Source: Octopus sinensis
Lineage: Eukaryota
Direction: 5' to 3'
Assembly: GCF_006345805.1 (NCBI RefSeq)
Contig: NC_043005.1
Span: forward strand, 17,794,001-17,858,000
DNA length: 64,000 bases
Shown here: one piece after another, positions 1 to 64,000 of the stretch
Position numbering within the stretch: position 1 is the stretch's first letter
Layout: every line of letters begins with the position of its first letter
The notes under the pieces: generated by a model
Told to the model about the DNA's origin: nothing
The model's input: only the letters and a program-made list of their open reading frames with translations
Databases searched by the model: none
Translations under genes and position numbers: made by a program

Positions 1-64
1 CTTTTTTCTTCTTCTCTTCTTCTTTTCTTCTTCTTCTTCTTCTTTCTTCTTCTTCTTCTTTCTT

Positions 65-164
65 NNNNNNNNNNNNNNNNNNNNNNNNNNNNNNNNNNNN
101 NNNNNNNNNNNNNNNNNNNNNNNNNNNNNNNNNNNNNNNNNNNNNNNNNNNNNNNNNNNNNNNN
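65..164. other. Assembly gap (100 N)
   Basis: Run of N. Confidence 0.99.
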
Positions 165-544
165 ACACAACTTAAATTCACCAAGACTATTCATTACCAG
201 TAGCGATAACTATTATGACAAGATAAACGCCTCCAAATGTTTTTTTTTTTTTTTTGCGGGCAAGGAATGGGTGACAAAGACTAAAAGTTAATTGGATATA
301 ATGAGGGCATGACTGTACATCATCAGTTTGTTCGTTTACCGGTACATGATTAATGTGACAAGTATTATCTTGTTGTGTCACGAATTCGCATCAAGACTCT
401 TGCAAACCAAATGCAAAAACAAGCACTACCGCTGACAGAAATATGTGTCTTATACTATAAAGGAATTGACAGGCTAAGCAAGGAGTGTATGTGAAAGAGC
501 TCCTATGAGCTAGCTCAAAGATGAAATAAGACTCTTCACAGATA

Positions 545-758
545 TTCTTTTCTACTCTAGACACAAGGCCCGAAATTTTTGGGGAGGGCGCCACTCGGTT
601 AGATCGACCCCAGTACGCAACTGGTACTCAATTTATCAACTTTGAAAGGATGAAAGGCAAAGTCGACCTCTGCGGAATTTGAACTCAAAACGTAAAGACA
701 GACGAAACACCACTAAGCATTTCTCCCGGCGTGCTAACGTTTCTGCCAGCTCGCCGCT
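545..758 (-). mobile_element. SINE family A (tRNA-derived), full length, tail type 2
   Basis: Minus strand reads GGCGAGCTGGCAGAAACGTTAGC (A-box-like), GAGTTCAAATTCC (B-box), TTTCATCCTTTC..GATAAATTGAGTACCAG core (resembles the Meta domain) and a CCCTCCCCAAAATTTCGGGCCTTGTG tail; more than 15 copies in the window. Confidence 0.9.
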
Positions 759-1564
759 TACTTTTCGTAGATGTTAAAAGCATTCTTTTATAGAATGATA
801 CTAGGTTTTGGTCTCTATTACAAGCCATATAACTAATCCAAGTTTGAAATTTCAAGTACCGAATCAGATAATGACTTCTCTTATTACCATTATCAGGAGT
901 TTTTTTGAATTAGCAATGCAGCTATTCATAAAAGAAAATTACTGCAGTGTTTGTTTTCAATCATGGAAAGAACTGGAATAAAAATCGATAGTGGGATATA
1001 CAACATGCTCCTTCAATATTTCTGAATCTATTTCAAGAGATTACAAGATTTACAGAATCATAAATTTGAATTACGATTGTGAAAAACTCCTCCTTAATAC
1101 GAAATCAAATGAAGTTTTTTGATTCGTTTCTGCACGAGTTAATTCTGTTACAATAAGATACAACTTTGATCTTCGTTAAGTTTCTCAACACAGATGTTTT
1201 TTTATATGCTAACAGTCCACCAGATTAATTTACGTGTAGCAACTTGTGGCTATATACGCCGACGCGGTCTCCATTCGCAATAAGCAACAGCTACATTGTA
1301 TCGAAGAACATAGAAACATACGCTGTATTAAAGAACATCTTAATAGTAGATTTAGTAAGGAACGTATCAAGTTCGTATCAGTTTTGCAAACGGTAGAAGC
1401 TTCGATAAGATTTTATTCGCCACTTGCAGTTATCCATCTCTAATCAATAAAGCTGGATTAGAATTGATAAATGAACTAAGTAAAGGTCAATCTTTAACAA
1501 TGTAAATGGAATATGTCTTACGTATCGCAACAATTTCTCGAGTAGGTTAAAGAGGAAAATTAAG

Positions 1565-1674
1565 TTGAGTGTGCGTGTGCGTCTATGTTGCATGTGTATA
1601 TGTGTGTGCGTATGTGTGCGCGCGTGTGTAAGCATATATATGTTGTATATGTATGTGTCTGTCTGTCTGTCTGC

Positions 1675-1748
<74 letters not shown>

Positions 1749-1848
1749 GAATATATAGATTGTTAGTCACTAAACCTTACCACATGGCCATATAGTTAAA
1801 TAAATTATATATACACACACACAAATATATATATATATATATATATAT
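1565..1848. repeat. Compound microsatellite (TG)n/(TCTG)n/(TCTA)n/(TA)n
   Basis: Direct reading. Confidence 0.95.
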
Positions 1849-1926
1849 AAGAGTTCGGCCATGGGCTCTTAAAGAGCCGCCTCGTTCAAATTGCTTTGTT
1901 GCGCCTCTGTTCTGTTTTGTTCTGCC

Positions 1927-2058
1927 AACGGAATTCCTTTTTTTTTTTTTTTTTTTTTACCTGATGAGAAAGCCACAATATGGTATCCTTATTTAATCAA
2001 AATTTGGAAAATTGTGGCTTTTGAAACATGTGTAGAATGCAATAAAAGGAATTCTGTT
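1927..2058 (+). ncRNA. Type I hammerhead ribozyme fold
   Basis: CTGATGA at 1961; stem II GAAAGCCACAAT/ATTGTGGCTTTT; GAAA-C-ATGT-GTA at 2023-2034; distal stem I AACGGAATTCCTTTT/AAAAGGAATTCTGTT; proximal stem I weak. Confidence 0.72.
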
Positions 2059-2095
2059 CAATCTTCGTTCAACTCCATTTCTTCAATTCACTAAT

Positions 2096-2240
2096 AATAT
2101 ATATATATATATATATGTATCTATGTATTTACATACACACGTACATACATACATTCATACAAACAAACATACATGCATACATACATTCATACATACAAAC
2201 ATACATACATACATATATACATACATACATACATACATGT

Positions 2241-2271
<31 letters not shown>

Positions 2272-2696
2272 CATACATATACACACACATACATACATAC
2301 ATATATACATACATACATACATTCATACAAACAAACAAACATACATGCATACATACATACATTCATACATACATACAAACAAACAAAAATACATACATAA
2401 TACATACATTCCTAATACATACATACATACATACATACATACATACATACATACATAATTCATACATACATACATACATACATACAACATACATACATAC
2501 ATACAAACATACATAAATACATATATACATACATACATACATACATACATGTATACATACCATACATACATACATACATATATACATACATATACACACA
2601 CATACATACATTCATACATATATACATACATACACACACATACATACATACATACATACATACATACATACATACATACATACATACATACATACA
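2096..2696. repeat. (TACA)n microsatellite
   Basis: About 600 bp of catacata repeats. Confidence 0.97.
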
Positions 2697-2961
2697 AGAT
2701 TTAAATACTTCAGTATCCTATATCTTTATAAACACGACAAACGGTAGCTGCAGCGAGGCAATACTTTCTTATTAATTTAGCGTTTGCTTTTATTATCCTT
2801 TCGTCTGAATAACGTCACACTATTCTATCCTTGAGGTTAGCAAATTTAGAAACGTTTCTTCTTAGGTTTCTCCTGCCCTCTTTCAGATAATGATTTTCTT
2901 TCAAGCTGACAATCGTGATCGACATCTAATTCTCTCTTCTATTAAGAATATAAGTAGGTCG

Positions 2962-3042
<81 letters not shown>

Positions 3043-3360
3043 CACACACACTTATGCTTTCATAAAAAACAACAGACACATAACTACAAACAAACAGATA
3101 TAAATACGTTAAATTATATATATATATAATATATATTATATATTATATATTATATATATATATATATAAGTATTAATTTATAAAAATATGGTAAAGTAAA
3201 AAAATTCACTTTACCACACACCGAACTTTCAGAAATAGCAGCCAAAAATTTGGCTATTTCTTCAACTGCAAATAAAAGTCTCCAGACAATGCAACTCAGA
3301 AAAAATAACTCACATAGGTATAAGGGAAAAACAATGAAAGATCACATCCATATACGATAC

Positions 3361-3426
3361 CCGAGGACAGTCTGTTTCTGGATTTGGGTGTTTATAAAAC
3401 GCCCCACTTTTCCTTCATCAGCTCAG
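3361..3426 (-). ncRNA. Type I hammerhead ribozyme fold
   Basis: Minus strand: CTGAG-CTGATGA-AGGA...GGGCGTTT tat AAACACCC...TCCA-GAAA-CAGACT-GTC-CTCGG; 5-6 bp stem I, GUC triplet, quasi-palindromic stem III. Confidence 0.78.
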
Positions 3427-3630
3427 AGATTTCTTCTGATTTAGATTTGAAAATACTAAGAATCTAACATACCCGTCCGATATCTGTAACATCGGACGAA
3501 CCATGCCAGACACCCAGTACTAGCGAATCCAAAAATACGAATGAGATCTATTATTCTCCCTGTCCACCCACGTGAGTCATAGAGCATTACATTTCTACAG
3601 AGGTAAAAACTGCAGTTCATATATATATAT

Positions 3631-3693
<63 letters not shown>

Positions 3694-3694
3694 A

Positions 3695-3748
<54 letters not shown>

Positions 3749-3754
3749 TATATA

Positions 3755-3910
3755 TTTTCTCTCCTTGTTTCTTTGTGTTCCTTTCTGTAGAAGAGCGTAG
3801 GCTCGAAACGTAAAAGACTTTTTCTATTCCTGAGCGTTATACTAATACATCTGTTTGTTTTGTACACCACCTGTCTTCATCTTTTGTTTTTTTTTTGTAA
3901 ACTCTCCCTA
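3755..3910 (+). mobile_element. Short (TA)n-embedded repeat with minimal hammerhead-like core (family H), copy 1
   Basis: CTTT-CTGTAGAA-GAGC gtag GCTC-GAAA-CGTA-AAAG at 3781-3816; near-identical body recurs at 8684, 27390, 33382 and 39160. Confidence 0.8.
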
Positions 3911-4288
3911 CATATATATACTACAAAGTAAGATAGGGGTTATGAGTGTAACACACTATGGGATAGTATTTATCCAATATAGTGTTGGTAAAGTACCCAG
4001 ATTCTTAATACATAAATGTTTTTAATTGCAATGCAATTAACTCATTTATAGTATTAAACGAGTGAAGGTAAATAAATATTTTTACCGTAAATTTATAAAA
4101 CAAATAAGAAAATGGAGAAACAATTTAGTTTGTTCATCAACTTTCGGATATTATAATGTTGGATTATTTATTCATTTAACAAAATGAGAACCTCAGTAGT
4201 ATACATATATATCTTATAATTCAATACATCTAAGATAAGAATACAAATTATAAAAGTCATAATATAAATTATTGAAATCATTAAAATC

Positions 4289-4433
4289 ACTTCTTACAGC
4301 TGTTTCAGCCTATGGCTAAAAGTAGTTAATTATATTTTTATTGCCTATAGGTGTCAACATACTGAGGTTGAAGGCATTTAAAAATAGGGTACTTACATAT
4401 ATAACCATTGGCCTCGTCAGAGGTTATAAGGAA
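4289..4433 (-). ncRNA. Type I hammerhead ribozyme fold with long stem II insertion
   Basis: Minus strand: CT-CTGACGA-GGCCaATGGTTA ...about 90 nt... TAGCCATaGGCT-GAAA-C-AGCT-GTA-AG; palindromic ACAGCTGT stem III. Confidence 0.72.
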
Positions 4434-4687
4434 CTTTAAAAATATTAATATTAATACAATAAACATGATACACGTATTATTTAATATATATAAAAAATAT
4501 GAACAAATATCCATATAGACATATGGATATCTGAGATATTTATCGAGCAACTTTGTAATAAATATCTCACATTTTGCATGAATTAAGAGGTGCTGTGAGA
4601 TGTGCATATGTGTGCCTCTCTTTCCACATCTTTCTCTTTACACACCCCACATACATACGCACACATACATATAAGCATGCTTATATA

Positions 4688-4723
<36 letters not shown>

Positions 4724-4728
<5 letters not shown>

Positions 4729-4942
4729 GAAACGTTAGCACGCCGGGCGAAATGCGTAGCCGTATTTCGTCTGCCGTTACGTTCTGAGTTCAAATTCCGC
4801 CGAGGTCGACTTGCTTTCATCCTTTCGGGTCGATAAATTAAGTACCAGTTACGCACTGGGGTCGATATAATCGACTTGATCCGTTTGTCTGTCCTTGTTT
4901 GTCCCCTCTGTGTTTAGCCCCTTGGGGGTAGTAAAGAAACAT
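4724..4942 (+). mobile_element. SINE family A, tail type 1
   Basis: GGCAGAAACGTTAGCACGCCGGG...GAGTTCAAATTCC...GTAGTAAAGAAA. Confidence 0.9.
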
Positions 4943-5062
4943 AGATTATATATATGTGTGTGTATAATATATACATATGATATATATATGTATATATCTA
5001 TGCATATATGTATATATATAAATATATACATGCATATATATATATGTGAATATATATGTATG

Positions 5063-5103
<41 letters not shown>

Positions 5104-5115
5104 ACACATATATAT

Positions 5116-5160
5116 ACGGGGGTTGGACAAAATAATGGAAACACCTTAAAATTTCCAACA
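5116..5160 (+). mobile_element. Tc1-like terminal inverted repeat fragment
   Basis: TA-CGGGGGTTGGACAAAATAATGGAAACAC resembles Tc1-type ends; no partner TIR seen. Confidence 0.4.
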
Positions 5161-5424
5161 AATTGTACTGTAGAAAAATATTTGTTCTTGCTGTGGTCGA
5201 AGTTGATTGGTGGCGTTGGTTCCTCCTGTGGCTGATGTTTCTTGTGTTTCTCTTGCTTCTTGCATTTCTCTTGAGAAAGTGAGTCCTGAAGACCTTAGAA
5301 TAACACCATCTGCATCCACCCTTCGGTGACTGCTGGATAGCACTAAGACAAGACTTGCACTATGTCTAGTCTTGTCTTTTTTTTATCAACTTTATCAAGG
5401 TTTCTTAATATTTTCGTATGAGTA

Positions 5425-5630
5425 AAGGCTGTGAGCTGGCAGAATCGTTAGCACGCAGGACGAAATGCTTAACCGCATTTTGCCCGTAGCTACGTTCTGA
5501 GCTCAAATTCCGCCGAGGTAGACTTTACCTTTCATTCTTATGGGGTCGATAATAATAAGTGGCAGTTGAGCACTCGGCTCTATGTAATGGACTTCCTCGA
5601 GACGGCTGGCCTTGTGCGAAGATTTGAAGT
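5425..5630 (+). mobile_element. SINE family A, diverged
   Basis: GAGCTGGCAGAATCGTTAGCACG...CAAATTCCGCCGAGG. Confidence 0.8.
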
Positions 5631-5689
5631 TAATATTTTCGTATGAATAGCTTGCAATCTGTTCTTTCTTTTTCTTTTTTCTTTTTTTA

Positions 5690-6092
5690 CTTTTTACTTG
5701 TTTCAGTCATTTGACTGCGGCCATGCTGGAGCACCGCCTTTTAGTCGAGCAAATCGACCCCAGGACTTATTCTTTGTAAGCCTAGTACTTATTCTATCGG
5801 TCTCTTTTGCCGAACCGCTAGGTGATGGGGACGTAAACACACCTGCATCGGTTGTCAAGCGATGTTGCGGGGGACAAACACACACACACATATATATACA
5901 CATATACGACGGGCTTCTTTCAGTTTCCGTCTACCAAATCCACTCACAAGGCTTTGGTCTGCCCGAGGCTATAGTAGCAGACACTTGCCCAAGGTGCCAC
6001 GCAGTGGGACTGAACCCGGAACTATGTGGTTGGTAAGCAAGCTACTTATCACACAGCCACTCCTGCACCTTACCACACAGCCACTCCTGCGC
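5690..6092 (-). mobile_element. SINE family B (tRNA-derived, CORE-like, internal microsatellite)
   Basis: Minus strand: GGCGCAGGAGTGGCTGTGTGGTAAG, GGGTTCAGTCCC, ACCTTGGGCAAGT (CORE-like), internal (TG)n, tail GACTGAAACAAGTAAAA; head partly duplicated. Confidence 0.88.
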
Positions 6093-6379
6093 CTGTTGGT
6101 TACAGACTGCAATGTCCATAGATTTATCATGTACGTTTCTTGGCCTCTATTGTCTCATCTGCGTGAAATAATAGTGGCGTATGTAACCGAACGAAGAGAA
6201 TGAACTACCGAACGGCGTGTCAACAGGATTAATGTTACTGACGCGATCAGTACAGACATCACTATTGGAGTTTTCTCTTGCTACATATAATGGACGTTGT
6301 CACTCAGATGTCTCCTTTAAAGATGTGAATTGTGTATGCTATCTGTGTGTATATTCCGCCATTGTGTTGCGTTTGCTTG

Positions 6380-6381
6380 TG

Positions 6382-6446
<65 letters not shown>

Positions 6447-6655
6447 ACACACACACACACACACGCACGCACACAGACAGACACAAACACACATTCACAC
6501 ACACATATGTATACATACTTATATATACATGCATTTCTATACATATAAATACACATACACACATATACATACATGCGTACATACCCACATACATACATGC
6601 ATACATACATACTACATACATACATACATGCATACATACATACGTACATGCATAC

Positions 6656-6712
<57 letters not shown>

Positions 6713-7035
6713 TATTATGCATACATACATATATGTATATATATGTTTTATACACACACGCACACAAAACACACACATATACACTTTCACATTTTGGTAT
6801 AAGAAGCAATTTTGGATAAGCCAACGTTGTAATGTCCAACCTGTCAATGCCGGCCAAATTATCATCCAATAGTCCAGATCTATCATTTCTAGGCAATAAT
6901 TGATCTGTTTGGATAATGACTTGAGTTTCTTCTCCTCGTTGCAACCAATAATGATCTCATCAAATAAGGTAATTACCCATATGTACACATATATGCATGT
7001 CTACGCGTATATATGCACACACACACACACACATA

Positions 7036-7092
<57 letters not shown>

Positions 7093-7115
7093 TTGTATGT
7101 GTATGTGTATATATA

Positions 7116-7171
<56 letters not shown>

Positions 7172-7186
7172 ATGTGTATGTGTATA

Positions 7187-7227
<41 letters not shown>

Positions 7228-7255
7228 GCATATATACACTTACATACACACATAG
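6380..7255. repeat. Compound (CA)n/(TACA)n/(TA)n microsatellites with a short unique island (6790-6980)
   Basis: Direct reading. Confidence 0.9.
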
Positions 7256-7709
7256 ATGTCTGTGTCTCAGTAGTAATGCATACGACTACAACTGGCTGCT
7301 GTCTTCCGGTGGTACATAGTTATAGGAAGATCGATTCTAATGAGAATCTAAATGTGCCTACTAAATTAGGTCGACTGTTTCCAGTGTAATAAAATGTATA
7401 TTTCATGAGCTCACATAATCATCGCGTTTTCTTCATTTTTATCTATATTACCCATCTCTCTCGCCTTCTCTCTGCCTCTCTTTCCACGCGCGTCTCCCCT
7501 CATCCGCACAGTTGTGCCGCTTGCTTGTTTTATATAAAAAAATGCAATTTGACATTAAATAGAAGGACCACTCAGTGCATTTTAGAATAGTTATTTAGTA
7601 ACCTATACAAGGAGACTTGACGTATTAGCCACCATTAAACTGACTATAGCAACTGCAAGCAAAGACATAGACACACGCAATGTGTGTGTGTGTGTATACA
7701 CATATAAGT

Positions 7710-8308
7710 ATTTTTATACTCAAGGCACAAGGTTCGAAATTTTTGGGAAGAGGGCTAAACGATTAGATCGAATCCAGTACGCAACAGGTACTTAATTTAT
7801 CGACCTCGAAAGAAAGAAAGCAAAGTCGACCTCGGCGGAATTTGAACTCAGAACATAAAGACTGGCGAAATACCTATTTCTTTATTGCCCATAAGGGGCT
7901 AAACATAGAGGGGACAAACAAGGACAGACAAACGGATTAAATCGATTACATCGACCCCAGTGCGTAACTGGTACTTTATCTATCGACCCCGAAAGGATGA
8001 AAGGCAAAGTCGACCTCGGCGGAATTTGAACTCAGAACGTAACGGCAGACGAAATACTTATTTCTTCACTGCCCACAAGGGGCTACACACAGAGGGGACA
8101 AACAGGGACAGACAAACGGATTAGTCGATTACATCGACCCCAGTGCGTAACTGGTACTTTATTTATCGACTCCGAAAAGATGAAAGGCAAAGTCGACCTC
8201 GGCGGAATTTGAACTCAGAACGTAGCGGCAGACGAAATACCTATTTCTTTACTACCCACAAGGGGCTAAACACAGAGAGGGCAAACAAGGACAGACAAAC
8301 GGATTAAG
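7710..8308 (-). mobile_element. Tandem concatemer of SINE A bodies (unit about 180 bp)
   Basis: Repeated ...GAACTCAGAACGTA.CGGCAGACGAAATAC|CTATTTCTTTA.. junctions near 7873, 8057 and 8241. Confidence 0.9.
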
Positions 8309-8419
8309 CATATTTGCATATTCCAGTATTCCCAAATCGTATATAGGTGTTATATTTGTGTGAAGAATACATCAGAATTGAAAAATATTGAAAAAATATT
8401 TTTTGCAGAGGAAAAAAAT

Positions 8420-8652
8420 AGTGTTATTTATTCACCATTATACGTGTGACACTTGCTAATTGGCGTCCAAAATTGTACATTTAAGAGAAACATGTAAGAC
8501 TTTTATTAGAAATTTTATTATGTGATTCTCAAAAATTATTATTTAATTATCTGTCTGAAGAATTTCTAGATGTTTAATATTTTTTTCTTACATGTACAAT
8601 TTTGTAACTCCTATTAGCAAATGCAACACATGTAATGGTGAATGAATAATAC
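8420..8652. mobile_element. MITE-like element with imperfect inverted arms of about 65 bp
   Basis: TTATTTATTCACCATTATACGTGTG..CAAAATTGTACAT versus ATGTACAATTTTG..ACATGTAATGGTGAATGAATAA. Confidence 0.6.
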
Positions 8653-8683
8653 CAAAAATTTTTTGCCCATCTTTTGATATATA

Positions 8684-8863
8684 TAGGGAGAGTTTACGAA
8701 AAAAAACAAAAGACGAAGACAGGTGGTGTACAAAACAAACAGATGTATTAGTATAACGCTCAGGAATAGAAAATGTCTTTTACGTTTCGAGCCTACGCTC
8801 TTCTACAAAAAGGGACACAGAAAAAACAAAGAGAGAAAAAATGTGTGTAGTGGCTAACGATCT

Positions 8864-8866
<3 letters not shown>
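8684..8866 (-). mobile_element. Family H element, copy 2
   Basis: Reverse complement of 3755-3910; core at 8777-8812; flanked by (TA)n. Confidence 0.8.
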
Positions 8867-8935
<69 letters not shown>

Positions 8936-9135
8936 AATACATACATATGTGTGTATGTAGGATAAAGAGTGCTCGATGCTCTGACCCAATATAATAAGCT
9001 TTTTCGGCTCATCCAATTTTCAGTAATTGTGGAATTTCGCCGATCGTTTGTCGCTTCAGAGGTCAGATGAAAGCTGATAAGGAAAAGCAGACTACTTCAC
9101 ATAACGGTAGGTACATGGAAGCATACAATTATTTG

Positions 9136-9540
<405 letters not shown>

Positions 9541-9775
9541 TACATATACATATACACACACTCAGATACACACACATACACACGCAACATGAGCAAGAAC
9601 AACAACGAAGCCAGCAAGCGAGTCTCTACACAGTTATTCGACCTGCTAGAAAAAGCTGCAAAATTTCTTTCAAACTACACCTTACCATCTTATCAAAAGA
9701 GGGACAGACTGAAAAAAAAAAGTTCTTTATATACAAAATAACGGGAGGGTCACTTTTGCTCTTATCAAATACACA

Positions 9776-10215
9776 AGTTTATGCGATGATGTTAATGTAA
9801 AATTCTTGCAACCACGGAAGGACTGAGACGAACAAGAAACTGGTTCTTCTAGGTTGAACTACATGAGCACTTGCAAGAGCTATTGTTATGTGTAGTTTGG
9901 GTTCTAATGGGATAGACAACCAATACGAAAGTCATTGTTATTGTTTACGTGTTTATTTACTTTAGCATGTTACACGGACTCGACATTCAGCGTAGTGATA
10001 CATGTACACTTTACACACAGCTTGTACTGTTCACTAACAAAATAGTGCCTAAAGTGGGGATGTATTCTGCATACGTAAACACATAGATATGAATGTGTAA
10101 CAGCTACATTCAATCTTGATACAAAATGTTCAAACACAAAATCTTAATTCATTGCGCAAGTATAAAACAGCAAAACTGATACAAACACGTTTGTGCAGCT
10201 GAAAATCTACAGAAT
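9776..10215 (+). repeat. Unclassified repeat, inverted partner of 15467-16095
   Basis: 10108-10215 is the reverse complement of 15467-15574; 9776-9876 is the reverse complement of 15993-16095. Confidence 0.8.
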
Positions 10216-10367
10216 CAATAAATTATAAATGTTTCCCAGTCGTCTCACATTGACTAATATTTGACTTAGAATTGAACCCACATTAAACAGTCGAAGCCAC
10301 TGTAATCCCTAAAGAAGGGCTAGGAGCACTGAACTTCCTCTCTTGTAACAATACTACTCTATTGTTG

Positions 10368-10750
10368 TAGTGGCTGTGTGGTAAGTAGCTTGTTTACGAA
10401 CAACATGGTTCCGGGTTCAGTCCCACTGCGTGGCACCTTGGGCAAGTGTCTTCTACAATAGCCTTGTGAGTGGATTCGGTAGACGGAAACTGAAAGAAGC
10501 CCGTCGTATATATGTTTACATATATATGTATGTGTGTGTGTGTGTGTATGTTTGTGTGTCTGTGTTTGTCCCCCCCAACATCGCTTGACAACCGATGCTG
10601 GTGTGCTTACGTCCCCGTAAAAAAAGAGACCGATAAAATAAGTACTAGGCTTACAAAGAATAAGTCCTGGGTCGATTTGCTCGACTAAAAGGCGGTGCTC
10701 CAGCATGGCCACAGTCAAATGACTGAAACAAGTAAAAGAGAGTAAAGAGT
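10368..10750 (+). mobile_element. SINE family B
   Basis: GTGGCTGTGTGGTAAG...GGGTTCAGTCCC...ACCTTGGGCAAGT...GAAACAAGTAAAAGAG. Confidence 0.9.
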
Positions 10751-11635
10751 ATTATCTTCCTCACACTCTGATGGCGGGCAAAGAACCGAAATGCTAGATT
10801 CTTAAGGTGACTGTATCGAATCCTTTTATGGTGCTTACGTTATCAACCATGGAAGCAAGACAAAATAGATCTCTGCGGGATTCGAACGCCTGAGCATGAA
10901 CGGTCTTAACTAGATCCTCTGGTCCACCCCTCTACTTTTTTTTGTCATACGTTATTCTCTTTTCTCTCAGTATGAATCTAAACTGCATCATCTTGAAATA
11001 TCTGATGTAGGCCTCTTTATCTGTATACACTGAGAATACACTATACACACAGTTAAAATTTTCTTCTTCATTTGATTACAGCATCATAAAAATAACGAAT
11101 TTCATTAATTAGACTGCGAATAGATAACAAAAATAAGATAAAAATAAAATAAAAATTCATGTGCTTAAATATCCCCGGGCTGGTTTTTACTTTTACCGCC
11201 TTCTTTTTACTCAGTATTATAATGAAGTTGTATTTGCAAAATTACATTACATTTTTTTTTCGTATTATTCTCTACTCTGCAATTAACTAAAATTCAGTGC
11301 TGGCTACAGCACAACACGAATAAGCATCAAGCATCGCCGGTGCGTTTTATGAAATGATTAATATGTAATTAACATGTCAGAAGGTAGCTGGTGACATAAA
11401 TCAGAAAGAACTAGGACATTGTACAAACGTGTTTATAGGACTGATGTTTCTTTTCCTATATTTTATTAGACAATTAATTAAGTATCATATCGATTAAAAC
11501 CCCCAAAACTAGAAAAAATATATATACTTCAACACCTTTTTTTTATCTCTACAACATAAGAGTTCTACAAGGGACGCAACTGCTTAAACCTGGGAAACTG
11601 AATATATTTATTTTTAGAATGACGTTCTATGTTTT

Positions 11636-11862
11636 GTGGAGGCGCGTGGCTTTGTGGTTAAGGTGTTGAACTCACTAATGTAAGATTGTGGTTTCAGTTC
11701 CTGCATCGGGCGATGCGTTATGCTCTTGAATAATACTCTTCATTTCACGTTGCTCCAGTCCACTGGCGAAAATGAGTAATCCCGCGACAGACCGGCGCCC
11801 CTTCCAGGAGAGGAATTTATACGCCATTGAAACCCTTAAGAGCCTGGCATGGCTCAAGAGGG
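11636..11862 (+). mobile_element. SINE family D (tRNA-derived), diverged
   Basis: GGAGGCGCGTGGC..GTGGTTAAG, CATTTCACGTTGCTCCAGTCCACT; shares head and core with 30907 and 48910. Confidence 0.7.
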
Positions 11863-11889
11863 AAATTTTTTATGTTTTATACTGGCTTC

Positions 11890-12120
11890 AAATTTTTCGA
11901 ATTTTAGTTTTAAATTTTAGCACAATTCCAGCAATTTTTATTTTAGGGGAGTGGGGTAAGTCGATTACACTGACTTCAGTGTTCATCAGCTACATATTTT
12001 ATCGAACCTGCAAGGTAGAGTCAATCTTGGCAGAATTTGAACTCAGAACGCTGCCGGTAGAAATACCGCCAAACATATCAATTTTGTCCGGCATGCTAAT
12101 GGTTCTACTAGCTCATCACC
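11890..12120 (-). mobile_element. SINE family A, diverged
   Basis: GAATTTGAACTCAGAACG..GAAATACCGC..GCTAA. Confidence 0.7.
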
Positions 12121-12234
12121 CTACGCTGGATTTAATAATTAAAAAAAGGCAAAATCTTAAGAAAAATAGTAGGATCTGCAATTGATGTTCAATCTCATTA
12201 GTACTTAATCTGGAAAATATATTCGGTCAAATAT

Positions 12235-13030
12235 TGCTTTCAGATTTTGGCACAAGGCCAGCAGTTTCGGTGAAGGGGCTAAGTCAATTACAGCGACTCC
12301 CAGAACTCAAATGGTATCTATTTTTTCGACTCCGGAAGGATGAAAGGCAAAGTTGACCTCGGCAGAATTCGAACCCAGAACACGTAAGGACGGGCGATAT
12401 GCCACTAAGCATTTCGCTCGGCGTGCTAACGTTTCTGTCAGTTCGCCGCCTTATATTGGGTCAATAGAGGAGACAAACAAGAACAGACAAAGGGATTAAG
12501 TCGATTACATCGACCCCAGTTCGTAACTGGTACTTAATTTATCGACCCCGAAAAGATAAAAGGCAAATCGTCCTCGGCGGAATTTGAACTTAGAACGTAA
12601 CGGCAGACGAAATACCTATTTCTTTACTACCCACAAGGGGCTAAACACAGAGAGAACAAACAAGGACAGACAAAGGGATTAAGTCGATTATATCGATCCC
12701 AGTACGTAACTGGTACCTATTTAATCGACCCCGAAAGGATGAATGGCAAAATCGACCTCGGCGGAATTTGAACTCAGAACGTAGCGGCAGACGAAATACC
12801 TATTTCTTTACTACCCACAAGGGGCTAAACACAGAGGAGACAAAGAAGGACAGACAAAGGGATTAAGTCGATTACATCGACCCCAGTGCGTAACTGTGCT
12901 TAATTTATCGACCCATAAAGGATGAAAGGCAAAGTCGACCTCGGTGGAATTTGAAGTCAGAACGTAAGAGCAGACGAAATACCGCTAGCATTTCGCCCGG
13001 CGTGCTAACGTTTCTGCCAACTCACTGCCT
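12235..13030 (-). mobile_element. One SINE A copy plus a three-unit SINE A concatemer
   Basis: Full copy at 12235-12450, then tandem bodies joined at GAAATAC|CTATTTC; TATATT(C/G)GGTCAA(A)TA present three times. Confidence 0.9.
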
Positions 13031-13974
13031 TATATTGGGTCAAATACGAACCGGGACATTTTAACAACTGGCGAAAAAGACAAATAGAAAGAAAGAAAGA
13101 AAAGGAAAGTCTTCTGCTTACATAGATAGAAAGTATTTCTAAAATATATTTTGCACTGCTAACTATTACAGACACAAAAGTGCACCGACAATTATAACCA
13201 TAAAGAAATTTATTTGTATTGTTATCTATACTAATGTATTGTTACGACGTTTCGGTATTGCGTTTGACGTATAACACATAAACCTCGCCTCAAATATCGA
13301 AATTACTTGCAAAATAATCAAGATATTGAACCACACTAACATGAAAAGCAAACTTAAAGTGTTTTTATTGCATATTTGAACCCCTCAACTTCTGTAGTTT
13401 TGAGATAACATTATTGGAGGTATTGACATTGAAGATTTCAATCAAGCAAGTCGATTGGATAAGAACTATGGCATCTGATGTTTTGGTGGGCGGATATATG
13501 GATGTGGCGCGGTGCTCAATATTAGTAATGTGATATTGTTCCTGAGTAACTTAAGAATTCGAACTCAACAGAAATGATATTCAAGTGTGAGCGTAAAAAG
13601 ACGGCGGTGAAATAATTTGTTAATTTCTAGGCAGGGGTTAAATAGTGAAGAAATTCGCTTCGCTTATAGGAGTTTCTGGGTTTGATGTTACTGCGGTACT
13701 GACACCCCCAGAAAATGCTTTCTATAGTAGCCTTGGATCGACTCAATCCTTTTGAGCGAAACAGGATGGATGGTACTATTACTGTTAGTACCCTGCCAAC
13801 CAATAATTTTCGTACCCAATTAATGGTAAGAATCTAAAGTATAACATCAGGTTGAATGGCAATGATCAACCCAGTCAGAAGAATGTAGCACGTGGGGCGC
13901 TTGGAGTCGTATTTTCGAGGGAAGTTAAAATATTTCCAATGGCTCAAATGCTTGAATTTCTTGACCTATCTTTC

Positions 13975-14240
13975 AGCTTTCACTTGTTTCAGTCATGCTG
14001 GGGAAGCGCATTGAAATGTTTAGCGAAACAATTCGCTCCTTGTACTTATTTAAAAAAAAATTGGTTCTTATTCTATCGGTCTCTTTTGCCGAACCATTAA
14101 TATTGAGAGACGTAAACAAACTAACACCAGTTGTGAAGCGATGCTGGGAAGACAAGCACAAAAATACATACACACACAGACACGCATGGATATACGCAGA
14201 CACACACACAGACACACAGATACACACAGACACACAAACA
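13975..14240 (-). mobile_element. SINE family B, 3' half, diverged
   Basis: CTTGTTTCAGTCA..ATTCTATCGGTCTCTTTTGCCGAAC. Confidence 0.75.
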
Positions 14241-14550
14241 CCTCTCGAAAGAGCTGTTCTTCACTCCTGCTCCAGAGCGTCGGCTGCGGGGTCACTCCGA
14301 AAAGCTCTATCTGCGACGATTTCATCTCTATCAAAGGAGAGAGGCTTTCTCTGTCCGGGTTGCGGATCCGTGGAATAAGCTGCCGGACGAGATAGTGAAG
14401 ATGCCGACGACCGCTCGGTTCAAAGTCTCTCTTGACCAGAAATGGCCTGAACTCTTTGCATGAACACCACCCAGTACATAACTCCATGTCCCCCTACATG
14501 GCCTTGCTTTTTGCTTTTTGAGCCCCAAAATTAACTTAACTTAACTTAAG
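14241..14550 (+). mobile_element. CR1-group LINE 3' end fragment
   Basis: Translates ..LRGHSEKLYLRRFHL..AFSVRVADPWNKLPDEIV..FKVSLD (RGH.KL / FS.RV..WN.LP motifs); (TTAAC)n tail. Confidence 0.8.
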
Positions 14551-14976
14551 ACTCATACACACACACACACACACACACACACCTGTTTTGGAAGTGTGGA
14601 TCTCAAAGCACATAAAGTTACATTATTTATATCTTTGTGTACTTCGAGATCCACTCTTTCACAAAAATAAGAATTATTTCACATTCTCTCCAAAGTTTAT
14701 AAATCTTTATGACGTCAACACTTATGCACCCACGCGCACACGCACACATATACACACGTATACGATGGGCTATCACACAGTCTACGCCTACCAAACTCAG
14801 AAGGCGTAGGTCAGTTCCCTATCTGAACATATTTAGTATTAGTTGCTTTCACATGAAGATCTCATTAGTATTTTATATGTCCAATGACCAGTTTATGATA
14901 TCAGCAAAAACATTTACTTTAATAATTAAAAAAAAAATGGTTAGCCAAAAAAAAATGAAAAAAAAAAGTCCTCACA

Positions 14977-15290
14977 TCTTTATATATAAAACTAAAGTTG
15001 TGTGTGTGTGTGTGTGTGTGTCTGTCTACTCCGATTTAGATTCCTAACTACTCCCACATTTTGCGGTGCAGTTTAACCAAAAGCGGGTATCTTATAGTCG
15101 TGATTCATATCGAGCCCTTCTGGGTATTAGCGCGCGTCTACGATGAGTCTACGATTTAAAAAAGAAATTACTATCATTTTTCCGCATTTTTAATGATTTT
15201 TGCTCGGTTATATAAGGGAAGTAACTCTCTAAAAATGCTTATATAGTTATTTCCCTTACAAACCCGAGCAACGCCGGGTGATACTGCTAG
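14977..15290 (+). mobile_element. Non-autonomous Helitron
   Basis: A|TCTTTATATATA 5' end, subterminal hairpin CCCGAGCAACGCCGGG, 3' CTAG|T. Confidence 0.85.
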
Positions 15291-15573
15291 TTGATTATAA
15301 AGACCCTACCCTCGATTCACCGATGACGTAAAAAAGGAAAAAATTATAGAAGTGAAAGAAGTGAAATGCATGAAATAATTTTATAAATTGCGGAAAATGT
15401 TTCGAAATTTATGAGCACACAAATATTAATCAATGTGAGATGACTAAGAAACATCTAAGAGTTATATATTCTGTAGATTTTCAGCTGCACAAACGTGTTT
15501 CTATCAGTTTTGCTGTTTTACACTTGCGCAATGAATTAAGATTTTGTGTTGGAACATTTTATATCAAGATTGA

Positions 15574-15736
15574 AGTGGCTGTGTGGTAAGTAGCTTGCTA
15601 ACCAGCCACATAGTTCCGGGTTCAGTCCCACTGCGTGGCATCTTGGGCAAGTGTCTTCTGCTATAGCCCCGGGCCGACCAATGCCTTGTGAGTGGATTTG
15701 GTAGACGGAAACTGAAAGAAGCCTGTCGTATATATG

Positions 15737-15767
<31 letters not shown>

Positions 15768-15985
15768 TTGTGTGTCTGTGTTTGCCTCCCTAGCATTGCT
15801 TGACAACCGATGCTGGTGTGTTTTCGTCCCCGTCACTCAGCGGTTCGGCCAAAGGGACGATAGAATAAGTACTGGGCTTACAAAGAATAAGTTCCGGGGT
15901 CGATCTGCTCGACTAAAGGCGGTGCTCCAGCATGGCCGCAGTCAAATGACTGAAACAAGTAAAAGAGAAAAAGAGAAAGAGAGAA
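15574..15985 (+). mobile_element. SINE family B
   Basis: Full body with internal (TA)/(TG) tract and GAAACAAGTAAAAGAG tail. Confidence 0.9.
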
Positions 15986-16349
15986 ATCTCTAGCAAGTGC
16001 TCATGTAATTTAAACTAGAAGAACCAGCTACTTCTCTGTTTCAGTTCTTCTGTGGTTGTAAGAATTTTACATTAATATAATCGTATCATGAAACTACGAT
16101 GCTTGAAAGATGCTGATCCAAGGCATCACCCATCGAAGGTATTCTCTCCAAACCTCTAGTCATGCGACGTTCCCATTCTGAGATGAATATTAGCACCTTC
16201 CATGCAAGAAATTAGTAAACTGAACATCTGAATTCTCATCGTCGAAACCGACGCAAAACCTACCATCATCACGTCACTAATGCTTGACTATCTAACTGGT
16301 ATATGAAACAATATTACTGCTTGTCTCAAAGTAATTGAGCTATCCTATA

Positions 16350-17000
16350 TTATCATGGCTTTCCTTTTATGCTCCTACCCGAAGGAAGAATTCGCATGTA
16401 TCATTTCTTTCAAACTAGCATCAGTTCACAGACTTCTGGATGTCATGTTATTCTAATCTTTCATCTTCTAAAAATGTTGCACCCTGCAGCAACCATTTTG
16501 ACGAATTGCAACATCAATGTTTTCTGTACTTTAGTTTCTGTTTCGGATCAATTTATAGTAGTGGTGATCGAATTTATTGTAGCAGTTTCTATAGTACTTA
16601 GTTTTAATATCAACCAGATAGTTCTCCTTCAGAAAGGCGTACCATACATGGACACTATCTAAAATCAATCTCTCCGTCATGAATATTTTTATCGAAGCTA
16701 AGCTCCCGGAAAGCACAATTCGTTCTACTATATTCCTCACCACAAAAGAAGCAAGCACAAGTTTTGATTGGAATTTGCATTGACTGCTTTGGTGCTTGTC
16801 TTGGAGGAGGTGACCCAAGTAAATAACCTTTTTATTACTCGTTCAAATACTGATGGCTTCTAAAGGTGACCGCAATTTTTATAAGGATTCTGAATTTTTT
16901 TCACCAAGTATCTTCATCTGGAAGCCCTGTGATGCTCTACAAAATTATTTGAATTGAATATTGAGGCTTCAAATATCGTTGCCTGCTCCCTCTCTACACT
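16350..17000 (-). pseudogene. Possible very decayed LINE APE endonuclease
   Basis: RIVLSGSLASIKI..LILDSVHV.YA loosely resembles APE motifs; weak. Confidence 0.3.
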
Positions 17001-17069
17001 CAGCAACCAGAAAGTAGAGTCCGGCTCAACTAATTTGGCGCATATTCTCCAAATGAAAACGTAGGCCAA

Positions 17070-17640
17070 TGAGGAAGTATTTATGTAGCCTATAAATAAC
17101 TGCTAAATCTCTCCCAAACCACATACAATCGTCTTTGTAAAAAAAAGGTTATATTGGACAATGTAATCTGCTATAAACTATATCTGAAATGACGGAATGA
17201 TCTAGAGGAGAGCGCTTTTGATTATAGGCTCATTCGATCAAGGTTAAAAGACAATAACAACTACAACTACCAAACCAGTGAAGCATATTATATACGATCG
17301 CTCAAATATCCTCAAATATTTTTCATCTTTTAGCCAATTCTTTTTCAGTACCATTCCCTCGTCTCCTGCCCAGTTATTCTAAACTGGTTAACCATATGGT
17401 TCATGTGCTCAATCACTAGAAAACACAGTGTACAGCAAGGAAAAAAAGGAAAACCAGGTCAACCCTCAGTGAGGCAGACCTGTGATTGAAGGCATTGCAG
17501 CTGTTATCTGCCAATGCATATTCAAGATAGCTAGAACTACATCGCCAATTTCAAAAAACAAAAAGGGTGTGGTATGATTTGAGAAGGATATGGCTGCTAT
17601 TCTAGTAGATCAAGCGGCCACGGAGAGGCTCCTTCAATGG
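17070..17640. repeat. Old dispersed repeat fragments in both orientations (CTAGAAATAGCAGCCAAA / GGATAATGTAGT family)
   Basis: Similar degenerate segments near 9630, 18540, 32150-32580, 34760, 61020 and 62200. Confidence 0.5.
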
Positions 17641-17739
17641 CTCTCGGTAGCTGGGGTTTGAAATATAGACCAAATGGCTAATACAGACCAAATGTCATGG
17701 ATCTGATAAAACAAAAATGACCGAAGTTATCAGATACAG

Positions 17740-18170
17740 CCATGTGTTGAGAGGGATTCTTTGGGGTTTGAATAATTCACTTCTGGAAACATGGGTGTTT
17801 CGTTCAACATCCTTAAACAACCCTTATTCAGGGACCTTTTGAGTGGGATGGGTTACTCGACCATAAGAAAATTCTAACTGGGCCCCACTTGCAAGGACAT
17901 GTGCTGTTTATCTTGATATAAGATCACCATGTCGCGCACATATGGTTGTGATGCATGTGCCTGGTGTACCCTTATCAGACGGGTAGTTGTGATGGGTATA
18001 TTGGGCTTCGTATATTTTACCCCAGTGTCACTTTGATGGCATGCACTGCTCTCTCACTCAATAATAATAATAGTAATAATGATGATGATGGTGGTGGTGG
18101 TGGTGGTGATGGTGATGTTGATGATGATGATGATGGTGATGATAATGATGATGATGATAATAATAATAAA
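17740..18170 (+). repeat. Probable retroelement 3' fragment ending in (TAA)n/(TGA)n
   Basis: GC-richer island running directly into a TAA/TGA tract. Confidence 0.35.
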
Positions 18171-18719
18171 AGCAAAGAATAGTCTTAACTTTTTCCTCCA
18201 GCTCTCAACCGTATTTAGATAATAGACATTTGCCCTGTATTGTAATTTTAGTTCAATTAAGTTGCCTTCCAACGTTATAAAAATCACTTTAGGTTAAAAA
18301 CCAAGTTATTAAAATCTGTGATTTTAGAGTTACCTCCCCCACAAAGACAAAAAACAATCGAACAACGGCAGCAATAAACAAAGAAAAATAAATCCAAAAC
18401 CAAAAGTAGTTTTTAATTATTAATTAATTCTCCGCGAATTAGTTGGATATTTGATTTATTATATCAAGCGATTCTTTTTGTACAAAATGTTGCATCTCAC
18501 GCATCAATTGAACCAATAATAATACGAGTCTCTAAGTATTTGATTGGCTTTCTAGAAATAGCAGCCAAACCTTCTTCACACTACACATTATTTTCTTTAA
18601 AAGAGAACACATTAAATATTGTAGCCTGCGATATACTATTCCAGAAAACCGGAGTCGTCTTAAGGCATGGGCACACTGGGCAGTTGCCCAGGTTCTCGCA
18701 AGTTTAGAGGCCCAATTCG

Positions 18720-19320
18720 TTTCTTTTCTACTCTAGGCACAAGGCCCAAAATTTTGGGGGAGGGTGCTAGTCGATTAGATCGATCCCAGTACGCAACTGG
18801 TACTTAATTTATCGACCTCGAAAGGATGAAAGGCAAAGTCGACCTCGGTGGAATTTGAACTCAGAACGTAAAGACAGACGAAATACTGTTAAGCTAACGT
18901 TTCTTATTTCTTTATTACCCACAATGGGTTAAACATAGAGGGGGCAAACAAGGACAGACAAATGGATTAAGACGATTACATCGACCCCAGTGCGTAAATG
19001 GTACTTAATTTATCGACTCCGAAAGGATGAAAAGCAAAGTCGACCTCGGCGGAATTTGAACTCATAACATAACGGCAGACCAAATACCCATTTCTTTACT
19101 GCCCACATGGGGCTATACACAGTGGGGACAAACAAGGATAGACAAAGCGATTAAGTCGATTATATCGACCCCAGTGCGTAACTGGTACTTATTTAATCGA
19201 CCCCGAAAGAATGAAAGGCAAAGTCGACCTCGGCGGAATTTGAACTCAGAAAGTAACGGCAGACGAAATACCGCTAAGCATTTCGTCCAGCGCGCTAACG
19301 TTTCTGTCAGCTCGCCGCCT
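18720..19320 (-). mobile_element. SINE A concatemer (three bodies)
   Basis: Tail-2 body plus two tail-1 bodies; complete head at 19320. Confidence 0.9.
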
Positions 19321-20012
19321 TCTAGCGGGCCAATTCAGACCTATGTATGTTGCGGTTTGCTGTCTTTAAATTAAGAATAGAAACTATACGACCCAGAGGC
19401 CTACAATGCTGCAAAAAACGCATGTACAAACAACAAAATAATAATGAAAAAACAAAAAGAGATGATCGTGCCTTTAGTGACTTTTATCATAGGCTCGCTC
19501 ATTCAGATTTCGCCTGAGGCCAAGCAACAGAACCTACGACAACGATGACGACGACGACGACGTCACCTCTTTCTGCTACAATATGGAAAATAAAGAAGTA
19601 TTTTAATATGTAATCAATTATGAGTTTGATCTTGAAGTATTAGGAGTGGTTTGGTGAGCGTTATTGGTGGCGGCTAGGATTTTGACATCCTATTATCATT
19701 AACGATCTAATTGAACTGGATTGATCTGAGCAAGTGAAAGTAAATCTCTAAGATCGTGCAATCAATAATTAATTATCGAGAAGCCTGATCGGTGTTTGAC
19801 TTGATGGTCTAGACATAACACCGAAAACGGCTTTTTTTTTTTTCAAAAATAGTTTTTTTACTTAAGCACACAATTCACCACAGATAGAGGAATCGGCCAT
19901 TGTGCAATGGAATGGAATATATCAATATCGGATGAAAATTAAGCAATAATAAATCTCTGAGTGAGATGTAAACAGTAGCAGCACGACATCGTGAAGTATA
20001 TTTGCCACCTAA

Positions 20013-20311
20013 ATGTGGCTGACCCATATAGGACGATGCTATTGTTGTTTATAGCCCCAGGAAGACATCTCCTCCATCTGGCTAATGATACACTGTCTGT
20101 GTCCGATCAGTATTTGCGAAAGGAAATCATCGTTCCCATCTCTAGCCTGACGTGATATACACGGACCCGCACGTAAGGTTAGAGATGGGAACGAAGATTT
20201 CTCTTCGCAAATACTGATCGGACACAGACTGTGTGTCGTTAGCCAGCTGGAGGAGATGTCTTCCTGGGGCTATAAACAACAGAAGAATCGTCCCCTATGA
20301 GTCAGACACAT
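20013..20311. repeat. Long inverted repeat or foldback (arms about 142 bp, 15-nt loop)
   Basis: 20013-20154 pairs with 20170-20311, roughly 88-90% identical by eye. Confidence 0.93.
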
Positions 20312-20584
20312 AGAATTTTCTGGTATATATTTTATCGGATCGGGATATATTTTATCGGATTAGTACCAGTCTCGTACTTGGGTCTATGTAATAGATTATC
20401 ACCTCCCCAAAATTTGGGGGCATGGTGCCCATGGTGGAAAGTATTATAAGTATTATTTCAATTGTGTGAAAAGCAACAAGTTATAATGAGAACAACAACA
20501 TCGAAAAATACCTTAGGAATGGGAACCCAGGTTCGAGATTTCCCAAGACACCTGATGAAGGTTGGAGGGTATATTCTGGTAACA

Positions 20585-23535
20585 TTCCAGATGCCAGTCA
20601 TCCTGCCTCGGTCTCTTGACCCAGGACTGCAGCTCAGTCAATGAGACGAGCAGATGAAAGGCTTGTCTGACAAACGGCGACCACATCTGTTCACCGTTTA
20701 GGTAGGATATCTGGAGATGCCGCAGCTTCAGCGCATGTCTGTGCATCATTAGCCACGGCATGCCCAGCCCTTCGCGTAGAGGGTGTTGGCAGCAGATGGA
20801 CCGTCTCACCAAAGGAACCTGTCCTCTCCACAAGAATTTAGAGTGGAGACGCTCCAACTTGGCGAGGAGCGAACGGGGACAAAGCACGACGGTGAAGCGG
20901 TTGTAGATGACGGCGAGCTGGCAGACACGTTGGCACGCTGGGCGAAATGCTTAGCGGTATTTCGTCTGCGTTACGTTGTGAGTTCAAATTCCGCCGAGGT
21001 CGACTTTGCCTTTCATCCTTTCGGGGTCGATAAATTAAGTACCAGTTACGCACTGGGGTCGATATAATCGACTTAATCCGTCTGTCTGTCCTTGTTTGTC
21101 CCCTCTGTGTTTAGCCCCTTGTGGGTAGTAAAGAAATAGGTTGTAGATGACGGACGCGATGTACGAATTCGCCACCTCCGCCAGACTTTTCAGTGACAGC
21201 TTCCTCTCAGCCCGTTTCTGGGTGAGACTTGCTACCCTGCTCGTCACGTTGTCCCAATTCTTATCTACCTGGAGGTCTGATCCGAACCAAACCCCAAGCA
21301 ACTTTACCGGTCCGCCCATCCAATGCCCAACGACGCTGTTGGACGGCATGGACTTGCCTCTCCAGGTGCCAAGTTGCAAGTCCACCGACTTTTCCGGGTT
21401 AAGTTTTGCTCCCGTCAACTTTTCATATTTCTCCAATGATGTGCCGACCTCTTCGATTTCTGAGGTGTCCGACACTATCACGGCGATGTCGCCCGCATAC
21501 GCCGACGCGGCCCTTCTGCGTCCCGATTCGAGCAGGATGCTCTGCAGCAGCTCCAGTTTCCGCAATAAAGCTCAAGAGTCAGTACGTACAGAAGGGAGGA
21601 GAGAGGGCACCCTTGACGGACCGATCGGGAGATCTGAAACGGTTCCGAGAGGAGGCTACTGACTTTGACCACCGAGCAGATGCCGCTGTGCATTGCCGCG
21701 ATCCAACCCCTGACAGGGCCGAAGCCAGCAGCTTTGAGGACAGCCTCTAGATATCGATGGTTAACCCTATCGAATGCTTTTAGTTGATCTAAATTTATCA
21801 GCAACCCACGAAAGCCAGGCTTACTCCCTACCCTTTCTATGATGCATCGCATGAGGTAGAGGTTGTCATGTATGGACCTAGTCGGGATTGTGCAGGTTTG
21901 CGCTTCCGCAACCAAATACTCGACGACAAGCGCCAACCTCTTTGCTAATATATTTGCCAAAATCTTTGCCAAAATCTTAAACTCTGTGTTAAGTAGAATT
22001 ATGGGCCTTATGTTACTTAATGTGTCCCTCTTGTTTTCGTCTTTCCTTATCAGTGTTACTATGCCCCGGCTCACAGAACTGGGAACGCTCCCGCTCTGCC
22101 AGTTGCAGTAGAGCGTTTCAAGGAGATCGGAGAACAAGTCTGGCGTATTTACGTAAAGTTCATAGGGCAGACCATCTAAACAGGGTGACTTGCACTTCGT
22201 GCAGCCAACGAGGGCATCCTAAATTTCGGCTAGTTATCTGCATTTTACAGCGCATAGCGTCGGCTGTCGCGAGACGCGACAAACCGACGAGGTGGGGGAC
22301 TGAAGCCCACCGCCATCTCCGCTCTACCACTCTCTCCGAACAACCGAGCAAAGTGCTGACGAAAGGTCTCATACATCTGCCTGGGATCGCTCAGCTCGTG
22401 TCCGTCTCGGTCAGTTAAAGACTGAATTGTGGTTTTGTTACCATGCTACGCCTCCGCCACGCGGGTCCATCGAACAGCTTTGATCCCCTCGTTTCCGAGA
22501 GCACGTGCCTTAGCTCTGACAATGCAACCTTCATGTTGCGCATTGAAGAACTGGTCTAATACCATTCTCGCTGCTAGCACGTCGGTTGCAATGCCACTAC
22601 AAACAGCCTTACCTAGTTTAGCTACTAACCCCTCCTCCTTTCTATTTTTTCTAACGCTACTCATTTGCTAAACACTATCGATATCATTCTAATCTCTCTT
22701 ATGAGAGCCACCCACCACCTGTTGTTGACGACCCCCCTATCAACTTCTTATTAACCAGATTGTTGACCCGGTCCCTGTAATCCTTACGTGTAGGATGCGA
22801 CACGTTCAGCTTCCAGTACCCGGTTCTAACCCACGCGCCTTAACTAGGTCGACCGTACAGATTACAAACTTATGGTCTGAATAGCCGACCGTTTTAAAAA
22901 GTGGATATCCTGCACTATTACTATCTATTTCCCTAGTGAAAATCCTATCTATATACGATCTAGATGATCCTAAGCGGTTGTTTCAGGTCCACACTGGCAC
23001 AGTAGGGAACTCTCGTCGGTACCTGTCAAACAGTTGGAACTGGCTGATCAGGTGCTTGAGGCATTTGCACTCCCCTCTTCTATCAGCTGCTTCCACACAA
23101 CCTCAGCGTTGGTCTAAGATTCCGTTCCAGTCCCCAACTAATAGTAAAGGGCGAGATGTACCTAGAAAGGCTTCCAGACGCCTAAAAAATCCGGCCGTTT
23201 GGCTGCGGCAGGGGCGTAGACGGCCACCAATCTAAAGACACTACCTTCACTATTGCTCACGTCCAGGACCACTAAATTCCCGTCCGGGTTCCGGAAGATC
23301 GACTCTTTCCTAAAGAGCACTGTCACTCCATCTTCCATTCCCGACCGACTAACAGATGCAAACATCGGAAGCCGTCGAACATGGGGGCCAGTGCGCGTAT
23401 ATTGGAGATCCTGGTCTCATTGACAGCAATTATATCCAATTCTAGAGACCTGAGGTGGTTGAGCAGGCATGCTTGCTTCCAGGGCGACCCCAGGCCTCGA
23501 ACATTTAAAAATCTTATTCTTAGTAAGGCTATGCT
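20585..23535 (-). pseudogene. Tx1/L1-clade LINE ORF2 (APE + RT), frameshifted, 3' truncated
   Basis: N-terminal ALLRIRFLNVRGLG; GYWKLN; RPIILLNTEFKILAK; LDQLKAFDRVNH; SVRQGCPLS; AYAGD(I); LLGVWFG; GLGMP. Confidence 0.93.
20912..21140 (+). mobile_element. SINE family A inserted in the Tx1 ORF2
   Basis: Full copy with TSD GGTTGTAGATGACGG (20899-20913 and 21139-21153). Confidence 0.93.
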
Positions 23536-23559
23536 GGTAAGCTAAAGAGAGAAGGGAAA

Positions 23560-24870
23560 GCTTTACTTACCTCCCAGTGTCTTGTGAAGGTCGGGTGATT
23601 TGACATCCATAATTGACGTATTTTTTTTGGGGGGGGGGGACACCTTTAAGAGCCTCAATATGGGTCTCACGTTCGAGGTTCCCACGTCCTCCGGAAGGAT
23701 CTCTCGAATTTTTGTCTAGGAATCGAGCGACATTCGTACTAGAAGTAAATCTTCTGGTACGCGAAATGTGTTCGATTCGAATATCACTCCCCCTGTTTCG
23801 AATTTAATGTTTTGTGTTCCTCGCTGTCCCTTCTATGAGTATGAGGCTGGGTGTTTTGTGTTGGTGTTGTTTAATTTGCTTGCTTGACTGTAGTGGTGAT
23901 GGTCTTGTTGTTCCTGTTGTGTCTACAGTTTTAGATGTTCTGTGTGAGTGTTTATTGAGCAAAAACACCTAAAGCTCCACGCGGCTCCGGCAGGGGGTGG
24001 TGGAGACCCCTGCTGTACTCTTTCACCACAACTTTCTCTCACTCTTACTTCCTGTTTCTGTTGTACCTGTATTTCAAAGGGCCGGCCTTGTCACTCTCTG
24101 TGTCACGCTGAATATTCCCAAGAACTACGTTAAGGGTACACGTGTCTGTGGAGTGCTCAGCCACTTACACGTTAATTTCACGAGCAGGCTGTTCCGTTGA
24201 TTCGGATCAACCGGAACCCTCGTCGTCGTAACCGACGGAGTGCTTCCAGATGTTCTGTGCGTGTTTGTTCTTGTGTCTGTTTAGGTTGTTTGCGTTTGGA
24301 GGATTCTGGTGATTGTGATGATGCTGGTTGTGTTTATGTTGGTGTTTTGGGGAAGATGTTTGCGTGGGTGGGGGTCTGTATTTTTTATTGTGGGCGTTGT
24401 TATGCTTTGTGGAGTTTTTCTTTTGTGCTTTCTTTTTTGTTTATTTTTTTTGGACCTTTTAGTCTTTCTTCGTCTTCACTACTAGAAGACAAAGAATGTT
24501 GCTGTAAGAATGTCTGTGCCTGTATGTGTGTTTATAGTTTTGTTTATGTGTGTATTTTTGTCTGGTGTGAGTGGGGTGGTAGAGCTTTCCTTGTTTCCCC
24601 CCTAGGGTGGTAAATGTCTTTGGCGTTGTTGCTGATAGCTTTGTCGGTTCTGGTGTTGTTTGTTGTCCTCGTCCCTGCATAGGCAGCAGTGAAGACCTTT
24701 GACCCCTTGAACTTTGTACCAGTTGGGGACAGTGAGATTGCAAATGAGTCATTTCTCCGCATGCGAAACAATGCGGCCTTTTGCCCTCAGTTATAATGTA
24801 TATCATTGTTCCGTTCTGGAGACGGATCCGTGTGGCATTTAACCCCGTCTACGTTACCCCCTCCATCTCT
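23560..24870 (-). pseudogene. Tx1-type ORF1 (gag-like) remnant
   Basis: Zinc knuckle CFACGEMTHLQSHC (CX2CX4HX4C) in ORF 24459-24806, upstream of ORF2 on the same strand. Confidence 0.75.
23945..24247 (+). mobile_element. SINE family C, 5' truncated, inserted in ORF1
   Basis: Matches 44208-44584; TSD AGATGTTCTGTG on both sides. Confidence 0.9.
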
Positions 24871-25584
24871 TACTATATGGTTAAAATTTGCATTAAAGTG
24901 TCCAAATCAATACAAACAACTAAAACCAATATTGGAAGTGGAACATGGCCGCGCTCCAAATACTGAAATCATTGGAAGAAAAGTAAAAATACAAATATAT
25001 TCCTTTCTTACTTAGATTATGTTTCTGTGTTCATTATTCGACTTAATTATAAAAACATTAAAAACTTACTTGACTTAATTAAAAAATACTCAGGTGCCGC
25101 TTTAAGATTACTAAATAGTGTTACTTTAAATCCAGAGTCGTATTTTAGTGAATTTTACAGCAGCAGCAGCAACAACAACAACAACAAAATCAACATGCAT
25201 GTAATTTCGAAGTTTCGACCTTTTTATGACATTGAAGGAAATGAAATACACTCTGGGGCATTAAAAAATATTGATTATTTTTATCGATCTGCCAAAGTTA
25301 TTTTTTAATCGATTGTCTGAAAGTTTTTCGTTTTTTTTTTTTTTTATTTCGTTTTGCACTTCTATTAGAGTTAATGGCTAACAGAAGAATTTTGTTGATT
25401 GTATATATTAGTCGCCATCATCGGTATTGGAAGGAACACTGTTTACTAAACGCCTTTCAAGTTGATATTTTCACTATCATTAATTAAAAAACAAACAAAA
25501 CAAAACAAAACGCAAACAAACAAAAACAAGATGAAAAAGGACTGCCTTCGGAATGTAATTTAGGTTAGAGTGCTGGATTAAAAT

Positions 25585-25745
25585 GGCCGACATTGCTTAG
25601 GTAGGTCACTTTACGTTCTGAATTTAAATAATGTGGAGGCTGACTGCTTTTCATACTTCCAGGATCGATAACAGAGCGCCATACAGGTCCCGGGGTCGAC
25701 CATACGCTCTCTAAAATTTGAGATCTTATGCTTATGTTGGAAATC
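25585..25745 (+). mobile_element. SINE family A, highly diverged
   Basis: TTACGTTCTGAATTTAAA..CTTTTCATACTTCC..GGGGTCGA. Confidence 0.5.
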
Positions 25746-25774
25746 AATATTTGAATTTAGTTCAAGAAAACCGG

Positions 25775-25870
25775 TCTTCTTCTTCTTCTTCTTCTTCTTC
25801 TTCTTCTTCTTCTTCTTCTTCTTCTTCTTCTTCTTCTTCTTCTTCTTCTTCTTCTTCTTCTTCTTCTTCT
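25775..25870. repeat. (TTC)n microsatellite
   Basis: Direct reading. Confidence 0.97.
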
Positions 25871-26063
25871 TTACTTTTAATCTACATGTTTCTTACAGTC
25901 ACTTGCCGAGACACACCCAGCGTTCTTGGGCGAGTGAACGATAAGAGATGTTGCATTACGACTGAAAGCTATGGGAGGAAAAGTAGCGAAATATCTTCAT
26001 GTAATACAACAGACATTTAAATGCATAGGGTTTGTCTAAGGATGTGGGTAGTACTTGTCAGTA
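25871..26063 (-). mobile_element. R4/Dong-type retrotransposon extreme 3' fragment
   Basis: Minus strand translates LLTSTTHILRQTLCI*, paralogous to LLGTAHILRRTLSIQ* of the neighbour; 3' UTR follows. Confidence 0.65.
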
Positions 26064-26064
26064 G

Positions 26065-26101
<37 letters not shown>

Positions 26102-26178
26102 ATTACTTTTTTTTTTCTTCTTTCAAATTTTCTTCCATTTCTTGCCGAGTGTCTTCCCGACTCCTAGGGCAAAGAAAC

Positions 26179-26236
<58 letters not shown>

Positions 26237-26240
<4 letters not shown>

Positions 26241-26700
26241 TAGTTTTATTTTTATAGCGTGCTTTGACTTCACTACCGAGCGCAGCTCTGTGTGCCTTAG
26301 GTATGTGCTGTGATTTGTTGTGATGCTCTGATGGTTACTGTATGGAAAGTGTTCTGCGTAGGATGTGTGCAGTGCCTAGTAGTGCAATTTTCTGTGTGTT
26401 GTATGTGTTTGTAAGTCCTGGTGTTTTTGTTATGTATTTGTCTGAATATTTTTTTATCATGCCTAATGCACCTACTATGATAGGAATTGTTTCTGTTTTT
26501 AGATTCCACATTCTGGTTACCTCTATTTCCAGGTCTTTGTATTTTGAAAGTTTCTCTATTTCTTTTAGAGACACGTTGTCATCTGCTGGTATTGATACAT
26601 AAATTAGAAAGCATTTTTTTCTTCATGATCTCTGACAACTATATCTGGTCTGTTGGCCTTAATTTCTCTATCAGTGTGTATTGGCATATCCCAGAGTATG
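26237..26700 (-). mobile_element. R4/Dong-clade non-LTR retrotransposon 3' end (restriction-like endonuclease)
   Basis: RPDIVVRD..KKCFLI.VSIPADDNVSLKEIEKLSKYKDL..IPIIVGALG..ALLGTAHILRR; (TAA)n on both sides. Confidence 0.88.
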
Positions 26701-26794
26701 GTTGCTTTCTCGTTTTCTGTGACCTTTTATTATTATTATTATTATTAAAAAACATTGTTTCGGCTCGGTGCGAATTAAAGTTCCGCAGACCTCT

Positions 26795-26884
26795 AACCAA
26801 CCAACCAACCAACCAACCAACCAACCAACCAACCAACCAACCAACCAACCAACCAACCAACTAATCAATCAATCAATCAATCTG

Positions 26885-26981
<97 letters not shown>

Positions 26982-27045
26982 GTATCTAACTGTCTGTCTG
27001 TCTGTGTGCCTACCTGCCTGCTTCTCTGTCTGTCTGCCTGTCTGC

Positions 27046-27110
<65 letters not shown>
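26795..27110. repeat. (CCAA)n/(TCTA)n/(TCTG)n microsatellite
   Basis: Direct reading. Confidence 0.95.
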
Positions 27111-27389
27111 CCTATTCATACATATATACATACATGCAGCATATACACACATGCAAATATACATACACATGCATGCACATATTCCCACAAAATCTCCACG
27201 CATACAGTGTAAATAAAATACCCACGCATAGAGCGCAAATACATATATATAAACAGATTTGGACATACACATATATGTTGTATGTTTATCTGTGTATGTA
27301 TGTAGATGTATGTGTATGAATGTATAAATATATGCACACACACATACACACACGTAAATACACACACGCACATACATAAATACACATCT

Positions 27390-27535
27390 AGTTCAAATTT
27401 CCAGACAACAAAAGACGAAGACAGTTGAAGGAACAACAAGAAGGTATATTAGTTTAACGGTCGGGACGAATTGAAAAGTCTTTGACGTTTCGAGCTTACG
27501 TTCTTCAGCAGAAAAGATTAAGAGGAAAATAGGGA
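27390..27535 (-). mobile_element. Family H element, diverged copy 3
   Basis: Minus strand CTGCTGAAGAACGTAAGCTCGAAACGTCAAAG; CTGTCTTCGTCTTT shared with the other copies. Confidence 0.7.
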
Positions 27536-27769
27536 TATATATGAGTGTGTGTGTGTGTATGTGTGCTTGTGTTAATGTGTATATTTGTGCTTGTGCACAT
27601 GTGTAAACAGGTTTTTAATGTTATTTTTAAATATATTCACTTAAGTTTTTCCCCATTATTATTTTCCATTTTAAATTGTTTCTTGTGAGATGGATATTTT
27701 TTCATTGCTATTTTCTTACCGCCCTCATTCAGGCATATTTGTCACATATACTATAATTTGAAATTCCTA

Positions 27770-28205
27770 GGAGGGGTGGAAGGAGAGGTGGGGATCAAGT
27801 ACTTCCTGGAAAAGTCCGAGGAAGCGGTAGGACTTCCTGGAAAAGTCAGAGGAGGACTTCTTGGAAATGTCCGAGGAGGAGAAGCAAGGACTTCCTGGAA
27901 AAGTGCGAGGAGGGCGTGGAAGGGAAGGAAGGAGTTTCTGGAAAATCCGAGGAAGGGGAGGAGGGAAGGACTTCATGGAAATGTCCAAGGAGGTGGAGGA
28001 AGGAGAGGAGGGGGAACAAAGGAAAGATGGGAGCAAGGAATCCTGGAAAAGTCCGAGGAAGGGTGGGACTTTCTGGAAATATCCGAGGAAAGAGAGGAGG
28101 TGGAGCTAGGACTGTTTGGTAAAGTCCGAGGAAGGGTAGGAGGGGAGCAAAGACTTCTTGGGGAACTGCGAGGAGGGGGAGGAAGGACTTCCTGGAAAAG
28201 TCTGA
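27770..28205 (+). repeat. Purine-rich minisatellite, unit GGACTTCCTGGAAAAGTCCGAGGA plus G/A spacer
   Basis: About 10-11 degenerate units. Confidence 0.9.
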
Positions 28206-28206
28206 A

Positions 28207-28272
<66 letters not shown>

Positions 28273-28466
28273 ATGTATAAATAATTTAAAATTATAGCAC
28301 TCTCCTGGTGCTGTATGAACACTTAGTGTGATTTTAGAGTCAAGTTTTGACTGCTATTTCCAGCGTCGTGGTATCTGTTAGTTACCCTAAATTATTATTT
28401 TAAATAATTATTGCTTTTGAAGGTTTTTATTCCCATGCTGGCCACCTGATAAAATATCGATCTTAT

Positions 28467-28510
<44 letters not shown>

Positions 28511-28514
28511 TATA

Positions 28515-28584
28515 TATACTGACGAGTCACCCTGAGTAAATAATTTATTTTTATTGCTGAAAAAGACGAAACTGCAGTATAAGA
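28515..28584 (+). ncRNA. Type I hammerhead ribozyme fold, stem I eroded by (TA)n
   Basis: CTGACGA-GTC...GAC-GAAA-C-TGCA-GTA; palindromic ACTGCAGT. Confidence 0.68.
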
Positions 28585-28752
28585 TGAACCGAGTTAGTAA
28601 AAGTTTTTATTTTCATTTCACTAAATTTATCAAGCTTCTGTGTATCTAGCACATACTTCGCCTTTTAATGTACTTATATATGAATAATATATGGCCTGTG
28701 CTAGAAACACCAGCGATAATAATTAATTTTATTTTATCGCATTTTGACTTTG

Positions 28753-28785
<33 letters not shown>

Positions 28786-28951
28786 CTTCGTATTTCATAC
28801 CAAAACTATTATATTTAATGTATTTAATATATTTAATATATTTACGATAATCAATGTTACTAATTTATTTAGCTGTATGATTGCCTCTCTCTCTCTCCTC
28901 TTTATATATAATATATATTATGTATGTATGTATGTATGTATTTTTTGTCTG

Positions 28952-29005
<54 letters not shown>

Positions 29006-29433
29006 GAATTTGAGGAAGCAATATCCCCGTAAGGGGATATTTTAATTTGCATTAGTTTTTGAATTGTGATACAAATAAAATGAACCAAGCATCTTTTATA
29101 TTTTCTCTATTTTCTTTTATTGAATTTTTAATGATTTTAACAATGATTTCGAGTATTTTGACGCAATTCCAGTAATTTCGGGAAGTGTGTAAGACCCCTC
29201 TGTTCACCTGGTACTAATTTTATCGACCTCAGAAGGATGAAAATCGATCGCGGCGGAATTTGAACTCAGGAGGTACTTTAATAATAAAGACATCAAGATA
29301 GAATCAAGGACAGTATACCCGCGTATCAACAGGTTTACAAGCACTCGCGTACATACTTGAGTATAGGGATGTATGCATAATTGGAAGGACAAATAGTATA
29401 TACTCTAGAAAGTACGTGTGTGTACGCAAAAAC

Positions 29434-29482
<49 letters not shown>

Positions 29483-29700
29483 TATATATAGTAGAAATAT
29501 GTTACAAAAAGAAAATATAAAATACACGTGGAAATGTAAGGGTAAAATATGAAAAATCAACGAAAATGCACATTGCAAATAAAAAAAGGCTTTTTATGAC
29601 AGGTAGCAACAAATATATACATTTAGATGGACTGAGGTAGTAATAAGAGTCATAAAAATCATTATTATGAGATGATTATAAGATGATAATAAAGTCAGAA

Positions 29701-29801
<101 letters not shown>

Positions 29802-30340
29802 TGTATAAAGTTATATGCTCTACCTTGTATGTGGCTATATGAAAGAATGTGTATATTATATGCAGGGGAGTTAACCTACTAAGTAATTTTTCTTAATGGC
29901 TTAAAAAAAGCCGAGACAGTCGTAAATTAACCTTTGTGTAGTGAGAAATTCTGACGTAGGATGTTTGAGCTAGGTTACTTTAAATCCTATTCATGCAGAT
30001 AGTTAACAAACACAAGAAATATCACTTTATTGTCTCTAATCGCCTAATATCATTGTTTTGTTTATCTCTTTCTTCCTAATAGTCTATCTGATAGAAGTGT
30101 TATTTCATAGTTTACTAGACACGGGGGATTTGTGGTTTTCGTTCCATTGTTTTTGTATTTTGTATTTTGATTATACTTTCGTTTTGTCTGTCATTTTTAT
30201 CTATGGGTTCAGTATTGATTGCAAATTGCTGAAAGTAGCGCATTGCTCTCTGTGAATTCATTTTCATACAGAGTGAAACGACAGTTTGATCGAACGAAGG
30301 GCTTTTTCAAAATAATCACCCGAAGAAATACATTTTATAC

Positions 30341-30560
30341 TTATTTCTTTACTACCCATAGAGGGGACAAACAAGGAGAGACAAACGGACTAAGTCGATT
30401 ATATTGACCCCAGTGCGAAACTGGTACTTATTTAATCGACCCCGAAAGGATGAAAGGCAAAGTCGACCTCGGCGGAATTTGAACTCAGAACGTAACGGCA
30501 GACGAAATACCGATAAGCATTTCGCCCGGCGTGCTAACGATTCTGCCAGCTCGCCGCCTT
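30341..30560 (-). mobile_element. SINE family A with 15-bp TSD
   Basis: TSD AAATACATTTTATAC at 30326-30340 and 30561-30575. Confidence 0.93.
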
Positions 30561-30906
30561 AAATACATTTTATACCTTCATTGGCTGGTAGTACTTACAC
30601 AATCGTCTCACCAATGTACCACAGGTGTAACAGTATGTGAAAAAACAGACAGTGATTATATGAAATAAAGAATGTGCAATCCATTTGAACTATTTCTTTT
30701 TATGGGAAAAGAATAAATTGTAGGTTATATAAAGCAACAGTGCTGCAACATTATCTATAGCTGGGTATGATAAGTATAAACTCTTACTTAGTAAGCACAA
30801 AATGACTTTAGAAGATACTAGAATCGTTATTATCTAAGACTTAAGTATGACAAAACTTATCTAAACTTTAGACATATTGTCCATAGATTACATCGTGTTA
30901 TATGTG

Positions 30907-31228
30907 AAGGCGCATGACTCAGTGGTTAGAGTGTCGAGCTTACGATCGTGAGGTTGTGAGTTTGAATTCCGGACCGGGCTGCGTGTTGTGTTCTTGAGCA
31001 AGACACTTTATTTCACGTTGCTCCACTTTATTTCATGTTGCGACGTCATAGGTGCCAAGCTGTATTGGCTTTTGCCTTTCCCTTGGATAACATCGGTGGC
31101 GTGAAGAGGGGAGGCCGGTATGCATGGGCGACTGCTGGTCTTCCATAAACAACCTTGCCTAAACTTGTGCCTGGGAGGGTAACTTTCTAGGTGCAATCCC
31201 ATGGTCAGTCATGACCGAAGGAGGTCTC
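30907..31228 (+). mobile_element. SINE family D with a distinct 3' module
   Basis: tRNA-like head (CTCAGTGGTTAGAG..GAGTTTGAATTCC); TTGAGCAAGACACTT core; the 3' module recurs inverted at 39570-39650. Confidence 0.8.
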
Positions 31229-32689
31229 GGCTCAGCAACATCGCGTTATCAGCCTCAAACTGGCAAAAATAGTGATCGGAATATTTTAAATACACATATA
31301 AACCCTTCTAGATGGTAAGTCTTATACTTGGAACCGTGGTACTGAGCATGATAATCTAAACTTTCAGTGAAAATGGTATCAGCTTAAAATCATAATGTTG
31401 TGAAGCAAAATCTTAATATGAAATCTCAGTAATAAAGCGAAGTTCGCAATGATATTGTCGAACCAATACTTTAATATTACACACTTTAGAGTATTATGTC
31501 TTCCAATAAGATATATATATATTCGGCGGATTCAAAATGAAAGAGAGATTATCTTGTTGGAATGGAGTCTTTTATGGAATCAATAGAAGTGAAGTAAAGT
31601 TCTTGTAACAAGCCGATAAAGCGTCTGCAATGAAGTGATATTAGAGGCAAAGATCATATCAATTCATGTACTAGAACTCATTTTAAGCTGCCCCTATTCT
31701 CACTTTCCCCTTGGCCTTGACTTTTTAAGTCTTTACTTGTCCAAAATAGTTTCACGAGTCCATGCTTGTTTTCAGATTTTTAGTTAGTCCTTGTTTCACA
31801 CGTTCTGGGTAATATAAGTCTTTCGTTTCACAAGTCCTAGGTTATTCCGGTAGTCAAATAACAAAACAAAACAAGCAGCAAAACAAAAACAAAACAACCC
31901 CACCGAACCTAGGAATGTGTATCATATATGATGCATGGGCACCAGGGAAATATGCCCTGTGTATCACATGTAATACAACACAAGACAGGCAAAGGTTAAG
32001 CCAGGGTGACGCTATATCATGACAAGTAATTTAGCGTACCTTTGAATTATGCAGGGAACTGAAATTCCCAATATTCCTTGGCATGTTTCCATGCCTCTTC
32101 TTAAGAAACGGCGGCTTGTTCTAGAGTAGGTTGACTGACCCAATTCCTCTTTTGGCAGTCGATCATATTTGAGTCATTCTACTCACGATCATCTCATCTT
32201 TTTTCAACCTCAGCACATATAAAACTACATTATCCAATGTGTCCTTTTACCAAAATGGAATGAAATTGGAGCGGAATATGGTAGCATTTCTAGCAGGTCA
32301 AATTATCATATGATCACTCGACCTACTAGAAATACTTTCATATTCTCCTTGTTGATGTAGTGTACCTAGACTACATTATTCAAAGTATTCTTCCATTACA
32401 AAGACAGTAGTATGTATTCGTTCATCTTTGCTGCTTTTATTTAGCCCAGGGTAGACCTTAATCAAATAGACCTATAAAAACATGCGTTCAAGTCGTGACC
32501 TTCACATGTTTTTTTTTTTAGACAGAGCAACAAGAACCACCCTTTCCGGTAGGGTGTGATTTTGAAGGAGATATGATTGTGATTTGTAGCATTTTTCATT
32601 TTTGAACAGTTGAACGAGATTTTGTTTTCACTTGTTTATCGAATCTGTCTTCTCGTATTCCTTGTGACTATGTTGTCACTTCTTCATTG

Positions 32690-32870
32690 AAGCTGCTTTT
32701 ACGCATTCACAGAGACTGCTTTCACGTAGTCATTAACACTGTCCAGACGTATTCATTAACACTATGTTTTCACTAATTCATCAACGTTATGCTTTCACGT
32801 ATTCACTGTGCCTATATTTTCACATATTCATTATGACTCTTTCTTCATATAATCATTAGACTATGCTGTC
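32690..32870 (+). repeat. Degenerate tandem repeat of about 25 bp (TGCTTTCACGTATTCATTAACAC)
   Basis: 6-7 diverged units. Confidence 0.6.
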
Positions 32871-33285
32871 ACCATTTTTTAATTTCATAATTAGGTTTTA
32901 ACCTCTCTCAAGTGTTCGCAGTAGTTCTGCACATTTAGTGAGAGCGACAGAGAATGTGTTTGGTTGAAGGTTGATATTTGACGCATGTGAATGGGAAACA
33001 TAAAAGCAAAGAGGACCATTCCTGTTATTGTTTAGTCGCAAGTTGACTTTGGCCCATTGATATAGGATCAGGGTTGTTCCATACTTACTCTTTTACTTGT
33101 TTCAGTCATTTGACTGCGGCCATGCTGGAGCACTGCCTTTAGACGAGCAAATCGACCCCAGGGCTTATTCTTTGTAAGCCTAGTACTTATTCTATCGGGC
33201 ACTTTTGCCGAACCGCTAAGCTACTGGGACGTAAACACACCAGCACCGGTTGTCAAGCGATGTTGGGGGGACAAGCACAGACACA

Positions 33286-33352
<67 letters not shown>

Positions 33353-33381
33353 ACACACACATATATATATATACATATATA

Positions 33382-33560
33382 AAGGGAAAGTTTACGAAAA
33401 TAAACAAAAGACGAAGGCAGGTGGTGTACAAACAAATACATGTATTAGTATAGCGCTCAGGACTAGAAAAAGTCTTTTACGTTTCGAGCCTTCGCTCTTC
33501 GACAGAAAGATACACAGAAAAAAACAAGGAGAGAAAAAATGCGTGTAGTAGCTAACGATA
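33382..33560 (-). mobile_element. Family H element, copy 4
   Basis: Minus strand CTTT-CTGTCGAA-GAGC gaag GCTC-GAAA-CGTA-AAAG at 33474-33509. Confidence 0.8.
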
Positions 33561-33569
33561 TATATATAT

Positions 33570-34340
33570 ATATTTAATTTTAATCCAAACGGGAAAACAG
33601 AAAAAACAACAACACGTGGAACAATTACAGTATTATTATTAATAGGCGCTCAGGAAAAGATGGAAGCAGGAAGGTATGACGTTTCGAGCGGAGCTCTTCG
33701 TCGGAAACATAAAGAAGGAAGAGAGAGGAAAGAAAGATCCCAAAGTGGGCAACAAGAGGGAGAAAAAAAAAACGACTGGTGTTTACGAAGTACACATGGT
33801 GAAAGGCGGAAGTTTACGATAACAAGAGCAAAGTAGGTTTTTAAAGCCAAAAGAGTGGAGACAGGGTTGGTAACGCAACAGATGTGTGTGTGTATGTGTG
33901 AGTGTGTGCGTGTGCGTGTGTGTATGTGTGTGTGAGGCGAGATAAAAAAACAAAAAATATATGTATATATTAGTGTGTGCGTCTGTGTGTAGGCGTGTGA
34001 GGTAGGGCGAACAGTAGTAGGCAGCAGACAGTGGTCAGTAGTAAGAAAATGAAGGAAGGAGGAAGGGAGGGAGGGGAAGGGGTGGGGGCGTATGTAACGT
34101 GCCAGTAGTAGTGTGTGTGTGTCCAGTGTCGTAGTTGTATTAATGGCGAGTAGATTTGAAGTGTGTGTAAGAGTAATGTATATATTTAAGCAATGTGTGT
34201 GTGTGAGTGGGTGTATGTATGTGTGCGCGCGTGTGTAACAAAAAAGGGGGGGTTATAAGGAAAAAGGACTCCAGCTGAGGGGAAGATGGAAGAGTGGTCC
34301 CGCGGAGACGGGCGTGGGAGAACCCAACGACAAGCGACGG
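33570..34340 (-). mobile_element. Longer family-H-related element
   Basis: Minus strand CCGACGAA-GAGC tcc GCTC-GAAA-CGTC (33676-33710) followed by TCCTGAGCGCCTA, as in family H; 5' extent uncertain. Confidence 0.55.
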
Positions 34341-35257
34341 CCCCAGGAACGAGCGGGAGACATATATACGACGGGCTTCTTTCAGCTTCCGTCTACCAAA
34401 ACCACTCACAAGGCTTTGGTAGGCCCGAGGCTATAGTAGAAGACACTTGCCCAAGGTGCCACGCAGTGGGACTGAACCCGGAACCATATGGTTGGTAAGC
34501 AAGTTACTTACCACACAGCCACTCCTGCGCCTATTTTAGGCAGTGTGCATCCAAATCCGATTATTCATTGACGTTAACGTGATTTCAGTAAGCTTTGCTT
34601 GCTATCCTTAGCAAGTAAACGAATGTGTAGAGGTTCCCTCGCTCATTTGCATTGTGTCGCTATCTTTATAGCAGTTCATCTGGTTAGATATAGCAAAACC
34701 AAGTTTAATCAATACAGAAGAGATAACGATGGAGTTTTATCGCATTCACTCGATCTGCTAAAAATATCAGTCTGAAATCATATTCTGCTGACTGTAAAAA
34801 TGAGAAGATAGATTAGATAATGTAGTTCTAGATATACTGTCTGAAAACAACAAAAGGGAACGGTTACGGCGAGAATATCTTTCATTACACATCTCCTGAA
34901 TCAGGTCTGACCTCGGACTGAGAGACAATAGCAGTAACAACAACAATAACAACCATATATAAAGAGGAGGGTGAAGGATTTGACTATCACGGAATTACAT
35001 TTGAATTGACTGGGTAGGGTTAGAGTAGATATTACTGGATCAAGATGAGAAGACAACACACTGGTGTTATTGGAAGAGATGAACATAACACTTTAATCAT
35101 GCTATCATGCTATTTTACCTCAAGGCTTTCGTACTAGACACAAAGCTTTGGTCATGTCGAACGCAGTCACAGCAAGAGAATTGCAATAATCGTTTCATTC
35201 CATCTCCATTGATATCCATTATTGAATATAGAATTCCAATAAAATATGAGCAGTGGA

Positions 35258-35288
<31 letters not shown>

Positions 35289-35400
35289 TGTATGTATGTA
35301 TGTATGTATGTATGCATGTATGTATGTATGTATGTATGTATGTATGTATGTATGTATGTATGTGTGTGTATGTATGTATGTGTGTGTGTATGTATGTATG

Positions 35401-35434
<34 letters not shown>

Positions 35435-35436
35435 TG

Positions 35437-35498
<62 letters not shown>

Positions 35499-35527
35499 CC
35501 TACCTACCTACCTACCTACCTACCTAC

Positions 35528-35587
<60 letters not shown>

Positions 35588-35600
35588 TTATCTATCTCTC
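35258..35600. repeat. (TATG)n/(TCTA)n/(CCTA)n microsatellite
   Basis: Direct reading. Confidence 0.97.
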
Positions 35601-35914
35601 AACGAAGAGAACACACACTTATAAGTATATATCAAAGAAGAACATTCAAATTCAACTCCCTATTAAACTGCTACAGTCGCAGGTCGTGCCGCTATTGTTA
35701 TGATTGGTGATTCTGCTTATTGTTGTTGGTGACGTCATTACTTTAATAGCTACCCCTGTTTTATTTATACACCTTCACTGGTTAACTCTGAGAATTTAAA
35801 ATGTCATGCTTGTTTCTACAGTCTTTCATCAGCACATTCGTACACACAAACACACTGAAGTCAGATTCCATCACACACACACATATACTCACACACTAAA
35901 TAATTATAGCGTTT

Positions 35915-37200
35915 GGGAGACTGCTAAACTACATCAACGGGCAAGCAGCAATGCTGTTACAGATTGGTTTAGGAATATAAAAGATAGGCATAGAGCTAGA
36001 TTTATGCAGTGTGAGAATATAGATTTTTATCCCTAGATATCGAAATTCTTACTGGATAAGACAATTGAGTTCACTAAAAAATGCGTCAATATTGGCCATG
36101 TAAACCTTACTTTAATCATGCATGTGCGAAAAACCTTCTCTTCAGTAAAGACTCAGTATGTTCAAAACACCTAAAATAAATGAATTGTTTGATGCATCGG
36201 TGGGATCGTATAACAATACTGATATTTGTGATCTAATAGGTCTCTCTATATTAAACACACTGGGATCCAGGTTCCCATCCCATGACTTTGCTCTATACCG
36301 TGACGATGGCTGAGGAATATCTCACGGCTGTGATGGATATACACTTGATAAATTTAGGAAAAATCCGTATATGGTTTTAGTTAATTAGGGCTCAAAATCA
36401 TTGTAACCACTAGTCTCTGAAGTTGATTTCTTAGATGCTTTGCAAGGAATAAACATGTACTCTTATAATCACTAGCACAAATCTAATGAAAAACCCGCGT
36501 ATCTACATAAACAGTATTGTTACCTACTCTCTTGTGTTTAAAAACTGTATAGCATATATTGGCAATAAAATATTTAATCCCTTCTCCTCAAAGGAAATAT
36601 TAAATAAGGCGGCTCACTACTATAACAATGCCTTAAATAAAGTTTCTTTAAGAAAAATAACTCATGACTCTACAATTAAAAATATAAAACCTAAAATTAG
36701 ACCCAGGAAGAGTATATGGTTCATCCCCACCTTTCTTTTAAGATGTCAAGACTAATGTAAGTAGTAAATTCCTGGCCTTAATAGATTAGCATTTCCCAGT
36801 TAACCATAGATACAAGAAAATTTTTAATAGACATTTTGTGCAAGTCTCATACAGTTGCTGTCCCAACATGAGACTCAAACGAAAAAAAGTATTGGCATAT
36901 ATGAAAGTGATTTAAAAAAGACAGGTACGCTAACCACTAGTCTTCCCTTCGACACATGGATAAGACGACGTGAAGGCCAATAATACATAATATACATCAA
37001 GTGGAACATCACGAAACGTTGCAAGTCATACGTTAATGGATTAAAGGGGTGTGGGCCTTTTAGCCGAAATATCTCATCTTCATTTTAGATCTAAGAACTC
37101 TACTGACCTACTAAATTCCTGATCTGAAATTTTGATTAAATGTATGTATCAGGTCAAATTTCTTTTATTGAACTGGAAACACAACTACCTCCCGATAAAG
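35915..37200 (+). pseudogene. Penelope-like element reverse transcriptase, decayed
   Basis: SNAVTDWFRNIKD..RFMQ..IDFYP; LFDASVGS; DICDLIGL; FALYRDDG (about 36290-36310); RKSIWFIP; VSYSCCPNM; IKWNI. Confidence 0.82.
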
Positions 37201-37984
37201 TCTCACAAACTTTGACCTTCCCTCTGTTGAATTAATTTACATCAATCATATTAATTCTGATTCGAACGGGATGGAGAGACACAACTGTTAATTTCCATTT
37301 TTCTTTTTTTTCTAATTCCACTTTTTCCTTGTATTTTCCTCTCGTCCTTTCTCGAGTTTTCTCAGAGAGGCGTCCTCTTCATAGACCAGCGTCCTTTCTC
37401 GTTTCCTCACAGAAGGCTTGCCGTGTTGTATACTTGAGTCTGAACGATTGCTTGAAAACACACGGCACGCTATACAAACAGGTCTGACAATGATGTATTC
37501 ACAGCATGAAACTAATAATAGCTCGAAATTATATCTCGATATATCAAATGATATCAAATGATCTCTCACTGGATGGCGTACAATTTTAGTTGAAGTCATC
37601 AATTACAGAACAGTTCATTACACACACACATACACACATACATGTATGTGTGTATTTTAAATTAATGCTATGTTGACAGTGTTTAATTTGTTTTGTTGTT
37701 GTAATGTATTATAGAACATATCTATCTGTAGTTGAAACTGTGTCTTACAACGACTGTAATCTGTTCGCCGGTATAATATGTGTGCAACAAATACTGAAAC
37801 AGCTGTACGTACGTTTGAACTCTATTTCGAGTCTTCTAATATGTGCCTGTGTGTGTGTGTGTGTACGTATACATCTATATACACATGTAGAAGTATGCAA
37901 ACACACACACACGCGCGCACACACACACACAGGCGCGCGCACACACACAAGCGCGCGCACACACACACATATATGGAAACACAG

Positions 37985-38500
37985 CATAGTGTGTCCTATT
38001 CCCATTAAACGCACCCTTTCTGACCCCGCCAACTATCGCCTTATTGCACTCACTTCTAATATCTTTAAAAGGATTAAGGTCCTTAACAGTGACATCCGCC
38101 AACTCTTTTCCCTTTTCTCTGTCTCCTTGATGACCATCAGGACGGTTTCCGCAAAACCAAATCCAAGATAACCTACTCTCCTCTGTTAACCACAAGTACA
38201 ACCTTACCTTAGAGGAATTTGGTGAAAGCATTATTGTCGTCTTCATCATCAGTTAAGCTTTCATCCGAGTTTGGCATGTAAATCTCTACTTTAAGCTATC
38301 CGCTTGTGGGATTCATCTATTTCTTATCTCTTGGGTTGGTGGTTTTCTATCAGCTTTTTCTTTTGTCGCATATAATGATGAAGCTTTTCTTGTATCTAAT
38401 ATTTTTCACTCCGATGTAGTTCAGGATTCGGTTCTGTCCACCACAACACACTTCTATACATCTATGATTTACCTTCCACAACATCCAACACAACTCATCA
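37985..38500 (+). pseudogene. CR1/L2-group LINE RT fragment
   Basis: VCPIPIK..SDPANYRLIALTS; DHQDGFRK; KAF.RVWH; V.Q.SVLS. Confidence 0.7.
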
Positions 38501-39082
38501 TTTTCCCCTAACATTTATTCCCCTATACATTATCCAACCACATCAAAGACACCAAAACTGGAGGTTGCTGGAATGATCAAAGCCATGGCTTCTGAGAGAT
38601 GAATCCTTGGCTTAGAGAAGAGAATAATTCTAAATTTGTACGATCCAGGCGCATGAACTGGAAAAGCGTAATTTTCGGATACAGCCAAATTCTTTCGGGC
38701 GACATGGTCATGTCCCTTTTTTGTAATCAAAAAAACGATACGCACACACATCCTACATATTTTATCTATTGCTATCACCAACTATTAAATAGCGACTCTT
38801 TCCTCTTTATTCCCTGAAACATTTTTCACGAAATTTTGTAATAGCCATTCGCCACTACCGAACCAGCATATAGTAATTCTATATCCAGCACTAGAGAAGC
38901 TATGTATTACTGTCAGTATGCTTTCAACACCGTCTAGTACCAATATTCGCCGCGAAACCGATGGTAACATTCTGATGTAATATATCCGAAGCTAGTAGTA
39001 TATTGTCTGTCTACACAAAAAAACTCGCTCTATTACTTATATTGGATGATTTTATTTCAAACTTATGAACAACTAACTGATA

Positions 39083-39159
<77 letters not shown>

Positions 39160-39161
<2 letters not shown>

Positions 39162-39350
39162 CGTACATACATCGTTACCCACTACACACATTTTTTTTCT
39201 CTCCTTGTTTTTTCTGAGTACCTTTCTGTAGAAGAGCGTAGGCCTGAAACGTAAAAGACTTTTTCTATTCCTGAGTGCTATACTAATACATCTGTTTGTC
39301 TTGTACACCACCTGCCTTCGTCTTTTGTTTATTTTCGTAAACTTTCCCTT
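39160..39350 (+). mobile_element. Family H element, copy 5
   Basis: CTTTCTGTAGAAGAGCGTAGGCCTGAAACGTAAAAG at 39222-39257; (TA)n on both sides. Confidence 0.8.
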
Positions 39351-39513
39351 TATATATATATAAAGCCCACTAGAATGGGAGCAAGCGCTAATCCGAAATC
39401 CGAATGATATGATATGATATATATGTAAAAAATGTAATATATAAATAAATATCTACAAATATGAACCATCCGATCTGATTACCTCAATTTTTCTAATATA
39501 TATATATATTATA

Positions 39514-39555
<42 letters not shown>

Positions 39556-40215
39556 TATATAGGAGGAGGAGGAGACCCCCTTCGGTCATGAATGACCATG
39601 GGATTGCGCCTAGAAAGTTACCCTCCGTTGCACAATTCCGGGCAATGTTTGGTACAAAAAATTCAGGGTGAATACTTGATAATTGTAAGCACCTGTATAT
39701 GACATTTAGTGGTGTAGGTGATAGAGTATATTTATCAAAATGCGTCATGTTTTTATTTTGATAAATAAATAAATATATATATATATAATATATATATATA
39801 TACATGTATGTGTGTGTAGATACATCTATCTATCTATACACACACACACAAACACATACACATATACATACACAAACACATACACATATACATATATAAG
39901 CACACATGTATATATTTATATGTATATACAAATACATTTACAGAAAACACATAATTCGTAGCATTTCATGCTCTTCAGATAAATGTTTTCAGTATACAAG
40001 AATTCTTAAAGAGACCGAAATAACTATACGTTTTGCAATTAGATATTTCTTTCAACCACTTCTTTCCGTTATTTTCATAATTATTGTTCGTTATTTTGAA
40101 ACTATTCTTAATGTTATTATTACAAAAATCTATATGTTGAATTCTTCACGTATTCTCGAACATATATAGGATTGTGTAACATAGGCGCATGCGTATAATT
40201 TGGACTCCATCAAAC

Positions 40216-40287
<72 letters not shown>

Positions 40288-40288
<1 letters not shown>

Positions 40289-42207
40289 GGAGAAGCAAGC
40301 CCATGCCGTCCACCAGCGCCTCCGTCGTGGGACGCTGGACCGACGGCCCGGTTGAGTTGCTCGGGGTCTGGTTTGGTCCGGACCTCCAAGTGGAGAAGAA
40401 CTGGAACGAGATAACGAGTAGGGTGGTCACTCTCGCCCGGCAATGGGCCGAGAGGAAACTGTCCCTAAAAGGTCGAGCGGAGGTGGCGAACACGTACATC
40501 GCGTCCGTCATCTACTACCGCCTGACCGTCGTACCTTGTCCCGACCCTACCATCACCAAACTACAACGCATCCTCTTTCGCTTCTTGTGGAAAGGATGCG
40601 TCCCGATGGTCAGGCGATCCATTTGCTGTCAACACCCGTTAAAAGGAGGGCTGGGCATGCCGTGGTTGATGATGCGCAGACACGCGCTGAGACTGCGACA
40701 TCTCTGGCTCTATGTAGACGACGGTGAACAGGTGTGGTCGCCGTTTGTGAGGCACGCTTTCCCGCAGCTCGTCTCCATGACCGAACTGCAGTCGTGGATC
40801 AAAAAGAGGCCGAGGAAGGGCGAATGGCACGCGAGTGTCGCGTTGCTCTCAAGCAACTCTGCCGTCCTGGGTCGACCTTAAGTGACTTCAACACAACCAA
40901 AGCATTCTATAGGGGTTTAGTGGAGGGGAGGTACGACGACGAGCTCGGGGCGAACCTGGACGTCGACGAGGAGTACCTGACCCGCCTGTTCGGGACGACT
41001 TTCGGGCCAGGGCCCATGGACAACTTCCAGAGATCCCTGGCCTGGCAGTGCTACCGAGAAGCGCTACCCGTTCGGGATAAGCTCTACAGACACGGCTCGA
41101 GAAACACGGGGCCGACCTGCCCGAGATGCGGTCAGAGCGACGAAACCGTTCTGCACGCACTCGTTCAGTGTCCAACAATTTCCGACCTGTGGGCTTATGT
41201 CGAACAACTGCTGTCACGTGTGGGACGAGTCGGTTTATCAGCTGAGTCTATCGTCAATATTGTCACGCCTCCTTCCTTCAAACGGGAAGGAAGAGCTATT
41301 TTCATCATCCTTGTGGCTATGGCGAAAGAATGTATCTGGTGGACGCGTCTGAAAGGATTGGAGACAAACACTTTCCTCTCTGGTCAATCTCTCATCAACT
41401 TCTTCAAGTACCACTTGAAAAGGAAAGTGAGAGTAGAGAGGCAAGTTTTGTCTAGCGAATGTTTTAAAAAAAGATGGGTGAATGTAGCAAGAATGGCACG
41501 TATGAATGACGAAGCCACCTTGAGCATAGTCCTATGAACCCAGAAATCGAAAACAGAGAGTGCTTATTTGCAAAAAAAAAAAAAAAAAAAAAGAAATATA
41601 AAATGTGACTTCATTGACCGAGGTTACGTGGTCTTTTTGCAGGCTTTTCTTTCCACGGGTAAACCTCACCTGTCCTCCCCTTTACACTTCATATTGACAT
41701 TTCTGTGATAACGATCCCTATTGATCATTTTTTTTCCTCTCCCCCCTTTTTTTTTATTTATTTATTTTTTTTTATTTTTTTAACCCCCCTTATTTTGTCC
41801 TCTTTCTCTCCTTTACGATCCCTTTTGATCGAACCTCCCCCTTCCTTTTTTTTTTTTTTTTTTTTTAATACCTTCAAAAGAAAAGCTCTACCTTGTAATT
41901 TGTTCTATCTGTGTGCAGCCCTGTGTGGCTAATAAAGAAACATATCTATCTATCAATTTTTTCTTTTTTTCATTTCTCTTTTCTTTTGTTCCTTTTCCTT
42001 TTTTTCTTTTTTTTCTTTTTTTAATTTAAAATTTTTTTTATTTTTTGCTCTTTTTTTCCCTTTTACGATCCCTTTTGATCGAAAACCTACGCCACCTTTT
42101 TTTCTTTTGTTTTTTTGTTTTTTGTTTTTTTTTCATCTCCCAAAAGAAAAGCTCTACCTTGTAACTTGTCCCATCTGTGTGCAGCCCTGTGTGGCCAATA
42201 AAGAAAC

Positions 42208-42210
<3 letters not shown>
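40288..42210 (+). mobile_element. 5'-truncated Tx1/L1-clade LINE (ORF2 C-terminus plus 3' UTR, duplicated 3' end)
   Basis: LLGVWFGPD..LSLKGRA..GGLGMP; one frameshift near 40830; zinc finger CPRCGQSDETVLHALVQC; stop at 41537; homologous to 20585-21370; terminal CAGCCCTGTGTGGC.AATAAAGAAA near 41916 and 42182. Confidence 0.92.
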
Positions 42211-42293
<83 letters not shown>

Positions 42294-42342
42294 GTCTATC
42301 TATCTGTGTGCGTGTGTGTATGTGTGTATGTGTGTGTGTGTA

Positions 42343-42385
<43 letters not shown>

Positions 42386-42999
42386 TAAGTGAGTCGAAAA
42401 TACACTTGAAATTTTTATAAAAATTTAATTACATTAACATAACCGATTGGACTATTTCTGGAAGGTTGTTGAACTTGCTGTAACTGTTCTCTTCTTTTTA
42501 AAGTTCCTTCTTTAGTATTCCTCAATTTGTGTTATCCGTCACTGATGGCCATTTCACGCTCCCTGTTGTAAATTAGGTATCTGGGGATGGCATTAGAGCA
42601 ACCCTTTTTGTGATTTTAGTGTGGGACAGTTAACAAGAAGTCTTTTGTGCAGTGGTTTGCTTTTCTCAGTGAAGTCCTCTTTCATCTCACTGCATGTCTC
42701 CACTCTGCCAGATATCTGTTATTCCTCCCTCCACATTTTGTTCTGGACCATTATATCTTCAGTTCATTTGCATTTTTGAAGACCTCAAAATGGTACTTAA
42801 CTTCCAGAATGTCCCCTGTGCGTATAAGTTGTGTGAACCGTCTCGTGGTCCGTGTGTATTGCATGTTCGCTATCACTATGTCCATATTAGAAAGTTTTTG
42901 ATCCTTTCCTCTCTTAAGAAATTCTGTGAATATTGCAGTATTCTGTTTCGTAACTGCCAATGGTCTTTCTTGTCTTTTTAGGGCCAACCATTCTTCTTT

Positions 43000-43402
43000 C
43001 ATCTCACCACAAGGTCAGTCCTTGCGGTGTGGAAGCTTGTGTCTCAGTGACCCTGAGAGCTATGCCAGCGGAGCGTAAGATCCTAGCAAGGCCTCCCATA
43101 CTGGACAGGTCAAAGGGCAGAGGCTACACTAATACGGAGCCCTCTTCCCAGAAATAAAAACACTCTTATTCAGAAAAAAAAAGAATCACTGACAATAAAA
43201 AAAATAAATCAACAAGACTTGGGACAGGAAGGACATCCGTCAGAGAAATATGTCCCTGAACCGCGAGGGGGAATGGAATCAGCTAGAGAGCTGGAAGAGA
43301 GGCTGAAAAAGCAAGGAAACACAAAATCAGCCCAGAGTCGAGAAAATTGGAGAAAAATTGTTGATAATATATGCTCCGAAGGGAGAGAAAGATTTAAATA
43401 AG
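43000..43402 (+). mobile_element. Internally deleted RTE-type element (5' UTR-like part plus ORF C-terminus)
   Basis: GACCCTGAGAGCTATGCC..GGCCTCCCATACTGGACAGGTC resembles RTE/Rex3 5' regions; AQSRENWRKIVDNICS resembles RTE C-termini. Confidence 0.55.
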
Positions 43403-43494
43403 AAAGTATTGTTCATTGGCTTTACTATTAGATACATTTACTGGGAATTCTAATAGATTTAGTCACATAATAATGTCTGTCACTTTCAACCAGG

Positions 43495-43810
43495 ACAATA
43501 AATCGTCAAGAGGTATCTAACTTTCCTCGGGGATTTCGACCCTAAACCACAACGTTTTTCAGTTTGCGGGTCAGCAATGATGGCCAGTAAATGCCTCTCT
43601 TCCGGTTTACAACTCAACTCTTCTCGCTTGTTTCGGAGACAGCAAGATACTCTTTTTGCTGCCTTCTCTAACATGAGAGCCGCTCTCTTTCTTTCCTTTC
43701 CCATCACTTCTAGAGGTATCAGCATCTTCAATACAGACTCTATTGGAATAAACCTGCAACCAATCTGAAATGGAAATCTGCCAACCTTTTCCTCTATAGT
43801 GTTGGAAGAC
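43495..43810 (-). mobile_element. HERO/NeSL-like RLE retrotransposon 3' fragment
   Basis: FPFQIGCRF..SVLKML..GKERKRAA..LEKAAKRVSCCL.NKRE resembles the HERO C-terminus (PIEVGCRG..AAE.AS.WLW.KR). Confidence 0.6.
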
Positions 43811-43829
43811 ATCTTGGTATTTGATGGCT

Positions 43830-45095
43830 TTCCTCTTGGAAGCCCCCTCTCATGAAGAAGAATTACGCAAGAAGGGACTACGCGATCAATTCCATGTAGC
43901 CACAACAGAAATTGTGGGATTAGCTGATGAAAGGAACACTAAAAAAGAAACTGAGTACTCTATACTGGTAGTGCAAGACCAAGCTTTGGCCACGAATTGG
44001 AAGATCAACCTGAAGATTGAACAAATGTCACCGCTGTGCCGCATTTGCAATAGCGTGGATGAAACTATTGCCCATATCATGAACGAATGTCTTTGACTTG
44101 CCCCAAACTGTTAAAAGTTGTGGCGACACGACCAGGCAGCGAAAGTTCTACATTGGAAACTGTGCGAAAAGAAGGGGCTAAAGAGAGGTAAGGCTTAGTA
44201 TGAGCAGTGGAGGCGCAATGGCCCAGTGGTTAGGGCAGCGGGCTCGCGGTCATAGGATCGCGGTTTCGATTCCCAGACCGTGAGTGTTTATTGAACGAAA
44301 ACACCTAAAAGCTCCACGAGGCTCCGGCAGGGGGTGGTGGTGATCCCTGCTGTACTCTTTCACCACAACTTTCTCTCACTCTTACTTCCTGTTTCTGTTG
44401 TACCTTATTTCAAAGGGCCGGCCTTGTCACTCTCTGTGTCACGCTGAATATCCCCGAGAACTACGTTAAGGGTACACGTGTCTGTGGAGTGCTCAGCCAC
44501 TTACACGTTAATTTCACGAGCAGGCTGTTCCGTTGATTCGGATCAACCGGAACCCTCATCGTCGTAACCGACGGAGTACTTCCAAAAGTATGAGCACAAA
44601 CCACAGAGAGTGGCGGAGTCGGAGACTAGTAAAATTCTCTGGGATTTCCCAATCCAAACAGATCAAGTGCTAGAGAATAACAGACCGTACCTAGTGGCAG
44701 TGGACAAGGAGCACCACATATGCTATATAGTTGATGTTGTATGCCCATTTAACCCACGAATAGTCAAGAAAGAAGGCAAAAAGGTAGATAGATACAACCC
44801 TCTTAAGTACGAAATAGCCCGGCTATGGAAAATGAAGAGGATGAAGATAGTGCCAATTGTTGTTGGGTCCTTGAGAAGAGTTTCAGAAGGCATCAAGAGG
44901 AATATAAAGGAAATTGGAATACAGTGCCCAGTAGAACTCTTTCAAAAGGTCTGCTTCCTTGGCATAACCAGAATAATCAGGTAAATATCAGATTGCTGAA
45001 AAGAACGGATAGCATAGTACTGTAGGCTGCAGATAGTAAGGCGGCTACGCATGCAAGACTCCAGGAGCTCCAACAAAACATGTGATAAAGAGAAA
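43830..45095 (+). pseudogene. R4/Dong-clade retrotransposon 3' part (zinc finger plus RLE)
   Basis: SPLCRICNSVDETIAHIMNEC; RHDQAAKVLHWKLC; KILWDFPIQTD..NNRP..IVDV.CP..K..RY..L..IVPIVVGSL; ends in (TAA)n. Confidence 0.88.
44207..44586 (+). mobile_element. SINE family C (tRNA-derived), full length, inside the Dong-like ORF
   Basis: TGGCCCAGTGGTTAGGGC (A box), GGTTTCGATTCCC (B box); TSD AGTATGAGCA. Confidence 0.92.
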
Positions 45096-45125
45096 ATAAT
45101 AATAATAATAATAATGGTGATGATG

Positions 45126-45165
<40 letters not shown>

Positions 45166-45218
45166 TGATGATGATGATGATGATGATAATAATAACAATG
45201 ATGATGATGATGATGATG

Positions 45219-45257
<39 letters not shown>

Positions 45258-45260
45258 GTG

Positions 45261-45302
<42 letters not shown>

Positions 45303-45321
45303 TAATAATAATAATAAAACA

Positions 45322-45350
<29 letters not shown>
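45096..45350. repeat. (TAA)n/(TGA)n/(CA)n microsatellite
   Basis: Direct reading. Confidence 0.97.
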
Positions 45351-45352
<2 letters not shown>

Positions 45353-45966
45353 GCATATACACATGTGTACTGGAATATATGTATATTATATGTATGTACA
45401 CGTGTGATAGTACATATGCGCATAAGCGTATGGGTTTTCTCAAATCATTTCTTGATTTGCACATCAACAATTTTGCGAGGTAAAGCCAACGAGAAAATGA
45501 TTAGATTAATTTCAATTTAGTAACATGACAGCTTGGATTGAACAATGCATTCCTTTCTACTCATGTAATCTCCTATGTTTTTCACTTATAATCAGTGGAT
45601 ACCAAGAGCAAAATATTCTAATTGTGTACAGTTGGCAAATCTTCTACACAAAATTTACATCTAATTTTGCTTAACAACTCTGCATAAGCCTCGAAGTAGC
45701 ACCTTAAAGAGGAATAATTTGTTTATATGCCTTTTCCTAATTTACTTGATACACACGTATATAACATATGTAGGTGTGTATATATACATGCATATATACA
45801 TGCATATATACATACACATATATATAATATATATGTATATATATGTATATGTGTGTGTATGCATGAATGTGTACGTATATATTTTATGTGTGTGTTTAAA
45901 TACATACGGCTGTCTATATATATATATTTATATGTCTTCATGCAAATACACCCAAATATATGCATA

Positions 45967-46242
45967 TATTGGCTTTGTGCATAATTATTGCGGATTTTTT
46001 TCAACAAATTTTATTCAACAAAAACAATAACAACAAGTAACAAAAATGACTTTAAATGATTATTCCGGAGCACATTCACCACCTACTTCAATTAGTGCTT
46101 CCCTTTTGCTTGGCAGACGTTTACACCGTCATTAAATATGTTTTTGTTACATGCTGTTAATGTTTTTGTTACATGCTGTTAATGTTTTTGTTGAATAAAA
46201 TTTGTTGAAAAAAAGCCGCAATAATTATTCACCAACCCAATG
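45967..46242. mobile_element. Mariner-type MITE
   Basis: Inverted arms of about 85 bp starting TATTGGCTTTGTGCATAATTATTGCGG and ending CCGCAATAATTATTCACCAACCCAATG; TA on both flanks. Confidence 0.85.
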
Positions 46243-46250
46243 TATATATA

Positions 46251-46326
<76 letters not shown>

Positions 46327-46589
46327 TACAGACACACAGACACATCTATTCACACCACATGTATATGTATGCACACACAACATAACCACAGAGACTCACA
46401 TACTCACCTCATCCTAACCCCAAACTCATTGATGCTTGAAGGAAGAAAGCCAAAAAAGAAAAAAACGGGTACATTCTTTTCAATTCCACATTTCTGCTAA
46501 AACGGACAGGTTAGTGACAACCTCATCACTACAATAATGTAAATCTTTTTGAACTCATAATATTCTGCATATGTATACTGAACTTTTTT

Positions 46590-46935
46590 TAATAATTCCT
46601 CCTGGAAATTACCCTGAGATGTATAATATATTTGTTTTAATCTTTTCTGCCCATTTTTTCAGTGAGCTTGTTAAACTTTTTTATATTCTCAACATACTGT
46701 TGTCACCAAAGACTGTATATTTATATGGTTTATAGTACTCTGTGTCAACCAATATTCTGTGCATGTTTGAATATACAGATACAGTACCAATAACAATTCC
46801 TTCTGGAAACTATCTTAAGTATGTCCTTGAGAACGATTATTTATGTAATCTATTTTGCCCAATATTTTAAGGAACTTGTTGAACTTTTTTATGTCCTTAA
46901 CATGTCCCTGTTACCAAAGACTGTATATATATAGG
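46590..46935 (+). repeat. Degenerate direct repeat (about 140 bp, two copies)
   Basis: AATTCCT.CTGGAAA...CTTGTT.AACTTTTTTAT...ACCAAAGACTGTATAT occurs twice. Confidence 0.6.
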
Positions 46936-47071
46936 TAATGTAGCAATTTGCAACAACCAATAATTAACGCAACCAAACTTCCACATGTTACTTTTGACAA
47001 TCTTTTTCCAAAGAGTGAAACCGGTAAAGTAAATAAATATCTTTTAAATTGCATTTTCAAACCTTCTTTCG

Positions 47072-47102
<31 letters not shown>

Positions 47103-47429
47103 TAATATATATATATATTATATATATATGTGTGTTGTGTGTGTGTGTGTGTCTATACATAAATATACACAACACGCAGACATACTTACACATACATACA
47201 CACACACGCAATCATGGAGATAAGCATGTATTTCTTCCAAACTAACTGCAATTAAACTTGAAAAACCTAAAAGGAAAAAATGGCAAACACAGTCGTGTTT
47301 TTAATGAAACACACTCACATAAAGATACATATGCATACGTATATTCAAACATACACACATATATACATACATACATTCATACACATATACATATATACAT
47401 ACATATATACCTGCATACATACTTACATA

Positions 47430-47489
<60 letters not shown>

Positions 47490-47580
47490 ATCTATCTATC
47501 TATCTATTATCTATATCTATCTATCTATCTAATATATATATATATATATATATAATATATATATATAATATATATATATA

Positions 47581-48747
47581 TGTCAGGTCATCCCATAAGT
47601 TCTGTCCGATTTTACTTTTTTTTTAAATTGAATGAAATTTAATAGTATTTAGAATGTCTAATGGAATTAAAAATTATTTTTTTGCATTTGTGTACAATTA
47701 AATTAATCAAATATTATTTTACAGAATAATAGAATTAAAATTTCTTTGATCAAAACCCTTTCTAACATGGAAGTATCCAAAGAGCATTTGAGGCACATAA
47801 TGCTTTATGAGTACAAAAAAAGGAAACTCTGCAGCCGAAGCGACTCGAAACATACACTCAGTTTATAGGAAAGAATGCTTGAATAAAAGAACTTGCAGAA
47901 GATGGCTTGCAAAATTCAGAAGCGGAGATTTCAACCTTGAAGATGAAGATCGAATAGGACATCCAGTTGAATTTGATGATAAGCTCGTTGAGGCATTACT
48001 TGAAGGAAATCCTGCATTATCAGTTGAAAACTGTTCATCGTCATCTTCTACAACTTGGAAAGGTTCCTGAACTTAGAAAATGGGTGCCTCATGAACTTTC
48101 CGAAAGCAATCGCAAATCCCGAGATGATATCTGCTCTTCTCTCCATTCTCGCGAACTCATTTTACCCTTTTTGGATAGATTTGTGACTGGTGACGAAGAA
48201 TTGATCTTCTATCGAAATGTTAAACGTGGTAAACGGTGGCGTGGTAAAAGGGGAAAAGCTCAACTATAACCTAGAAGGGAACTTCATGGGAAAAAGGTTC
48301 TTCTCTCTTTCTTGTTGGATCGCAAAGGAGTAATTCACTTTGAACTGTTACCGCTTAATGCAACAATCAATGCTCAAGTCTACTGTCAGCAATTAGAGCG
48401 TTTGAACCAAGCTTTCAAGAAAAAATACCTACTTTAGTGAATCGAAAAGAGGCGACGTTTCATCAGAACAATGCGCGACCCCACACTGCAAAGATTACAT
48501 CACAAAAATCGAAGAGTTTGGTTTGGAAAAAATTCCTCATCCACCTTATTCTTCCGATCTTGCTCCTTCAGACTACCATTTGTTTCGTAGTTTACAGAAT
48601 CATTTGGCGGACATAACTTTCGCAAGCCAGGAGGAGGTCAAAACTAACATTTCAGAGTTCTTCGCTTTGAAACCAAGAGTTTTACTCGGATGGGATTAAA
48701 AAGCTTGTAAATAGATGGAAGGGAGTCATAGATAATCAGAGAAAGTA
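47581..48747 (+). pseudogene. Mariner transposon with frameshifted transposase
   Basis: ATG at 47767; KKGNSAAEATRNI..FRSGDFNLED; WVPHEL; VTGDE; NARPH; HPPYSSDLAPSDYHLF; left TIR-like TCAGGTCATCCCATAAGTTCTGTCCG; right end lost. Confidence 0.93.
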
Positions 48748-48751
48748 GAAG

Positions 48752-48905
48752 ACAGGCTTCTTTCAGTTTCCGTCTACCAAATCCACTCACAAGACTTTGG
48801 TCGGCCCGAAGCTATAGTACAAGACACCTGCCCAAGGTGCCACGCAGTGAGAATGAACCCGGAACCATGTGGTTGGTAAGCAAGCTACTTACTACATAGC
48901 CACTC
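48752..48905 (-). mobile_element. SINE family B, 5' half
   Basis: GGCTTCTTTCAGTTTCCGTCTACCAAATCCACTCAC..GAACCCGGAACC. Confidence 0.85.
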
Positions 48906-48909
48906 TTAG

Positions 48910-49135
48910 GTTACCTTCTGGTGTCACGCTAGGTTCATAAGGGCCAGTTTCCGGTTTCCATGGCGTATATATTTCCCACCTGGACGGGACACTGGTCCGT
49001 CGCAGAATTACTCATGTTTGCCAGTTGAGTGGACTGGAGCAACGTGAAACGAGGTGTTTTGCCTGGTCTTGGAATCGAAACCACAATCTTACGATCATGA
49101 GTCATCCAACACCCTAACTACTAAGTCATGCGCCT

Positions 49136-49138
<3 letters not shown>
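48910..49138 (-). mobile_element. SINE family D
   Basis: Minus strand GGAGGCGCATGACTTAGTAGTTAGGG..GGTTTCGATTCC..TTTCACGTTGCTCCAGTCCACTCA. Confidence 0.75.
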
Positions 49139-49169
<31 letters not shown>

Positions 49170-49394
49170 ACACATATGTATACACGCTCACAAATATATT
49201 TACATAAGGCCATAAAAAATACAGAATACTGAGAAGAAAATGCATAATTTATCAACTCGACAGCTGATTCAGAAGGTTTGGAGTTACGTAAGAATTGTTA
49301 TATTCATAACTTGTAGATGGAATATACAAAAAAGCTTGGGTATACAATCAGAAAACTGTCGCATGAACATATTACAATAAGTTCAGCTCCCCTC

Positions 49395-49740
<346 letters not shown>

Positions 49741-50132
49741 CATCCCCTGCACACATACGTATATGTATATGTATTCATTTATGTATACATATATTGATTT
49801 TCACATTTCAGAAAACATCATTATCAAAAGAAGAGAGAATATTCATTGAACAGGAAATGGCACAATATATGTGTAATCACGTTCAGCTTCCGAGCTATAT
49901 CAAGTTCACTGCACCTGGGTGGTTCAGGTAGCTCACAGTGTGATCGTCGGAGCAGTAGTGTAGCTATCCTGGAATCCCTGAGCCCTGGTAGTCAATACGG
50001 GGTCTGGATTTGATGGGAGAAATGAGCGCATTGAAGAAGTAGTTGAAAACTGAGAGAAGGAGGAATACAGAGAAGGAATACAGAGAGGGAATACAGAGAG
50101 GGATCACAACTTGTATTATAAGCTCTAAGAAT

Positions 50133-50480
<348 letters not shown>

Positions 50481-50817
50481 TTTGAGAGGTGAAGGGGAGG
50501 AAGGACTGTTGAACATTCCAGAGAGGGGGATTTGAGAGGTGAAAGGGAGGAAGGGAAGGAAGGAATGTTGAACAATTCGCTTCAGTTGTTAACCGGTTTG
50601 TATTAACGGTGAAGCTAATAGCGAAGGGATAAAATCTGTAGCACGTTTATAAGTTAACTTTACCGTTATGTATATATAGAAGGGAAAGTGTACTGAGCAA
50701 GCAAAATGTATCCCGGAACAACTGGTGGCATACGAGGTGTAAATCAGTCGAAGTATGACGTAGCGTATTAATAGGCCAGTCTCTCTGAATGGCTTACAGC
50801 ATATTGCGTATCACATT

Positions 50818-51052
50818 ACCTATTTCTTTATTACCCACAAGGAGCTAAACACAGAGGGGACAAACAAGGACAGACATAGGTATTAAGTCGATTACATCGA
50901 CCCCAGTGCGTAATTGGTACTTAATTTATCGACCCCGAAGGGATGAAAGGCAAAGTCGACCTCGGCGGAATTTGAACTCACAATGTAGCGGCAGACGAAA
51001 TACCGTTTAGCATTTTGCCTGGCGTGCTAACGGTTCTGCCAGCTTGCCGCCT
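50818..51052 (-). mobile_element. SINE family A, full length
   Basis: Complete head, core and tail 1. Confidence 0.9.
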
Positions 51053-51512
51053 TAAGGCAAAGGGTCATCAAGTTATCTACCGTGTGAGCAGAAATTGCTT
51101 CGAGGAAGGTTGTAGAGCAGAAAAACGGAGTCATGGATAGAGTAGAGGCAAACAGGGGCTCGGTCAAAGACGGTGGGGGTCGTTTTGGTAAGGAGTGCCT
51201 GAGTAAGACCTGAGACACTCGTGAATCCTAAGATGAAATCATTAATGATGTTATCCACATACATCATAAGATGACATGATGTATGTAAAAAATATTTTCT
51301 ATCATTCTCTGTCTATATTTTTCCTATATATTTTGCTTGTGTCTAGATGTGTCTGAGGTGTTGCTCACATTCCTTTAGAATTGCTACTGCTGCTACTACT
51401 GCTACTACTTCTACTATTTTATACGTTATTTGATTTATCTCGGTCTTATTGACGTTTGAAATCTATTTCCAATATATTTATGATTTAGGTCACTTTTATT
51501 ACTGTCGCTACG

Positions 51513-51646
51513 CTTCTTCTTCTTCTTCTTCTTCTTCTTCTTCTTCTTCTTCTTCTTCTTCTTCTTCTTCTTCTTCTTCTTCTTCTTCTTCTTCTTCTTC
51601 TTCTTCTTCTTCTTCTTCTTCTTCTTCTTCTTCTTCTTCTTCTTCT
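51513..51646. repeat. (TTC)n microsatellite
   Basis: Direct reading. Confidence 0.97.
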
Positions 51647-51699
51647 TGTCCTCCTCCTCCACCTCACTTGCTCTCATCATCACTAGCAACAACAATAGT

Positions 51700-53100
51700 A
51701 AGACTTTTTCTCGCTGGCGTGGCTGCTACAAAAGAGAACATTCAGCTCTCTCCCTAGAGGATAAATCCAACAAAAAGGACCAAGCAGGGCATTCCTCAGC
51801 CCAGCTCTTCCTCTCCCCATCACTCAAATACTCCTCAAACACAGACACTCACACAAATACGAATGTACTCACATCGATATCCAAGACAAATTCCACCGAC
51901 TCTGGTTCTTCTACATCTCGAAGTGAAGATGAAGAGGAACCCCCAAAACTAATAAAGAAACAAAAACAAAAGAAGGGAAGAATAAAACAACATACAAATA
52001 CAATAAAACACATATAACATATTATAAAAACAAATACCCTGAAGGGGTTGTAAATTTTTCAAAAGATGTTAGCAAAAGACTTTACTAAGAACTGCTTAAG
52101 AAAATGCCCACATCTAACCAGACGGTCGAACACCTATTCCCCGTCCCTCACAAAACTACGGTAAGTAGTCCTCTTCCTCTCCTCTTCATCTATTTCATTG
52201 TCCAACATGGCCTTGCTCAGAGTAGGCACTATAAATGTAAATGACCTGGGGTTGCCATGGAAACTGGTCCATACTCATTGATACTAAGTCACCAAGTTTA
52301 CATACCGTGGCTGTCATTGAGACCATGCTCTCCGACCGACAAGATTTCACGCTCATTTTCGGTCGATACGTGGAACTGCGTTGTTGTTCCGGAGAGGTCA
52401 GGATCTGAAGATAAGAGCCATCTTCTTGGACCCAGAAGGTAAATCGGTAGTCTTGGCCGTGAATGGTAGCGACGGGGGCACTTTTAGACTAGAGGCTGTT
52501 TATGCTTCGACAGGGGCAGGACAGCCAAATTTCTTCAGACATCTGGAAGATTTCCTGGGAACGTTGACCTTTAGTGTTAATGGATGACTTAGATTGTTTG
52601 AGGCTAGTTGTTAGAAGAGTGGGTGCAAAAGCTTCGCAAATGTCTTCCGGCGTTTTAAGCTATCAGACAAGTACCGCTAGATTTCCCGAATATGAAAGCA
52701 TAGAGATGGACGAACCGCATCGGTTCATCTAGACCGTATCTAAAGCATTCTTTAGGACAGTAGGTAAGTGTAGTATGAGTTGTCCACTTTTTTAAATCGT
52801 CGGCTTCACAGACCATGAATTTGTGATCTGCACGGTCAACTTGAACTTCGTAGGCAGGGATCCGGTTACTGGAAGCCGAACAAATGATTCTTAGTGTGCC
52901 AAGCTTACAGAGACTGGATTAGTGAATTAGTTAAGCGGGCTTTGACGGGAGTCAATCGTCAACAACAAATGATAGTTTCACCTGAAAAGGACAACTAAAA
53001 TAAAATCAGTTGGGTTTAGTTACGCATTGGCAATAGGAAGAAATAGAATAGAGGGAAACTTAGAAACTTGGATGAGGCGCTTAGAGAAGGCCACTGCATG
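51700..53100 (+). pseudogene. Decayed Tx1-like LINE: ORF1 end plus ORF2 APE region
   Basis: ATG at 52207 MALLRVGTINVNDLG.PWK; LDPEGKSVVLAV..FRLEAVYA..FFRHLEDFL; GFTDH; GSGYWKPN; homologous to 22600-23535. Confidence 0.82.
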
Positions 53101-53119
53101 AGATTATTGTTATTATTAT

Positions 53120-53332
53120 TGAGGCGAACTGATAAAATCGTTACCAATTCGAGAAAAATGCTCAGCAGCATATTGGTCGTCTGCACCTTCTGAGTTCAAA
53201 TTCCGCTGAGGACGACTTTGTCATTCAATCTTTCGGGGGTCGATAAATTAAGTACCAGTGAAACACTGAGGTCAAGGTAATGGACTAGTCTCCTCCCACC
53301 AAATATCGGGGCTTGTGCCTTAAGTAGAAAGG

Positions 53333-53385
<53 letters not shown>

Positions 53386-53600
53386 GGCAGCAAGCTGGCA
53401 GAATCGTTACCACGCCGGACGAAATGCTTAGCGGTATTTTGCCCGTCGTTACGTTCTGAGTTCAAATTCCGCAGAGGTCAACTTTGCCTTTCATCCTTTC
53501 GGAGTCGATGAAATAAGTTCCTGTTACGCACTGGAGTCGATGTAATCGAACTGCCACACACTCAGAATTTCAGGCCTTGTTCCTACAGTAGAAAGGATTA
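53120..53600 (+). mobile_element. Two tandem SINE A copies separated by (ATT)n
   Basis: Two GAGTTCAAATTCCGC B-boxes; AGTAGAAAGGATTATT tails. Confidence 0.85.
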
Positions 53601-53628
53601 TTATTATTGCTCTTATTATCAACATCAT

Positions 53629-54400
53629 GTGGAGGCGCAATGGTCCAGTGGTTAGGGCAGCGGACACGCGGTCATAGGATCGCAGTTTCGATTCCCAGAC
53701 CATGCGTTGTGAGTGTTTATTGAGTGAAAACACTTAAAGCTCCACGAGGCTTCCGCAGGGGGTGGTTGCGAACCCTGCTGTACTCTTTCACCACAACTTT
53801 CCCTCACTCTTTCTTCCTGTTTCTGTGGTACCTGTATTTCAAAGGGCCAGCCTTGTCAAACTCTATGTCACGCTGAAACTCCCCGGGAACTACGTTAAGA
53901 GGTACTTGTGTCTGTGGAGTGCCCAATCACTTGCATGTTAATTTCACGAGCAGGCTGTTCCGTTGATCGGGTCAATTGGTACCCTCGTCGTCGTAACCGA
54001 CGGAGTGCTCCTTGAGTGGAAGCGCAATGGTCCAGTGGTTAGAGCAGCGGACACGCGGTCATAGGATCGCGGTTTCGATTCCCAGACTGGGCATTGTGGG
54101 TGTTTATTGAGAGAAAGCACTTAAGGCTCCTCGAGGTTCCGACAGGTGGTGGTAGCGAACCCTGCTGTACGCCTTCGCCACAACTTTCTCTCACTCTTTA
54201 TTCCTCTTTCTGTTGTACCTGTATTTCAAATGGCCAGCCTTATCACACTCTCTGTCACGCTGAATCTCCCCGAGAACTACGTTAAGGAACCACTTGCCAG
54301 TGGAGTGCTCAGCCACTTGCACGTTAATTTCAATTTCACGAGCAGGCTGTTCCGTTGATTGGATCAGCTGGAACCCTCGTCGTCGCAACCGACGGAGAGC
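53629..54400 (+). mobile_element. Two tandem full-length SINE C copies
   Basis: GTGGA.GCGCAATGGTCCAGTGG at 53629 and 54017, each ending AACCGACGGAG. Confidence 0.92.
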
Positions 54401-54666
54401 CGTCGTAGTAATCACCATCATAAGTAAAGCATCGGATGAAATGATTTACAGTATTTCGTTGCGTTTCTTTTTACGTTTTATCTAAAAAAAATCTCCCCAG
54501 AGGTCGACTTCGTCTTTTATTGCTTCTAGGATCGATTCTGTAATTTCCAGTGGTGTACTGGGAATCTGTTCTCGCAGCTATTCTCTTTCCCTCCTCGAAA
54601 AGTGTCTTGCCTTCTATGTCAATTTAACAAATCGATATTTTATCTGCCACCTAAGCTCTCTTTCGC

Positions 54667-54668
<2 letters not shown>

Positions 54669-54721
<53 letters not shown>

Positions 54722-54793
54722 ACACACACACACACACGTATGTGTATGTGGGAATTTCTTTGAATGTTTATATATGTCTATTTTATCTATCAA

Positions 54794-54847
<54 letters not shown>

Positions 54848-54913
54848 ATCTACCTGTCTTTCAGTCTGTTTGCCTGCCTGTCTGTCTGTCTATTTATTTA
54901 TTTATTTATTTAT

Positions 54914-54970
<57 letters not shown>

Positions 54971-54973
54971 ATC

Positions 54974-55033
<60 letters not shown>

Positions 55034-55050
55034 CTATCTATTTATATATC

Positions 55051-55144
<94 letters not shown>

Positions 55145-55145
55145 G
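54669..55145. repeat. (CA)n/(TCTA)n/(TCTG)n microsatellites
   Basis: Direct reading. Confidence 0.95.
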
Positions 55146-56547
55146 TATTGCCCTTAGCCCTCGTTCTTAAGCTCTCTTTTTCTTTATCTTTCTTCATTAA
55201 TCTCTCTCCTTCCGTTCTAACCGTAACGTCTAACCACATTACCTTTCTCCACTATTCACTTAGTTCCTCTCTCTGTCTCTCTCTGTCTGTCTCTCTCTTT
55301 CTCTCTTTTTATCATTTTCTTTTATTTTCGCATTCAACTCCCTCCCCTCTCCTCTTTCTCTTCCTACCTTTCTGTCATTCAGTGTCTCTCTCTCTCTCTC
55401 TAGAAGAACGATATCTTTATACTACGAAACCGTTAGAGACCAAAACGTGAGATTAAACCACATGCCACTTCTCAATTTTTCTGTCTCCGATTTGGTTTTC
55501 TCTCTGTTCCTCAATCACTCTATTGAACCGTTTTCCACATGATTGAGTGGCGCCACGTAGAAAACATTCTGTAATTTACATTTAGGGTTCTGTGTAGACT
55601 TTCAAATGCATAATTAAAATCACGGTAACATCGTGTTTCTTCTTTCTCGTTCTTTTGGCATCGCTATTAATCAGAAGATACAATTTCCTGTCGAATGTCT
55701 GCTAAATATCAATCACTTAATTAAAATAAGCGTTATTAGTAATATACAGACAAAATACAAAAAAAAAAAATACAAAAAAATACAAAAAAAAATACAAAAA
55801 AAAGAACAAGTAAGAACGACAACAAAAACAAAGATATAATTAACCAAAAAAAATAAACAAAATAAATAAAAGAAAGCACAAATACATACAATAAGGCTGG
55901 GTCGATGTTTTATTCTGCTTTCTAAATACGACGAGGAAACTTACGTTAGATTAACCCAAACACCCGTACACTTCTAAGAATCTATTTCCTCCCTAAACTT
56001 GAGGTTCCTATAATTTTTTCTTTTACTTCTACTACCACCACCACTACAATCTCCCCCCACCGCCAGCACCAGCACCAGCATCAACAGCATCACCAGCATC
56101 ACCAGCATCACCCCAAACCCAATGCCATGTTGCCACCGACATTCCCCCCATCCCCGTCGCTGAGCCACTGCCACTGCCACTACCTGTATCGTTTCCTGCT
56201 CATTAATCACTTTAATTTTATAAACGATTACACAACTTTCAGAGAGATTACTGGTAATGAAGGAAACGGAAGAAGAAAAGAATCGATTCTTCGGTTTAAT
56301 AGAGACTTGTATTCATTGTCTTTTATTCTATTATTCTTTTACTCGTTTCAGTCTTTTGACTGCGGCCGTGCTGGAGCACCGCACATATGTATATATATAT
56401 ATATATATATTATATTAAATTAGAGATAAAACCACTATTAGGCAAATCAAACAATGAAAAACCTAAGCCAATACATAAAATTAATTAATTTACATTATTT
56501 TAAATATATATCAAAAATATTAAAAGTTTAATAAAAGATAATGAGTA

Positions 56548-56620
56548 AAACACTACGGTCGTTTCATGGCTGTCCAATTCGTAATAATTCGAGTTATGGT
56601 TACAGTCAATCTTCAGGTAA
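56548..56620 (-). ncRNA. Degenerate type I hammerhead fold
   Basis: Minus strand TAC-CTGAAGA-tTGACTGT...ACAGCCAt-GAAA-C-GACC-GTA-GTG; the base of stem II is mismatched. Confidence 0.55.
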
Positions 56621-56757
56621 TTGAAATATCTAAAATATAATCAGAAATATTTAAACAATATTCTTAAGATATAAATAATATAATAATTTTACTTATAATA
56701 AACTCTATTATCAAACTAGAAACATAGAACTTAACAATTATGATTATATCAAAATCG

Positions 56758-56807
<50 letters not shown>

Positions 56808-56880
56808 TACATAAACACACACAGAGGTTTGTAGCTGTATACTCAACACGCAAGAATTGAACACCTATTTGGTATATCTT

Positions 56881-56973
56881 AAACTACCTCTGACGAGATT
56901 CGACTTCCAAATCATTTTTAATTTTATTAATTAATTTTCTGAAGGACTAGAATTGAAACAGCTGTAAGAGTTT
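56881..56973 (+). ncRNA. Type I hammerhead ribozyme fold
   Basis: AAACT(ac)CT-CTGACGA-GATTC...GAATT-GAAA-C-AGCT-GTA-AGAGTTT; palindromic ACAGCTGT; core context shared with 4289-4433. Confidence 0.75.
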
Positions 56974-57340
56974 TTCAATTTTTTAATTAATATATAATAA
57001 TTTATTATTTATCTCTCTATTAATATTTGAAATTTTAATTAAAGATATATAAAACTATGAAAAATATAGATAATAGGACTAATAATGCTGATTAAACTAG
57101 GGGTGTACGAGTATTTAGATTTCAGCGGACATACATGATTCAATATAACCGTCACAATATTCACTTCCATACACAACTATTCTTTTAATAACAATAAACA
57201 TAGGTTTTCTACCTCCTTAGTCAAAATGGAAGAGGTTACATATAGATTGCGGTAGTCTATTATTAAAGCTGCCAAACCTTATTAAGAATCAGGCCAAGGG
57301 TATTATGTTTACGTTAGGCACTTGCCATTTTTAAAGCTGA

Positions 57341-58499
57341 CAAGCAGCATAGCCCGGCGTTGCCCGGGTATGTAAGAGCCCCTAGTAGGCAACGACTAAT
57401 CCCAATCTAGTCCTTTCCCTCTAGGGAACGAAGGCGCATGTGTAGGTTGCAATGTCTTCTCTTCACTCCCAAATAACTATCAAACAGTTATCGATAATTC
57501 AACCCAACCAATTCCTACCATGAAGAAATTACATTCGAGACTTTACCCCCAACACCGCCACTTCTGCTAATAGCTGCTGCAGCCGCAAGTTATTCGAATA
57601 CTTTTTTGTTTAAACTTTCTTTATAACTACCACCCCAAAAGTTTTACTTTAAATTTTTGACGTACCCTAAGCGTCCTCGGACGCTACTTGCAAACTCTTG
57701 GTTTATTATAAACCGCTTTTGTCGTGTGTGCACCAAAAACCTTTCCATTCGTTTGTTCAGTTTGGTCACTTTTGACTTTTTCGTTGTTGTCACTCACATG
57801 CTGCCCGCTTTTTTACCGTTTTTGTACATTTTATACATTTTGGGATATTTACCCCACGTGTTCCGAGAGAGTTAAAAAGGTCGAGTTGCGTCCCCTAGAC
57901 AGTCTGTGGTTTGTGTTTAATACACAAATCGGTTTGCTATGTGTGCCACATATGATTTAATTAACCGATTTTTTCCAGTAATAAAGTAGCCTATTGCAAT
58001 AAAAAGGGCCATATAGCTCCTTGGAGCAGACATGATGCTCGCTGTGAATTTAAAAAAAAATTCCTGCCAATTTGTGAAAGATATTGTCGAAAATATGTCA
58101 TCTTGAATTCGAACGCGATTTCCCAAAATGGTATGATTTTATCGATTTTTTCTGATGGTAACGTATTGCATGGAAAACTAACGTCAGAATTAAGTTTCTT
58201 AGGGTAACATTAAGCTTCACCATGAGTGAAAATCGATTGCAAGTTGCGAAAACTACAACAGAAAATGTGTTGCATATAAAAAGCTTAGATTCTCGACCCC
58301 ATGTCAAATTTGTCGATTTTTTTTCAGAACTGGGGGAACTGTTCAAAATTTTCGCTGCGTTAGTTTTGAATTATGACATTGGGCTATGTTTGTGTCAAGT
58401 TTCATCAGAATCGGTTGAAAGCCGTGGTGAGGGTGAGGGTACAACCTGACAGACACACAGACACACAGACAGACAAACTGCCGTTTATATATAGAGAGA
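57341..58499 (-). mobile_element. Non-autonomous Helitron (about 1.16 kb)
   Basis: Minus strand A|TCTCTCTATATATA 5' end; CCCGGGCAACGCCGGG hairpin; 3' CTTG|T (CTAG variant); ends match the 14977 element. Confidence 0.82.
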
Positions 58500-58965
58500 T
58501 AATCGGCGCCTATGTAATAAGCGAAACGAAGTCTCTAACTACATTATGCAGAATTAACAATAATCTATTTGTCTTTATGTAATCCGTCTACTCTTAATAT
58601 ATATTTGCGGAACTTTACAAGCTTCCATAATATATGCCTCATGTACATTTGTCCTAATTCTCATTCACCTTGTTCAAATCTTTTGACGTCTATCTCTGCA
58701 TTCAGTCATATATAATACAGCACAATCATCATTTTATTACAGAAGTTTAAAAGATTTTACTTGACTCAGGAACGTTATTTTCTCAAACTAAACACAAAGG
58801 ACTAATATCGAAAAGTGAAAATGATATTTACAAAAAGATTTAAACTCTGGGTCACTCGATCGTCGTCATACGATCTGTCTGTCTGTCTGTGTCTGTCTGT
58901 CTGTCTCTCTGTGTATGTTTGTATGTATGTATGTATGTATGTATGTATGTATGTATGTATGTATG

Positions 58966-59003
<38 letters not shown>

Positions 59004-59181
59004 CATGCAGAAGAGTGCGCGTCGTAATTATTAAGATAAAACTTACTTGGAAAAGGATGCGTGGCGTTAAATCATATAATAATAAATAAATATATGCATA
59101 TATACATACATATATGTACATACCTACATATATATGTATATATACAGCATGTATGGGTACAGGACATAAAAATACGTTGAA

Positions 59182-59222
<41 letters not shown>

Positions 59223-59322
59223 NNNNNNNNNNNNNNNNNNNNNNNNNNNNNNNNNNNNNNNNNNNNNNNNNNNNNNNNNNNNNNNNNNNNNNNNNNNNNN
59301 NNNNNNNNNNNNNNNNNNNNNN
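59223..59322. other. Assembly gap (100 N)
   Basis: Run of N. Confidence 0.99.
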
Positions 59323-59625
59323 GGCGTCCATCTTACTTTCTGCCTCATCGAACACCCCTATGTAAATGAATGTGGTTTATTTGATAAGATCTTCAGGTAT
59401 CCATGAAGAAATGTCAGCAGGAACTTTAGCTACATTCTTCGACATTGAGAACAGATGAGTTATATTAGTATACGCTCATACACACAGACATACACACACA
59501 CACACGCACACACACATGCACACACACACACAAAATATACATATACGCACACAGAGAAATAGATCCACATATACAAATACACACACAGCTGCACAAGCTC
59601 TCTCCCATAGATACAACTACATACA

Positions 59626-59680
<55 letters not shown>

Positions 59681-61185
59681 CATATATGCATGAACAAGAA
59701 GCATACTCGTACTGACAAACTTTAATAAATGAGATTCTCCATTGTGTGAAGGTCTCATAAGATTTGCAATGTTATAATTAAAGTATTTTGTTCAGCAAAC
59801 AAATAAAATTACTTAGAATTTTGTGCTGAACATTTTAGCGAAAGCAAATGATTTAGTGAAAGATATGAACACTCAAGAAGCTGATCATAAAAATACTGAA
59901 TGAAAATTACTCGAAAGCTTAAGACGACATCAGAAATGATTTAATAAATTTAAGGTAATTTCAATAACCTTGTAAGATTATTCTTGGGTATCGAAATGGC
60001 TGTGTGGTAAAGCGTTCAGTTTTACAACTGCCTGATTGCCATTTCGATCCCACAGCGTTGCAAATCATTGCCTCGGATTTCTCAATACGTTGTTACTGGA
60101 TCTTATTTGACAGAAACAATATGGCATCTCGCCGGAGAGACAGCTTCCATCTCGAGGTGATAAAATTTCCTCCTGTGGACACGCTATGAAAACAACGTAA
60201 TATCGTAGGTGGTTGACCTGTTTAGAACCCTGAGTAATTTACTCTACTTAAGACCTTGAAGAGGATTTGAACTTCACAATTCAGAAACTTCCTTTTTAAA
60301 AGTGAATATGACTCGATACCATTCAAGGACAACTTCAATATTGAGCCAATCAGCAAACGTTTCCGTCAGTGATTTTTCAGTCTTTTGACTTCTTGGAAAA
60401 ATAGAAATTAAATTTAAAAGTTACTGGTGTACTTCAAATGGAAAGTTGATAAACGAAAACTGCTTTGAAGTTTAACATTTTAAAATTTTGTAATTTGTCT
60501 GATGTGTTGCAATATGTAGATGATGTAATTGTTTGAAAAAAAGAAAGCGTTTGAGCAGATCAAATGAGAAGTTAAAGAAATGTGTTAAATAATGTCAATA
60601 AGAGTAAAGATATTGTATTACCATACACAGGTTGTTTAGTCATCTTTTGATATTTCAGGAAAGATCCTCCTTTTCAAATATAAGAGTGCACATATTCAAA
60701 GAGGTTCTGAGAAATGTGTCGGTACCAGCTGGCCATTCAGATATGCTATTCCATTACCTGACATATTGGCCTAACTTCTCAAATTGCTCAAATACATTTC
60801 AAAGACATTTCAAACATTTATATAATGAAAGATTTAGAAAAAAAACATGGAAAACATGGAAAAAAAACATGGATTTAGAAAAAAAAACCATACATGTAAA
60901 ACAAAACTTTGAATAACCATTTTTCAGATCTTTAAATTTTAAAATTATACTTTTAAAAATCTACGGTGCACCTAGATATACTTTGCGACGTACCATTGCA
61001 GAACCGGACACCTACGTGGCTGTTTGACTTGCAACAAATAGCAGCCTAATCTCTCTTAAAATCATACATTAGTACAGTTCTAGATATACCAAAGGACAAC
61101 AAATTCATAACTGGAAAACTTTTGATCAATCATCGATCTGCCTAATCAGTATCGATTCGGAGCTGAACAACAACCACAACAAAAA

Positions 61186-61216
<31 letters not shown>

Positions 61217-61604
61217 AATGACAAAGACGACTACACCAAAAAACTCGCATTATGAAAGGCTTAGTAATTGAGTCTATCACAGTTATGAGGGGTGAGAGTA
61301 TGGGTATGTAATCTAAAAAAACCAAATCATTTTACTCTAGAATAAAGAAAAAAGATTAAAGTACTCTCAAAATACTGCAGTAAAATAACATATCTTAATG
61401 GTTTCCATTAACTCCCGCCAATTTATAGATCAGACGATAAACTTGACTCCGTATTTTATTCAATTTCATCTCCTACTTCATTAAATGTTTTCTTTCCTTC
61501 GTTTATTTATTTCTCCTGTATATGTTAAATTTCTCCTCCATTTTTGCTATTAAGTTTTTCTTTTAATTCTTCACACATTTATTTTTATTTTACCCCCAAT
61601 TCTC

Positions 61605-61673
61605 TCTCTCCCGTCTCTCTCTCTCTGAATATATATACACATATATATATACATATATTTATGCATATGTATG

Positions 61674-61723
<50 letters not shown>

Positions 61724-61745
61724 CATAAATATTTATATATATGTA

Positions 61746-61788
<43 letters not shown>

Positions 61789-61910
61789 TATACATATACA
61801 TATGAATATATGTGTATGTATGTGTATATATATGTGCGTGTGTGTATTTGTATATGTATGTATTATGTGTGTGTGCGTATATAGGTATATAAATATATAT
61901 GTATATGGAT
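61605..61910. repeat. (CT)n/(TA)n/(TG)n microsatellite
   Basis: Direct reading. Confidence 0.93.
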
Positions 61911-62814
61911 GTGGGCACTTTTCTACAGATCATTTATTTTCATTTAGCAGCTAACTATTTTTGTTGAGCTCATTTTGTTCTTTATCTTATTTCTCTCTAT
62001 TGTTGTTGTCTTGTTTTTTATTTTCAATTAAGAATACAACATGTTGCGGTATTCTGAGATTTTCACATCTGTTACTGATACTGCAATACGTCTCAGTAAA
62101 ATGGGAATAAAGAGGGCTTCCCAGCTTTTTCAACGTGGTCACACGCATGCCTATCACTGTTCTGTACGTTAGCGATTCATAGGGGTTGATGCTAGTCGCC
62201 GGTCAACCTACGATCAACGACATTTTTGGTATGACCACCTTGTCTTATTTTTGGACTACAGTTATTCAATATGCTTTTTGTTAGCTTTTTAAACGGTAGG
62301 CCATGGAGATTTGGCTTCTAATGATATACGGGCTGGTCCCGTGCCGTAAAAAGTGATGGCTAATTGCAGTATTTTATATATAAATAAGGACAAAAGATAG
62401 AATATGGATGGTAAATCAAATTAACACACTTGTCAATGTTATCTAGTGGTTGTCTTTTGAGTGTGACATCGACCATATTTTGTTATTGAAAGAAAGCTGG
62501 TTCACATATTTCCCATGTACACGCATACACAGGCACATATATGCTGACACAGAGTTGAAACGCTGTTTGATTTTTCGTTTCGGCGTCGAATGTTCACCAT
62601 CCCACTTCCATTGCACGCACACACACAAACATTCACATACCTCCCTTTTACATACACACACATATACACACATGATTTTTTTTCACTGTAGGATTTTCAT
62701 CATCCCACGACCAAGTTTGCTATCACTCCTTCCTTCCTTATTCACCTATCACCCCTTCCTTTCTCATTCATATGTTGTGACAGAGAAAAACACAAGTGTT
62801 ATTATAGTAGATAT

Positions 62815-63018
62815 CTTTTATCGTTTGTCTCAGCCATTAGAGTGCGACCATGGTGGGGCACTGCCTTGAAGAATTTTAGTCGAATCGACCCCAGTACTTA
62901 TTATACTGAAAGCTGGTTCAGAGTTTATCGGTCTATTTTGTCGAACGCTAAGTTACGAACCAACACCGGTTTTCAAGTAGTGGTGGGAGAAAAATACAGA
63001 CACACAGACACACGCACG

Positions 63019-63066
<48 letters not shown>

Positions 63067-63240
63067 ATATACACAACGGGCTTCTTTCTGTTTCCATCTA
63101 TCACATCCATTCACAAGGCTTTGGTCGGACCAAGGCTGTAGAGGAAGACACTTGCTCAAGGTGTCACGCAGTGGGTCTGAACCCAGAACCATGCAGTTGG
63201 GAAGCAAACTTCTTACCACACCGCTGCGTTTGCGCTTATA
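62815..63240 (-). mobile_element. SINE family B, diverged
   Basis: CACAAGGCTTTGGTCGG..GACACTTGCTCAAGGTG..GAACCCAGAACC..CTTACCACAC. Confidence 0.8.
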
Positions 63241-63879
63241 CGCACGATTTTTCAAAAAGGATGCATAAATGCTCACCCGCCCCACACGTTCTTCATAAAA
63301 ATATTTTTTTATACGAAACAGGCTGAAACTGTGGTTCATTGTTTGACTGACGAACACATTTGATAAGAGACGTTGAATTTCTTTTATGTGTTTTAAATAT
63401 TTAAAACCCGTATTGAAGAAACAACTTTCATATTTATTCCATTGACATTAAAATGAGCTGAGTTCTAACTGGTTGAACCATAAAACACCGCTACTCATTG
63501 ACGAGCCGTAATAACTTCCATTATGTTCAAATATATTAGCTAATAAACGGTAAACTCATCTTCGTATTCTATCCAAAATGAAACTGCTTTAATGCATTTA
63601 TTTTATTTCATTTTATCGTTGTGCTTGTACACATTTCATTTTATGTTCTAAAATTTCCATATATGGAAACATTTTTATTTTCCATTAATTTTCATTAACT
63701 TGTCAACGAAAATTCTCTCTTCCTCTCATTCTTCTTTCTCACTCTGAACCCTGCCTCTCTTTTTTCCTCACTATGTCTCCTCTGCTTGTCTTTCTTTATA
63801 TCTTTACGTTATTTTTCTTGGATAACAGAAGAAAAATATGAGAAAGCTGGTTTGCGTCTTCTGTTTTTCATTCTTGTAT

Positions 63880-64000
63880 ATATTTCTTTACTACCCACAA
63901 GGGGCTAAACACAGAGGGGACAAAAAAGGACATACAAACGGATTAAGTCGATTATATCGACCCCAATGCGCAACTGGTACTTAATTTATCGACCTCGAGA
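63880..64000 (-). mobile_element. SINE family A 3' part (runs off the window)
   Basis: TATTTCTTTACTACCCACAAGGGGCTAAACACAGAGGGGAC. Confidence 0.88.

What the first reader, a model, noticed from the sequence alone, without database searches (positions are those of the whole stretch)
3755..3910. Family H: five-copy 160-190 bp element built around a minimal, non-canonical hammerhead
Copies at 3755+, 8684-, 27390-, 33382- and 39160+ (relative at 33676-) share CTTT-CTG(T/C)NGAA-GAGC-loop-GCTC-GAAA-CGT(A/C)-AAAG. This gives a 4-bp stem I, a 4-bp stem II and a loopless palindromic ACGT stem III that could only form between two copies. The core has U or C where A6 is expected, plus one extra A. Loop II varies (gtag, gaag, tcc) while the stem is mostly kept. 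There is no Pol III box, poly-A tail or TIR, and most copies sit in (TA)n. Inference: a high-copy Penelope-derived short element with a variant ribozyme core, or a catalytically dead fold kept for RT recognition.
Basis: partly seen in the sequence, partly recalled or inferred. Interest (0 to 1): 0.72.

Follow-up and report, generated by a model that had tools for sequence, protein, structure and literature searches.

The report
Penelope retrotransposon end, altered hammerhead core
These repeats are the cut-off tail ends of an abundant protein-coding Penelope-type jumping gene; its built-in hammerhead RNA motif carries a fixed core change, predicted to weaken self-cutting, in more than 16,000 copies, while the rest of the motif stays conserved.

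Summary
The five copies are real but are not a short element of their own. They are 5'-truncated 3' ends (pseudo-LTR) of a ~4.1-kb Penelope-like retrotransposon with RT, CX4CxxC linker and GIY-YIG endonuclease: 16 of 20 RT-anchored loci end in this sequence, and a complete copy has it at both ends. The extra A and palindromic ACGT are published features of Penelope minimal hammerheads. The unusual part is A6U: 16,261 exact copies, none of 156 flank-selected copies has A6, and five subfamilies differ in the motif only at N7, H17 and one CpG base (3/36 columns; flanks 45/99). The 33676 relative is a sister family with canonical (4,230) and U4C (6,761) cores. No sampled copy begins at the predicted cut site (0 of 120 rows). 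Best reading: a selected but weakened, probably protein-assisted hammerhead whose cleavage is not needed for insertion; a non-cutting structural fold is a close rival. Cleavage is untested. I found no A6U report, but two key papers were unreadable. The scan noted a similar altered-core Penelope family in another genome (e1-10280822).

The parts
3755..3909 (+). 5'-truncated 3' end (pLTR) of the Penelope-like element, U6/A7 subfamily
3781..3816 (+). Minimal type I hammerhead motif: stem I 3781-3784/3813-3816, core C3 3785, U at position 6 = 3788, N7 3789, G8 3790, extra A 3792, stem II 3793-3796/3801-3804, G12 3805, palindrome 3808-3811, predicted cut after 3812
   Evidence: sequence; numbering after PMC4209133 and PMC7151607
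3619..3755 (.). (TA)n microsatellite in which the copy sits
8684..8868 (-). Copy of the same subfamily, with a private C3U change
27390..27534 (-). Copy of an older subfamily (majority core U6, C7, cut-site C); its C6 and stem II mismatch are private
33382..33560 (-). Copy with U6, C7 core; private loop change
39165..39351 (+). Copy with U6, A7 core and a broken stem II 3' strand
33576..34360 (-). 3' end of a sister Penelope-like family (U4C core, 3-nt loop, stem I mismatch); 5' limit approximate; abuts the 33382 copy across a short (TA)n

Best explanation
Family H is the 3' end and pseudo-LTR of a ~4.1-kb endonuclease-positive Penelope-like retrotransposon that sits in (TA)n, and its hammerhead motif is kept by selection with a fixed A6U change that likely makes it a weak, conditional (probably dimer- and protein-assisted) ribozyme whose cleavage is likely not needed for insertion. 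Shown: layout pLTR - ATATAT - ~660-nt leader - ORF (DKG motif, RT, CX4CxxC linker, GIY-YIG) - pyrimidine-rich 3' UTR - pLTR; a fixed 3' end ~97 nt past the predicted cut site; variable 5' truncation; U6 in old and young subfamilies. Inferred: read-through RNA from a tandem or partial-tandem copy is bound by the element's protein, the endonuclease nicks (TA)n, reverse transcription starts inside the RNA at the pLTR/leader junction (as shown for the Anolis element PAc), perhaps helped by the junction's ATATAT pairing with the target, and usually stops early, leaving 150-200-bp ends like these five. Inferred: the template is uncut at this hammerhead (or re-ligated), so lineages that slow cleavage are not penalised, while the fold and the catalytic G8/G12 are still selected for occasional processing of long tandem transcripts.
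For: PLE identity: 16 of 20 RT-anchored loci end in H in direct orientation at 80-97%, one more weakly; full copy L182 has H at both ends 4.12 kb apart; 22 of 30 leader-anchored loci have H directly upstream by blastn; RVT_1 33.4 bits over the 29.6 cut-off; Atlas hit 0.97 to an HTH_animal/RVT_1/GIY-YIG cluster; motifs read. U6 fixed: 16,261 exact matches against 522 for C6/G6; 100 of 100 listed flank-anchored matches (of 13,262) have T at position 6, read by eye; 156 copies chosen by flank: T150 C3 G2 gap1, A0. Selection: five flank-defined subfamilies differ at 3 of 36 motif columns (N7, H17, one CpG loop base) against 45 of 99 flank columns, Fisher p=3.5e-5; N7 takes all four bases and H17 is A, C or U (G in 1 of 156), which is the freedom a working hammerhead allows (NUH rule in PMC11014351). 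Outer stem I pair is C-G in the U6 family (25/30) and G-C or G-U in the sister family (28/30; G-C 29/30 in its U4C branch). Weakening: mutants in the CUGA turn had low activity (PMC9901934); natural A6C is slow in Mg2+ but active (PMC3088659, PMC7151607). Cleavage dispensable: 0 of 120 rows (some duplicates) have a 5' end within 3 nt of the cut, 104 span it; PAc hammerhead cleaves only with protein and dead mutants still insert in vitro (PMC11167929).
Against: No cleavage data at all for this sequence; I found no measurement of A6U itself. The conservation pattern also fits a non-cutting fold: N7 and H17 are loosely paired in a rod-like monomer too, and RNAfold lets U4-G5-U6 pair with the A15.1-C-G strand in one subfamily. 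The hammerhead dimer was not the predicted co-fold minimum in any of 8 examples, and stem I had low probability in most longer contexts. Loop II (GUAG) is as conserved as the core, and blocks in the 3' flank are conserved too, so some constraint may be promoter or protein binding rather than catalysis. Only five subfamilies, clustered at one threshold, and related columns are not independent, so the p value is generous. Within the U6 family there is no stem covariation. The youngest sister subfamily has both U4C and a stem I mismatch in 30 of 30 loci, which looks like loss of constraint. No intact ORF was found (longest open stretch with a PLE motif 478 aa), so present activity is not shown.
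Confidence: 0.55

Rival explanations
1. Same retrotransposon, but the motif no longer cuts: it is a hammerhead-derived structural RNA (or overlapping promoter or splice signal) kept because the RT-endonuclease or the transcription machinery needs it.
For: Non-canonical cores outnumber canonical ones about 5 to 1 among exact matches with this stem II (16,261 + 6,761 + 522 against 4,230); two independent core changes spread; no copy starts at the cut; U6 allows an inactive rod pairing; hammerhead-less Naiads proliferate well (PMC8557442); PAc dead mutants still insert.
Against: Change is confined to N7 and to H17 within A/C/U, with G5, G8, A9, G12, A13, A14 and the palindrome untouched across subfamilies only 64-68% alike in the 3' flank; a natural A6C ribozyme keeps activity.
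Confidence: 0.33
2. U6 is a fully working core variant: something in this RNA (the extra A, the GUAG loop, a distal contact), a metal such as Mn2+, or the PLE protein makes up for the lost A6.
For: U6 is retained from an old subfamily (copies 86-91% alike) to young ones with no subfamily returning to A, which suggests U6 itself is selected; A6C is nearly normal in Mn2+ (PMC7151607).
Against: No double mutant rescued the CUGA region apart from the C3-G8 swap in a full pairwise scan (PMC9901934); PLE minimal hammerheads are slow even with canonical cores (PMC4209133).
Confidence: 0.1
3. A self-standing non-autonomous short element (SINE- or retrozyme-like) of 160-190 bp.
For: Most copies are short (depth on H far above the ORF, a rough measure); some loci hold leader plus H without an ORF.
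Against: 5' ends are ragged and run continuously into the 3' UTR and ORF; no fixed 5' end, no A/B box, no head-to-tail arrays of a 150-300-bp unit in the loci examined.
Confidence: 0.02

Closest known systems
Endonuclease-positive Penelope-like elements of Neptune/Nematis type (Craig et al. 2021, PMC8557442; passages read)
   Same: Single ORF with DKG motif, RT, CX2-5CxxC linker, C-terminal GIY-YIG; partial tandems forming pLTRs; inverted 5'-truncated arms; heavy 5' truncation; (TA)n targeting; hammerhead in the pLTR.
   Different: Hammerhead core is CUGUNGA, which their CUGANGA descriptor would miss; Neptune versus Nematis not resolved here (no reference tree).
Minimal type I hammerheads of metazoan PLEs (Cervera and de la Pena 2014, PMC4209133; text parts 1-2 of 4 read, supplements not seen)
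   Same: 4-bp stem I, no stem III beyond the palindrome, extra nucleotide between 9 and 10.1, G10.1-C11.1 pair, thousands of dispersed single copies.
   Different: Position 6 is U; stem II is 4 bp rather than 7-8 bp as in their Schistosoma families; the core variant they describe in the parts read is U3-A8, not A6U or U4C.
PAc (Poseidon_Ac) of Anolis (Frangieh et al. 2024, PMC11167929; parts 1-2 of 4 read)
   Same: RT start internal to the RNA downstream of the hammerhead, AT-rich target, genomic copies spanning the cut site.
   Different: PAc lacks the CxxC linker (Poseidon clade) and its ORF starts in stem II; here the ATG lies about 760 nt past the cut site, so the motif is not constrained by coding.
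Bcep176 A6C hammerhead (PMC3088659 passages; PMC7151607 parts 1-2 of 4)
   Same: Natural pyrimidine at core position 6.
   Different: Single phage ribozyme with C6, not U6; here the change is fixed in over 16,000 copies of a retrotransposon and in a minimal, dimer-type motif.
Metazoan non-LTR retrozymes (PMC7229834 passages; bioRxiv 10.64898/2026.07.22.740005 part 1 of 5)
   Same: Type I hammerhead in a repeat linked to PLEs.
   Different: Those are non-coding tandem units of 150-400 bp; this is the end of a coding element.

Membership tests
EN+ Penelope-like element | One ORF with RT followed by a C-terminal GIY-YIG endonuclease on the same strand as the 3' end | tested here: met
   RVT_1 above cut-off; YGRYIDD and ..CISCSLCHFLYIGQTGRR read in order upstream of H; Atlas 0.97. 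Pfam GIY-YIG itself did not score on this family's pieces; all copies seen are broken.
EN+ Penelope-like element | Pseudo-LTRs from partial tandems, direct or inverted | tested here: met
   L182 H at both ends; 22 of 30 leader-anchored loci; inverted arms in several loci.
EN+ Penelope-like element | DKG motif before the RT core and CCHH in the endonuclease | tested here: met
   IKPADKGG in L097; two Cys inside the GIY-YIG core and two His after it in L092, read by eye.
Neptune/Nematis clades | CX2-5CxxC linker between RT and endonuclease | tested here: met
   CSRPRCRTC in L092; definition from PMC8557442.
Neptune (as against Nematis) | Placement in an RT phylogeny with reference elements | not tested
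   No named reference sequences were at hand.
PLE minimal type I hammerhead | Stems I and II, extra nucleotide 9.1, G10.1-C11.1, palindromic 15.1-16.1 | tested here: met
   stem I pairs 1-4 formed in 26-29 of 30; outer pair covaries with the sister family.
Canonical hammerhead core | C3 U4 G5 A6 N7 G8 A9 ... G12 A13 A14 A15.1, U16.1, H17 | tested here: not met
   All positions met except A6: U in 150 of 156, A in 0.
Hammerhead ribozyme (catalytic) | Site-specific self-cleavage after H17 | not testable with these tools
   Only assembled contigs of guessed-RNA runs were available; genomic 5' ends show no footprint of cleavage.
SINE / non-LTR retrozyme | Fixed-length non-coding unit with own 5' end (Pol III boxes, or tandem hammerhead-bounded monomers) | tested here: not met
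   Ragged 5' ends continuous with the ORF; no A/B box.

The most novel reading that the evidence does not exclude
In this Penelope clade the hammerhead has been decoupled from free self-cleavage: two independent changes in the CUGA turn (A6U, U4C) each spread to thousands of copies while the rest of the motif stayed under selection, so the Penelope hammerhead works as a protein-gated or purely structural RNA element, and U6 hammerheads form a large natural class that standard CUGANGA searches miss.
Probability: 0.4. Interest if true: 0.68.

Novelty: new variant of a known kind. Interest (0 to 1): 0.43.

Why it matters
Why Penelope-like elements carry hammerheads is an open question (PMC8557442; PMC7761336). 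This genome offers a natural experiment: one clade with canonical (A6), A6U and U4C cores on the same stem II, each with thousands of copies, and the non-canonical ones the more abundant. Three short natural RNAs assayed side by side, with and without PLE protein, would show whether selection keeps cleavage or only the fold. It also means descriptor searches that require CUGANGA would miss about four fifths of these motifs here. The element itself is an ordinary member of a known retrotransposon group.

Tried and rejected
1) First PLE ORF found next to an H copy (L031) belongs to another family: none of 30 loci anchored on its endonuclease had H downstream in direct orientation (the middle's output was cut, one search covers all 30 by motif scan); rejected as the parent. 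2) Register shift (an inserted U with A6 intact) rejected: it would break C3-G8, and the A varies among subfamilies as N7 does. 3) Rfam: no hammerhead match in the rows shown. 4) Expression and cleavage in vivo: no RNA holder listed on record; guessed-RNA and unknown-kind contigs of four organism labels hold the family and vary at N7 and H17, but contigs cannot show ends or strand; no inference drawn. 5) Thermodynamic folding did not favour the dimer; uninformative for catalysis. 6) Literature on A6U: searches (hammerhead + A6C/A6U/A6G/core variant) found no natural A6U hammerhead; searches found no description of this family. Lunse et al. 2017 (150,000 PLE-linked variants, figure recalled), Arkhipova et al. 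2017 and a structural review were not held, and figure data and supplements of PMC4209133 and PMC9901934 were not seen; any of these may already hold A6U or U4C. 7) Coding overlap as the cause of conservation rejected: ATG is ~660 nt after the pLTR end. 8) No intact ORF in any fetched locus. 9) No tree, structure prediction or large protein search was run; they would not change the verdict.

Full report
Observation. The copy at 3755-3909 reads stem I CTTT, core CTG-T-A-GA, an extra A, stem II GAGC-gtag-GCTC, GAAA, palindrome ACGT, then A and AAAG. Only this copy and 33382 match the quoted motif in full; 8684 has C3U, 39160 and 27390 have stem II mismatches. The window belongs to a 2.72-Gb genome, G000. 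That it is an octopus-like cephalopod is my recall from other repeats and from earlier scan notes, not a result of my calls.

What it is. The best 40 genomic matches to the 3755 copy are 94-100% alike. The 30 fetched share one 3' end, mostly followed by TA repeats, and have ragged 5' ends. Walking upstream led through a pyrimidine-rich 3' UTR into a reading frame on the same strand with a DKG motif, RT (YGRYIDD), a CSRPRCRTC linker, a GIY-YIG core and a PLE-type C terminus. One piece passes the Pfam RVT_1 cut-off (33.4 against 29.6 bits); another's nearest Atlas cluster, at 0.97, carries HTH_animal (90%), RVT_1 (41%) and GIY-YIG (17%). Pfam's GIY-YIG model did not score on this family's pieces. 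Of 20 loci picked by the RT N-terminal region, 16 end in H in direct orientation at 80-97%, one has a weak partial match and three lack it. Of 30 loci picked by the 5' leader, 22 have H directly upstream by blastn, joined by ATATAT. L182 is a complete copy: H 1091-1246, leader, ATG near 1914, ORF to about 4680, H 5211-5359; unit about 4.12 kb. H is therefore the 3' end and the pseudo-LTR of an endonuclease-positive Penelope-like element of Neptune/Nematis type (linker definition: PMC8557442). The window holds no ORF of the family: its copies are truncated ends. Of 81 sampled 3' ends, 48 are followed by five or more TA units (2.9% at random positions of the fetched loci); up to three units may come from the element's own junction. 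No fetched locus has an intact ORF. A first PLE found beside an H copy proved to be another family with its own 3' UTR.

The hammerhead. Cervera and de la Pena (PMC4209133, parts 1-2 of 4 read) describe exactly this minimal type I form in PLE pLTRs, including the nucleotide between 9 and 10.1 and the palindrome, with low activity as dimers. The extra A and the loopless stem III are thus known. Position 6 is not: exact genome counts with this stem II are 16,261 for U6, 4,230 for A6 and 522 for C6 or G6, controls 0. The A6 matches listed are mostly a sister family with a 3-nt loop (2 of the 100 listed have the GTAG loop). With a pattern that fixes only the flanks (13,262 matches), all 100 listed have T at position 6 (read by eye). 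In a set chosen by the 3' flank (169 copies found, 13 dropped as truncated in the motif, 72 motif-selected central hits left out), position 6 is T150, C3, G2, gap 1, A0; N7 is A83, C33, T31, G9; H17 is A109, C24, T21, G1. The 27390 copy belongs to an older subfamily whose majority is also U6, so its C is private. Five subfamilies defined on the 3' flank (119 of the 156 copies fall in clusters of three or more) differ at 3 of 36 motif columns (N7, H17, one loop G at a decaying CpG) and at 45 of 99 flank columns (Fisher p=3.5e-5; columns and subfamilies are not independent). So the motif, U6 included, has been under selection in the master copies, and the free positions are those a hammerhead leaves free. 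The outer stem I pair switches from C-G in the U6 family to G-C/G-U in the sister family. There is no covariation inside the U6 family, and loop II is as conserved as the core.

The relative at 33676 is a second case. It is a young subfamily (97-99% alike) of the sister family, with U4C and a U-U mismatch in stem I in 30 of 30 loci and 6,761 exact U4C matches. L367 shows this family flanking an ORF 49-71% identical in protein to the H family.

How it most likely works. Shown: copies have a fixed 3' end about 97 nt beyond the predicted cut, and among 120 rows not anchored upstream of the cut (a few are duplicates) none starts within 3 nt of it and 104 span it. Inferred: the template RNA is uncut at this hammerhead or re-ligated; reverse transcription starts inside read-through RNA at the pLTR/leader junction after a nick in (TA)n, as shown in vitro for PAc, where the hammerhead cleaves only with protein and dead mutants still insert (PMC11167929, parts 1-2 of 4). 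A6U should slow cleavage: CUGA-turn mutants had low activity in a full scan (PMC9901934, passages), and natural A6C is slow in Mg2+ yet active, more so in Mn2+ (PMC3088659 passages, PMC7151607 parts 1-2). I found no measurement of A6U. My best reading (0.55) is a weakened, conditional ribozyme that is still selected. The main rival (0.33) is a non-cutting fold kept for protein binding, promoter or splicing: folding lets U4-G5-U6 pair with the A15.1-C-G strand in one subfamily, the dimer was never the predicted minimum, and stem I was weak in most longer contexts. A fully compensated variant gets 0.10. Sequencing runs offered only contigs of guessed kind, so nothing is claimed on expression or cleavage.

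Novelty. The element is an ordinary member of a known group, and dispersed PLE ends with minimal hammerheads are published. A selected, high-copy A6U core did not turn up in my searches (family searches), but Lunse 2017 and Arkhipova 2017 could not be read and supplements were not seen. An unchecked scan note reports a like case in another genome (e1-10280822); I met it after forming my reading and did not test it; my title and plain sentence are close to its wording. Verdict: new variant of a known kind, interest 0.43; its value is as a ready three-way test of what Penelope hammerheads do.

Noticed in passing
window 33576-34360 (-); L367 1422-7696 (+): Sister PLE family with three-way core variation; its young branch has U4C plus a stem I mismatch fixed, and a 3' UTR of about 3 kb in L367.
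   Followed up: partly
L152-L181, leader positions +152..174 and +272..293: Copies that run past the usual 3' end stop at two further zones (16 and 9 of 30; the first coincides with my query end, three of the second are one region), both at look-alikes of the main end motif; six of the second kind continue into a 5'-truncated copy. Possible extra RT start or template-jump sites, i.e. a long 'tail'.
   Followed up: partly
window 3756-3790 (+): In the A7 subfamily the pyrimidine tract plus U6-A7-G8 reads like a 3' splice acceptor; in D. virilis Penelope an intron ends at helix I (PMC4209133). Untested; other subfamilies lack this AG.
   Followed up: no
window 3829-3836 (+) and equivalents: A conserved block about 15 nt after stem I is complementary to the 3' strand of stem II in both families and could form a competing fold (appeared in some RNAfold minima).
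   Followed up: partly
L031 5250-7170 (+); L032-L061: A second, older PLE family (83-92% among copies) with RT, Cys linker, GIY-YIG and a ~800-bp 3' UTR in which my motif scan found no hammerhead of this type; H copies lie inverted directly against its truncated 5' end in L031 and L036.
   Followed up: partly
L294, L299: Two copies of the sister family share G6 and G17 (a non-cleavable triplet by the NUH rule); may mark a small subfamily with two disabling changes.
   Followed up: no
window 7756-8307, 12466-12983, 18906-19272; 717, 5436, 12409, 19278, 20918, 30517, 53395: 183-bp tandem units and a dispersed SINE-like family, unrelated to H.
   Followed up: no
L333-L362: Strong CpG decay (CG to CA/TG) in old copies, including G8 and the ACGT palindrome, showing post-insertion methylation-type decay of the motif.
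   Followed up: partly
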